DNA from: Octopus vulgaris
Lineage: Eukaryota
Reading direction: 5' to 3'
Length of the DNA: 64,000 nucleotides
Assembly: GCA_951406725.2 (NCBI GenBank)
Contig: OX597815.1
Coordinates: 75,950,001 to 76,014,000, forward strand
In this document: positions 1-64,000 of the stretch, one piece after another
Layout: every line of letters starts with the position of its first letter
Numbering within the stretch: the first letter of the stretch is position 1
Position numbers and translations under genes: made by a program
The notes under the pieces: model-generated
What the model saw: only the letters and a program-made list of their open reading frames with translations
What the model was told of the DNA's origin: nothing
The model's database searches: none

Positions 1-741
1 CAAATGTGATGAGATTTCCCAGACAAATCAAGTAGCATGCCCAAATTACATAACTCCAGCTGTGACAACCCTCTAACCCATGCCAGTAAGGAAAGCAAAT
101 GTAAAAAAAAGATGATAATGATGTCAATGTTGAGGACATATTTCACACATATCTCCAAGAAAAATTGAGCAATAAACTGCTAAAGAAAATTATCTGTACA
201 CTTGGCATTTATCATTATTAATCACCCTCAATATTATTAATCATGACAATGACAAGTAACAGGTGTACGAATAACTTTCAGCAAGAGAGTTCACAAATAA
301 ATCCCTAGATGTAAAAAGTGAAAACTAAGTACTGAAAAGATGAATATCAACCTATAAAATTTTAAAAGAACTTGTGTTAAAATGAATTTAAAGCTAAAAC
401 ATAGCACTTATTATAACTGATTAAAAATTATAGAATGTCAAAACAGTAAACTTGACCTTTAAAGGATTAAAGAGAGTTTTTCAGTCAGCTGGACTGTAAG
501 TGAAACTGTCTTAAAACATCAAATGACATTTTTCATATCAAAACAGTGAAAAACTCTCAGCTTTAAAACAAATAATGCAGCAAGAAATCATTATAAACAG
601 ATTCGAAACTCTACAGAACAAATAAGCTTCTTTGAGTAAAATATGATACTGAGGGATGAAGCAAAAGAAAAGACTTATAATGGCAGTTCTACTAAATTCC
701 ATGTGCATAAATACATATTTTTAACTTCTGAATAAAGTAGA

Positions 742-1839
742 CTAGCAGTAAAACCCGGCCTTGCCCAGGATTAAGTTACGATTATTAAGCTAATCAAGTT
801 CTTTACTTCAAACCAAACTAAGTAATATCGACGTCAAATTTGGGCAAAATCCGTTGAAATTAGTTATATCATATATATATATATTAATATAATATAGTAT
901 AATTATATATGGGCAACAGACATGAACACACATACACACACGTACGTACGTACACCTATTGCATGTTTTGTGCACGCATACATGTTCATAAACAGAAATG
1001 AATGGAAAAAATGTTGTTAAATTTGTAGATTAACACTCGCATGATTTTCAATGAGAAAAAAAATCGTTTTTTTTTTTGCATGGAATCAACTACTCTGTCC
1101 TCTTAATATGCTACAAAACCCTTTTTGTGGTCCGTGAAACGAAGTGGGGTGTGGTGGAAGCCTCGCAAATTGTACCCATTTATATTGTGTAATTCACTGA
1201 CAAATTCTTAGCTACCTCTTCGTGTCTTTGTTGTTAAATAAATGGATTGTCAACAAAACACTTTTTTACTCGGCGTAAAATAAAAACAAAACTCTTTCGC
1301 ACCCAAAGTAATGTGTGTGAGAGAGAGAGAGAGGGGAAAGATAAACGATTTAAAATAAATATATTGTAATTGGTGTTTGAGAAAGTATTTATACTATGAT
1401 TATAAAATATAGTGTCTTTCAAAAACATCCTGAATTTGAACACTATATCTCGTGTTTAAGAAAAAACAAACCATTTTACATTTTATTTTTTTATGAACAT
1501 CATCACTTTCTCTCTCCCTCTCACTTTGTCTTTCCCTCTTTTTTATTTAGACGCTGTGAAACTACTTCTCTTCCACTTTTCTTTATCTTGTTTTTTTTTG
1601 TTAGACGCTGTCAAAAAGCTATGGCTGATATTTTTTATGGCTAAAAGCTATGGCTGAAAATAGATTTTTACTGCTATCCGCAGGTGCCTCGGTAAAAAAA
1701 TAAGTTGACAAAACCCAAATAGGATGTTGATGAATGTCTTCCTAAAATTTGAGTGACATGCGTGCTAATTTGTGGATGTGCATAAACTACAATCACGTAC
1801 ACACACACACACACACATCTTCCCTTATATATATACAGA
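742..1839 (-). mobile_element. Non-autonomous Helitron-like element
   Basis: Read on the minus strand it begins A|TCTGTATATATA (1839) and ends with a GC hairpin (CCCTGGGC-AAG-GCCGGG) followed by CTAG|T (742). Inserted between A and T with no TSD, and contains microsatellites. These are the standard Helitron termini. Confidence 0.7.
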
Positions 1840-1975
1840 TAACATATTTCTTGTAAGCATGGACATTTTTAAACATTTCAAAAACAGAAAATGCAGTTTT
1901 GTCTAGTAGAACTAATAACTATTGTAGATATAAAGAAATTATATCTGAAAAGTTAACATTTAATTTCAATATATA

Positions 1976-2029
<54 letters not shown>

Positions 2030-2145
2030 TCAAAGGTGTTTGATTGAACTGTTTTGACCCATATATGTAACTCCCAATAAATGTGTTGAATGCCCTTCTT
2101 GTGTGTGTGTATAATAAAATAAATATGCAAATACACATACATATA

Positions 2146-2625
2146 TCATCATCGTTTAACGTCCGCTTTCCATGCTAGCATGGGTTGGACGAATGATTGA
2201 GGGTTGGCAAACCAGAAGGCTGCACCAGGCTTCAATCTTGATCTGGCAGAGTTTCTACAGCTGGATGCTCTTCCAAACGCCAACCACTCAGAGATTGTAG
2301 TGGGTGCTTTTACATGCCACCGGCACAGGTGTCAGTAAGGCAATGCTGGTAATGATCACGCTAGAATGGTGTCTTTTACGTACCACTGGCACGGAGGCCA
2401 TATAGCCGCTCTGGCAACGATCACGCTCGGATGGTGCTCTTAATACCCTACTAGCACAGGGCTCGAGTGCCAGTAAGGTGATGCTGGTAATGATCACGCT
2501 TGAATGGTGCCTTTTAAATGCCACTGGCACAGAAGCCGGTTAGCCGCTCTGTCAATGATCACACTTGTAAGGTGCTCTTTGCACCCTGCTAGCACGGACG
2601 CCAATCATTGAATTTGAATTTGATA
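2146..2625 (-). mobile_element. 5'-truncated RTE LINE 3'UTR copy
   Basis: Reverse complement of the 3'UTR of the RTE at 40900-41385 (GTGCCGGTGGCA..AAAAGCACC units, CATCCAGCTGTAGAAA, GGACGTTAAACGATGATGA tail). Confidence 0.75.
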
Positions 2626-2634
2626 TATATATAT

Positions 2635-2689
<55 letters not shown>

Positions 2690-3639
2690 CATATATACAT
2701 ATAATATATATATATATATCTCCCTCTTTCTCCTTTACTCTCTATCGTTGTTCATACGTGACCATTGTCCATCTTTCCTTTCCTCATATGATCATCTTTT
2801 CTTTCCGGATGTCTTACAGACCAGATGCAGTCTTATCTGTCACCTATCTTTTCTCTTGTCAAAAACAATATTCCATTCCTCCAGCGTTCACTACCTTACG
2901 TCGTCTGGCCTAACAGCCCTCATGTTTGTTGTATGTCTCCATTGTCCTGTTTTTGTTACCAACTTTGACCCTCCACAAATCCCAAATTTTATTTTGGTTC
3001 GCAGGAGCAACTGCCTTTTTGAAGCTTCATATTGTCATTAATTGCTTGAAATGAGGAGTAGGTGGACAACTGACAACTGATGAAGGGTCATTTTTTATGT
3101 TACTCATCTTGCTTTCCATTTGTTTCTCTCATTGTTCGCATACCAAAGTCTGCCTTCGTATTTCATGTTGTTTTCATTTTGTGACGTCCTGTACCCATAT
3201 ATGCATATGTATATACACACACTCACACATAAAATATTTAGAAAATCTCCATCCCAATCATCCCTCAACCTCTTTTATAAAATGTGAGTAGCCATGTGAT
3301 CCCTCTACAGCAAGAAATCTATTCTGCTCTGGCCCCTTTCATTCCTCTTCTAGCATAAAACTGCCTCCCTCAGAGGTTGTTGTTTGGTAAGTTGCATGGT
3401 GACCTCACTAGTGCTAATGGTATGATAAAAAGCACCCAGTACATGCTGTAAAGTGGTTAGCATTAGGAAGGGCAACCAGCTGTAGAAACTATGCTAAAGT
3501 AGGTAATGAAGCATGATACTGTTCTTGAACCTATCAGATCCTATCAAACCATCCAACCCATGACAGCATGGAACATGGATGTTAAGTGATGATGATGAAA
3601 CATCATCAAGATATACCTAACCAGCAGTGGTGGAGGATG

Positions 3640-4150
3640 TTCAGAAAGCATAGCAGCCAGAACAAAATTTGAGTGCAAAAAGATCCGAGTTATTACTTCT
3701 GACGATAACCAAGGGTTTTTTTCTCCCAGTAAAGGTAGATTGTATGATGCTGGTGTGTGAACTGCATGCTGTATAGCAGTGAGACATGGGTAATAAATGA
3801 AGAAGAGGAGCAAAGGTTGGAAAGGAATGAAGCGAGTATGATCCAAGAGAAATGTAATGTTAGTTCAGATAAAGACAAATTACATGAACTGAGAGAACAA
3901 CTGGATATAAGAGAAATCAGATGTCATGTGCAAGAGAGATGATTGAGTTACTACAGACATGTAATGCATATGGATAATGACAGATGGGTACTAGGTGTAC
4001 CAAGTGGAAGGAACCAATCGAAAAATAAGGTCAAAAAGACATTGATGTAAATGGTGAAAGCAGGACAGAATAAAAGAATGCTGTCGTGGAGAAGACTCAA
4101 CTAACCCATGCAAGTATCAGAAAATAGACATGAAATAATGATGATAACAT
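3640..4150 (+). mobile_element. Degraded RTE LINE, C-terminal ORF fragment
   Basis: Translation MLYSSETW..LERNEASMI..CNVS..LREQLDIREIRCHVQER matches the C-terminus of the RTE at 40440-40660; ends in an ATGATG tail. Confidence 0.75.
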
Positions 4151-4561
4151 GTATACAATATTTATTCATGAAAAAAAATCTTCTGAAACATTTTTCACAA
4201 ACGCAAGTAGCCAACACAATTATACATCAAATGTCTTCAAATATGAAAGTGATTTGACTATATCTAAAATTACTAGCAACAATTTCAGAAGATGCCATGT
4301 GAGGGTATATGGTATGAAGACAGTTTTGAATATATAAAATAAAAACCAATGGAAATTATGTACAAAACAAATGAGACATTTTGGAAGAGTTTCTCATTAT
4401 ATAGTCATAGTTGGACATTCATTAACTTCCCAGTTAATTCAACTGACAAGAAGTCAATGAAATGATTATATAATATTTCCAGATAATTTATATATTCATG
4501 TACATTTAAGGCAGTAAGATGACTGAAATGGTAGTTTCAGCAAATATATATTTATTTAGTA

Positions 4562-4990
4562 TTGTAGGTGTGGGCATAGCTGTGTTAGTTAAAAAGTTTG
4601 CTTCTCAATCACACAGTCTCAGGTTCAGTCCCACTGTATGGCACCTTAGGCAAGTGTCTTCTATAGCTCCTAACTGACCAAAGTTTTATAAGTGGATTTG
4701 GTAAATGGAAACTGAAAAAAGCCTCTTATGTGTATATGTATGCCTATGAGAGAGCGTGTTTGTCACCTTGTCTTGACATCGCATGATAGTTGTAAATAAA
4801 ATAGTAGTGTCATTCATTTCCAATATTCAGCAAAAATACATATCTGGCCTTGGGGAAATATTACCTTACTTGGAAACAAGTGAAGGTTGGTGAAAAGTCG
4901 AGTATCCAGCCACAGAAAATCTGCCACAACAAATTCCGTCTGATCCATCCAAGAGAGGAAATGTGGACGTTAAAGGACGATGATGATATA
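4562..4990 (+). mobile_element. tRNA-derived SINE with RTE-type 3' tail
   Basis: Head GGTGTGGGCATAGCTGTGT..GGTTCAGTCCCACTG (A/B-box-like), shared with copies at 43806, 48120 and 50205; tail ends GGACGTTAAAGGACGATGATGA like the RTE. Confidence 0.7.
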
Positions 4991-7887
4991 ATAAACTGAA
5001 CCACACTGGTGGCATATTCATATCCAATACATGTATTTCTTTGTTTCTGAGCTCAGTATTTAATCACAGCTGTTGTGAAGAGATAGTAAACATTTTCAAG
5101 AGTGTTGAGTATAATAATAAACCAATCTCTTAACGCAAATGAACCTGGATTTAAAACAGGATTTAATCATTATCAATTTTTATTTTCAATATTCAGTAGG
5201 TGGTGTTAAATTCAACATCTTCCTAGGTTTAATGTTTTTCATAATCATTGGCATTATTAAAGGAAATGTTAACGGAATGAAAATCGTTAAGATGATCAAA
5301 TTTCACATTAACGTGATACATTATCGTTTCAATGACACTATGATGCAAAACAGAAATTTGAAGATTTATCCCCATAGTAACTATACTTAATCCTAGACAA
5401 ATATTGATATCACAAACATATCAGAGACGCAAAATGTTTGGACGGATTATACACATCTTGAGTTTAAATCCACTGTGGATTGCTGTATATTTGGGCAACG
5501 CACTTATAATATTCATTCATCTAGACAGATCTGGGAGTCTTAACAGATCTGATGTACCATTCTGGAGGGAGTCATGTATCACCCAATGTTTATAAGCTCA
5601 TTAGGACTGTTGAGTGTATTTATCTGATATTACGCTTATATACTCAGTATTATGATGTTTCTTTTTTTTTTCTTCCATACGATAGCCTTTGTATGTATGT
5701 GCATGTATATGTGTGTGCGTGCGCGGGCGAACATGCACACAACAAACTATAATGCTTTAAATAAGTATTACCCTACACAACACACACAGCGTTGAGTAGC
5801 ATCAAGGATTTTATAGAGAATTTCCAATAAAGGCCAATTAGGGAGCTGTTGAACTGTTATTTGATATTCTGTTTATTCATTACAAAAGAAAGAAACGAAG
5901 AATAAAAAAACAGTTATTCAGCATCAGATAGATAGAAAACAAACAAAAAAGATAAGAGTACAAGAATTTTAAAAAAAACGAAACACTGACAATTTACATT
6001 AAACTAAAATCCTTAAGACAAATATTTAAAAAATAGGTTTAAGAAGCTAATTGTACACTTCTCAATACATTATTTTAAAAGAATACATACGAACAATCAA
6101 CTATTTTAGAAGAAGAGCCACCATTTACTTGAATAAACTAAATTATTGACTTATTTGTGTAACAAGTCTAATTCTTCACATCAAGACACATTGGATATAT
6201 CGTGCTGAAAATGTGGAACATGCTGAGATTTCAGACTGATTATAGAAAGGCAGGCATTAAATAGTTAATAAACAAAGATTAGAACTGTTGGTAGGGATTA
6301 AAATTACATGACAATAGATTAGAATGCTATGTATGGGTTTGGGATATAGCATTGCAAATATCTGTATTTTTCGATGAAGAACGGAAGAATTTGTTAAACA
6401 GAATCTTCCAGATCACAAATACAAATTAAGAATTGAAGAATATTTTAATTATCAATATATATTAGATAAAATTAAAATATTCTTCAATTTTTAAGAATTA
6501 TATATATGTTAGCACAACATATATACAAATATATGTGAATATATACACACATGCATATACCCGCATGCTACATGTATACATGATATGAGAGGTGCGAAAC
6601 TGCATTAGCCCCCATATATCATGTGTGTGTAAACACAGACACACACATATATACACACTACATATAACAATCTGAAATATATTTTGTGTGTACAAAATAG
6701 CTTACAATAATCATAAACACAGAAAATACTCGGCCTACATCCAAAACTTACAAAATGTTCTACTGTGATTTCATATTTTATATATTTGTTGAAGATGCAG
6801 ATACTGATAATGTGAAATACCCACAAGGTATAAGATAACACGGAGAACAAATGAAGAATTTTATTTAAATATAATTTATAAAACAAATGATTATGATTAA
6901 GTCTTCCTTGGGTGCAGTAATGATTTCTCGCTCTTTCACACACACCACTGTAAAAGTTGAATAGAAAGAAGAGAACAAGTTTAAATTATAACATCTACGT
7001 GCAAATAACTAAGTAATGGGTCCCATTTTCCTTTCTACCTAGATACAATTTTTGTTTCACACGCAACTAGTGTTATTCTAAAGATATCCCCGTAAGATAA
7101 TACAAAACTTGAAGCTTTAAGTTAACAAATTATAGATATCGACACAAATATATACATACACACACATATACATACATACACAAATACTTTCTAAGCGATC
7201 ATCATTTGAGTACCATATATGAGTTAATAGATGAAATAACAGCTTAACACCTTCCCCACAAAGGTGTGTTATCACGATCATTTCCAGCTGATTTATTAAT
7301 CAATCCACACACATGCCGATAAGAAGTGACGTTCTGGAGGGCAATTTAATTTCAACGCGCATCAACATTTTTTTTTCTTTTAATAAAAAATATGAAATGT
7401 AGAAACAGTTGAGATGTAATTGAAGCTTAAATTCATCACAGTAGATTCTTGTGTCGAGGTGCTTAAATGGGAGTGTAAACCAGTTTAGCACTGACATAAC
7501 AGCAAACATGTAAGTTGTCATCATGCGGATGTTAAAAAGTCTGTTGTTAATTAATATAGATGTTAATTAACTTGATGACCGGTAAAATAATTTTAAAAAA
7601 GAAAGGAAAAGAAACCGGAAAATTGTTCGATTGACGAAATTTGGGTATTTTATATAAAATTACAGCAAGTCTTTCCAAAATTACAATTGCATAGCTAAAC
7701 GCAACCGTTCCCATCTATTTGTAACAGGCGCACGTTATAAACACACACGCTGACATGCATATGGATATACACAAAACTACATGCTAACATACATTATATA
7801 AATACTTGTATCATGTGTGTTAGTGTCTACAAACATTTATGGTACAAATCCGTAAACGGCTGCAAGCAATAGTGAAGTTCGACGAAC

Positions 7888-8002
7888 CTTTACATGCGCT
7901 GATGAGATAGTATCCGTACTGAGTTATATCACTGAAAGCCAAGTAAACTACAGGCCGGGTATGACCAGAACAAGTGAGCGGTGTCTGCCTGAAGTTGGAC
8001 AT
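7888..8002 (-). CDS. STRAP: Serine-threonine kinase receptor-associated protein (STRAP/UNRIP, WD40), first coding exon
   Basis: MSNFRQTPLTCSGHTRPVVYLAFSDITQYGYYLISACK is nearly identical to the STRAP N-terminus (MRQTPLTCSGHTRPVVDLAFS..YGYFLISACKD). The exon ends in phase 1 at donor GTTCGT, where the conserved D codon would be split. No further exon was recognised inside the window. Confidence 0.93.
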
Positions 8003-8074
8003 CTTCACCGAGAGAGAAGTGTGTATGCGTGTATCTGTATGTGTGTGCGAGTATAAAAATAGATAAATTTATAT

Positions 8075-8150
8075 TTGTAGATTGGTTATCCTCTCTACGG
8101 TGTGAATGTGCGGTAGATGGTAAAACGCCGACAACTTCACTTCCGGTAGG
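8075..8150 (-). promoter_or_regulatory. STRAP promoter region with ETS and CCAAT motifs
   Basis: ACCGGAAGTG (ETS/GABPA consensus) on the minus strand at 8138-8147 and CCAAT at 8081-8085, in a locally CpG-richer stretch 80-150 bp upstream of the ATG. Confidence 0.55.
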
Positions 8151-8350
8151 ACTGCACCAAAATTATTAAACCGAGTTGAATATAGATTTAAATGTAACGA
8201 TATTTAATTTCGATATTTCGACGAGTGGGAAAAGTTAATTTTCGTAAACTAGTAAATTGCTAAAATGTTATGATGCTAAAATATTTAAGCTAATGATTTT
8301 AATTACTATCAAAATTGTAATCTACAAGAATCCAAGGAACTATAAAAAAA

Positions 8351-8725
8351 CATACATACATACATACATACATACATACATACATACATACATACATACA
8401 TACATACATACATACATACATACATACATACATACATACATACATACATACATACATACATACATACATACATACATACATACATACATACATACATACA
8501 TACATACATACATACATACATACATACATACATACATACATACATACATACATACATACATACATACATACATACATACATACATACATACATACATACA
8601 TACATACATACATACATACATACATACATACATACATACATACATACATACATACATACATACATACATACATACATACAAACAAACAAACAAACAAACA
8701 AACAAACAAACAAACAAACAAACAA
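8351..8725. repeat. Compound microsatellite (CATA)n-(CAAA)n
   Basis: About 330 bp of perfect CATA followed by about 45 bp of CAAA; it explains the spurious TYIH/MYVC ORFs. Confidence 0.98.
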
Positions 8726-9556
8726 GTGTGAACTAACATATTTAATGTTGTAAGGCAAAAATAATTTTTCAATCAACTGAAATTAAACCAGAAATGAGAA
8801 ACAAAGTCATTAGCAATAAAGATAATTCTTTGTAAGGGAAGAACTCTGAACTCTGAATTGATTAAAAATTAAATGGAGATGTGCAGCAGAGAGGAAATTT
8901 TTTCGTTTATAAGTACAATTCCATACCTGTTTCACTCATAGTTTATATTCTAAATTAAGTATCATCTTCCATGTACATTCAGCCAATACCTGAGTTATAG
9001 TTTGTGTGGAAAAATTATTCATTGATAGGGTAATTAGATATTAAGGATACTGGAAATTTTCACAAGAGTGCTTTCTGTATGGTGAACTAATGTATTTAAT
9101 GTAGTAAATAAAAATAATTTTTAAGCAATTAATATTAGACCTCTAATATAAAGAAAATTTATTTGTGTTAATGATAAATCTTGTCAAGGAAAGCAAGAAA
9201 GAGAACCCTTAAATTTGAATTGATAAAAGATTAAAAGGTGACATGCAGGTGTATACATGGATTTATACTTAACTATATGTTCTTCATGTAGAAGGCACCC
9301 TTATGAAATATTTCAAAATCATTATTTAAAATTGTCTAATCAGGAAACAATTTTATATTTATTTAGATATTCTAAGATGTAGTTATTTTTTTTTACCCAA
9401 TATTTCTCTGAGGAGATTTAACAAAACTAAAACATGCCCAGGACTAGAGTTGCCAACATTCTTTCCAAAGATGAAATTCAGTCTCCACTTCATGTCATGT
9501 CTCCATTAAATTTTTAATTTAAATTTCAGGGATCTCTTGCCAAGAACTGTAATTAA

Positions 9557-9770
9557 CCTTTTTGATACCAACTGAAGCTGCCTCTGGCTCTGTAGTACAA
9601 GTGTCTCATTTTCAAACATTCTGAATTAAAATCTTCCACCAAACCTTAGTCACAATTTATGTTCCTAACACTAGCCTAATGATAACTAAGTTATTTTACT
9701 AAATTTTTTGTTATACTTAAAATTAATTGAAAGAAACACAGAACATCTCAGAAATATGGTAACAAAAAGG
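9557..9770. mobile_element. piggyBac-like MITE
   Basis: TTAA|CCTTTTTGATACC ... GGTAACAAAAAGG|TTAA: terminal inverted repeats plus TTAA TSD. Related copies at ~12999-13204 and ~49760-49940. Confidence 0.75.
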
Positions 9771-10139
9771 TTAAAGCAAATTACTTTAATTCTTAATTTG
9801 AGAGTAATTTAATTGATTGAGAATTTTTAATGATTTCCAACATTAAGTATGTTAGATTCCATTTGACTCTGCACACATATATATACGTCTGTGTATCTGT
9901 GTGCATACATGCATGTGTGTTGTCTTTGTATCTAAAAAGACAAGGTAAGAAGTACTTGCCCAAACTAAAATTACACATATTAATTATTAAATGCAAAAAT
10001 TATACGATGCCATGACACTCTGTCAATCAAAGTCAACCGTTCACCTACACATACATGTATGCACAGATCTAGATAAGATTTCTTTCAGAAAACTGGCAGT
10101 TGCCTAGTTCCCTTCTCCACCCTACTGATGTTCATCCAA

Positions 10140-11930
10140 GAGAAAGTGTTGTCTAGAAAAACTCACATTGTTACCAAGTAACTTATTTTTGTGTTCTGCT
10201 TATTAAAAAGTTTATGCCATTTATGCTTGCTTGGGAAGTTTTGCCTAATTGGGGCTAAAAAAAAATTCTTGGTTATGTTTATGAAGATATCTTAGCTGAA
10301 CAGAGGATTGAGCAACCTTTTTTCCTCTTTATGATTTCCTTCAAGATTAGGAATGGAAGATCTTCTATGTGTATTAACTGAAGCTACTCCTTGCCACTCA
10401 TCATCATAGAGCTCAGATCCAGCAAAACTATTTCTGTCTGAAGTTAAACTGAAGTTTCTTTTGTTGATACAGGCACCAAGTTTCTAATTTCAGTTGAGGG
10501 TCTGTAGAATTCCTGTGAATGAAGTTATGATATCCTCATTACACATTGTATAGGGATAGTATTTACCTTGATTAAGATTTACAGTAATGTCGAAATTATT
10601 TTCCAAATTATTATTCCAAATTATTTTTCAATGTAAGATCAAAGGTGCTGTTAGTAGATGCTTTATTGTAATGACTTTACATATTGTAAACAGGTGTATT
10701 CATCATTCTTCTCATCATCATTATCTTTTATTGTCTGGCATGGATTGAATAGTTTGACAGGATGTGGTGGTTTGCAGGAATGCATTATGCTCCAAAGCTC
10801 ACTTTGGCATAGTTTCTACAGCTGGGTGCTCTTCCAAATGCCACTCATTTTCTGCTGTGTGCTTTTTTCATGGCACCAATACTAGTGAGGTTGCCATGTA
10901 ACTCACAAAACTAAGATCCCCATTGACTGAGTAGATCTACAGTCAAGACAGAAATAGTTTTATGCTAGGTAATGAGAGGTTAACATATGGAAGAAAAGGC
11001 CAGGTCAGAACAGCTTTCTTTCTGTAGAGGTTCTACATGGTTACTCACATTATAGAAGAGTTGATGGGATTAACCAAAAGAGAGATAAAATACTGGTTAT
11101 GAAGTGTCAGGGTGGACCTTCAATGTACAAGAAGGTGAATAGAACTCTCCTTTGAAATATTATACAATGAATTTAACTTGTTCTACTCTTGTGATGAACT
11201 CTCCAGTCAAAGAAGACATATGAGTGTTTACCTTTTGCTGAATGACCCGCACAAATGATTTGTTTATAGTGATCAAATGTATGTGCTGTACATTAGCTCA
11301 CTCCCTCCATCAAATCAACATTGCCTGAACAGGTACATGGTGTACCGCACGTCAGGTGTCAAAGTGATCGCAGAGCAAAACACGAGATGAAATGTTTTGC
11401 ACAAGAACACAATGTACCACCCAGTCTAGGAACTGAAACTATGATCTCACATTCATGAGTGCAACATCCTAAGTATTTTATGTGATCACTTGTTGTTTTT
11501 TAACATACTCATAATAACTTAAAGTTTTAAATAAAGTAAAAACTATTAACAACAAACTATTTCAAACACATATTTTAATTTAGATATTCTGTTAAGTTTA
11601 CAATAGTTTCTGAGTTGTAAAGTTCATGTGTCAGGCTATGTGCCAGTTTAAAGTTGGAAAAATTCCAACAAGAGAAAGGAAATGAGTTTGGTTTATTGAA
11701 TGATTTAGGATGTAATGTAAATTGGAGAGTCATAGTACCAAGACACAGATTGTCTAGAAGAAGCATCAAAGGTTGCTGGCTGAAAAAAAAAATAACAATG
11801 AAATTTGGACATGCAATATAAAAGAAAATTCGAACTGGTGTGAGTGTACTTTTAGTTGATGGTTATTGGTTAAGTCAGATGTAGGCCAAAATTAATCAAG
11901 AACAGAGAGAGGGGGGGGGGGGTAATATTT
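10140..11930 (-). mobile_element. Penelope-like element remnants (GIY-YIG end), interrupted by SINE/RTE tails
   Basis: Degraded minus-strand frames resemble the Penelope C-terminus (..HKNKLL.., YCMSKF.., poly-Pro stretch); heavily mutated. Confidence 0.4.
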
Positions 11931-12319
11931 TTTTTTACATATTCAGTTGTTTGGTAAAGATGTTGCTATTGTTGATAATGGAAGTAACCTACTTTTACAA
12001 GAGTCTGAAAATGTTCTAAGTTGGAAAATTACTGGATGACACCAGAGTATTTAGACTTTCTGGTTTGAAAAAATATTTTTTTCAATACTTTAACACTTTA
12101 ATATTAAAAGGATTAAAAGTGGTGAAGTGACAAAAAAATGGCACAGTGTCTGACTAAATACCTTGGAGTATTCAGTTACATTACTTGGCATTTCTGAGAC
12201 AATATCTCACCAAGGATCACTTTGTTTTTTATTACTTCAAATACTAGTACCATATTTGATGGCATAAAAGATGCTTAAGGATATTATGCACCCCAATTTC
12301 GGCAGCACATATTAAGAAT

Positions 12320-14520
12320 ATAAAGTTTCTAATGCATTAAAGCATGTAATTTTTAATGCAATCTTGGATATAGTTCCTGGGAATAATTCTTGAGACATTT
12401 TGAGAGAAAAAAAGTGTGTCTTATATGCCTTAAATACAGTAACTGAATGCCATAAACCAAAATCAATGATCCAAGCCAATACCAATCTCTGGAGCACAAA
12501 TGGTCAAAAATCAATTGAGAAAATAGAAGAACCCTACTAACATCTCAAGGTGTCATGATAGCACATCCCAAGCACAATGTTTGAAAAGAGTAAAACAGTC
12601 AATATTAAAAAGCAACAGGTTTTGGAAAAGGCAAATGTTCCCCAGGAAGGAAAATGTCAAGCAGTAAAATTGATCAACATTAGTAAAAAAGCAGTTAGCC
12701 AAATCTGAAGAACTGGTGCTAAACAAAGGGCTTTTTGTTACTACTATCAAGTAAATTCCTTATTTAGACATCATACCCAATCAAAAAATCAGTCATTGTA
12801 CTTGAAAAATTGGTCAAAATGTATTGAAGAAGATCAAACTTCAAAAACCATGACAACAAAACCCTCCAGAAGCATAGCAGATAAATCTACTACCTTCAGA
12901 CAAGAGCAGAAAGGTAATGCAGCTGCTATCTCTGATAGGATATAACACTATGACAAGTTGAGGACATTTTTAAATCAGGATAACTACAAGAAGATAAGCC
13001 TTTTGTTACCATATTTCTGATTTTTCTTTCAGTTAATTTATAAAACAATAAAGATTATAGTAGAATGACTTTGTTTTATTAAGTTCAGTTTCAAACGAAC
13101 ATAAACCTGGAATTATAAAAGGAAGCTTTAATTTAGATCACTTTAAAACAGGATGTTAGTACCATAAAACCAGGAAGGTCTTGGGAGATTTGATACCAAA
13201 AGAGTTAAAGAAAAGCCTCGCTTCATCAACATTTTGTCAATTGTGCATAAAAACATTTTACTGACTATAAATACAAAGAGCTTATACAACACAATAATTA
13301 GCTACCTATATATATATATACACACACAAACACATACAGAAGAAAGGCATCAAGTCTTAAAAAGAATGCCAAAGTACACAATAGCACTTGATGCAATCCT
13401 TTGCTTTACCAACACCTGTCAAACTGTTCAGCCTATGCCAGCATGGAAGGCAGATGTTAAATGATGATGACTTGGGATACCTTTGGGTCTATTGTTAGAT
13501 GCAGACACTCAGCATATTATCTACTGAGTTTTTTTTCTGATTAACATCCTTTCCCCACTCTTGGTACTTTTGAGCAGAACTTCTCATGTGAAAAATTGAA
13601 CATGCTTCATAGAACAAGTTGAGTACAAGCAAATCATGTCCAGTTATGATGTGGTAAACCTATTAACAATGATTCTAACAGACGATGCCTTGTCAATTGT
13701 CGTGATTGTCAGGAGCAGACAAGAAAAAAAAACCCCCAAAGTCTTCATGAGCGCAAAACTACCAACTGATCACTGCTTTCTGGTGGAAAATAAAATTTAC
13801 CATAAATGAAAGGGTTGGCTATGGGTTTATTATCAAGAGTAATAGGTAAACCTATATGGAACACTTTGAAGATTCTAGCTCTAATAAGTACCACACTAAA
13901 AATCAACAGCTCGATGAAGAAATATGGATAACACCAAGTTCAACTTGGTGTTATCCACATATATCAATTTAGTTTACCTAGAAGAGGGCATGTAACAATG
14001 AACTACCATTCTTTGGTGTATTGGTTCAAAGACAGAAGCAGGTTTCATAGCATCAATGCATCAAAAACCAATAGCCGGTGAACTCTACTTAAATTATGAT
14101 TAACTTCCAAAATGAAATTATCTAATACCACTAATTGTGTTTGAGGAGAGTCACCAAATCCAAAAACAAAATAATACCACTAACTTTGGACAAAAGAAAG
14201 ACCTGCATCAATATTTCAATTTATATGGAAGAAATGATTCACCTGGAAATGACATTTCTGAGTAACAAATACCTGGTCCATCATATAAGGTATACAATTA
14301 CTTTCAAGCACAGAATAGAGACTAAATCAAACTCTATTATGTCTCCACATTACTATAAGAATTTGTCAGAGAGAATTCAGAGAATCTACAACACAAAACA
14401 TTAGAGCACAATTCTGATGTACCTAGCATTTTAGAAAGGAACTATATTCAAAAGTAATGTTAAACTTTAGATTGATCACCAAATTAAATCTACTCATGGA
14501 TAGCTTGAACATAAGAATTT
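12320..14520 (+). mobile_element. Degraded Penelope-like retroelement (RT)
   Basis: Broken frames give KGNAA..DR..YDKL..LN.DNYKKI (~12910), SYDVVNL.T (~13642), GLAMG (~13812) and LPFFGVLV (~14003). This is the Penelope RT motif order; split by a MITE and an RTE tail. Confidence 0.6.
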
Positions 14521-15906
14521 CATCTATAAGAGTTCACGTATTTGTAGAAGTGCATGGAATATTAAAGAATATTAAAACATGAAATATTGCAAAAGAGAAA
14601 CTTGGAAGCCCCTAAAAGTAAGAACAGAGGAAGATAAAAAAGGCTAAATGAAAGAAGAAGCATATAAATAGTTGAAGAGAAACAGAGCAAGAAAATAAAT
14701 TACATACTGCTAGAGAATGAAATTTATATAATTGTCAGAGAACCACAGAGGAAACTGAGAAAAATCAATCACCAATGCTTGATATATAAGGCTTGCTAAA
14801 AACCCAATCAATATGCTCAAAACTGACATCAGCTCAATAAGGCTGCATTTACAAAAAAAAAAAAAATGAAAAGAAACCCACTTAAATTTATGTCATTACT
14901 CATACAAGTATCCAGAGTTCAGTGGATGAAGATATTATTATTCATTGTTCAAAAATAAAGTTTCCTAGTAGGAATCCAGCCTTATACAATGTACATGTTC
15001 AAAGAATAAAATTAAAATGATAATCACAGATGAAACCAATAGAGACAGTGTTGATAAATTATTAAAGAAGTTTTGTCTCTTAAAGATAACGTTAATAATT
15101 CAAAATACTTTTAACCTTAAATGCAACTAAAGTATACTTGATTGTATTCTGAAATGACTGTGCTTTTTGTGTACAAATGGGTGGCTTTGTACCAATGTTA
15201 GAAATTGCTATTAAAAGAGATTTGATATCCTGTAGTTAGAGTATTGGTTCTAATTAAAAATGTGAAAGGAAATATGAACATCACAGCAAATTTGTATGTT
15301 TGAAACATTTATCTAGTAAATGGTTTGAGCGTTTAATTATTTACAATCTACACAATCAAAACATCAATAGTCCTAAATGTGAGTGACACTCACTTTAATC
15401 ATTTTTACAATATCAGTAGTGTGCAATGGTTACCGTGTTTTGTTTAAAGGTCGAAAAAGACATGGAAACAATGAAAATCAACAATGTAAGTCACTGATCT
15501 AAGAAAACCAAGTGTCAATTTGATATTCAGTTACTACTACTCACAATTTCCAAGACAGACTGAAGTATAACATGAACTGAGCAAGATGAGATGTAGTCAG
15601 CTATTGAATAACTAACAATCCATATACTGAATACCCACCCTGTAATAATGAATTATCTAATATCTACTAATAAATAAAATGGTATTAATAATCTAGTTCA
15701 CTGGCCAAGATGAACCTGATTGGGTTTAGAATAAGGAAATAAATTACAATTAATGTTTGTAATTATCAAGATTGTTAACTCAAAAATAGTTGTAAGATAT
15801 GAAACTAAACATACGCCCAGATAAAATCTTTCAAAATAATTACCTCAAATTATGAAAGTGATTTCAGCAAGGAATTATATTGAATAAAATAAGTAGCTCA
15901 TATGGT

Positions 15907-16432
15907 CCTTTAATGATTATACCTTTACATTATAAAATCTTAAATGCATATTTTTTTGAGAATCTTGTGCAATCAAACCAAGGTATTATTCAGTTACATC
16001 AGATATGTATTCAAATACTCTTATTAATATTCTTCTATAGTATTTTTAACTATTTTACAATATTTATAAGCATAGTAAACTATAATTTAACCCTTTAACA
16101 TCAGCCATATCCAGCCCAAACATTTCCACCTGTTTTATGTTCAAACTGTCATAATCTGGCTTCTCACACCTTTAATGATTATACCTTTGCATTATAAAAT
16201 CTTAAATGCATATTTTTTTGAGAATCTTGTGCAATCAAACCAAGGTATTATTCAGTTACATCAGATATGTATTCAAATACTCTTATTAATATTCTTCTAT
16301 AGTATTTTTAACTATTTTACAATATTTATAAGCATAGTAAACTATAATTTAACCCTTTAACATCAGCCATATCCAGCCCAAACATTTCCATCTGTTTTAT
16401 GTTCAAACTGTCATAATCTGGCTTCTCACACC
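15907..16432. repeat. 262-bp direct tandem duplication
   Basis: 15907-16168 is repeated at 16169-16430 with only about 2 visible substitutions; two ORFs in the track share an identical translation. Confidence 0.95.
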
Positions 16433-16567
16433 TACCTTACAATGTCAATCTAAAAATATACCAGCTCATCATCAAAATCTCAAAGATACATGATGATACT
16501 TGATTAATACAAAACAATGTGAATAAATAAGTATAACATTTGACAAAGTAATTTGAATGCTAAAGGG
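16353..16567. mobile_element. piggyBac-like MITE
   Basis: TTAA|CCCTTTAACAT ... ATGCTAAAGGG|TTAA; its 5' part is also present in the upstream duplicate copy. Confidence 0.7.
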
Positions 16568-19243
16568 TTAAAGTTATGACAATTTATCTTTTCTTTAAAT
16601 ATAAACACCATCTCAGTTAACCTCATTATAACAAACAATACATCCTATTTTAGTATTCATATAACTGTTTCTGATTTAGGCACAAAAGCCAGCAGTTTTG
16701 AAGGGTCAGGTAAATCAATACAAGCATTTGATGGGTACTTTATCATACTGACACCAAAAGTACAGAAAACAATGTCAACTCTGGTGGGATTTAACTCAGG
16801 AAGAGCCAAAACAAGCACAAGGTATTTTCCCAACATTCTAATGCATCTGTCAGGTCATCATCTTCAAGTATTCATACAATGTTTTCAAAGCAGTATATGT
16901 AATATATATCAAACATTTAATGGAAGATGTTTAAATTTTTATGTTACCATTGATGATAACTATCACAAGAACCAGTTATTTGTTTTTAATTTTCATTGTA
17001 TCTTAATAACTCAAAAGAATATGTGGATAATCACAATATGGGAAGCAAATTATCCATAATTACATATAGAGCTTCAGCAAAATATCAATTTTTAAGAGGG
17101 AAATGTCTGAATTTAGCCTCTAAAATTAATTTAGATATTGAGTTTTGATTTTGTTAGATAACATTAATAAAAAAATTTTTTTAGTAACAATATCTATATT
17201 CAGTATCTTTAGTTTTTATATATATTTAATAGTTATATAAATAACAAGCAAAATATGTTTTCAGAATAATCTTCTCAAAAATATTGAATTTTTATTTATT
17301 AAGGTCTGTAAACTCAGTAGTCCCCACCATCACCCTCTACATATTCATTATGACTATGTCTCAAGTTCAACATTACATTCATTTTATGACTTATATTATG
17401 GATTTATTTGACAGATGCCTAGATTTTTTCTATAACAAAACTAAATAAATAGTTAAACTAGCCAGACCCATAAAATTTCCATGTTTTATAAATTTTCTTA
17501 TTTCTCTTATGATGCATAAATTTATAGATTTTTATATTATTGTTTCATTACATTAAAGATTTTAGTCATGCCTTTGGTTTAATTCTTTAATTAAAGTTGT
17601 TTACAGCAAACACATACATGAAGGTAAGTAAGAACAAGCAGAATATTATTATGGATGTTATTTAAATAACACTTATTTTATTAGATTTCTCTTGCTACAA
17701 TTATAATAAATAATTTTAAATGTCATTTCTTTTAGTATAACTTTTAAATATCAATGAAACTATAGATGCTTCAAATTCCAGTTGTTGAAAGAAGTTTACA
17801 CATTCAATGTGTAAACTTAATACATATTATTAGCAGATAACCCTTTCCAATTGAAAAGGGGGAACTGCAGGAAGGCTGTTGTGACTTACACATGTGATAT
17901 ATTTTAAGGAATCTTTCCCCAAAAAAGATAAAAAACTATATTTGTGACATGTTCATGAGGTGAGATAGATCAATTTGACGGCTAAATTAATTCCTAACAA
18001 CCAATCCACAACTAGAATGTTGATATATCAACAAGCATATCTAATTGTTGATAGCAGTGACCCAACAAACAGCTCCACAGATACAGAGGTCATTAATAGT
18101 AGCCAATGCAGTTTTCATAGCAACAGTGACCTTGCACACAAATGGTTCACATAGCCATGCAACAATGCATAGCCAAATATGCCACAATATACAGCTCTTA
18201 CTGTTTCATAGCCCTATCAACACAAGCTGCATCAAAATAAGTCATTCTACACATGCTGTCATCAACAGAATAGACTATTCTATATCAAAAATATAATTAC
18301 ATTACTTTCTAGCTTGCTTTTACTGAAAGTATGTTATCTGGATTGTAACATCACATATGTATGCATAATTTATATACACACGTCTATTAGACTCACTTGC
18401 ATTTTCACACATTTATTTTATACATACATTAATGCAGTTATGTCTACAACTGAGAACTCATTTGTACATGCACACACATACTTACACACAAATGTGTATA
18501 TATATATATAAATATACTCCAACACTCCTTATAAGATTGCTGTTTCAGAACATTTTGAGCAATATTCCTTGATTTAAAAGGTGCTATTGAGGCCCCTTTT
18601 AAATTAACAATAACTTTATCCTGTCGTAGTCAAACTACATCACTATTGGCAACAAATAGAGAATATGTATTCCCATTTTGTGAGTTTATTATAGAAAACA
18701 AACTATGCAATTTATTCTGTATGTTTTCTTTGTTTGATTGTGTTTTCTACAATATTTAACAAGAGAATGAAAATGTCTATTGGAGAAATGGAATGGGCAA
18801 TTGTAACATTCATGCCTTTCCAAAAGAATTTTAACAACATAAGTGAAGTAAACTGGCTTCACATAGGAATAGAAAAGCTGGTTGCAAACTTGGTTTGCCA
18901 GCACACTAAATTCAAAAATACTATAAACTTGATAAACAATTGATAAATCTAAAATAAGTAACAATCTTCTTGAAATATTAGTTCCTTTAAAGTAAAATAT
19001 ATTTCAGAATAGAATAATATAACTATGATCAACACAAACCTTATGAAAAAAGCTTCCTTTCACATGGTTTGTATTATTCAGTTTCTTTATTTTTAAAGAA
19101 TATTTTTGCCTAATTAATAATTTTTAATTTAAGAAAATCTTTCTTCAAATATTGTGACTGGATCAAGAATTTTTATACCAATGAACACACACACACACAA
19201 ATGCACATGCATGCATTCAGGTACACATGCACACACACAGTCC

Positions 19244-19278
<35 letters not shown>

Positions 19279-19300
19279 TGTATGTATGTATGTATGTATG

Positions 19301-19334
<34 letters not shown>

Positions 19335-19510
19335 TGGTTCAAATACTACATATGTTTGGAAATTTTTTCTCTTCTTTTCATGTCAACACAGTTTAAAACA
19401 TGTCCAAAAAAGCCATTATATTAGCTGATAACAGCTATAATTATAAGAACTAACACAAGAAATATATGCTAGTTTGGAAGAGATTCAAATTGGAATGTTC
19501 TTTACAACAG

Positions 19511-19700
19511 TCAGCCAGTGTATTTTTGTTGAAACTGATGAAAATGAAAATTTTTTTCCTCTTGAGACATAAAAAGATTTCTGTTCCATACAGCCTGTGA
19601 TGAGTGAGCTTCAGTGTCTGGATTGTTGGGAAATAAAAGACCTGCCTTGACTCGGAGATATACAATAGTTGAATCACTTTCATAGACAGCAACAGTTAAA
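19511..19700 (-). CDS. TSEN15: tRNA-splicing endonuclease subunit Sen15, last coding exon
   Basis: SLTVAVYESDSTIVYLRVKAGLLFP matches the Sen15 hallmark FTLAIVESDSTIVYYKL..G..LP; acceptor TTTTTCAG; stop TGA at 19511-19513. Confidence 0.92.
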
Positions 19701-20996
19701 CTGAAAAAGAAAAGTGGAAATTTAATCAAAACAAAGGAAAGAAAGATAAACTAGATGAATGGATAAGGTATAGAATTACTGTTTCAGAAATCTGACATGC
19801 AAAGTGGAGAGAGTAACAGTGTAACAGAGTAATAACTAATTTGAGGTGGGGTATGGCAAAGAAAAGGGATTGGTTATAGGGACTAATAAGAAAAAGGAGA
19901 GTGGATAGAGTGAATAGGTGACAGAATGTGGCAAGGACATTTAGGGCTATCCTACTTTACAAGGAGAAGAAACAATACAATTCATGTTTTGTATAAAATC
20001 TTTTAGTATAGTAGTTCAAAGTGAGTTGTAAAGACTTAAAAGCATGCATTTCTGAGGGAAAAGAACTGGAAAAATAAGAGTTCCAAGAAGTGGGAGTCAG
20101 ATCATTAAGTAAAAGGGAAAGGAGGATTTGGTGGGTTTAGATGTGTTTCGATAAGGAAGGATATTGTCAATGAAATTATTCCTTGTGTGTTGGTACCTAT
20201 TAATTTGTGGGGAGATGAAAGATAAAATATAAATATGACAGGGTGCAATATCAGAGCCTAAATCATTTTCAGTTTAATCTCAAGAATTCAGATGTAGAAG
20301 AACTGAATTTCTCCCCTGTATGCTATGTTCTGAATCTGAACTCTACTTGTCTTTTATCTCTTCAAAATATATAAATATTAATATATTGTGGTCAAGTCAA
20401 TTCATTAATTGAAATCCTACAGAAGTTTGCTTTATACTTTGTCCATATATCAATAAATGCACGGCACTTAAAGAAAGCTGACCAATGCATTGTGAATGAA
20501 TTTGATAGGCAGAAACTGCACAGAAGCCTGTTGTCTGTATGTGCATGCATGTGCACATACTGTTGTGTCTGTTTCATAGCTTGACAACATGGGTTGGTTG
20601 GTTTATTTGCTTCCTTGCAACTTAGAGATTCATAGAACAAGTACTGAAAAATAAATACTGAGGATGATTTGATCAACTTGATAACATAATACCCATGTAT
20701 AACCACAATCCAATGACTGAAGTATAGATTTTGTTGAGCCATACATAAAAATAACCACAAACAAGAGTGTGTTGAAGTATCATTTATTCTGCATCAATCA
20801 TCTTCACTGTGAGAGAAAGTATGACTGGCCATTTAAGCTCATGTCTCCCGTCTAACTGGAAGTCCCTTCTTTGCAGATCAGCTTAATAACTAGTGCACAA
20901 TGAAGGTCTTTGTCTACAGTTCGTTTGTTAAGAGTTCATTAGTAATGACCTACAAAAGAAAATATTTACATTATCAAGTAAACAAAATTAACTCAC

Positions 20997-21183
20997 CTGT
21001 CATTGGGACATTTCTCTACTTTGAGGTATGAGGTATATTTTTTTAAGTCTTGAGGACTAATCTGTTTTGTACATTCAATAGGTAGCACAATTTCTTGTGG
21101 TTCACTACAGTTTGGATGACCTGACAGGAACAATAGGTTCAGTTCTGGACACATGTGGACACGTACATTCCACCAATTCTGAA
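20997..21183 (-). CDS. TSEN15: TSEN15 coding exon 3
   Basis: VQNWWNVRVHMCPELNLLFLSG..EIVLPI..ISPQDL resembles Sen15 W.EV....PEL.L..L.G..VVP; acceptor TTTTCAG, donor GTGAGT; phases 1/2 fit the neighbouring exons. Confidence 0.92.
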
Positions 21184-21898
21184 CTGAAAAGAAACCAATA
21201 AACATATATTTGAAAAGAAGTTTAAATTATATGGAAATGAGTTAAAAGTTAAACAAAAATTCTCTTGTTACAAATATTTTGAATTTTCAAGTCATAACAA
21301 ATACAATAAAATAACTTTAGAGAATATTATACCAAAATTCTAATTTAAATATCATGAATATTTAAGTTTATTTTTCCTGCTGTGAGAGATTAACTCTTGT
21401 GGGCTCCATAACGGTCTTCTTCATTTTGTCCTGTACTCTACACAAATCCTCACTGACTCCCTTGCACTTATTTCTTTCAATATTACTTTTAACCATGTCT
21501 TTCTTGGTCTTTGCTTTTCCCTACTTCCTTCCGCATTCATTTCTATCATGCCTCTCACCCATCAATTTTCATCCTTCCTCATCACATGACAGAACTACCT
21601 CATTCCATTTCTCTTTATATCTATCACTGGCTCAATTACTACCATCCTCTGCAATGCAGTGTTTGTCTTCTCTCTCAATGATACTCTTGTTATCTACTGA
21701 ATTGTTCTCATTTTTGTTCTTTCCAGCCTTCTCTATTACTTCATGTTCATTATCCATATCTTACACATTTCACACATGTATTATACACCTTTTTTTCAGT
21801 CTCAGTAACACCCCTCCCTATGAGTACACCACTCAGTCCTCAAAATTTGTTCCATGCACAATATCTTATTCTACTATGCTGGGATAGGGGTGGAGAAG

Positions 21899-22039
<141 letters not shown>

Positions 22040-22199
22040 TGGTTGGGGAGTCTGTGAAGCCAAGGGGAAAGGGAAGAGGCAGGAGTGAAAGAGTCACTGT
22101 AATGGGTGGAGAAACCAAGGCTTTTATCAGTTTCTGTCTACCAAATCCACTCACAAGGCTTTGGTCAGCTTAAGGCTATAATAGAAGACATTTAGATGG

Positions 22200-24330
22200 G
22201 TTTTTTCTGGATTGACTTAGGATGTCCATGTGGTTATTAAAAAATAAAAAGAGATTTAAGGTAATGGAGAAGATTGTTGTTCAATGCCTGTGTCAGTTAC
22301 ATTTGGAACATTAGAAATGAGTAGAATAGGACAACAAAAAGCAAAGAGAAACCTTCTTAGGACTGGGAAATATTGTAGCATATTTCCAAAGATTGGAACA
22401 TATCCACAGAAAGACAGACAGACAGACGGAAAGAGAGAGAGACAGACAGACAGAGAGAAAGAGGGAAAGAAGAGATTGGAAAGTTTGGTGAGAACAGGGG
22501 CTAGCTCTGCGTTACATTGTTTGGTAGTAATGGAAGAAGCATCATCAGGACTGGTGGGCTAGTTTAAACCAACTGGAGTGCCTCTCATTTGGTATGTGTG
22601 AATGGTTTTGAACTTGATGGAGTGTCAAGAAATAGTTTGGGAGATTTACATGTGTATGATACGGAGTCAGATGTGAAAGTAGGAAGTCTTATTCATAGAA
22701 GTACTGATTGAGAAGTGAAGGAAAGAAAGAATCTGCTAGGTTGATAGTAATCCTTTTGGCAAGGAACTAAAAGGAGTGGCTGCACCTATCAACTGTCTTT
22801 TTACAGGTGTTGCAATGCGAGGTAAAAACCATTCAATGTGTAAGGGTAGGAATTCTTTCCAAGCATTGTAGGCCATGTTCTTTATATGAACTGCTGCAGC
22901 ACATTTTGGTTGTGTAGGGGATGTGGAAGAATATACTCATGAGGATAATTTTAGTCACTTATGAAGATGTTTCAAATGGGCCAGGACTGAAGTATACTGC
23001 TAGTAGAGCTCTAGCTTGAAGTGCTATAAGGCTGGGAGATGTGTCTGTGAGGGGGGGGGCAAGTTTACCCTATATATGTGGTGGGTAGTTACAACAAGGC
23101 AGTGATTAAACAACTCAATAGGTACAGAGATGGTGATAGTTTATTAAAGAGGTGGCAAGCAGGCAGAAAGGTTAGCATACCAGGCAAAATGCTTAGCGGT
23201 ATTTCATCTGTCATTACATTCTGAGTTCAAATTCTGCTGAGGTTGACTTTGCCTTTCATCTTTTTGGGGTTGATAAATTAAGTACCAGTTTTGTATTGGA
23301 GTTGATCTAATTGACTGGCCCTCAAGGAGATCAAGGGTGCTAGGAGCATCTGTTTGTCAGTCAATGATGGGTGTAGGGTATAAAACTAGTTGATATTGAC
23401 AATGAAGGATTTGGTTTCAGTAATAGTGGCACTAGCATGGGATGAGTGTGAGAACCAAGACTTCAGAGAAGGGTTAAGTAGATCTTAACTTTTATTTTTA
23501 ACTTGTTTCAGTCATTGGACTGTGGCCATGGTGGGACACAACCTTGAAGAATTTAGTCAAATCAAACCTAGTACTTTTTTTTATCTAGTTCTTATTCTAT
23601 TGGTCTCTTTTGCTGAACCACTACATTATGGGAACATAAACAAACTAACACTGATTTTCAAGCAGTGTGTGTGTGTGGGGGGGACAAACACATAAATATA
23701 TATAAAACAGGCCATAAACATAGTTTCTGTCTACCAAATTCACTCACAAACATTGGTTGGCCTGGGGCTATAATAACAGACAGCTGCCTAAGGTGTCATG
23801 AACCCATAACCATGAAGTTGCAAAGCAAGCTTCTCAACCATGCAGTCATGTCTGCACCTAGATTGATGTCATCCATGTAAGAATAGATATGGTTGAAGGG
23901 ACATTGGGGATTTGAGAAGTTTACAAAGCAATAGAGGAAGCAGGCTTTAAAACAAAATAATTAGAAGTCTTTGTTTCTGATGAGAGTGGAATCTACCTAT
24001 ATTCAGACAGCACCTTTCAGAATGAAGTTTGAGTAAAGAGTGTAGTCTGGACAGCAGAAATACACTATAGATAAGGGTGGTGAGATTTCTGTCTCAGCAA
24101 GTAATGCGTGGTTTACATATTAATAAGAGATGATGTGGGGGGGGGGGGTCAAAATTGGATCAGAAACCATGGATGTGAGAGAAGAGAAAGGAAATTGATC
24201 AGCAGGTTCAGTTTTTGTTTTGGTGATCAAGAGGTTTTGGTGCACTATGAAATCTCATGGTAATACCTGTGCAAGAGCTTAGTTTAAATACTTGCAACAG
24301 AGCAAATTTTGCTCATAGGTCAGGAGCTAG
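22200..24330 (-). mobile_element. Ancient CR1/L2-group LINE remnant (APE + RT), interrupted by SINEs
   Basis: Minus strand gives (N)IHGF*SNF at ~24150-24175 (APE N-terminal NIRGLRSNF-like) and LWKYATIFP.PKK at ~22350-22400 (RT domain 1). Similar remnants at ~19800-20340 and ~46200-47100. Confidence 0.55.
23150..23320 (+). mobile_element. tRNA-derived SINE (same family as 27333)
   Basis: GGCAGAAAGGTTAGCA..TGAGTTCAAATTC..GACTTTGCCTTTCATC..GATAAATTAAGTACCAG. Confidence 0.75.
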
Positions 24331-24623
24331 TGTTAAACTGAGTAGCACAATATATGCCTCACCACAGAAAAAAAAAAGAACTTTGTAAAGAATTAGTAAC
24401 TAATGGGGGCCAACCTTGGGATCTTCTTGAGAAAACACCATTCTCAAAAACAGAAAAAAAAAACAATAGTATGCTCAATACATACTTGCAGAGAAGTGTG
24501 TAGCAATGGGTCTGCTAGGATTTATAATTAGTAACAATAAACCTATACATACAGTAATTATACCATTTAATCCAAAGTATAGATTAAATTGTGTTGTTAC
24601 CATTTGCACATTCAAATATTTAC

Positions 24624-24705
24624 CTTCACAAAGATCCATATATACATGAAAAACCATGTACGAATCTGCCTCGTCAGTAATATTGTAATTTTTAATCTTT
24701 TTCAT
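24624..24705 (-). CDS. TSEN15: TSEN15 coding exon 2
   Basis: MKKIKNYNITDEADSYMVFHVYMDLCE resembles Sen15 Y.AFLVYLDL.E; acceptor TTTTAACAG, donor GTAAAT. Confidence 0.9.
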
Positions 24706-24985
24706 CTGTTAAAATAAAAACAATAAAGCATAGATGTAAAGAAAAAACTGTCAGTAAATCAAAATTGTAAAATATTGAGAATTATATTTTGGTATAATAG
24801 AAATTCGAATGTATGCTTTTTAATCAGCGAGTGATTTGATTTGTAAACATGAACTGTCCCTTAGAAAACATCAACATACATAATAAAATATTAGATTCTT
24901 TTCTGCATCGGCAGATTTTTGCTACGAACCAGGGTTGAGTTAATGTAATCAATCACGGCTTTTTGTTTGTACAAGTAATTATTTT

Positions 24986-25178
24986 ATTGTTTATAAGCCA
25001 TTTTCGTTGCTTTGAGACTGCGACCTTGTTCACTGACAAAATTCCGATGCAACACGGAATTTTGTCAGTGAACAGGTCGCGGTCTCAAAGCGAGGAAAAT
25101 ATTTTGGCAAATTAAATTTAAATGTTGAAGTGAATCTAACTGTTTTTGTGTGTTTTTTAAATGGCTTATAAAGCAATG
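24986..25178. repeat. Inverted repeat / hairpin element in TSEN15 intron 1
   Basis: Stem of about 40 bp, GCTTTGAGACTGCGACC(T)TGTTCACTGACAAAATTCCG / CGGAATTTTGTCAGTGAACAGGTCGCGGTCTCAAAGC, with an 8-nt loop (25047-25054); outer arms TTATAAGCCATT / AATGGCTTATAA. Confidence 0.85.
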
Positions 25179-26225
25179 TAACGAAACATTGCCGCTTATA
25201 AACACCTTCCACGCTGCAAATGATTTTGTTCCAGCACACGATCTCAGATCAGGTCATTTGCTATGCAAGTACATCTCCGTAATTATTTTATTGACCTCTA
25301 AAAAGATTAATGACAGTACTTTACAGAGAATCGAACCAAAACCTGTGGTACTGAATAGCACAAAACATTAAGGATATTCATGTCCTAGCAATGTAAAAGG
25401 TGTACGAAAAGGGTTCCGAAATATGAAAGGAAAGTATAAATAACTGGCAGGAAATGAAAAGTAGTCTAAAATCCTGTTGTCCCTGCATAGCTTTAGATTA
25501 GACCTGACTGAACAGACCTATCAGAAGTGTTTTCGCCACGACCATTTCATCTTTCATGCACTGCGCAGTTTCCTTTTTTCAATGATGGTTGATTGCAATT
25601 TGGGAATGATTGGGCGGTTGCTATCTCTCACGAATTGAGTGACCTCATAGAGGTTTTCTCATTGAATCGATTATAACAGAAAAATACAAATAAAATATTA
25701 AATTTGTGTTTATCTGTTTTGATATGTACACAAAATATAGGGGAAACATTTGGTGAGCGCTGCGAAGAAATAATATTTCAATGAATCCAATTTTAATTCA
25801 TGTTTGAAAATATTTGTGCTTCGTTTATCTCAAAAATTCAATTATGAATGAAATGTGGTGCACATTTTACAAATACCATTCTGATCCTTATAAATACAAC
25901 TATTTTAAAAATAATTATTTATTGGAATTATTATTTCTTGACGCGATAAATTAATTGAAACTACTTAGTGAGTGAAATGAGAGAAGCTAACATGAAACTT
26001 TAACATTAAGGACATGAAGGAACATATATAAATAAAATATTAATCTTGAAATAATTATGAACAATATGTTATTAGAAGTTAAAATACAGTGCAAGACAAG
26101 TTCAACATAAACATGGGAAGATAACGAAAAGAGAGTAAACTAATATCGATTGTAGACTTATCAAGAACAAATTAATATTATTTAAAATAAGTATGCGTAT
26201 AGTATAATAATATGAGAAAGCATAC

Positions 26226-26249
26226 AATGGGATGATCCTCGATTTCCAT
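26226..26249 (-). CDS. TSEN15: TSEN15 first coding exon (MEIEDHPI)
   Basis: GCCAAAATGG start context; encodes the conserved HP of the Sen15 N-terminus (human HPKYLEM); phase-0 donor GTATGC joins exon 2 in frame. Confidence 0.8.
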
Positions 26250-27332
26250 TTTGGCTGATATCAGTTAATTTACCGGTGAGATGGGTTTTTTGTTAACGCC
26301 TACGCATCAATTCAAAGGGAAGTAACTGGTAATTTACACTTGGTTTTATTAATGTGAAAATCATAAAAGTGTAATTTTTCGAAAATGAACTTCTTCTTCT
26401 AATAGAATAGCACCTTTTCTTTTATGATTTTTCTTCGTGGTTTCATATATTAAGAAAACATTTTCTGCTCCCATGAGTCTATGACCTGTTGGTAAATCGG
26501 TAGCAATTGATTAACATTGTATTTTGACAAATATTCCAAGAATTTTTCATGATATTGCAAACATAAATGCAATGAATTGTAAAGATTTCTGCTTCATTAT
26601 GACTTGAAATAATGATGTAGCAGTGATCTGAAACCTAACTGCTAGACACTCATTCAGATACCATAAGTGAACCACCGATCAGTATAAAATGACCAGTCAG
26701 TGTGATATATTTTTCTTGCGTGTTCTTTTTGTCCCGTATATAAAAACATAATGTCTCATAAGAAACTTCTACGGACATGGCATGATATTTCTCTCTATTC
26801 CAGTCAACAATTATTTATATTGTTCTTGATAAATAACAAACACCACATACCTTTATACCATAATAAATATTCAGTTAAATGTTCCCAGGGTTACTTCAGT
26901 TTATTATCCATGCAGTCAATGAAATACATCTTCATTTTCCTGCTCCTCAAACAACAAACTCCCTTACAACAATAGTATATACAGCTATTGGTGAGTTTGA
27001 ATATGATTTTGTGGAAAATAAAACTGTTTTTCATATTTCCCAATGATTTTGTTAGTTTCTTTTATTATGAGAAAATAAATTTGTATAGAACCATCAAAAG
27101 TTATAGCTTAAAAACTTTTTATAGGAATGAAATGAAGAATAAAATTAAAGTGATTTTTAAATTTATGGTGTTCCTTCTACTTTTGTCATAACTGCTGATA
27201 AACAAATGTGAAATATCTTAAAACTCATGGAGCACTGAAATTAGTTCTGAATTTAGGAGTTTACAATTCAAGAAGAGTATGCTACCAATAAATCTTTTGC
27301 ATTTATGGAAGTTATACTGGTGGTATTAACAG

Positions 27333-27564
27333 TGGTGGCGAGCTGGCAGAATCGTTAGCACGTCGGGCGAAATGCGTAGCCGTATTTCGTCTGCCGTTAT
27401 GTTCTGAGTTCAAATTCCGCTGAGGTCGACTTTGCCTTTCATCCTTTCGGGGTCGATAAATTAAGTACCAGTTACGCACTGGGGTCGATGTAATCGACTT
27501 AATACCTATGTCTGTCCTTGTTTGTCCTCTCTATGTTTAGCTCCTTGTGGGTAATAAAGAAACA
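27333..27564 (+). mobile_element. Young tRNA-derived SINE with 11-bp TSD
   Basis: A box TGGCAGAATCGTTAG, B box GAGTTCAAATTCC, core GTCGACTTTGCCTTTCATCCTTTCGGGGTCGATAAATTAAGTACC. Flanked by the direct repeat GGTATTAACAG (27322-27332 and 27565-27575); CpGs retained. Confidence 0.9.
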
Positions 27565-27575
27565 GGTATTAACAG

Positions 27576-28400
27576 AGAAAGACATTCAAGGCAATGGAGA
27601 AGATTGTTGTTTATGACTGTCTTTAAGACAGGCTTTAGATGTTGGAAGTGAGTGTAATAGGACAGTAGTTGGTAAGGTCTTTGTTATATCAGAAAGCTTG
27701 CTTTTCTTGGGAATGGGACACACTTTAACATATTTCCAAAGAATGAAGTATATATCCATACAGAGAGAGAACATGATAAGAGTCACATTGAGGGTAATGT
27801 AAAAGGACAATATCAGGACCAGTAGACTTATTGATATGAAGCAATCAAAAGTATTTTTGTACTTGGCATGTATGTGAGCCTGTCATGAATCTGGTGGAGA
27901 GGAAAGAAATAGTTTAGGAGATTTTCATCTATATGCAGTGTGAGGTTGGATGCAAAGTGAAAGCAAATATGGAGGTTTCCTCTGTGGGGATACTGCTGCA
28001 GAACCATTATGAGTGTAAAGGGGAAGAAAGGAGGATTTCATTAAGTTGATAGTGATCCTTTTGGTAATGGATCAAAATGATTGACTACAGTTTGAGAGGT
28101 GAGAGAGCTTGCAAAGAATGTGATGCAAGGGAAACATCATTTGAAGTTCAGATGATAGTTTTACAGGTGTTGTAATGATGGGTAAAAGTTTTCTAGTTTC
28201 TAAGGGTGAGGGCAGGGGTTTCTTCAAGCATTGTCAACTCTTGTTCTTTTACATGAACTGGTGCATGAATGAATAGACCACTCAGGGCAGTGATTTTTTA
28301 TTGTATGTAGGATGTGGACAGACATACCTAAAGGGATGGTTTGGAAGCAAAAAGTAATTAATTTTGGATTGCATATGTAATGAGTTGTGGACTACCAAAG
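27576..28400 (-). mobile_element. Ancient CR1/L2-group LINE RT remnant
   Basis: LWKYVKVCPIPKK..SD..TTVLLHSL resembles WK.A.V.PIPKKG..NYRPIALL; same family as 22200-24330. Confidence 0.55.
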
Positions 28401-31121
28401 ATTCAGTTTCTGCATCAGTTTATGTTAAGAGTCAGATTTAACAGCTATTTCTAGGATTGGATACTTTCTCTGAGATCTCATTATTACAGCATGGACTCAG
28501 AGAGCATTTTCTGACCAAAAGGTTTGATCATGCTCTCCCCCATTCTTCCTTCTATACATCAATGACCTACTTGTCATTACCTCCAACAATACCCTCCCTA
28601 TATAAACAACACTACTCTTACCTTCTCCCTCTTCTTTTTCACTCAAGTTTCACTTACATGCAGTCTAAACATTTAATATAAAATCTGCTCTTCTTTCAGG
28701 GGCTTCTTGTCTTCTTCAACATCAGGAAAACATATCAAAGATGCAATTTTGTACATGCAAACATAGTCTCAGATAAAATGAAATCAATCCCCTCCAATTT
28801 TACTGAAGATTTCATATTTTTAATATAGCAGAAGCTTCATCCTAAAGACTGGCCTACTTCTTTTGACCCTGAAAACTTTTGCTCCCAATAGTTGCTGACT
28901 CTGCAGAGCTCTTTTGAGATAAATCCACAACAGAATACTGCTTCCATACCAATTATGATGTTGCTGATACATATACAAACTGCATTAAAATAATATAAAA
29001 GCTGCTCAGTTGATATAAGCAAGATTGCCCACCAACACAAGCCAATATTTTGCTCACCCACAGATATACTTTCTTCTTTGCTCTCTCTGCCTTTTCTACT
29101 GTTACTGAAAATAACTTCTTTTTCTCAAGACTTGTTGATCTTGTGTCACCTCCACTAAGGTTCACTCAACTCTCATCTTTTATTTGGCCACACACATTGT
29201 GTATGTTTTCTATCTCTCTCTTAGACTTCACTCTGACCAATCCTTCATCCTCCAAAAAATTGGCCTGTTAGAAGTCCTCCTCTTCCCAAGATTCTTCTGG
29301 AATTACTGACTTGGAGTTGTTCAATTACTTTGATCTTACCAGCTTTAGAGGACAGAGGTCTTTGAAGATTACAATAAGAAAAAACAGAAAGAAGAAATGT
29401 TGAGCAATTATCCAGAGACTCCCCTATTATATACAGCCGACAGCAGGACCCTGATGGACTTAATATTGTTTATAAATGAGGTTGATTTTACTGTAAGTGT
29501 TAATAAGTAGCACTGGTTAGTTCTACTTTAACTGATCTTTGGCAAAACGAAAAAGTACCAAAATATTATTTTATTACCTCAACAGTAACCTCCAGTTATT
29601 TCTCACAACAGTGAGGAAGTTTTCTTATGGCAGCTTTATTACCTGCTTCTGTTAAAATATTAAATGTTACCTTGACTCAAACTTGACTCCCTATAACTAT
29701 AAAATCTAGCAATTCACCCCTGAAAATTGATCCATACTCACAAATCCTGCTTTGTATTATATGATTTTCATATATTCTCTAGTTAGCCTGAAATAAGTGT
29801 TTCATAATAAAAGCCAGGAGATGTTCATTCGAGGTGTCATTATAATTTATAATGAATAGCCATGTATTTTGATACTGGGTTTCACAACATTAAGCATTAA
29901 TGAAAATAGTGATTTGCATAAAAGTTCAATTTGATTTCAAATTTATGATTGTATGTTCTGTTTTTAAAGAAATTTGTGTGATGATTCTTATTGCAAACAA
30001 CAAACATAACACAAAGTAAAGCAAAGCAATAAAAATAGAATGCTTCTTGAGTTTGTTGTGTAAAAGAGTGAAAAGGTCAATTGATTCATAGCTGAAGTAC
30101 TCTTCACATTAAGTAGGAGGTAAAAATCGAATGTACAATTATCTGAGTATTATTATTATTGCAAATGTAAAGGGCAAAATATATTTGATGAAATTTTATC
30201 ATCTCATTTATTCTTATTGTTTGTTCAAATAATTTTGAAATATCTTGCTAACATGAAATATGCAGGTGATATGAAACCAATGAACTGTTTGTAACACCTT
30301 ACACCTTTGCAACAGAGTAGTAGATGAAGATTCCGGAAAATTGCCAAAAATCGGAAAATTGAAATTACAGTACCCTCCCCCCCCACCATTTCTTCATTTT
30401 TCACTTTTTTCCGTAACCCTAACCCTAAGTAGAAAAATTGGGGGCGGTTGGTAATTTCAAAATGCCAATTGTTGCCAATTTTTTTGCTGATTCATATTCT
30501 CTGTTGCCGAAAACAGGGGTTTGTGTAGCAAAAAAAAAAAAAATTAAATAAAGTGGTGCTTTTTTGGGGTGTACAAAAGGAAGTCTTGCTGCTATTTGTT
30601 TTGACCACGAACGGGAAAACCAAAAATATAGTTTATCATGCAGCTTTGCAATAAGTTCCAAATAGATAAATTATATCATTGTTTTGATGAGAACGGTTAA
30701 TTGCTTGTAAAATATTGCTCAAGTTTAATAAAATTTAATATGTACTCAATGCATGAAGTGTCATTGTTAAGCCCAAGGCCCAAATTAAGAGCCCTCCGCA
30801 GCAGCTAGCTTAAAAGCTGCCCGATAGTGCGGCTTTTAAGCCAGTAACTTATATATATTTTTTTATATACAAATGCATAATTTTTTTTATCAGACGCAAA
30901 GGAATCAAACCATCATCCATTCAGAAAATTTCGTTGTAGGGCTTAAACTCCAGGCTATCTTGTATTTGTTATAATCATTTGGAAACAGTCGACTATAATT
31001 TCAAATTTTTTCTGAATTTGAAAACTTTGTTTTTCAAGTTTTGTCAAGCAATTTGTTTATCAAAAGTTTTTGTTATTCGCTAGTTTGCTTTTCCCTCCAC
31101 TGTTTTGTAGTAAGAAAGTAA

Positions 31122-31915
31122 GGATCTTTTCCTTTTGAACGGCACATGTCAACACAATTTCTAGTTAACTAAACACTTTTAAACTTCGTATACTGGTAGA
31201 ATGAGTTTATAAAACATCATTTTTTCTTGGCTTTATTGAGAAAATTCTATATGTTGTAACATATTTCCACTTTAATTTCAAGCATTTCGGTAATTTTAAC
31301 CAATCGCTGACCTCCATTTGGGGTGAAAACATTCCGTGCTGTATATGTCGCTCGTTTAAGAAACAGATTGGGTTTATTTACATTTGCAAAGAAAAAAAAG
31401 ATACCCTTCCCCCACCCTAACCCTAACTCTAACTCTAAAATAGACTGAAATGCAATAGATCGATACTAGGGTTATAATTATGGGTGACAATTTCATACGA
31501 CACCGCTACGGAAAATGGGATTTTTTTTCTAGCGGTGTCAAATGAAAATGTCACCCATAATTATAACCCTAGAATTGATCTATTGCATTTCAATCTATTT
31601 TAGATTTAGGGTTAGGGGTGGGGGAAGGGTATCTTTTTTTTCTTCGCAAATGTAAATAAACCCAATCTGTTTCTTAAACGAGGGACATATTCATACAGCA
31701 CGGAATGTTTTCACCCCAAATGGAGGTCAGCGATTGGTTAAAATTACCGAAATGCTCGAAATTTCAGACGAAATATCTTACAAACTATAGAATTCTCTCA
31801 ATAAAGCCAAGAAAAAATGGTGTTTTATAAACTCATTCTACCAGTATATGAAGTTTAAAAGTGTTTAGTTAACTAGAAATTGTGTTGACATGTGCCGTTC
31901 AAAAGGAAAAGATCC
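31122..31915. mobile_element. Palindromic (fold-back) MITE, Merlin-like termini
   Basis: Two ~385-bp arms in inverted orientation around a ~20-bp centre; ends GGATCTTTTCCTTTTGAACGGCA / TGCCGTTCAAAAGGAAAAGATCC; 8-bp TSD GAAAGTAA (31114-31121 and 31916-31923). Confidence 0.9.
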
Positions 31916-32084
31916 GAAAGTAATTTTGAAATCGTTTTCCCATATATTCTAATACTAGGCTTGTCCATTTTAACCCTTTGCTTGCGGCTTATCATAGGAA
32001 AGCTAAAGTTTTTATTATTGTTTTTTTTTTTTTAATTTACACTTAAGTGAGAAGAATAAACAATTCACCACCTTAGGTTTAAAA

Positions 32085-32545
32085 TTTTGGGGCTCTGGGA
32101 AACCTCTCTTAGCCCCATCGAACATCTCCTCCATCTTGGAACCATCTGAGTTGTTCAGATGTGATGGGGAAAAGACCCGATGGCCACACCCTGTGCCCCT
32201 GGTCGAGATGCAGATGCCTTGTCTGGGACGTCAGTGCGGCCAAGGCGAGATCCACAGCTTCTGCAGCTGAGCGGAACAAAATCCTGAAGTACTGCAATCT
32301 GTCGGCCAACTACATTTTCCATCCTGTGGCGTTTGATGGGGTCGGACCACTGACCGCGAGATTCCTGTCTTCACTGGAAGCTCGCTTAGCAGAGGTAACT
32401 GGTGAAGCTTTTGAGGGAGCTTGGTTGTTCCAGTGCATCAGGCTCACCGTCACCCGCGACAACACTGCAAGCGTGCCTCAAGTCATTAGAGAGGTTTTTG
32501 TCTTTTTCTCACTCTTTATGTATATATTTAAGTATAAATAAAAAA
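32085..32545 (+). mobile_element. 5'-truncated CRE-like non-LTR retrotransposon (restriction-like endonuclease C-terminus)
   Basis: GKRPDG.TL.PW..LVWD..AAE.NK..KY..L..YIF.PVAF..G..L..VTG..WLFQ.I.L.V.R.N.ASV is the typical CRE-clade RLE C-terminus; followed by an A-rich tail. Confidence 0.75.
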
Positions 32546-32547
32546 GC

Positions 32548-32953
32548 GGATCATTTCGGTTTGAACGGCAGTTTTTTCTAGTGGTGTCATATGAAATTGT
32601 CACCCATAATTATGACCCTAGTATCGATCTATTGCATTTAAATCTGTTTTAGGGTTAGGGGTGGGGGGAAGGGTATCTTTTTTTCTTCACAAATGTAAGT
32701 AAACCCAATCTGTTTCTTCAACGAGGGACATATTCATACGGCACAGAATGTTTTTTTACCTCAATAGACGTCATTGATTGGTTGAAATTGCAGAAATTGA
32801 AGAAAAAAAATATCTTACAAACTATAGAATTTTCTCAATAAAGCCAAGAGAAAAAGATGTTTTATAACACATTCTACCAGTATACGAAGTTTAAAAGTGT
32901 TTAGTTACGTGGAAATTATTTAAAAAAAACTGCCGTTCAAACCGAAAAGATCC
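32548..32953. mobile_element. Monomeric MITE, Merlin-like termini
   Basis: ~30-bp TIRs GGATCATTTCGGTTTGAACGGCAGTTTTTT / AAAAAACTGCCGTTCAAACCGAAAAGATCC; 8-bp TSD AAAAAAGC; body homologous to one arm of 31122-31915. Confidence 0.9.
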
Positions 32954-33049
32954 AAAAAAGCCTAAGTATGAAACTAATACTAAAAGTCTGAAAACAAGCA
33001 TGAACGTTTAGGGTAAACTTATGTAAATGCTTTAAGCAGTCAAATTAAC

Positions 33050-33130
33050 GGATCTTTTCTGTTTGATAGACGGAATTTTCTAGTTAACTAAACAATTTGA
33101 AACTTCGTATACTGGTAGAATGTGTCAAAA
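33050..33130. mobile_element. Truncated copy of the same MITE family
   Basis: GGATCTTTTC..TTTCTAGTTAACTAAACA..AAACTTCGTATACTGGTAGAATG matches 31122-31205. Confidence 0.75.
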
Positions 33131-33229
33131 GAAAACATTATTGTAAACAAAATTGAAAACATTATATTGCTAAAGCCCAAAATAAGGATACGAACATCTG
33201 ATGTTTTCCCTTAACAAATCTCTCTAAAA

Positions 33230-33335
33230 ATATATTTGAAGTCTTTGCCTTCTCCCTCCTACCATACACTGTGTTAGTAGCAAATGCGCATGTGCAGTTG
33301 TGAATGGCGGTCGTTTCAAACCGTCTCATTCAAAC
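33230..33335 (+). promoter_or_regulatory. Probable KNL1 core promoter (CHR, NRF1-like, YY1-like motifs)
   Basis: TTTGAA at 33235-33240 and reverse TTCAAA at 33315-33320 and 33329-33334; TGCGCATGTGCA at 33285-33296; AATGGCGG at 33303-33310; followed by a strong donor GTAAGT at 33458. Confidence 0.6.
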
Positions 33336-33457
33336 GCTGTTAACTATGTCATTGTTTATGTTTCAGTCTTGATCAAGACAATTTATTTTCCAGTTTTAAT
33401 GTTTATTTATCTAACCACCTAGTACTGAATATATTTTAGAGACGTTTCCTGGTTAAA
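33300..33457 (+). other. KNL1: Probable non-coding first exon of KNL1 (start approximate)
   Basis: The ATG exon at 42685 has a splice acceptor, so an upstream UTR exon is required. This is the best promoter plus AAA|GTAAGT donor candidate. Confidence 0.5.
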
Positions 33458-36350
33458 GTAAGTGGTTTCTGGAAATTTTTTTTGTACTCTTTTCATAAAA
33501 GTTCGTTATTTATCGTTGTTTCTTCTGGCGCTGTTTATCCTGTATTATTGTAGCTTAATGTACTTTCAAGTATTTTTAGTGAAATTTAGATATTTTAAAA
33601 GCTTAACAGCAATAGTCTGACTTTATTTGATTTATTAACTGTGTACTCATATACACATACCACCAGCGCCAATTACAGAGAGACAGGGTGTCAGCCATGC
33701 TATTTACCAGGGAGCCTATCTCTATTTAAAAACACAAAACCAAAACAAAAGGAAAAATGGAATTACAAAAAATATAATTGTGGACACAACTACAGATTGG
33801 TTCCTCTCGTCACTGATTTTATTACCTCGTAATTTTCTTAATGCATATTTTTTAAATGAAACTTTGCAGCGATACGTTTTTGAAGTCGCAGATGACAATG
33901 TACTTAAGACATTTGTTTTTTAAGTTTAATATACATACTACTTATTTATTACTCACAAAGAAAGCAAGTCCTTATATTTTAAGCCGTTCGATAAAATAAT
34001 TTATGGGAATGTTGTACCACATGAAACAAAATAAATAATGGCATAGTTTCGGTTGTAGTAGCACAGATTTCCGAAACTTCGCCTAAATAATAATACTTGC
34101 ATAATTGTATTACTCTTTATGAACTTGAAAAATGGGAAACTTAAAACAGTAAAAGTCGAAACTATTCAGACATCAAATAATTAACAATAACTGAATACTT
34201 CGAAAAAAAATTGTACTGTTGCAAGCTAAAGTAAACACGAAAATTTTAATTGGAATGTGTATGTGACAGTGAGTTGTCTCATACGCAGCCGTTCTCATGA
34301 GGAACAAATAACTAAATATGTAAAATTATTTTTAATATCATTATGCAATCCAGGAGAAAGTTCGCTGTGGACCACCTGTGGGTTTTATTATATTTGAAAA
34401 TACTGTAATATTTTTATGTATGTTAATCAAGGGTCGGGGGGACTTGATTAAAACCCTAATATACAATATTCTTGCGAACAAGGCGACAAAAATTAATCGA
34501 GTAGTGCCAATAACATATTTTAAAATTTACTTTTAAAATTATATTATTTTCAATTGATGTAAATCAGTTTCTTTCAGATCCACTCGGTAATTATTCTTTC
34601 TTTATGAATTGATTTAAAAAAAAACAACTTACCTATTGATGAATTCTTTTTTTCACCTCGCATCCGTCTTGTATTTTATTACAATTCTAGCCTTATAGAA
34701 GCTACTTTGTAAGATTATTAGACCAACCCAGTACTTGGCTGGTACTTTATCAATTATGGAGAATGAAAGACAAAGTTGATCATGGCGGGATTTGAACTCA
34801 GAACGCAAACTGCCATAGCTGGCTAAATACCTCTGGGATTTTGTCCAGTTTAAATGATTTTGCGAATTCACTGCTTTGTGGTGGTTTAATATTTAATTTT
34901 GCGTCAATTTTTATTTTTATTCTTTTCTTTAAATCACTCTTTTTACTCACTCCTAGATCTATGTTCACTCTTGATCTACTGTAGGGGAGTATGCTCTACG
35001 TGATAACTTAATCTGGTAGAAAGCACAGCCAAATCTTCCCCAAGTCACTCCCTGTCATCCTAAAAGGAAGAATGAAAGACAAAGTAGCTTCCATAGATAT
35101 GCAAAATTTATAGGATAGTCACTGCTGGAACACTATTGATAACAGATCTGCTCGATCAAGTTGGGCCTTGAGCCAAACAAGTCTCACTTAAAAAATGTGG
35201 AACCGAGCTTTCCTGGTTTCATATTTTTTTGAACTTTCATATACTAACTGTACTTATATCTATCTATCTATCTTGTGAGAATGGTCATTTTCTCTCTCTC
35301 TCGTGCGGATGTGATTTTCATGTTGGTTGTAGGCTTTGTGACAACAAGTGGAGTTTACTCAATTGGAAATTATATACCAGCTGCTTGGTTCCAGGATAAC
35401 ACTTTTGATCATATTCTAAGTTGTCCAAAAATTGAAAAAAATTAAAATTCATAAAATTGTCCTGGAAATAAGTATGGAAAAAATGGACTTTTCCAAGTTT
35501 AGCAACAGGACTGAAAAAATGTTAATGGTTGCGCAAATGATAGTTCCACTGACCAAATGATTCTGGTTTACATTGAGTGTTCCCCAACCACAGACCAACC
35601 ATCTGCATTTGTTTATGTAATATTGCCAGTATCACAATGATGACGTCATATCTGCTATTAATGACATTTTTGATCAACTTGATGAAAACTTACGTACTTG
35701 GCCATCCTATCTTCTCTCAGATTATTAAATTATCTCTCCTTGTGTACTATGCCTGTATCTCTCTTCTCTGCTCCTGTAGCCTACCCAAACACACCATCAC
35801 TCTCCTCCTCCTGTCAACTGTATCATTGCTACTACTTTGCTGCTATCATCCATGTAGCTTCCCCAACTCATGCACTTCCTTCCAACAACCTTTTCCAATC
35901 TTTACAGGTGTCACCTACCTTCCTCACTCCCACTTCTATCTCTTCTAGTTATTCCTCCATTCACTTTTGCAAATTCGCACCGCCTACAACTCACCTCATA
36001 CTTTGAGGTGCCATTTGGACACCTTATCACCACTACTCTATCTGGAGATACCACCAATTCATTTTCACCTATTTTAAATGTGAGTAGCCATGCAGTTCCT
36101 CTACAGCAAGAACCTGCTCTTACGTAAGGATACACCTCTACCATCTCAGGTTTTGTAGACTTGTGAGCTACATGGTGACCGTGTTGGTGGCATGAAAAAA
36201 GTACCCAGTACATTGTAAAGTGGTTGGTGTTATGAAGGGCAATCCACTGTAAAAACCAGATTAAAGCAGATGCTGAAGCACAATATGGTCCTTGGACACT
36301 TTGAATACTTGTCAAACTCTGATCTATGCCAGTATGAAAGGGATGTTAAA

Positions 36351-36387
<37 letters not shown>

Positions 36388-36796
36388 CACACAAGATCTG
36401 CTCACTACAACAAAATTGGGATTTTAACCAAGGTGCCATGTATAAAGTATTGGTGTGGGTACTGGTGCCACAAAAAGGCACCCAGTACATTCTGTAAAGT
36501 AGCTGGAGTTAGGAAAGAGCATCCATCTGTAGAAACGAAGCCAAAACAGACTATGAAACCGGGTGTGCCCCTGGCTTTGTCAGTTCCTGTCATGCCAGCA
36601 TGGGAAAAGGATGCTTATTGTAAATTTCAAAATTGCAGGCCAGACCAGCATCCTGTTCAGAAGGTACGTTGTCATATCATCATCATCATCATTTAACGTC
36701 CGTTTTCCATGCAGGCATGGGTTGAACAGTTTAGCAGAAGATTGTGAATATGGTAGAAAGCATGATGTGTGTGTGTGTATGTGTGTATACATATAT

Positions 36797-39700
36797 ATTT
36801 TTCAAACCTACTTTCTTGCTCACGATTAACAGAACCTTTTCCTAGTTTCTGGACTAGTTAGATTGCCTGACAAACTCAGATTTTACCTTTTTTGCCCCAA
36901 GTCTATATTAGTTATCAAATAATAAATATTATCGACACTGCCATCCCCTTTCAACTATGCTAGTCAAAGTTCCTCACACCGCTTCCTCCCACGTGTTCCT
37001 TGACCACCTCTCTCTCCCTATGTTTCTCTATGTCCCCCTCTTTCCATAATCACCATCGCCACATATAAATGAGCAAACGCATAATCGGTAACCCCACTCA
37101 CTTCCAAATCCCTAACGAAGAAATACGCACAGCTCATGAACGGTTAAAGTTAAGAAATTCTTCTTTCAACCTCGCTTTCCTCTACCTTCTATCTTTGCAC
37201 GTATCATCATTATTCTTTCATTATTCTTCGATTACTCTCTCATTATATTGTTCCTTCAGTACTCTCTCATTATATTATTCTTTCAGTACTCTCTCATTAT
37301 ATTATTCTTTCAGTACTCTCTCACTATATTATTCTCTCAGTATTCTCTCATTACTCTGTCTAGCTCAGTAACATGCCATTCATGTAAATTATTCTTTCAG
37401 TATTTTCTCATTACTCTGTCTAGCTCAAATATGTTTTTTGTTTAGTCTTATCTCCCTGTTGCTCCCGGTTCATAGCCACTTATCTTTCCCCTAAAAATCT
37501 CACTTTCTCAGATTTTTCAAACCTAGTTTCTTGCTCACACGATTAACAGAACCTCTTCCTAGTTTATGGTGCAACCTCCCTCCTACCCCCTCCACACATG
37601 CCGGAAGTTCCTATTCTTTGCCATCACGGGGTTGCTTCCCATGAAGACTGCAAATGCTCTTTCACCATCCCTACCCCTAGTCTTGACCTATGTAAAGTAA
37701 TGTTCATACAGTGCAAAATATGAAAGGCTAGTGTTATGCAGGCTACTGTATTACTTGCACATGAATTCTGCCAAATGCGAGCTTTCTTTTCAGGTACATG
37801 AAGCTACCGGCCACCGTCCCAGGGTCTCTAGGTCCCATACCTCCCACATCCTCAGGGTTGGCACCCTCAACCGTTGGCACACTGAAAGGTAGGTCTGGCG
37901 AGATAGTCGAGATGCTTGAACGGAGATGTGTGGATATATGTTGCATGCAAGAAGTAAGGTGGAGAGGAGGATCTGCTAGGTTCCTCACAGGCAAGGAACA
38001 CAGGTACAAGATTTTCTGGGCAGGGAACACTGATGGGGTTGGTGGCGTGGGTATACTTATCGCTGAGAAATGGGTAGTAATTGAGGTAATCAGAGTATGT
38101 GACAGAATACTTAAGATTAGATTAGTGCTTCATCATAGTTTAGCAACCATTATATCGGCCTATGCTCCTCAGTCGGGGCTACCCGATGGACAGAAAGACC
38201 GATTCTATGACACTCTACTGCAGACTACCTCGTTGACGAACGACAGACCTTCTCTTTGTGGCTGGTGACTTCAATGATCACGTTGGACGTCATGCTGGGG
38301 GCTTCCATGGTGTACATGGAAGCTATGGCTATGGTTCCCGCAACGAGGAGGGAACCAGCCTGCTGGAGTTCTGTGATGCAAATAATCTTATGATTTGCAA
38401 CACTAACTTCACGAAACCTACCAGCCACCTAGTCACCTACCGATCGGGCCAACATACCAGCCAAATTGACTACATCCTTGCCAGGCAAAGGGTGAGATGG
38501 CTGCTTATAAATGCCAAAACCTTCCCAGGTGAAAAATGTACCCCACAACATAGACTGGTAGTTAGTGACTTTAGGATCAGGACTAGGAGGACAACCAGAA
38601 GACGACCAACATGGAGAAGAAGGATCTGGAAGCTTAAAGATCCTGCGAATGGACAGAGATTTAGGGACATGCTATGTGAAGCCTTTGACGAAGTAGAAGG
38701 GGATAGAGTATCACATGGGGTAGAAGGCAACTGGACGTTTCTAAGGGACAACCTGCTGAGAGCCACTGACCAGATCTGTGGCTGGTGCAAAGTCCCCTCT
38801 CGTCCCAAGGTAACGTGGTGGTGGAACAGTGTTGTAGACAGGGCTATTAAAGAAAAGAGACAGACTTGGAAGGACTGGAAGAATGGTGGTAGCAAATAAT
38901 TGTATCAGACTGCCAAAAGGGAAGCTAGGAGACAGGTCTATCTAGCCAGAGGGGAAGCAGATAAGAAAAAATTTGCCAATGTTCTGTGTCGTGAGGACCA
39001 AAGACTGGAGGTGTTTCGCGTTGCAAGACAGTGTGTGAGAGAGAATTGTGATGTGGTAGGAGAGAAGTGTGTTTACATGGAAGATGGTTCACTTGCACTA
39101 AATGAGGATGCAAAGAGAGAGGTTTGGAGACGCCACTATGAAAGGTTGCTGAATAAAGAAAATGAATGGGATAAAGAGAGTCTGCCGAATGTTAACCCAA
39201 CAGAGGGACCAGCTATCCGAGTTGACAGTTCCTTGGTAGTTAAGGCAATTAGAAGCATGAAGACAGGGAAAGCCCCAGGCCCATCAGGAATCACTGCAGA
39301 GATGCTCAAAATATCTGGTAGTGTCGGCTATAGCCTAGTCACCCGTATAGTTAATCAGGTGATACATGAAGGAGTCATACCCAATGACTGGTGTAGCAGC
39401 ATAATAGTCAACTGCTACAAAGGTAAAGGTGACGCCCTAGATACAAATAATTACAGAGGTATCAAGCTGTTGGATCAGGTAATAAAGGTTACGTAGAGGG
39501 TCATAGCCCAACTAATTAGAGAGAGAGTTAGTTTGGATGAGATACAGTTTGGGTTCGTGCCAGGGAAAAGTACCACTGATGCTATATTCCTGGTAAGGCA
39601 GCTGCAGGAGAAATACCTAGCCAAAGATAAGCCCCTGTACCTGGCTTTTGTTGACATGGAGAAAGCCTCCGACAGGGTCCCCCGATCCCTTATCTGGTGG

Positions 39701-41385
39701 TCAATGAGGAAACTAGGGATAGATGAATGGTTAGTGAGAGCTGTGCGAGCCATGTACAGGGACGCTGCTAGTAAGGTGAGGGTTGGCAACGAGTACAGTG
39801 AAGAATTCCGAGTAGAGGTAGGGGTCCACCAAGGCTCAGTCCTCAGCCCCCTCCTATTTATCATAGTCCTCCAGGCAATAACAGAGGAATTCAAGATAGG
39901 GTGCCCTTGGGAGCTCCTCTATGCTGATGACCTTGCTCTAATTGCTGAGTCACTATCAGAACTGGAGGAGAAGTTTCAGGTGTGGAAGCAAGGATTAGAA
40001 TCGAAGGGCCTTAGAGTCAATCTAGCTAAAACCAAAGTCCTAATAAGTAGGAAGGTAGACAAATCACAAACGCCTTCAGGTAGATGGCCCTGCTCGATCT
40101 GTAGAAAAGGTGTAGGTAGAAACTCTATAAGATGCACCAAGTGTAAGCTATGGACACATAAGAGGTGCAGCAACGTCAAAGGAAGGTTAACTAGGAAGAT
40201 AGTTTTTGTATGTGGCAGATGCTCAGGAACAATAAACACTGAAAATGCTCTGAGACCAACTTCTGTCACTTTCCAGGGAGAAAAACTAGAAATAATTAAT
40301 AGCTTCCGTTACCTAGGTGTCCAAGTCAGCAGCGGGGGCGGGTGTGCTGAAAGTGTAACTGCTAGAGTAAGAATAGCTTGGGCAAAGTTCAGAGAGCTCT
40401 TACCTCTGGTGGTGACAAAGGCCTCTCACTCAGAGTAAAAGGCAGACTGTATGACGCGTGTGTACGAACAGCCATGCTACATGACAGTGAAACATGGGCC
40501 GTGACTGCTGAGGATATGCGTAAGCTCGCAAGAAATGAAGCCAGTATGCTCCGATGGATGTGTAATGTCAGTATTCATACTCGACAGAGTGTAAGTACCT
40601 TGAGAGAAAAGCTGGACCTAAGAAGCATCAGATGTGGTGTGCAAGAGAGACGTTTGCGCTAGTATGGACATGTGGCGAGAATGGATGAAGATAGTTGTGT
40701 GAAAAAGTGCCACACCCTAGCGGTTGAGGGAACCTGTGGAAGAGGCAGACCCAGGAAAACCTGGGACGTGGTGGTGAAGCACGACCTTCGAACTTTAGGT
40801 CTCACTGAGGAAATGACTAGAGACCGAGACCTCTGGAAGTATGCTGTGCGTGAGAAGACCCGGCAGGACAACTGAGACCATAACCCGTGGTCTTCTACAT
40901 GGGATGTAGCCAGTCCACTTATGCATACCTTCCCTTCTCTACTTGTGAAGACCTGTTGAGGCAAGTGAGAATCAGAATCGAAATCGATCAATGGAAATTG
41001 CAGCTGAGTTACCAGTGCCGGTGGCACGTAAGAGAACCATCCGAACGTGGCCGTTGCCAGCGCCACCCCGACTGGCCTCGTGCCGGTGGCACGTAAAAAG
41101 CACCATCCGTTCGTGGCCGTTGCCAGCGGCGCCCCGACTGGCCTCGTGCCGGTGGCACATAAAAAGCACCATCCGATCGTGGCTGTTTGCCAGACTCGTC
41201 TGGCGCCTGTGCTGGTGGCACGTAAAAAGCACCCACTACACTCATGGAGTGGTTGGCGTTAGGAAGGGCATCCAACCGTAGAAAAATTGCCAGATCAAAC
41301 TGGGCCTGGTGCAGCCTTCTGGCTTCCCAGACCCCAGTTGAACCGCTAGCATGGAAAGCGGACGCTAAACGACGATGATGATGAT
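36797..41385 (+). mobile_element. Near full-length, inactivated RTE-clade LINE (APE + RT with PHD-like finger)
   Basis: APE motifs (CMQEVRW, SAYAPQ, GDFN.HVG, QIDYIL, QHRLV) and RT motifs (KAPGPSG, NYRGIKLL, QFGF.PGKSTTDAIF, GVHQGSVLSPLLF, YADD at ~39920, FRYLG). Broken by stops (38897, 39494, 40660) and frameshifts (~37870, ~38250, ~40420). The 3'UTR has ~65-bp repeats and a (GAT)n tail. The 5' boundary is approximate. Confidence 0.95.
37195..37430. repeat. ~30-bp minisatellite in the RTE 5' region
   Basis: Repeated ATTATATTATTCTTTCAGTACTCTCTC units. Confidence 0.85.
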
Positions 41386-41598
41386 ATATATATATAGTGT
41401 ATCTGTGAATGCTTACATCCTGTGCATTTTGCGTGGTAGTCCTGAGTTACAAGAAGTGTAGTGAAGTTTGTGGTCATTTCTTTGTTTAACATATTGTCTG
41501 CTTGTTCTGTGCTTTCGATGGCATATGAAATAGGTCTCTTACTTGGAAAATAGGTTATGGTTAGCAAAAGGAAGGACATCCAGCTGTAAAACAATATC

Positions 41599-41652
<54 letters not shown>

Positions 41653-41687
41653 GGACATAAAAGCAACTGCACACTCCAACATCATCA

Positions 41688-41975
41688 TCATTGTTCGACC
41701 ATGGTCAAGACAATGGAATTTACCATGCTACGCCAGACTGCACGGTCCATCATAGCATTACGGAGGTCCTGTTGCTGGATGCCTGTATCCCTGGAGATTA
41801 CATCAAGGTAGGAGAGTGTGCGCCCTCTGGTATTGCGAGTAGATGGCTTCCAGAGGAGAAGAGTAGAAATTGCCTCGTTTTCAGCTCTACAACAATGTCC
41901 AGCAAACTGGACTCTCCTACCTTTCACAAAAGATGACACAGGTGGTTTTTTCCCATATATTTGCATTTTGGTTGG
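41688..41975 (-). mobile_element. 3' fragment of a second RTE family
   Basis: RRVQFAGHCCR..LLLWKP..RGR..YLDVISRDTG..DLRNAMMDRAVWR is an RTE C-terminus; ends in an ATGATG tail on the minus strand. Confidence 0.8.
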
Positions 41976-42119
41976 ATGACGCTTCCACGAGAGATTTTGA
42001 GCTCTCACACTTCCTGCTCACTGCATATAGTCACTTCCCTGTTCTTTTCACCTTATCACATGCCTTACAATTTCAAATTATCATCTTTGTCTTTTTGATA
42101 TTCACACAGCTGTAACCTA

Positions 42120-42553
42120 CACCAGTGTCACATAACCAGCCCACTTAAAGTACCTTGGATTTTAGGGTGACATGCCATGCTTGAAGAGACCTATTGAGTC
42201 AAGTACATCAACAGCAATATCAAAATCAAATCAAATGGTAATTGTAGTTGTGAGCCCCGTGCCAGTAGCACATATAATACCAGTGCCGCTTTGTCTGGCT
42301 TCTGTGCTGGTAGCATATAAAAAGCACCATCCGATCGTGGTCGATGCCAGCTCCTCTGGCCCCTATGCTGGTGGCATGTAAACAGCACCCACTATACTTG
42401 TAGTGGTTAGCATTAGGAAGGGCATCCAGCTGTAGAAACACTGCCAGATTGGATTGGGGCCTGGTGTAGCCTCCTGGCTTCTCAGACCCCGGTTGAACCG
42501 TCCAACCCATGCCAGCATGGAAAATGGATGTTAAACGATGATGATGATGATGA
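42120..42553 (+). mobile_element. RTE 3'UTR-derived short repeat
   Basis: Same tail as 40900-41385. Further copies at ~3390-3600, 36170-36350, 52070-52290, 52420-52610, 52870-53155, 55345-55530 (minus) and 55580-55730. Confidence 0.75.
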
Positions 42554-42694
42554 TCTCCATACTTTTTGCCTCTAAAATACATTGTTTCCAATAACAATTG
42601 TTATTGTCTAATATTTATAAATACTAATTCAATCAAACTACTTTACTTTGAACTTAAGAATAATTTCTGTTGTTTTTCTAACAGATATCAAAAA

Positions 42695-42720
42695 ATGGGA
42701 GTGGATGATGAGAATGCTGG
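42695..42720 (+). CDS. KNL1: Kinetochore scaffold 1 (KNL1/Spc105), start-codon exon (MGVDDENAG)
   Basis: Acceptor TTTCTAACAG at 42684, AAAATGG start context, donor GTAAGT; phase 2 fits the next exon. Confidence 0.75.
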
Positions 42721-43805
42721 GTAAGTGTTGTTTTAGTGTTCTATTTATTTTCGATGTAAAACTTTAATATCATGTATGAAACTCTCATTGTCATGACTTT
42801 ACTACCCTAAATTTGAGATTGTACCTAAGTACAATAAAACTACAAACATTCTATGAATTTCCTCTGTGTTTGTAATTATTTCCATTTCACTTCATAAAAT
42901 GTTTAATTAATAAGTAACAGGTTATATCATGCTGATGATTTCTATATGGGATGAAGTAATGCTATACATGATTACCACCAACTAGAGATTTTAAGAACTT
43001 TTAGTAGTAAGCAAAAAAAAAAACCACAAAATATTAAACTTGAATTCTATTTTTTCCTTAATTTCAAATTCAAATTTCTAATCCTGCCAAATATATGAAG
43101 AAGTGATTATTACCCTTGCTATACCTGTGACCACTAGAAGAACCATAGGTTGACTGATGCAATAGGAGCTGGTGAAGCAGAGGACTGTGCCAAATTCTAA
43201 TGTCTGTTGGCATGGTTCCTATGGCTGGATGCTCTTCCTAAGTCCAACCAAATTTACAGTGTGTATTGAGTGCTACTTATATGACACTAGCACTGCTTCA
43301 TCAAGAAACGTGATATTTAATAGATTATCTGTGTTACAATTATTAGGATACCAGTCTGAGGAATAGTGAGTAACTGTTTAATTTATTGTTATTGCATAAA
43401 TTCTAAACTCTAAATATGATCTTATTAACTCTTAATTGGAGTTGTGGTGGAGTTTGCAGGGTATCATTCTATAAGCAATGAGGTAATTATATTATAATTG
43501 ATGGGCATTTTGTTGGCTGGTACAAATCTTATACCTACACTGTATCCAGAGCAAGATATATAATTTTTCATTATTTCATGTTGAGAAAAATTGTTGTATG
43601 CTCCTTGAAATGCAAAATCAGTAATTCTTTCCTTACTCTAACTGCTCTATTGTTTTCTGCAATCACCTCCAGCACTATTTATACTGTGTAAATAACAAAC
43701 TATCACATCTAGTAGTTACAGATTATTTTCTATTGGTGTCCCTCCTCTCTAACTACTTTTGTATATCTAATTAATCTATCAAATTGCAGCTTCTGTTTGC
43801 AATGG

Positions 43806-45285
43806 TGCAGGTGTAGATGTGTGGTTAAGATGCTTGTTTTCCAACCATGTGGTCTTGGGTACAGTTCCACTGTATGGCCCTGGGCTGACCAAAGCCTTGT
43901 GAGTGGATTTGTTAGATGGAAACTAAGAGAAGCCTGTCGTATCTTGATAATACTAAAACTCTAGGGATGTTTGCATGTAATTGAAATATCTCAGAAATAG
44001 TATATTTTATCTTAATTTTTTTTTTACATATTTATTTTCATACTTACCTTTAGCAGTGCAGTACAGATTTTTGTGACATTTGGACCTCTCTTTAAATGAT
44101 TAAACACAATTTTTGTTATTTCTTGACAAAACATACATTACCTCCGTGACGTCAACACACATACAATGAATGTCATGGTGTGTCAATCAACACAAACAGA
44201 CATCTGCTATCTGTGATGTATACACACACACACACACACATAGTCTCTGCGCTCTCTAAGACAAAAAAAAAAACTGTTGACTTTTTGAGATACACAATAT
44301 TTTAATCATTTAGAAATATTTTTAACTGAATGTGATTTCATCATCCAGAGTTTAATTTCCGTAAAAATTTTTTTTATTTATTTACTTTTGTTTTAAAATG
44401 AAAGAGAAGAGAAAGTAAAAGATGTATGTATGTATATATGAAATGGACGTGTGTGTGTGAAAGAGAGAGAGAGAGTGAGTGAAGGGGTGTGTTGTCATGT
44501 ACACGTACATACATCAATACATATGCGTGCATCTTTTTTTGCATGTACGTGTGCATGTATGTATGAGTGTGAGTGAGTGAACGTGTGTGTTCTCATGTAT
44601 AAGTGGCACACACCCTCTCTCTCTCTCTCATACACACTTTCTCCTCTCTTTCACTTTAAAATAAAAGTAACAGGTGATTTTCAAGATAAAATTTGTTAAA
44701 AAAAAGCTTCTACTCATGTAAATTGATTACTATTATTTGGATAGTTCCAATTAAATAAGTCCAGAAGTTAGGTTAAATATATATACATGCATAAGTACCG
44801 TGAATTCCCATTCTACAAAATGGCAAACAATTCCATGAATACTTCACTGGGTAGTAAGTCTAGTATATATATAAAAATATATATGTATGTGTGTACCTTT
44901 GTCTTGATTTCACATGGTGGTTGTAAACTGGCATTACCATCATACAAGCAATGTTTGTTTCCGTCTTCTGTGGTAAATGCATGCCCATTGTTAAGGAGGT
45001 GCACTGGACAGCATTGCCCCCTTACTATTTAATGGTGCACCCTCGGATTTACTCCACTTAGCATTATTACAAATTAGTGCCCACCTAGAATATTCTGAAG
45101 CACCCATGGGCACCAAAGTCTGGTGATAGGCCTGGAGTAATTGTGTGTAGTCATGGGAGATATTACCTTACATGAAAACAAGTGAGAGTTGGTGATAGGA
45201 AGGGCATCTGGTTGTAGAAAACCTGCCTCTACAAATTTCATATAATCCATGCAAGCAGAGTAAAGTGGATCTTTGATGCTGATGT
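43806..45285 (+). mobile_element. tRNA SINE split by a Helitron insertion
   Basis: Head at 43806-43941; body and tail resume at 44864 and end in the RTE-type tail at ~45285. Confidence 0.7.
43942..44863 (+). mobile_element. Non-autonomous Helitron-like element nested in a SINE
   Basis: A|TCTTGATAATAC start; subterminal hairpin CCATGAATACTTCACTGG and CTAG|T end; it precisely interrupts the SINE at its TA tract. Confidence 0.7.
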
Positions 45286-45518
45286 GTGCACTGTATTGAG
45301 TGCCTACCTATTCTCTTGCAGCAGGGAGATAAAGGTACAGTATGGGTTTAAAAGCTTTTGATTCCTTCGACCAAAGGTCTAGTGAAGTTACCCCATTATG
45401 AAAGATATTCCCAATGGTTTATGAATCTGTGTATTTATTTCCTTGTCTGTAGTTGTCATATCTTTTCTATGTTAACTGCAAATAATGTAAACAAATTTAC
45501 TCCTTTCTATTCAATCAG

Positions 45519-45546
45519 GCGTCGCCGTTCTCGTAGGCGTTCATCA
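45519..45546 (+). CDS. KNL1: KNL1 micro-exon (RRRSRRRSS basic patch)
   Basis: Acceptor TCAATCAG, donor GTGAGT; supplies the RRRSS that precedes ILK. Confidence 0.85.
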
Positions 45547-46031
45547 GTGAGTGTTTTTTTTTTTCTTCCTTTTAATTACACATTAATTTTATTTACTTTA
45601 GCTGGTGGTGGTGGTGGGGGCTATAATTTAAGATAGTTTTCCTGAACAACTTTTCAGCTTGTTCACAATATGGTCTCTTCTTTTACATTCTATAAATTAT
45701 ATCTTTGTCAATGTTATGCTAAGAATGATGTATTTCAATATTATAAACATTTGTTAGGGAAGCAGAGACAATACAATGTCTGACTAGATGTTTTATCTGG
45801 TTTCATATTTTACTTTCTAAGTTCAAATCCCATTGATGTTGACTCTAAAATTGTTAGAATATTTTTAATTTTAAATTTTGCAGGATTTTATAAAAAGCAT
45901 TTCTGAAGTTGAAATTACCTCTTTACAAATTTTTCATCCATCCATTCATAACTGATTCAATATTAGGTTCATTAATTAAAACATTTCTTTGAAGAGTTTG
46001 TTTTATTTTTTTTGTCTTTACTTGTTTTCAG

Positions 46032-46073
46032 ATTTTGAAATTGCCTCTCTCTACAATAGATGTAAATAAGCAG
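46032..46073 (+). CDS. KNL1: KNL1 micro-exon (ILKLPLSTIDVNKQ; completes SILK)
   Basis: Acceptor TTTTCAG, donor CAG|GTATGG; splicing creates RRSSILK.P, the PP1-docking SILK motif. Confidence 0.88.
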
Positions 46074-47856
46074 GTATGGTTTAAATATAATTGCTTATTG
46101 TTTGACTTTGTCTCTTTCAAAAAAATCAAGACAAACAGATGTTTGTGAACATCAAATTTCTTTGAGGTGAAGTGTATACTACCCACTCCAATTTAAATTA
46201 GTGGTTGGCAAGTTAATATTGAATATGAAGAAAATCAGAGGACAAATCAGAAGTGAAGGTTGGAAAATCTCTCTGTAAGGCACAGTTTCCAGTTAGTGCA
46301 TATTACATATTTAAAACGGAGCATAGATGTGCATAGTTGATAATCTGTTATAAATTACTGAACAATCTTGTGAGTTAATGTGGATCATCAGTCAAGTAGT
46401 GAGTGCTGTGATGACAAAACATTGTTGTAGATAGACCTAGCAGTGATCTCTATAAGTGACAAGTGATATATCTGGAAGGAGCATTAAAAAGTGGTTAGAA
46501 ACAGTATCAGGGTGGTAAACACAAAGCATAGGTTTTACTTAGCTGTGAAACAAGGTGAAATTTATGTTCTGTGTCTTGAAGATGAGGAGTATAAAGTATT
46601 TTGAAGCACAAGGCTATGTATTTGTACAGTCTGGGATTTCATTTAGAGTGTGTTGGAATGGTAAGGGTAAAGTGGCAGTAAAAAAGAGTAGTAGTGTCCT
46701 AATGAATGGTTGAAAATAAAATCTTAACTCTTATAGAACCTGAAGAGGATCCAGCTTTAGAAATTAGTATGGAATATCATTAATATGGTAATGAAGAATA
46801 AAAAACCAGAAAAAAGCTGTAGTTCCACAGGTGTATTTGCACTGTGCTAGTTAATTAGTTTGTGAAAGAGGGTGTTATCCTCAAGGATCAACATTGCAGT
46901 GAATTCATCGACAATTGAGTAAAGGAAATGCACTGGAAGGGTTAATTACAAATCTTTGAAGCTGATGGGCCAAGGCATGAAGTGGTAGTCTCAGTGAAGT
47001 TTATATTAAGTTGGATTGAACAGTTAGTATGATATTGAACTATAGGTGCTGTACTTACAAGAAAAGTTCTACATCAAGGGCAAACAGTCACAAATTCATT
47101 GACTTAGAAGATATTAACTTTATTGTCAGGCAAATATAGAGTCTAAACCCAATATGGAGATTAATAATGTTTCATTTGCCAACAATAGTTTATTTGTAGT
47201 TACTTTACCAACTCCCAATATGGCAACCAAATATCTCTCATAGAACTACTCAATTTTTCCAAATCAAGGTCCATATGTTTGAAGACCTTAATAAATGGAT
47301 TATTAATATCTGCATTAGCTTTTACATTACAGGCTTGACCAAGTCTTTTAGTTGAACTTGTGTTTTAAACATTTAATGCACCCATTGCCAATTTTTTGCT
47401 CACATTCTCAATGCTAAGTTTTAGTAATGGTTAAGCATAATTTATTTCAGTTGTCTTAAGATCCCAGCAATCAAGACTTTAATTGTGTTGAGCCACCAAA
47501 AGTGCCTGATCCTTATGAAGTCTTAGATAGGGTATCTGATTAGTTAAGCATGTAAATGCTTGCCTCTGGAGAGAATGATAGTTTGTTGTGGTTTTACTTC
47601 ACCTATGCATTCTTGTTTCATTTCTTAGCTAAAATATACTGGTCTGTGAGATGGATTTAAACTTGTGACCTTGATATGAATTAGGGGTTTAATATTTGTT
47701 ATTGTTACCTCTACAGTTTTTAAACTAACATTCCTAAATACTTCATCACTTGAGGGTCTGCCTCATACTAATTTGGAATAAATGGTTGTGGTGATGATTG
47801 CAATATCTTTTTTTTTTCCAGTTCATTGAATTCATTTTGGGTTTATTCATTTATAG

Positions 47857-47930
47857 GTTGAAGAAAAGCCAGAAACAAAATCAAGACGTTCTTCTAAGCG
47901 TGTGAGTTTTGCCAATTATGCGGAAGTCAA
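47857..47930 (+). CDS. KNL1: KNL1 exon carrying RVSF
   Basis: VEEKPETKSRRSSKRVSFANYAEV(K) fits the RVSFA...VK.F signature of KNL1/Spc7; acceptor TTTATAG, donor GTGAGT. Confidence 0.92.
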
Positions 47931-48031
47931 GTGAGTATTAAATGAAATTTACATATATTTGGAATCATTCATTTTATGTATATTGAAATATTGTCTTGAT
48001 AATCTTTATTTTTATTTCTAAATCTTTTTAG

Positions 48032-48072
48032 AGAATTTCATGAAGTTTCACTGTCTTACAATAGCAACATTG
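48032..48072 (+). CDS. KNL1: KNL1 exon (EFHEVSLSYNSNI)
   Basis: Follows a 101-nt intron; TTTTTAG / GTGAGT; completes VKEF. Confidence 0.85.
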
Positions 48073-48118
48073 GTGAGTATTAGATTTTTTTTTTTACTTT
48101 TAGAATTGTTTTTATTGA

Positions 48119-48278
48119 TGGTGCAGGTGTGGCTATGCGGTAAGAAGTTTGCTTCCCAACCACATGGTTCTGAGTTCAGTTCCACTGCATGGCACCTTGG
48201 GTAAGTTGTCTTCTATAGCTTTGGACCAACCAAAACTTTGATAGTTTATTTGATAGACGGAAACTGAAAGAAGCTGTC

Positions 48279-48318
<40 letters not shown>

Positions 48319-48751
48319 GTATTCAAGTGCGTGTGTCTTTGTGTTTGTCCCCGCACTATCATTTGATGACCAATGTTGGTGTATTTACGTCCCTGTAACT
48401 TAACAATTTGACAAAATAGACTGATAAAATAAGTACTGGGCTTACAAAGGGTAAGTCCTGGGGTCGATTTGTTCGACTAAAAAACTCTTTTAGGCAGTTC
48501 TTCAGCATGGCTGCAGTCAAATGACTGAAACAAGTAAAAGAATACCTTAATAATATTTTTTTTTATTCTCTTATTTGTTTCACTCATTTGACTGTGGCCA
48601 TGCTGGAGCACTGTCTTTAGTCAAAAAAAATCAACCCCAGGATTTATTCTTTGTAAGCCTAGTACTTTTCTATCAGTCTCTTTTGCTGAACTGCTAAGTT
48701 ATGGGGATGTAAACACACCAGCATCAGTTGTCAAGCGATGGTGGTGGGGGG

Positions 48752-48804
<53 letters not shown>

Positions 48805-48917
48805 ATACATACAACCGGCTTTTATCAGTTTCTGTCTACCAAATCCACTCATAAGGCTTTGGTCAGCCCGAGGCCATAGTAGAAGACACTTGCCCAAGGT
48901 GCCACACAGTGGGACTA
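48119..48917. mobile_element. Two SINE copies in tail-to-tail inverted orientation
   Basis: Plus copy ~48119-48544 and minus copy ~48564-48917 are mutually complementary (CAGTCAAATGACTGAAACAAG / TTGTTTCACTCATTTGACTG; GGCACCTTGGGTAAG / CTTGCCCAAGGTGCC). Confidence 0.85.
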
Positions 48918-50060
48918 TTGTAAATTGCCTGAAAAGGAGTGTTAGTAGAGAGAGTCATAGTATAACTTGTGCAATACAATATGGTCATTTGTTTACTATG
49001 TAGTTAAAGTTTGTACTATTATTGATAATTTTATGTTAAATTAGTATCTGAAATAGTATGCCTATTGATATCATCGAGTTTTCTGGATTGTATGGTTGGG
49101 TCTTTTCTGATTGCTTTTTGACCTACAACCTATGTGACTAATGACCATCCACACTTATGGCCACAAAAAAATTAAGAAATAACTAAATAAAAAAAATCGA
49201 TTTTCAGATGTTGGGCAGCTGTGTATACAATAACTATGGCAGCATTTGGCCATGCAGGCCTCCCTCAGACCCAGACATCCACTGCCTGCCTCTGTCTCTC
49301 ACTCAGTTGCTTTCAAGCATCAGTTGCGTTTGAATGAAAATAGTGTTCAGAAATATAAATCCAACATATGACCTGTCAGTCAGATCAGAACTTGGTCATA
49401 AGTCGAAGAGAAGGTGTATTCAAATGTCCTGTTTTGGCAAACAACTGTCTATTTCTATGCAGTACTATTTCATACCGTTTCAGCAGTTAGGATAGCCTTT
49501 TCTCAGATACTAATATGTCTGCTTTAATATAGGTCTTTCTTGGCTTATCTTCACTTATTATCTGTTGTCTTGCAGAACTTTTCTGTTTGTCATGTTTATT
49601 CGCACAATATCCCTGATTAGTAATTATGTCACTTGTGTATAAATAATGCTGATTCAGTCATTTAGTTAACTCCTATTCATTTTATTTCATTTCACATCAA
49701 ATTACTCAACTCAGTCTTTTTTTTTTTATACCATTTTTCAATGTTGAAATACAGAGTTTGTTTCAATAAATTTGGAAAATAACGAACAATTTATTGAAAA
49801 TAACTTTGCAATTATTAAGCTGGGGTTTGAAACAAATCAGTATGAAATTTTTATGGAAGTTTTAATTTTGATCTCTTTAAAACAGGAACTTTGTTTCATA
49901 GAACCAGGGGCAGTCTCAGACAGATTAGTATTAAAAGGATTAAAGCAGTTGCTCTTTTTTTTACTCTTTCTAATTTACATAGTTTTTTTTAAATATGTGA
50001 TTGATTTATTTAACTATAAAACATACTTTGTGTTTACTTTTGCAATATTTTCCATTTCAG

Positions 50061-50094
50061 AGGACTCAGGAAACAAACAAACATCTGAAAATGA
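50061..50094 (+). CDS. KNL1: KNL1 micro-exon (EDSGNKQTSEN)
   Basis: CCATTTCAG / GTAAGT; phases 1-2. Confidence 0.78.
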
Positions 50095-50204
50095 GTAAGT
50101 AAGATGGGGAAGAGTAATTTAACTTTGATACTTGTGTCATTATAGTTCTTTTTTTTTTAATAAAATGTGCATGAATATCAAATGACATCAATATTCTTTA
50201 TTAG

Positions 50205-50600
50205 GCACAGTCATGGCTGTGTGATTAAGAAGCCTGCATAACTAACCTTGTAGTTTTTGAGCTCAATCCCACTACATGGTACATTGGGCAAGTGTCTACT
50301 ATTTTAACCCCATGTTGATCAAAGCCTTGTGGGCAGATCTGGTTGGCAGAAAATGGAAGTAGTCTGTTGTATAAATGTGTATGTGATACTCGTGTCTTGA
50401 CATCAAATGATAGTTGTATATATGAGTATCACATTCATACAAACAATATTTTTTGTTTCCAGTCTCTTTGTAAAGCATGTTTGGTCATGGGAAAATATTA
50501 CCTTGATTGGAAACAGGTGAGGATTAGTGATCGGAAGGGCATCTGGCTGTAGAAATTGTCTCAGCAAATTCCTTCTGACCCAGAAGTGGATGTCCAAACT
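50205..50600 (+). mobile_element. tRNA SINE with RTE-type tail
   Basis: Same head and tail as 4562-4990. Confidence 0.7.
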
Positions 50601-50706
50601 AAAATTATTTGTGAAAGCTTATTGAATATCATTGAAATCTATACTGTTAACATTTACTTAGTTTTCTTCTCTAAGAAACCCTTTAAAATATATCTTTTCT
50701 TTCTAG

Positions 50707-50738
50707 GAGCAAAGAACCTGAGGATAACAAGATATCAG
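50707..50738 (+). CDS. KNL1: KNL1 micro-exon (ESKEPEDNKIS)
   Basis: TTTCTTTCTAG / CAG|GTAAGA; phases 2-1. Confidence 0.78.
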
Positions 50739-51676
50739 GTAAGATTATTTTTCCTTTAATAACATGGTTTTATCAGTTTTGCATTATTTTCATTTATCTA
50801 CATATTTCAAATGTAAACGTTTGGACCCTTCTTTTCATCCTTGACAAAGTTAAATTTTCTCTGCAAACATTTATTTGAAGATATTCAAGCTGGTTGTTGG
50901 TCCCCACCCGCCAGTGTTAGAGTCTGTAAAAATCATGGCTCCTTCCATACATTCTTTACCTAATTAAAGAGAAAAATATGTTAATCTAATATGAAAATAA
51001 TAGCTAATAACATTTCTGGAAATTGAAACCATGAGGAGCAAATTAATTTGGATATGGCATATTATATGGAGGTAGAGTAGAAAACAGACAGAACAGAGAC
51101 AATATTAGCAAACCCTGTAATAGATAGTTAAGACGAACAAAGCTAATTGAAGAAAATTATAAAGTAGTACTAGTTAAGTTGAAAAGAGATGAAATTTGAA
51201 ATGTAAAAGCAGGAAAATTGAATGTGTATTTGATAGTAATAATCATTTAAGATTATTACTAGATTGCAAATTAGTTTACTTTGCACAAATCTGCCTCTTA
51301 ATTCAGTATTATTAATCTTTTCTGAATGTAATGTATGTGGGTTCTAGTCTACATAGGTGTTAGACTTAATATTACCCACATATTACCTTGGATATCTTTA
51401 GTGGAGTTCATTCTGTCGTAAGCATTTAAGACTGTGACCATTTTGAGGACACTTCTCCACATTCCTCATTCCCTCTCACTAGTCTCAAAGGATTTGCCTT
51501 CCTTCCTGACAAAAACATAGAATTAAAAATAAAAAAACAGTTGTGGGTGAAAATCCTGTTGGGGTTACTTTTTGTTTTAACATTTTCAAGAGTCCAAAAA
51601 AAAAAATGTCATGTAACTTAAGAAATCTATTTTTGAAAAGAGAAAGAAAGCTATTAAACATTTTCTTCACTTTCAG

Positions 51677-51729
51677 ATATCCAATCACTGTTGACAGGTG
51701 AAATTAAAAACACTGCTCATGCAGTTGAG
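51677..51729 (+). CDS. KNL1: KNL1 exon (DIQSLLTGEIKNTAHAVE)
   Basis: ACTTTCAG / GAG|GTATGT; ISDIQSLLTGEI resembles human KNL1 ITGMNTLLSAPI. Confidence 0.82.
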
Positions 51730-54700
51730 GTATGTAATATTTTCCTATTAGATTTTTACTAACAGCTTAATTTTTTAATGCTATATCTAATTATATATAT
51801 ATATATATCACTGTATTGACTAGGTTGTTGAATGATTACAATGTGCTTCCAATTCTTTCTTGATTGTACCATTCTTTCCCATCTTGGCTTGACATGTTCT
51901 CACCTGTTGTCAGTGAACATTTCTGGCTCGGCAAAATTTGTACTTTCAATATTCTGTGATCATGTTCACTTTGCTCTGCTCTCAATTACCTCACTTGAGA
52001 CATGCTCTCACGTTGATATTTCTAATATGGATCTTTCTTTGGCCTTTTACATTGTATCCAGTGCTATTGAAGAAGCTGACATCTGTGCTGGTGCCACATA
52101 TAAAGCACTCATGCTGGTGCCACATAAAAAGACATCCACTACACTCTCAGAGTGGTTGGAATTAAGAAGGGCATCCAGCTGTAGAAACCATGCTAAAACT
52201 GACAATTTGGGCCTGTTGCAGCTCTGTAACAGGCCAGATTCTGTCAAACCATCCAACCCATGCCAGAATGGAAAAAGGATGTTAAATAAAAATAACCATG
52301 TAGCAGCTTCTCTTATACTAAAGGCTAGCTATGGGTCTTCTCTCATACTACCTTAACCTTCATCTGATTGCATAAATCTACCAACCGCCTTGGGTTTTGT
52401 AGTCTTGCAAGCTACATGACAACTTCACTAGTACTAGTAGCATGAGAAAAGCCTCCAGTACACATTGTAAAGTGGTTGGCATTAGGAAGGGTATCCAGCA
52501 GTAGAAACTGTGCTGAAGCAAACACAGGAACATGATGTAGTTCTTGGACTCATCAGATCCTGTCAAACCATCCAACACATGCCAGCTTAGAACATGGACA
52601 ATAAATTATGATAGTGATTTCCCTTGTTCTTCTCTCTGGCTCGGTAAGCAAGTGTCTCCTCCACATCAACACACTTGTTTCTGTCCTCTTTCTCGTTACT
52701 GCTCTCTCCCTCTCTCTTTTTCTCTCTCTGCCTAGGTAATCATGTACCCACTCCATAACAAGACACTCGTTTCTGCTTCTCTGTCTTTCTGTCACACTCT
52801 AACCTTTCATCACATGACACAGGATCACCTCCTCCAACGCCCCATCCTTTCTCAAAATCCCTTATCTTGCAAGTTACTTGGTGTCATGTAAAAAGCATCC
52901 AGTCCACACTGTGAAGTGGTTTGGCATTTGGAAGGGCGTCCAGCTGTAAAAACCTTGCCAAAACTGACCTTGCCTTTGCTGGTACTATGTAAAAAGCACT
53001 CAGTCCACTCTGCAGGGTGGTTGGTGTTAGGAAGGACATCCAGCTGTGAAAACCATGCCAAAACAGACACAGTAGTCTGGGGTAGGCTTCTGTCTGGCTG
53101 GCTCTTATCAAACTATCCAACCAATGCCAGCATGGAAAGCAGACATTAAATGATGATACACACACAAACACACACACACACACTTAGCTACCCAGGTTTG
53201 ACTAGACATTTTGAGATTGCATTCTGCTGTCCCAACATATCTTGAATCAATCCTTGTTTTCAAGTAGGATACTTTATTCCACTTGTCTTTTGCATGTTGA
53301 AGTGTTGAGTTGCAGACTATATTGTCCATGTGAGACAAATATGTTATTTGAGGCATTGTTCTACAGATGGGAACCTTTCCTAATGTTAACCATTATCTGT
53401 TTTTTCAAGTAAGGGATCTCTATTCCACTTGTGCTTGAAGGTTTGAAATGCCTGGATGATCTTGTAATGACCATGCGAAGTGAGGTGACAAGAATGGTTC
53501 CTTAGTACATAACACATTCGATACAATAAATACAAAAATAATAAATGCTTATATGAGCCAGGGGGAAACAGAGAGACACAACTGGGTTGAATGTTTAAGA
53601 GAAAACTTTATTGATATGTTAACATGTGAGACTGTGTTTACGTCATGTATACAGAATAATAGACAGGCTGTCATGAGAACAAAGTGTATGTGTGTGTATC
53701 ATGTATACAGAGCATTGAAAGTGTCTATAATGAGAAGTTAGAAGAATGTTCATAGACTCAAGGATGATAAATACCAGTTCTTAGTCAGTTGTACACGATA
53801 GTTGAAATGCTGTATCAAGAAGTTGTGACGATGATGTAGAGCCGGTTGAGGTACGTCATACGTGAAGGTGTGGCTGCAATGCAGAGCCGGTTGAGGTACA
53901 TGTCATACGTGAAGTTGTGGCAGTGATACAGCTGCCTGGGTAACTTGGTACAGGAGTTCTTGCAGGTTGTATTCGCTATTAACCATGAAGTAATTCACGG
54001 ACAGTGCTATGTTAAAACCTGTGCGAGGTGCTGGTTGTTGTGTACATAGAGAGATGATGTTAGGAGGAATGGTGGCGACGGAGATGGAGGTCGTTGAATG
54101 CTGTTGGACGAAGTTGATGAGTCTCTATGTGGTTGCTGTTGTGTTGTCGCTGGAACTGGCTTTGCCCTGTGTGGTCAGTGGCTAGACCTTAAAAGGTCTG
54201 GAACCAAAGACTCCGAGATGCGGAGAAGCTGGAGTTTTATAGGGAGCAGTTGGCTCAAACTGGGGTTGAGAACAGACTGTCTCGCGTGACCTTATTTGAA
54301 CACTGCGATTGGTTGGGTTGCATATTGGTGCACGATAGAGCAAGAGACAAATTGTGCCAATACCAACCAGGCAGAGTAGTGGACAAACAGGGTCCAAAAT
54401 GTGACCAAAGGCTAGCTGTTGTCTACTACGTTCGTATGTATGTATATATAATAGAGAGGAGAGAAATTTCCCTCAAATGTCCACTACAATCTGTTGACAA
54501 GAGAAACTCCCCACACCGCCTATCCTTTTTATACAGGTGGTTACAGATGTAAGATAGTGTTAGAATTGTAAATGAATGTCACTGTCATCTAAGCAGTGAC
54601 ATTCATTTCCAGTGTTCTGTCAGAACATGTTTGGCCATGGGGAAATATTACCATGCCTGGAAACAAGTGAGGGTTAACCATAAGAAGGACATCTGTAAAA

Positions 54701-55860
54701 AATCAGCCTTAATAACACTGTCCAATCCATGTAAGCATGGAAAAGTGGATGTTAAAAGGATGATCGCATGCACTTACACACATACTCATACAATGTATGT
54801 ATACTTACATGTGTATAGTTGTGTGGAGCAAGAGGTGGTGGTGGTGGGGTATGTTAAAAAATAGATCTCATGTGGTCTCATTCCATGAGAGAGTCTTGGT
54901 CTGCCAATGAACTTTTCAGCATGACCTTGTATGTATATGTATGTGTCTCATCTTGAAATCATTTGATAGTTATAAACGAGTATCACTGTCATATAAGCAG
55001 TGTCATTCATTTTCTGTGTTACATGAAAATATTTCTGGCCATGGGGATGTATTTCTTTCCTTGGAAGCAGATGAAGGTTGGTGACAGCAAGGGCATCTGG
55101 TCATAGATAATCTGCCTCAGTAAACATCATCAGGCTTTTGGAAGCATGAAAAAGTGGACATTAAATTGATGAGGATGAGAAGGAAAATGAAATGAAAATA
55201 CTTGAGAAATCAGATGAAAATACTCTTTACTCATTGTTGATAATGTGTGATCACCTGTATAGTTCTAGATTATGCAAAATGGCCAGCTGATGCATGCATG
55301 CATATCCACAAGTACTTTGTGGTTTCTAAGACCATTTTGTTCAATCATCATCATCATCATCATCATTTAGCGTCCGTTTTCCATGCTAGCATGGGTTGGA
55401 CGGTTCTACTGGGGTCTGTCGAAACGGGGCGGTGCTGGCAACGGTCGCGAAACGGAAAGTTCTCTTACATGCCACCGGCACTGGTAACACATCTGCAATT
55501 TCCATTGATCGATTTCGATTCTGATCAATGTAATTAGCTATTAGGAATAAAACGTTTTTATGAAATTGGTGACTCGTTAAAGGCACCTGGTACACTCTTT
55601 GGAGTGGTTGGTGTTAGCAAGGGCATCCAGCCAAGAAACCAAGCCAAAACAGACCGAGTCTGGTGCAGCTCTCCAATCACGCCCTCTAACCCATGCCAGC
55701 ATGGAAAATGGATGCTAACTGATGATGATACCTTTTCTAAAGAGCGATTCCTTATTCACTTCATGATAAACGTTTTGGAGCTAATCACCAGATTTAAATC
55801 TTACTCATTCCTTTTTTATTATTCTTATCACTTGCATTCATTCTTATATTTTCTCTATAG

Positions 55861-55943
55861 AATATTTCAGACGATGAAAGTGATGAAGAAATGCGCATTG
55901 CAGTTAATCCTGTAAACCAAAGTATTTTGATATCTCCAGAAAA
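55861..55943 (+). CDS. KNL1: KNL1 exon (NISDDESDEEMRIAVNPVNQSILISPEK)
   Basis: Long pyrimidine tract plus CTATAG acceptor; the phase-2 donor AA|GTTTGT is the one that keeps frame with the next exon. Confidence 0.7.
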
Positions 55944-56099
55944 GTTTGTATGAATTTTAAGCTTTTCAAAGCAATTGAATTTACCATTTTTGATAGCATG
56001 TAAGACACACTCTTTACCCCAAAGAAATGTTTAAAAAATTAACTCAGGTCCTATATGCAAATTTGGGTCTCCTATAAGCTAATATTACATGCTTTAAGC

Positions 56100-56310
56100 A
56101 GGTGGTGAGATAATAGAATCAGTAGCATGCTGAGTGAAATGCCTAGTGGCATTTCGTCTGTCTTTATGTTCTGAGTTAAAATTCCACTGGGGTAGATTTT
56201 GCCTTTCACCCTTTTGGGGTTAATAAAATAAGTACCAGTTGAACACTGGGTTCGATGTAATCAACTTAGCCCCTCTTAAACTTGCTGGAATTGTACCAGA
56301 ATTTGAAATA
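56100..56310 (+). mobile_element. tRNA-derived SINE (27333 family), older copy
   Basis: TTTGCCTTTCACCCTTTTGGGGTTAATAAAATAAGTACCAG core. Confidence 0.7.
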
Positions 56311-56736
56311 ATATTACATGATTTGACACTCTAGAAACTTCTTTTCCTCAGTATGCAGTGTTGAAATTGCAGTGTGTGTGTCTTTTATGCCATCAAATAA
56401 TGTGTATTTTTCTGCATATATTAAATCATTTTGTCAAAATTATTATAAAATATACTTTTGCTCTAATGGAAACACTGGAAATGTTTGACTTAAATTTCTT
56501 TCCTTCATGTTTCTTTGTGATAAATTACAACACAGACGTTTTCAATTAGATAATTTGCCAAATTTTCTATTTGTTAGATTTAAAATTGTTGTCTTGTATT
56601 GCGTTTTCATATCTTAGATGTTACAAATTTAAGAATGTCTTTAAAGATCCTATTAAGTTACAAACATTATAAGTGTCTGTTCATTAAAAATTTTGTCTAG
56701 TTAGTTTGGTTATGTAAATATATTGTGCTGTATTAA

Positions 56737-56864
56737 CCCCTAGGGGATGACAGGGCCAGTCTATCGGCTGAAAAGTTGATTGACAAAGACAACAGATTGG
56801 CCCAGTTGTCGTCGTCTTCATTTGACTTTTTGGCCAATAGAGTGGCCCAGTTGTCTCCTAAGGG
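56737..56864. mobile_element. Small piggyBac-like MITE
   Basis: TTAA|CCCCTAGGGGA..GGGCCAGTCTAT ... ATAGAGTGGCCC..TCTCCTAAGGG|TTAT; imperfect TIRs of about 40 bp. Confidence 0.6.
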
Positions 56865-57750
56865 TTATAATTTTTTTGAAAAATGAGTGCATGTTCTGTG
56901 TAGGGCTTGTGTTAAGGACTCTGTCTTCTGAGTACCGAAACTCCTAGCAAGGCTTTGTTTCCAAAGCCTTAAAGAAATGCATCATTATGCATGGCCTAGC
57001 ACTAGGGTGTTAGGCTCATAATCATAAGGTCGTGGGTTTGATTCTTGGATTAGGTGGCATATTGTGTTCTTGAGTAAAGCACTTCCTATTGTTCCAGAAA
57101 TTAGTACCACTCATGTGCTGCTGCAGCCCTTACTCTCCCTCAAACTGTCACATCATAGTTGTTCTGCTGGGTCAAGTGTGGGAAGACTGAGGTGTCTGTC
57201 TTTATATGATTACACATACACTTAAAACTATTAAGCAAAACATGGTAAGTTACCCATATTTGCTTGTAAGTGATGGCTCTTTTTATTCCTATTTTATTTT
57301 TGCTTATGATGCGCAGCTGTCAGGATTTCTAATTTTAGCAATTTAATATCTTAATTAGCTTAGCTTAGATCTCATGAGTCCATGTTCCAAGCTGGTTTCC
57401 TTAGCGCATAGGTGATTGACTGAGATTACAACACATCACTCCCCGCAACAACAGGATGCTGTTTGTTGCAGGGATAACTTCCCAGCCTTGCTGGAACTAC
57501 TTTTTTTACAAGTGGGTGAATTGGAGCAAATTGAAATTATGTGTTTTGCACAAGAAAACATTGCACTGCCTAGTCCAGGAATCAAAACCTTGATCTTATA
57601 ATCATGAGTGCAACACCCTAACCACCTGGCTACATGCCTTCACTAATATTTTAATTAAAGAAATGAAAATACTTATGAAATGTTTGTTTTTGAAAACATA
57701 ATATACTCTAAATTACATTTTTAAATCATTGTTCTTTTAACTATTACTAG

Positions 57751-60700
57751 AGTTTCTACTACAACCTCCAGATCAACCACTGTTTCTCAAACTATAGAGG
57801 ATAAAGAAAACATCAATGTTTGCAGAGTTGATCCTGAAGTGAAAGACTCAGTACCTCAAGCTAAGTATGATGCAAACAACACTGATAAACAAGCACAAGA
57901 TACATCATTTCTAGAGAAAGTCATGGCAGATGTTCCACTATCTTCTGCTGCTACTTCTTCAGAAAAGAGCTTGTTATTTACAAATGATTTTAATTGTCCC
58001 GCTTCATTGAGCACTGAACTTTTTCTTTATAATTATGTTCGTGTACATACAAAAGATGATAGCAAGATTCAAACACCTGATGAGTCAAACGAAAATGATT
58101 CTTTATCAGACTCTCCTCATTTGGATAAATCTTTGTATCAAGGTAACCATACTGTTTATTTTGATAGGAATGATTCAATGGACTTAACAAAACCTTTGGG
58201 AAAATATCTCACAGATTGTAATGAAAGCAAGGATGATATTGTCAGTAGTCCTGATGGTCATATAATTGGATACTACAATCAAAATAATAGCTATGATGAA
58301 AAAACTATTTATTTCAATAAAACTCATTATGCAGCCGGTAATATGGACTTGACATGCTGTAACACCATAACAATTGCTGATTTTCCTGAAAGTGGAAGAC
58401 CAGTTGAGATTACCAATGTGAAGGATGTAGAAAATATTGAGAATTTTTGTGAAAACAAGCAGTTTAATATAGATGAAAGTTTTTGTAAACCAACTAAAGA
58501 CCTAAATAACCCATTAAGATTACCAGCAGATAATTATATGCCACCCTCTTCTAATAATTCTATTGTTCAGCTGCCTAGTCTTGCTTCAAAGAATATAATT
58601 GACAAAAAAGACATACCATGTGAATTGAATGGAATGCCGTCTGATAATTTCAAATCAAATAGTAATGCAAAAGATGGTCTTGGTTCAGTGAGTGATTGTA
58701 GACCAAGTATTACTAATGTAACTGATAGTAAAACAGGAGCAAATGTTTTAAAGGATGAAAAAGAACATATTAAGACAGGATCAAAGAGGACCTGTGTTTC
58801 TGAATCCTCTGACATACCTTCAAAACAGTCAAATACATATGATATAATTGAACCAGCCATTAACAAACCAACTGAAAAGAAATCTGATTTCAAGAACCAT
58901 GTTCAGCCAGTGACTACCAGTGAATCAGTTCCTGAGAAGTTAGTTCTTAAAGAAAGTACAGAGTCTTATATGGTAGAATCTTCTAGGTCCTGTCCAAAAA
59001 AGACTCTGGTTGATACATCGCAGTCAACTTCAAAAGAATTGACTGTAACTAAATCCACCAAATCATTTCTAAACACGCAAGAATTATTTGATTCTACTCA
59101 GTTTAATGATGGTAAATTTAGTAAATTAGCTAAAGAACTTAAAACTAGTGCTTCAAAATTGCCAGCAGATAACTGTATTCTACCATCTTCTAATAATTTT
59201 GATCGGTCTAATCTTCCCCCAAAGAATATAATTGACAAAGAAAACATGCCATATGAATTAAATGGAATACAGTCTGTTAGTTTCAGAGCAAATAGTACTG
59301 CTAAAGATGATCTTGGTTCAGTGACAGATTTTAAAGCCACTATTTCCAATATTTCTAATACCAGAACAGAAGGAAGTGTTTTAAAGGATCAAAAAGAACA
59401 TATTAAAACAGGATCAAAGAAAACATATTTTTCTGAAACCTCTGACATACATTCAAAACAGTCAAATACACATGATATAATTGAACCGGCCATTAAGAAG
59501 CAACATATTTCTGGTTCAAATTTGCCAGCAGATAACTGTATTCTACCATCTTCTAATAATTTTGATCGGTCTAATCTTCCCCCAAAGAATATAATTGACA
59601 ACGAAAACATGCCATATGAATTAAATGGAATACAGTCTGTTAGTTTCAGAGCAAATAGTACTGCTAAAGATGATCTTGGTTCAGTGACAGATTTTAATGC
59701 CACTATTTCCAATATTTCTAATATCAGAACAGAAGGAAGTGTTTTAAAGGATCAAAAAGAACATATTAAAACAGGATCAAAGAAAACATATTTTTCTGAA
59801 ACCTCTGACATACATTCAAAACAGTCAAATACACATGATATAATTGAACCGGCCATTAAGAAGCAACATATTTCTGGTTCAAATTTGCCAGCAGATAACT
59901 GTATTCTACCATCTTCTAATAATTTTGATCGGTCTAATCTTCCCCCAAAGAATATAATTGACAACGAAAACATGCCATATGAATTAAATGGAATACAGTC
60001 TGTTAGTTTCAGAGCAAATAGTACTACTAAAGATGATCTTGGTTCAGTGACAGATTTTAATGCCACTATTTCCAATATTTCTAATATCAGAACAGAAGGA
60101 AGTGTTTTAAAGGATCAAAAAGAACATATTAAAATAGGATCAAAGAAAACTTTTTTTTCTGATACCTCTGACATACATTCAAAACAGTCAAATACACATG
60201 ATATAATTGAACCGGCCATTAAGAAGCAAAATATTTCTGGTTCAAATTTGCCAGCAGATAGCTGTATTCTACCTTCTTCAAAATCTTGAGTTTGCTTCAA
60301 AGTTATCAAGTTTAATTTGTGCTGACAAGAATGAATTGAATGATTTTAATGGTTCAGTTGAAAAGAAATCAGATTTCGGGGACCGTGCTCAGCCTGTGAC
60401 TGCCAGTAAGACAGTTCCAAAGGAGCTAGTTCTTTCTACAGTGTCTCATATAGGAGAATCTTCCTGGTCCTGTCCAAAAAAGACTCTAGTTGATACATCA
60501 CAATCAGCTACAGAGGAAATGAGCATAATTAAATCCACCAAAACAGTTCCAAATAGGCAAGATTTATTTGATGTTACTGAATTTGATAATGACAAATTTA
60601 ATAAATTAGCTCAAGAGCCTTATTTGATGTTACTGAATTTGATAATGACAAATTTAATAAATTAGCTCAAGAGCCTTCAACTAATACTTCAAAATTACCA

Positions 60701-62258
60701 GCAGATAACTGTTTTCTGACCTCTTGTAATAAGCCTACTGATCAGCCAGTTAATATTCCCTCAAAAAATATAATAAACAAAGTAAATATACCTGGAGAAT
60801 TAAATAATATTGAAAGTGCGAAAATAGAATCTTTTAAAATGGATGTTCCTGTTAATGTCAGAGGTAAGACTTTTCCAAAAGATGATCTTGATTCAGTGAC
60901 TGATTTTAAACCAAGTGTTACTAATATATCTAATAGCAGAACAGGAGGAAGTATTTTGAAGGATCAAAAAGAACATATTAAGGCAGGATCAAAGAGGACC
61001 TGTTTTTCTGAAACCTCTGGCATACCTTCAAAACAGGCAAACACACATGGCTCACAGGTTGGTAAATTAACAGACTTGTCTGATACAATTTCCTCTCAAA
61101 ATAAAAGTAACCACATTAAAGCAGCTGAGTCTCCAATCAAAAATGCATCTCAAATAACTTCCTGTTTGACAGATCCTTTAGTTCAGTTCTGTGCTCATGA
61201 CAGCATTAACAATGAAAAGTTGAAAGATTCTGATACTAATTTAAATGGAATGAATGCAAGTGATGTTAATATTTTAAAGACAAAAGAGAAAGCTGTTGGA
61301 TTGTTAAGTTCATCTGCAAGTTGTGAACAGATAAAATACAGTTCAGGAGAAGTTACTAATGAAAAGGAAAAAAAGATTAAAGGTGACATAGTTGCAGAAA
61401 AAGTCGATAATGTTACTGGGATGCAATCAGAGAAAAAACGTGTACTTTATGTTAGTATGAACACAAGTGGTGTTGTACACTCATTTAATGTAGAAAAATC
61501 TGAGGGTTCTGCTTCATGTTCAAAAGGATTACATTTAATAGAAAAGGATTCTGTAGAGACAAATGAATTTACGCCTCCTTTTGGTTCTAGTTTCACAGAA
61601 AAATGTAAGGAAAATGTTCCTAATGAAATAATGCCATCTTCAAAACAGCTTCCAGATTATCCTAATACAGCAGTAGATGAACAAAATGCAATCAGGAGTA
61701 ATGCAGACCAAACATTAGTATCTTGTAATAAAGCAGAGAAATTGTCAGAAAATGGCATACAGGAAAATAAAATACAAACTGGCAATAATAATAAAATACA
61801 AACTGAAAAACACAAATTGAGTGCAACAAATAATTTGACAAAACTGCAAAATAAACTGTTCAATGTTGGGAATGTCATAGAAAATGCGAATAAAGGTGAA
61901 ATGAAAAAAGGTTTTAGTGATTGTGTTTTGAAAATAAATACTTCAGATGTGCCTGATAAATGTCATCAACCCCAAATTTCTTCTAATAATAATTTTAAGA
62001 AATCAAATGACTCTTCTTTCAATACTTCAAGTGTATTTTCTCGAAGGCAAACATGTTCTGAAACAATTAGCTCAAAATTAATTCAAACTTCTTTGAACAG
62101 TAGTTCTTTTACTGTTAATAAGAGCAGTTTGATGGCTGAGAGCAGTATACAACCAGATAAAGTTGTTACAGAGAAGTGTTTGAGAACTGATATCAGTGGT
62201 ACTCAATATGATACAAATAGTGTATCAGAGAAAACTGGCTTTGATTTTGACTATGCTG
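57751..62258 (+). CDS. KNL1: KNL1 giant exon (MELT/repeat region); contains two apparent frameshifts
   Basis: Acceptor TTACTAG, donor G|GTGAGT at 62259. Two T-x-x-F...MDLT modules (HTVYFDRNDSMDLT, KTIYF..GNMDLTCCNT) and low-complexity S/K/N-rich sequence. It spans track ORFs 57839-60289, 60207-60665 and 60839-62296, which are linked by internal repeat homology. Confidence 0.85.
59161..60280 (+). repeat. Coding tandem repeat, 363-bp unit x3 plus a partial copy
   Basis: GCCAGCAGATA recurs at 59161, 59524, 59887 and 60250; copies are nearly identical; diverged copies at ~58520-58865 and ~60695-61050. Confidence 0.97.
60564..60676 (+). repeat. 56-bp exact tandem duplication inside the KNL1 exon
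   Basis: TATTTGATGTTACTGAATTTG..CAAGAGCCT starts at 60565 and again at 60621. Confidence 0.95.
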
Positions 62259-62962
62259 GTGAGTTTGATTTTATTATTAAAATATCAATGCTTTAATTAA
62301 GGTGAGTTCTGTGAGAAAGTTAGAGATGGATAAATAAGATTAATATTAGAAATGGTTACTGAAGTAGTTAATGTGTTTACTGGCTGGACATCATCTGAGT
62401 CTGACATTTACCATCATATTTACTAAAGCCCTCCTCTACATCTGTTTTACTCATCCCTTCTCTCTCACACTCATGCAACCTTTAACCACCCCTTCTAATT
62501 CTATTATCTACTGTGTTATTTTACTGTTGTAAATGTGTATAATATTAAGATACAATACCTTTTAGATCATTTTTCTTTATGCTTTAATCGAATGTTAATG
62601 TATACTTTTAAAGTCAATGATTTAATATAATATTCCACAAATTACTACATTAATTTTATGATCAGATCTTTTTGGTATGAATTGTTTCCACTTTAATTTC
62701 AAAATTTCTACACAGATTTTGTTTTTGATGCCAAGTACTAAAGTCACAACTGCTTTTTAGAGAGAGAAATTAACAATAAACAATTACAAATGTTTAAGTA
62801 CTTAATTTTTTTAATAATATTAGTCAGATCCATCCTCTCTCTTGCTGTGGTGATATTAATGAGAGTATCAGTTTTTTTGTTTGTTTTTGACATGCAACTA
62901 CAACAAATCACAAACTGTTATTGTTTTTTGAGAAATGAATAATGATGTTACAAAACCTTTAA

Positions 62963-64000
62963 CCCTTTCGTTACCAAAGCCGCCCGAAAAAATTTTGGTT
63001 AATGTGACCAAACCGCCCAAATTTACCTATTCATATTTAAATGAGAATATCAGAGCAAATCTCTTTAGTACATTCATGAAAACACGTGATTATGTTTCGT
63101 AAACAGTTAATCTACAGTTTTGTACAACGATCGACGTGTAATTTTAATTACCTGAATTTTGGGAGATTTTTTTCCACATTTTTTCAGCATCGATTTTTCT
63201 TCAACTTTGAAAATGGATAGGAGTTTCATGTTATCAAGCATTGATTCCGAATTGGAAAATTTGTGAAACAAATACTGGGTGCTGTTGTGGATTTAGTTTT
63301 TATACAGGGAAACTAATGTTAGTCAGCATGGCTTAGGGTATGATGTGGTCTGGAAGTTATTGTTTGAAGCGATCAATGCGGAAACAAACTTACGCAGATT
63401 GTAAACAAACACAAAATGGGGGGTTCAAATTTCGGAAAATTTGTGAAGCAAATACTGGGTACTGCGTGGATTTAGTTTTTATACAGGGAAAATAATGTTA
63501 GTCAGCATGGCCTAGGGAACGATGTGGTCTGGAATTTATCACTTCCATACCATAACCAGGGCCGTATATTATTTTTTGACCGATTTCTTTAGTTCGGTCA
63601 AACTTACGGTGGATTCCTGTATTTCAGTTTATTCCACCTTTATGGTACACCTGTTGTGCATTAAATTCAACTGATCATATAGTGCTGTGCACATTTCTTC
63701 TTTATCAAAATTTTGTTGCATACCCATTTGAATATTAGCTGATGATTCATTTTCTATGGTGATGTTTAAACAAAATTTTAATATTTTTACCTTTTGCTCA
63801 ATTTAAAATTTTAATATTTTTACCTTTTGCTCAATTTACCTGGATTTACCTGTAATTAAAGTCACTTTGAGACAAAAGTTATGCAATAGAATTGATTAAG
63901 AACCCTTTCTTTAATTATGTTCCAAATATCACATTAACATGTTAAGTAAAAAAGTTACAGTTATTTAATGAAACAAGCCTAGATTCATGATTATTTTAGA
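62963..64000. mobile_element. piggyBac-like non-autonomous element (runs off the window)
   Basis: TTAA|CCCTTTCGTTACC terminus like the other MITEs; internal direct repeat (~63254-63360 vs ~63433-63540) and a 33-bp tandem duplication at 63772-63838. Confidence 0.55.

What the first reader, a model, noticed from the sequence alone, without database searches (positions are those of the whole stretch)
57751..62258. KNL1 with only two MELT motifs; the expanded repeat unit carries no MELT
Established: KNL1 orthologues usually carry arrays of MELT-like repeats (Mps1 phospho-sites that recruit BUB3-BUB1), and these arrays evolve by repeat expansion. Seen: in ~1500 codons only two canonical modules occur (MDLT at 58178 and 58343). 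The amplified unit is instead a 121-aa block (LPADNCILPSSNN..IIDKENMPYELNG..DDLGSVTDF..KTGSKKTYFSETSD..IIEPAI), arranged A0-B1-A1-A2-A3-partial-B2-A4. Block A keeps a KT.F half-motif but no MELT. Block B has only eroded look-alikes (KTLV..KELTVT, KTLV..EEMSII). Inference: the MELT array may have decayed and been replaced by a new repeated motif, implying altered spindle-checkpoint signalling in this lineage.
Basis: partly seen in the sequence, partly recalled or inferred. Interest (0 to 1): 0.75.

Follow-up and report, generated by a model that had tools for sequence, protein, structure and literature searches.

The report
Octopus kinetochore scaffold, two checkpoint docks
This is the octopus gene for the chromosome-attachment scaffold KNL1, which keeps only two of the checkpoint docking motifs that most animals sampled here carry in larger arrays, while its recently multiplied 121-residue block has none and is likely copied spacer rather than a replacement signal.

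Summary
The observation largely holds. The exon belongs to the Octopus vulgaris KNL1 orthologue (SILK/RVSF, C-terminal coiled coil and RWD). Full-length proteins of two other Octopus species and of Argonauta each carry exactly two TxxF/W-MELT modules, none downstream. Block A has no MELT and does not score as a divergent module; the B look-alikes score within shuffled background. 8 of 8 laid runs lack both lesions, so the 'partial' block is probably an assembly error. A truncated, broken second copy lies on C20. 'Replaced by a new motif' is unsupported: A is no better conserved than unique linker (91% against 89%), descends from single-copy linker, and Argonauta and cuttlefish amplified unrelated repeats. 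Low MELT counts and repeat turnover are known (PMC4558858); I found no paper on cephalopods. Lead: a cuttlefish-type KNL1 has seven internal RVxF (PP1-docking) motifs, and A holds a weak, non-consensus look-alike. The scan noted KNL1 repeat turnover before in a sea urchin, not this locus.

The parts
47857..47931 (+). Upstream KNL1 exon carrying the N-terminal RVSF PP1-docking motif (tblastn bounds, approximate)
   Evidence: 100% identity to residues 33-57 of P0001
48030..48071 (+). Small upstream KNL1 exon (tblastn bounds, approximate)
51664..51729 (+). Small upstream KNL1 exon (tblastn bounds, approximate)
55861..55943 (+). Exon spliced directly to the large exon; first exon inside the segment duplicated on C20
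   Evidence: loose ends at 57751 in 4 of 4 runs are the end of this exon
57751..62258 (+). Large internal KNL1 exon (AG..GT) encoding the disordered middle; broken in this assembly
58151..58189 (+). TxxF-MDLT module 1, predicted BUB3-BUB1 phospho-dock
   Evidence: Pfam MELT E 4e-5, below the curated cut-off; 7.9 bits; kept in Argonauta
58304..58354 (+). TxxF-MDLT module 2, predicted BUB3-BUB1 phospho-dock
   Evidence: (18.9 bits against shuffled maximum 5.4); kept in Argonauta
58520..58861 (+). Block A0 (114 aa), older copy, 58-62% identical to A1-A3
58862..59158 (+). Block B1; eroded MELT look-alike not above shuffled background
59159..60247 (+). A1, A2, A3: young 363-bp tandem copies, 94-97% identical in protein; one such copy in O. 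bimaculoides, three in O. sinensis X1
59375..59431 (+). Within A1: SILK-like motif (59375-59386) followed by the K[KR]T.F motif (59417-59431); repeated in A2, A3, A4 and, decayed, A0. Fails the RVxF and TxxF consensus
60248..60289 (+). 'Partial' A: start of a further copy, frame break near 60279, TGA at 60287-60289; probable assembly error
60279..60694 (+). Linker plus block B2, read in a shifted frame up to the duplication
60564..60677 (+). Perfect 56-bp tandem duplication (frameshift); skipped in 8 of 8 laid runs, probable assembly error
60695..61051 (+). Block A4 (119 aa); holds the only exact internal SILK match (60950-60961)
61052..62258 (+). Non-repeated, MELT-free tail of the exon, predicted disordered; used as the linker control

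Best explanation
This is octopus KNL1, whose two conserved TxxF-MDLT modules likely serve as the only BUB3-BUB1 phospho-docks, while blocks A and B are duplicated stretches of the middle region that likely act as flexible spacer and not as new checkpoint docks. Shown: orthology, two modules in three full-length octopod proteins, no MELT in A, and A copy number that differs between species. Inferred history: the MELT array shrank in coleoid cephalopods (4 in the cuttlefish-type protein, 2 in octopods) before the A amplification. In Octopus a single-copy stretch behind module 2 was then duplicated as an A-B block, and A1 alone was recently copied in tandem, probably by unequal crossing-over within the large exon. 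Inferred from family knowledge, untested here: Mps1 phosphorylates the two MDLT threonines, PP1 docks at the N-terminal SILK/RVSF, and the RWD pair binds the Mis12 complex. All three coleoid lineages keep a MELT-free stretch of over 1000 residues filled with unrelated repeats, so length rather than sequence may be what is kept.
For: Orthology: the octopus C-terminal half retrieves 15 proteins at E<=0.001 from 1.84 billion. Of 12 scanned, 11 carry Knl1_RWD_C and the twelfth is named kinetochore scaffold 1. The family profile hits human KNL1 chains 8PPR, 8Q5H, 4NF9, 4NFA. The model's 5 matches at E<=0.001 are all KNL1. MELT count: 2 in P0007, P0002 and P0003. A profile from 105 non-octopod modules finds only these two above shuffles. 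Conservation against Argonauta: 62% over the module region, about 28-31% over A (alignment-noise level). A against unique tail between Octopus species: 90.7% and 88.6%, P=0.40. The aromatic residue after the T in the A motif is not kept (Y, C or F). An A profile finds one weak remnant in Argonauta and nothing significant in the cuttlefish-type protein. dN/dS between A0 and the other copies is 0.84-1.03. Precedent: repeat numbers from 0 to about 35 and block duplication as the main mechanism (PMC4558858); in yeast one strong MELT sustains a nocodazole arrest (PMC7292645 passages).
Against: dN/dS between A1-A3 and A4 is 0.49-0.53 with bootstrap intervals that just exclude 1, close to the 0.55 reported for primate MELT repeats, so some constraint on A is not excluded. 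The comparison between Octopus species has little power: even the coiled coil and RWD region is only 92% identical. A short motif could be under selection without raising block-wide identity, and K[KR]T.F is kept in 7 of 8 A copies aligned. In yeast a two-motif mutant entered anaphase early in benomyl, so two docks may not be neutral. Pfam's Knl1_RWD_C model does not hit the octopus sequence directly. Decapodiforms are represented by one cuttlefish-type cluster only; no squid or Nautilus KNL1 was identified among the named hits.
Confidence: 0.66

Rival explanations
1. Block A is an attenuated SILK plus RVxF cassette: extra, weak PP1 docking (or Aurora B) sites that would tune checkpoint silencing, related to the internal RVxF motifs of other coleoid KNL1s.
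For: The cuttlefish-type P0008 has 7 internal RVxF-consensus motifs against 0.45 expected (0 of 500 shuffles), 3 of them exact RVSF, kept in 15 of 15 cluster members listed. Argonauta has 2 (P=0.046). In A a SILK-like motif lies 14 codons before K[KR]T.F (exact SILK in A4). The A motif is the top middle-region hit of an N-terminal RVSF-context profile and ranks 2nd-4th (O. bimaculoides) with a profile of the coleoid internal motifs. PP1 motifs moved to the middle of human KNL1 still silence the checkpoint (PMC6715587 passage).
Against: A has T where the consensus needs V or I, one of the two main contact residues (PMC6406801 passage); internal RVxF matches in Octopus: 0. The profile scores are not above shuffles (2.8 bits against shuffled maxima 3.2-4.4; best window P=0.13), and the resemblance was noticed after the fact. 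K-x-V-x-F also matches lone TxxF motifs, so 4 of the 7 cuttlefish motifs may be orphan MELT-module halves. The A profile does not align to the cuttlefish repeats.
Confidence: 0.12
2. One reading: A (and B) replace the lost MELT array as alternative docks for BUB1-BUB3, for example through the BUB1 TPR as with the TF motifs of C. elegans KNL-1.
For: MELT-independent TF docks exist and are essential in C. elegans (PMC10996584 passages). TxxF and MELT can evolve as separate repeats. The genome encodes a Mad3/BUB1 TPR domain on C9. A carries two T-x-F stretches. B2 is the third-best window of the module profile in O. sinensis.
Against: The worm TF consensus has 0 matches in 3 octopod proteins. A has T-x-F preceded by basic residues, not acidic T-x-x-x-F. 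B2 scores 2.0 bits, within background, and lacks the phospho-acceptor T at the MELT position. The two-MELT state predates A (Argonauta).
Confidence: 0.1
3. The lesions at 60279 and 60564-60677 are real in the sequenced animal, so this copy is a null allele, not an assembly error.
For: The sequence shows a stop and two frame breaks. The public annotation splits the gene into 998-aa and 1018-aa proteins at this point. No laid run is known to be the sequenced individual.
Against: 8 of 8 laid runs from 7 studies lack both lesions. The lesions lie within about 400 bp of the end of a near-perfect tandem array. The only other copy found (C20) is truncated and broken, and KNL1 is essential for chromosome segregation (PMC4558858 abstract).
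Confidence: 0.1

Closest known systems
KNL1/Spc105/CASC5 family (human KNL1; PDB 4NF9, 4NFA, 8PPR, 8Q5H)
   Same: N-terminal SILK and RVSF, TxxF-MELT modules, disordered middle, coiled coil and tandem RWD.
   Different: Two modules instead of about 20, both within the first 340 residues, followed by a MELT-free stretch of 1120-1367 residues (256-872 in the eight non-cephalopod proteins measured).
KNL1 repeat turnover described by Tromer, Snel and Kops 2015 (PMC4558858; parts 1-4 of 5 of the text and parts of the supplement read)
   Same: Block duplication, recent homogenised copies, repeat decay, wide range in number (0 in most land plants, 1 in Spizellomyces), 'second' repeats without MELT.
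   Different: No octopus sequence found in the supplement text held (the file was read only in part). The amplified unit here is 121 aa and carries neither MELT nor TxxF in register.
C. elegans KNL-1 TF motifs bound by the BUB-1 TPR (PMC10996584, passages)
   Same: Repeated non-MELT motifs with T and F in the KNL1 middle or N-terminal region.
   Different: Spacing and context differ; 0 matches to the TF consensus.
SILK/RVxF PP1-docking cassette
   Same: A has a SILK-like motif upstream of K-[KR]-x-x-F.
   Different: T replaces the consensus V/I; profile scores are not above shuffles.
KNL1 of Argonauta hians (P0003) and a cuttlefish-type KNL1 (P0008, 95% identical to the Sepia pharaonis model P0028)
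   Same: Few N-terminal modules (2 and 4), long MELT-free middle with lineage-specific repeats.
   Different: Different repeat units: 8-aa and about 20-aa in Argonauta, about 72-78 aa with RVxF-type motifs in P0008.

Membership tests
KNL1/Spc105 | N-terminal SILK and RVSF PP1-docking motifs | tested here: met
   At residues 18 and 47 of P0007 and P0002; RVSF exon at window 47857-47931. The exon(s) holding SILK were not mapped in the window; the motif is in P0004, annotated from this contig.
KNL1/Spc105 | MELT-like modules in a disordered middle region | tested here: met
   Two modules; residues 1-555 of the C-terminal half have pLDDT under 50.
KNL1/Spc105 | C-terminal coiled coil and tandem RWD domains | tested here: met
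   phmmer hits carry Spc7 and Knl1_RWD_C; profile hits 4NF9 at E 3.5e-38; Foldseek 4NF9_B E 2.3e-11, TM 0.71 by target (the model was built on an alignment with those relatives); Atlas top clusters Knl1_RWD_C at 0.94. Pfam alone misses the octopus domain.
KNL1/Spc105 | Single orthologue per genome | tested here: met
   C-terminal exons match at two places only, C2 and C20; the C20 copy lacks the RVSF exon and is broken. The search scores only the best candidates.
KNL1/Spc105 | Kinetochore localisation and phospho-dependent BUB3-BUB1 binding | not testable with these tools
   Needs cell or binding assays.
TxxF-MELT repeat (block A as member) | MELT-like core with phospho-acceptor T | tested here: not met
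   No strict or broad match in A; no Pfam hit at E<=10 for A0, A1, A4; not above shuffles with a 105-module profile.
TxxF-MELT repeat (block A as member) | TxxF motif | tested here: not met
   A has T-x-F, one residue short.
TxxF-MELT repeat (block B as decayed member) | Profile similarity to the module above chance | tested here: inconclusive
   B2 is the third-best window in O. sinensis but at 2.0 bits, below the shuffled median 2.7; no Pfam hit.
RVxF PP1-docking motif (block A as member) | [K/R]x(0-1)[V/I]x[F/W] consensus | tested here: not met
   T at the V/I position; 0 internal matches in P0007 and P0002 with the stricter recalled pattern, and the only internal match to the published one is the TxxF of module 2.
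RVxF PP1-docking motif (block A as member) | Upstream SILK motif | tested here: inconclusive
   Exact in A4 only; V for I in A1-A3.
C. elegans TF motif | [D/N]-[D/E]-T-hydrophobic-x-hydrophobic-F | tested here: not met
   0 matches in 3 of 3 octopod proteins.

The most novel reading that the evidence does not exclude
Coleoid cephalopods have traded most of KNL1's checkpoint-on docks for checkpoint-off docks: the MELT array has shrunk to 2-4 modules while the middle of the protein has gained PP1-docking RVxF sites (seven in the cuttlefish-type protein, two in Argonauta), and octopus block A is an amplified, attenuated SILK-RVxF cassette that tunes PP1 load at the kinetochore.
Probability: 0.12. 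Interest if true: 0.72.

Novelty: new variant of a known kind. Interest (0 to 1): 0.36.

Why it matters
Octopods appear to segregate chromosomes with two MELT modules per KNL1, the lowest module count among the animal proteins examined here. That is a natural test of how many docks a checkpoint needs, a question so far asked with engineered yeast and human alleles. If block A is only spacer, the finding adds a lineage to a known pattern and flags a split gene model in the O. vulgaris reference. If the internal RVxF motifs of coleoids bind PP1, KNL1 would carry a phosphatase array in place of a BUB array, which my paper searches did not find described.

Tried and rejected
Pfam scans of the full octopus proteins gave no Knl1_RWD_C hit, and phmmer of P0005 against the PDB gave 0 hits; orthology needed relatives. 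A first fold on a 3-row alignment was uninformative (mean pLDDT 33). Word-based searches with the exon and with the C-terminus found only 3 octopod proteins; the alignment search found 6. No squid or Nautilus KNL1 was identified among the named hits; P0033, P0034 and P0040 were not looked up by name. A genome search with Pfam MELT missed even the two known modules, so it says nothing about other MELT arrays. The Atlas gave no usable hit for A1. No listed run is on record as RNA; I use only what contigs bridge, and contig depth was not used as copy number. Nematostella P0037 has 1 strict MELT but several divergent look-alikes, so I do not count it as a one-MELT precedent; strict counts undercount elsewhere too. 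A KEN-like string in A1 is absent from A0, A2, A3 and A4 of the window and was rejected as the amplified signal. No complex was predicted: no whole BUB1 TPR, BUB3 or PP1 sequence was in hand. Some small 5' and 3' exons remain unmapped. Paper searches with no relevant result: KNL1+cephalopod (0), octopus+KNL1 (1, unrelated), KNL1+PP1+multiple RVSF (0), additional/second/internal RVSF (0), checkpoint+mollusc+embryo (28 papers, listing only, none on KNL1 repeats by title). Subscription journals are largely outside this library, and the Tromer supplement was seen only in part (sequences cut at 400 residues, figures absent), which may bear on the novelty claim.
Full report
Observation. The stretch 57751-62258 is one AG..GT exon. 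Contigs of 4 of 4 runs join its start to the exon ending at 55943 and leave it at its 3' end. The two MDLT motifs are at 58178 and 58343, each behind a TxxF. A 363-bp unit is repeated 3.1 times at 98%, and the order A0-B1-A1-A2-A3-partial-B2-A4 is as described. The exon is not an open frame, however: it stops at 60287-60289, changes frame near 60279 and changes back at a perfect 56-bp duplication, 60564-60677.

The breaks are probably assembly errors. I laid 8 of the 24 runs listed (7 studies). All 8 skip the 56 bp and all 8 read a different sequence at 60244-60278. The O. sinensis (P0001, P0007) and O. bimaculoides (P0002) proteins are open across both places. In P0007 the sequence that ends window copy A3 leads into a further full copy, so the 'partial' block is the start of a copy whose remainder is missing here. 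None of the runs is known to be the sequenced animal, so a private allele is not excluded. The public annotation splits the gene at this point into 998-aa and 1018-aa proteins on a contig as long as C2, which identifies the window as Octopus vulgaris.

A second copy lies on C20. It matches from window 55518 to about 23 kb beyond the window at 93-97% and lacks the RVSF exon. It has a 5-base frameshifting insertion at 58604, a 2.58-kb deletion in the exon and a stop in a late exon. Over the shared 1.66 kb it differs by 19 non-synonymous and 2 synonymous changes. Its deletion joint appears as a loose end in run X20, so it is real DNA. No third locus was found.

The gene is KNL1. SILK and RVSF sit at residues 18 and 47. 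The C-terminal half retrieves 15 proteins from 1.84 billion; 11 of the 12 scanned carry Knl1_RWD_C and the twelfth is a cuttlefish model named kinetochore scaffold 1. A profile of these hits human KNL1 structures, the model shows a long coiled coil and two RWD-like domains, and its 5 Foldseek matches at E<=0.001 are all KNL1. Pfam alone misses the octopus domain.

Two modules is the whole count. P0007, P0002 and Argonauta P0003 each have two. A profile trained on 105 modules from non-octopod KNL1s finds only those two above shuffled sequence in P0007 (18.9 and 7.9 bits; shuffled maximum 5.4). In P0002 one of 30 shuffles reached 10.0, above module 1's 7.5. A scores nothing, and B2 scores 2.0. 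Strict counts elsewhere: cuttlefish-type P0008 4, Pomacea 4, tick 6, Exaiptasia 8, four deuterostomes 16-20, Nematostella 1 with several divergent look-alikes. By eye, the first 400 residues of Aplysia in the PMC4558858 supplement show 7 and those of Crassostrea 5. The three coleoid lineages have a MELT-free stretch of 1030-1367 residues, against 256-872 in eight others.

What block A is. An A profile finds a single weak remnant just behind module 2 in Argonauta (E 5e-5), so A began as single-copy linker and the two-module state is older than its amplification. O. bimaculoides has A0, A1 and A4; O. sinensis X1 and the window have three A1-type copies. Between the two species A is 312 of 344 identical and the unique tail 349 of 394 (P=0.40). 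This test is weak, since the RWD region is only 92% identical. Against Argonauta the module region keeps 62% and A about 30%. dN/dS among copies is 0.84-1.03 for pairs with A0 and 0.49-0.53 for A1-A3 against A4, the latter with intervals that exclude 1. Argonauta amplified 8-aa and 20-aa units and P0008 a unit of about 72-78 aa, neither alignable to A. The simplest reading is recurrent tandem duplication in a large, loosely constrained exon.

How it likely works. From family knowledge (PMC4558858, parts 1-4 of 5 read), Mps1 would phosphorylate the two MDLT threonines to dock BUB3-BUB1, PP1 would dock at the N-terminus, and the RWD pair would anchor the protein. None of this was tested in octopus. 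In yeast one strong motif sustains a nocodazole arrest, but a two-motif allele entered anaphase early in benomyl (PMC7292645, passages). A lower signalling capacity per KNL1 is therefore plausible but unproven. The genome encodes a Mad3/BUB1 TPR domain.

P0008 carries 7 internal RVxF-consensus motifs against 0.45 expected, 3 of them exact RVSF; Argonauta has 2, Branchiostoma 3, and the other 9 of 12 full-length proteins have 0 or 1 (the stricter pattern used is recalled, the broader one is from PMC6406801, passages). PP1 motifs work from the middle of human KNL1 (PMC6715587, passages). In A, a SILK-like motif precedes K[KR]T.F, which reads as RVxF with T for V. It ranks high in two profile tests but does not beat shuffles and fails the consensus. 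K-x-V-x-F also fits orphan TxxF halves. The C. elegans TF consensus (PMC10996584, passages) has no match.

Novelty. Repeat loss, block duplication and counts from 0 to about 35 are published. My searches found no paper on cephalopod KNL1 or on multiple internal RVSF motifs, within a library that lacks most subscription journals. The scan's earlier notes include a sea-urchin MELT expansion and nothing like this sequence. Verdict: a real and apparently unreported low-MELT variant of a known protein, with an amplified block that is most likely spacer, seen through a damaged gene model. Interest 0.36.

Noticed in passing
G000:C20:23423674-23453859 (minus strand; L007-L009, L012): About 30-kb segmental duplicate of the 3' part of KNL1, 93-97% identical, 5' truncated, with a frameshift, a 2.58-kb deletion and a stop; O. 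sinensis has an annotated fragment (P0006) that resembles it.
   Followed up: yes
P0008 residues 628-1094 (unnamed protein, 95% identical to Sepia pharaonis P0028): Seven internal RVxF-consensus motifs, three exact RVSF, the last four spaced 72-78 aa apart, at least one behind a GILK; possibly an array of extra PP1 docks. It deserves a look of its own.
   Followed up: partly
P0003 (Argonauta hians) residues about 335-430 and 620-1240: An 8-aa tandem repeat right behind module 2 resembles the end of a MELT module with V or I for M, and a separate 20-aa repeat is amplified more than 20 times; neither scores above shuffles with the module profiles.
   Followed up: partly
P0028 (Sepia pharaonis model, 921 aa): The gene model jumps from residue about 300 to the equivalent of 1310 in P0008, dropping about 1000 residues and three MELT modules; likely a prediction or assembly gap.
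   Followed up: no
P0001 against P0007 (O. sinensis isoforms X2/X3 and X1): The isoforms differ by exactly one 121-aa copy; this may be a false intron from reads mapped across the tandem array, or copy-number polymorphism.
   Followed up: no
window 37765-40938: LINE-like retrotransposon remnant (endonuclease- and reverse-transcriptase-like frames with stops, judged by eye), with related copies on C20.
   Followed up: no
G000:C9:55105229-55106664: Two exons of a Mad3/BUB1 TPR domain; only this locus was found, which would fit a single MadBub-type gene.
   Followed up: no
window 15907-16433: Near-perfect 262-bp tandem duplication (99%) in non-coding sequence; like the 56-bp duplication it could be an assembly artefact.
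   Followed up: no
P0029 (Branchiostoma lanceolatum) residue 951: One internal exact RVSF inside the MELT array of a protein that RefSeq names mucin-22-like but that carries Spc7 and Knl1_RWD_C.
   Followed up: no
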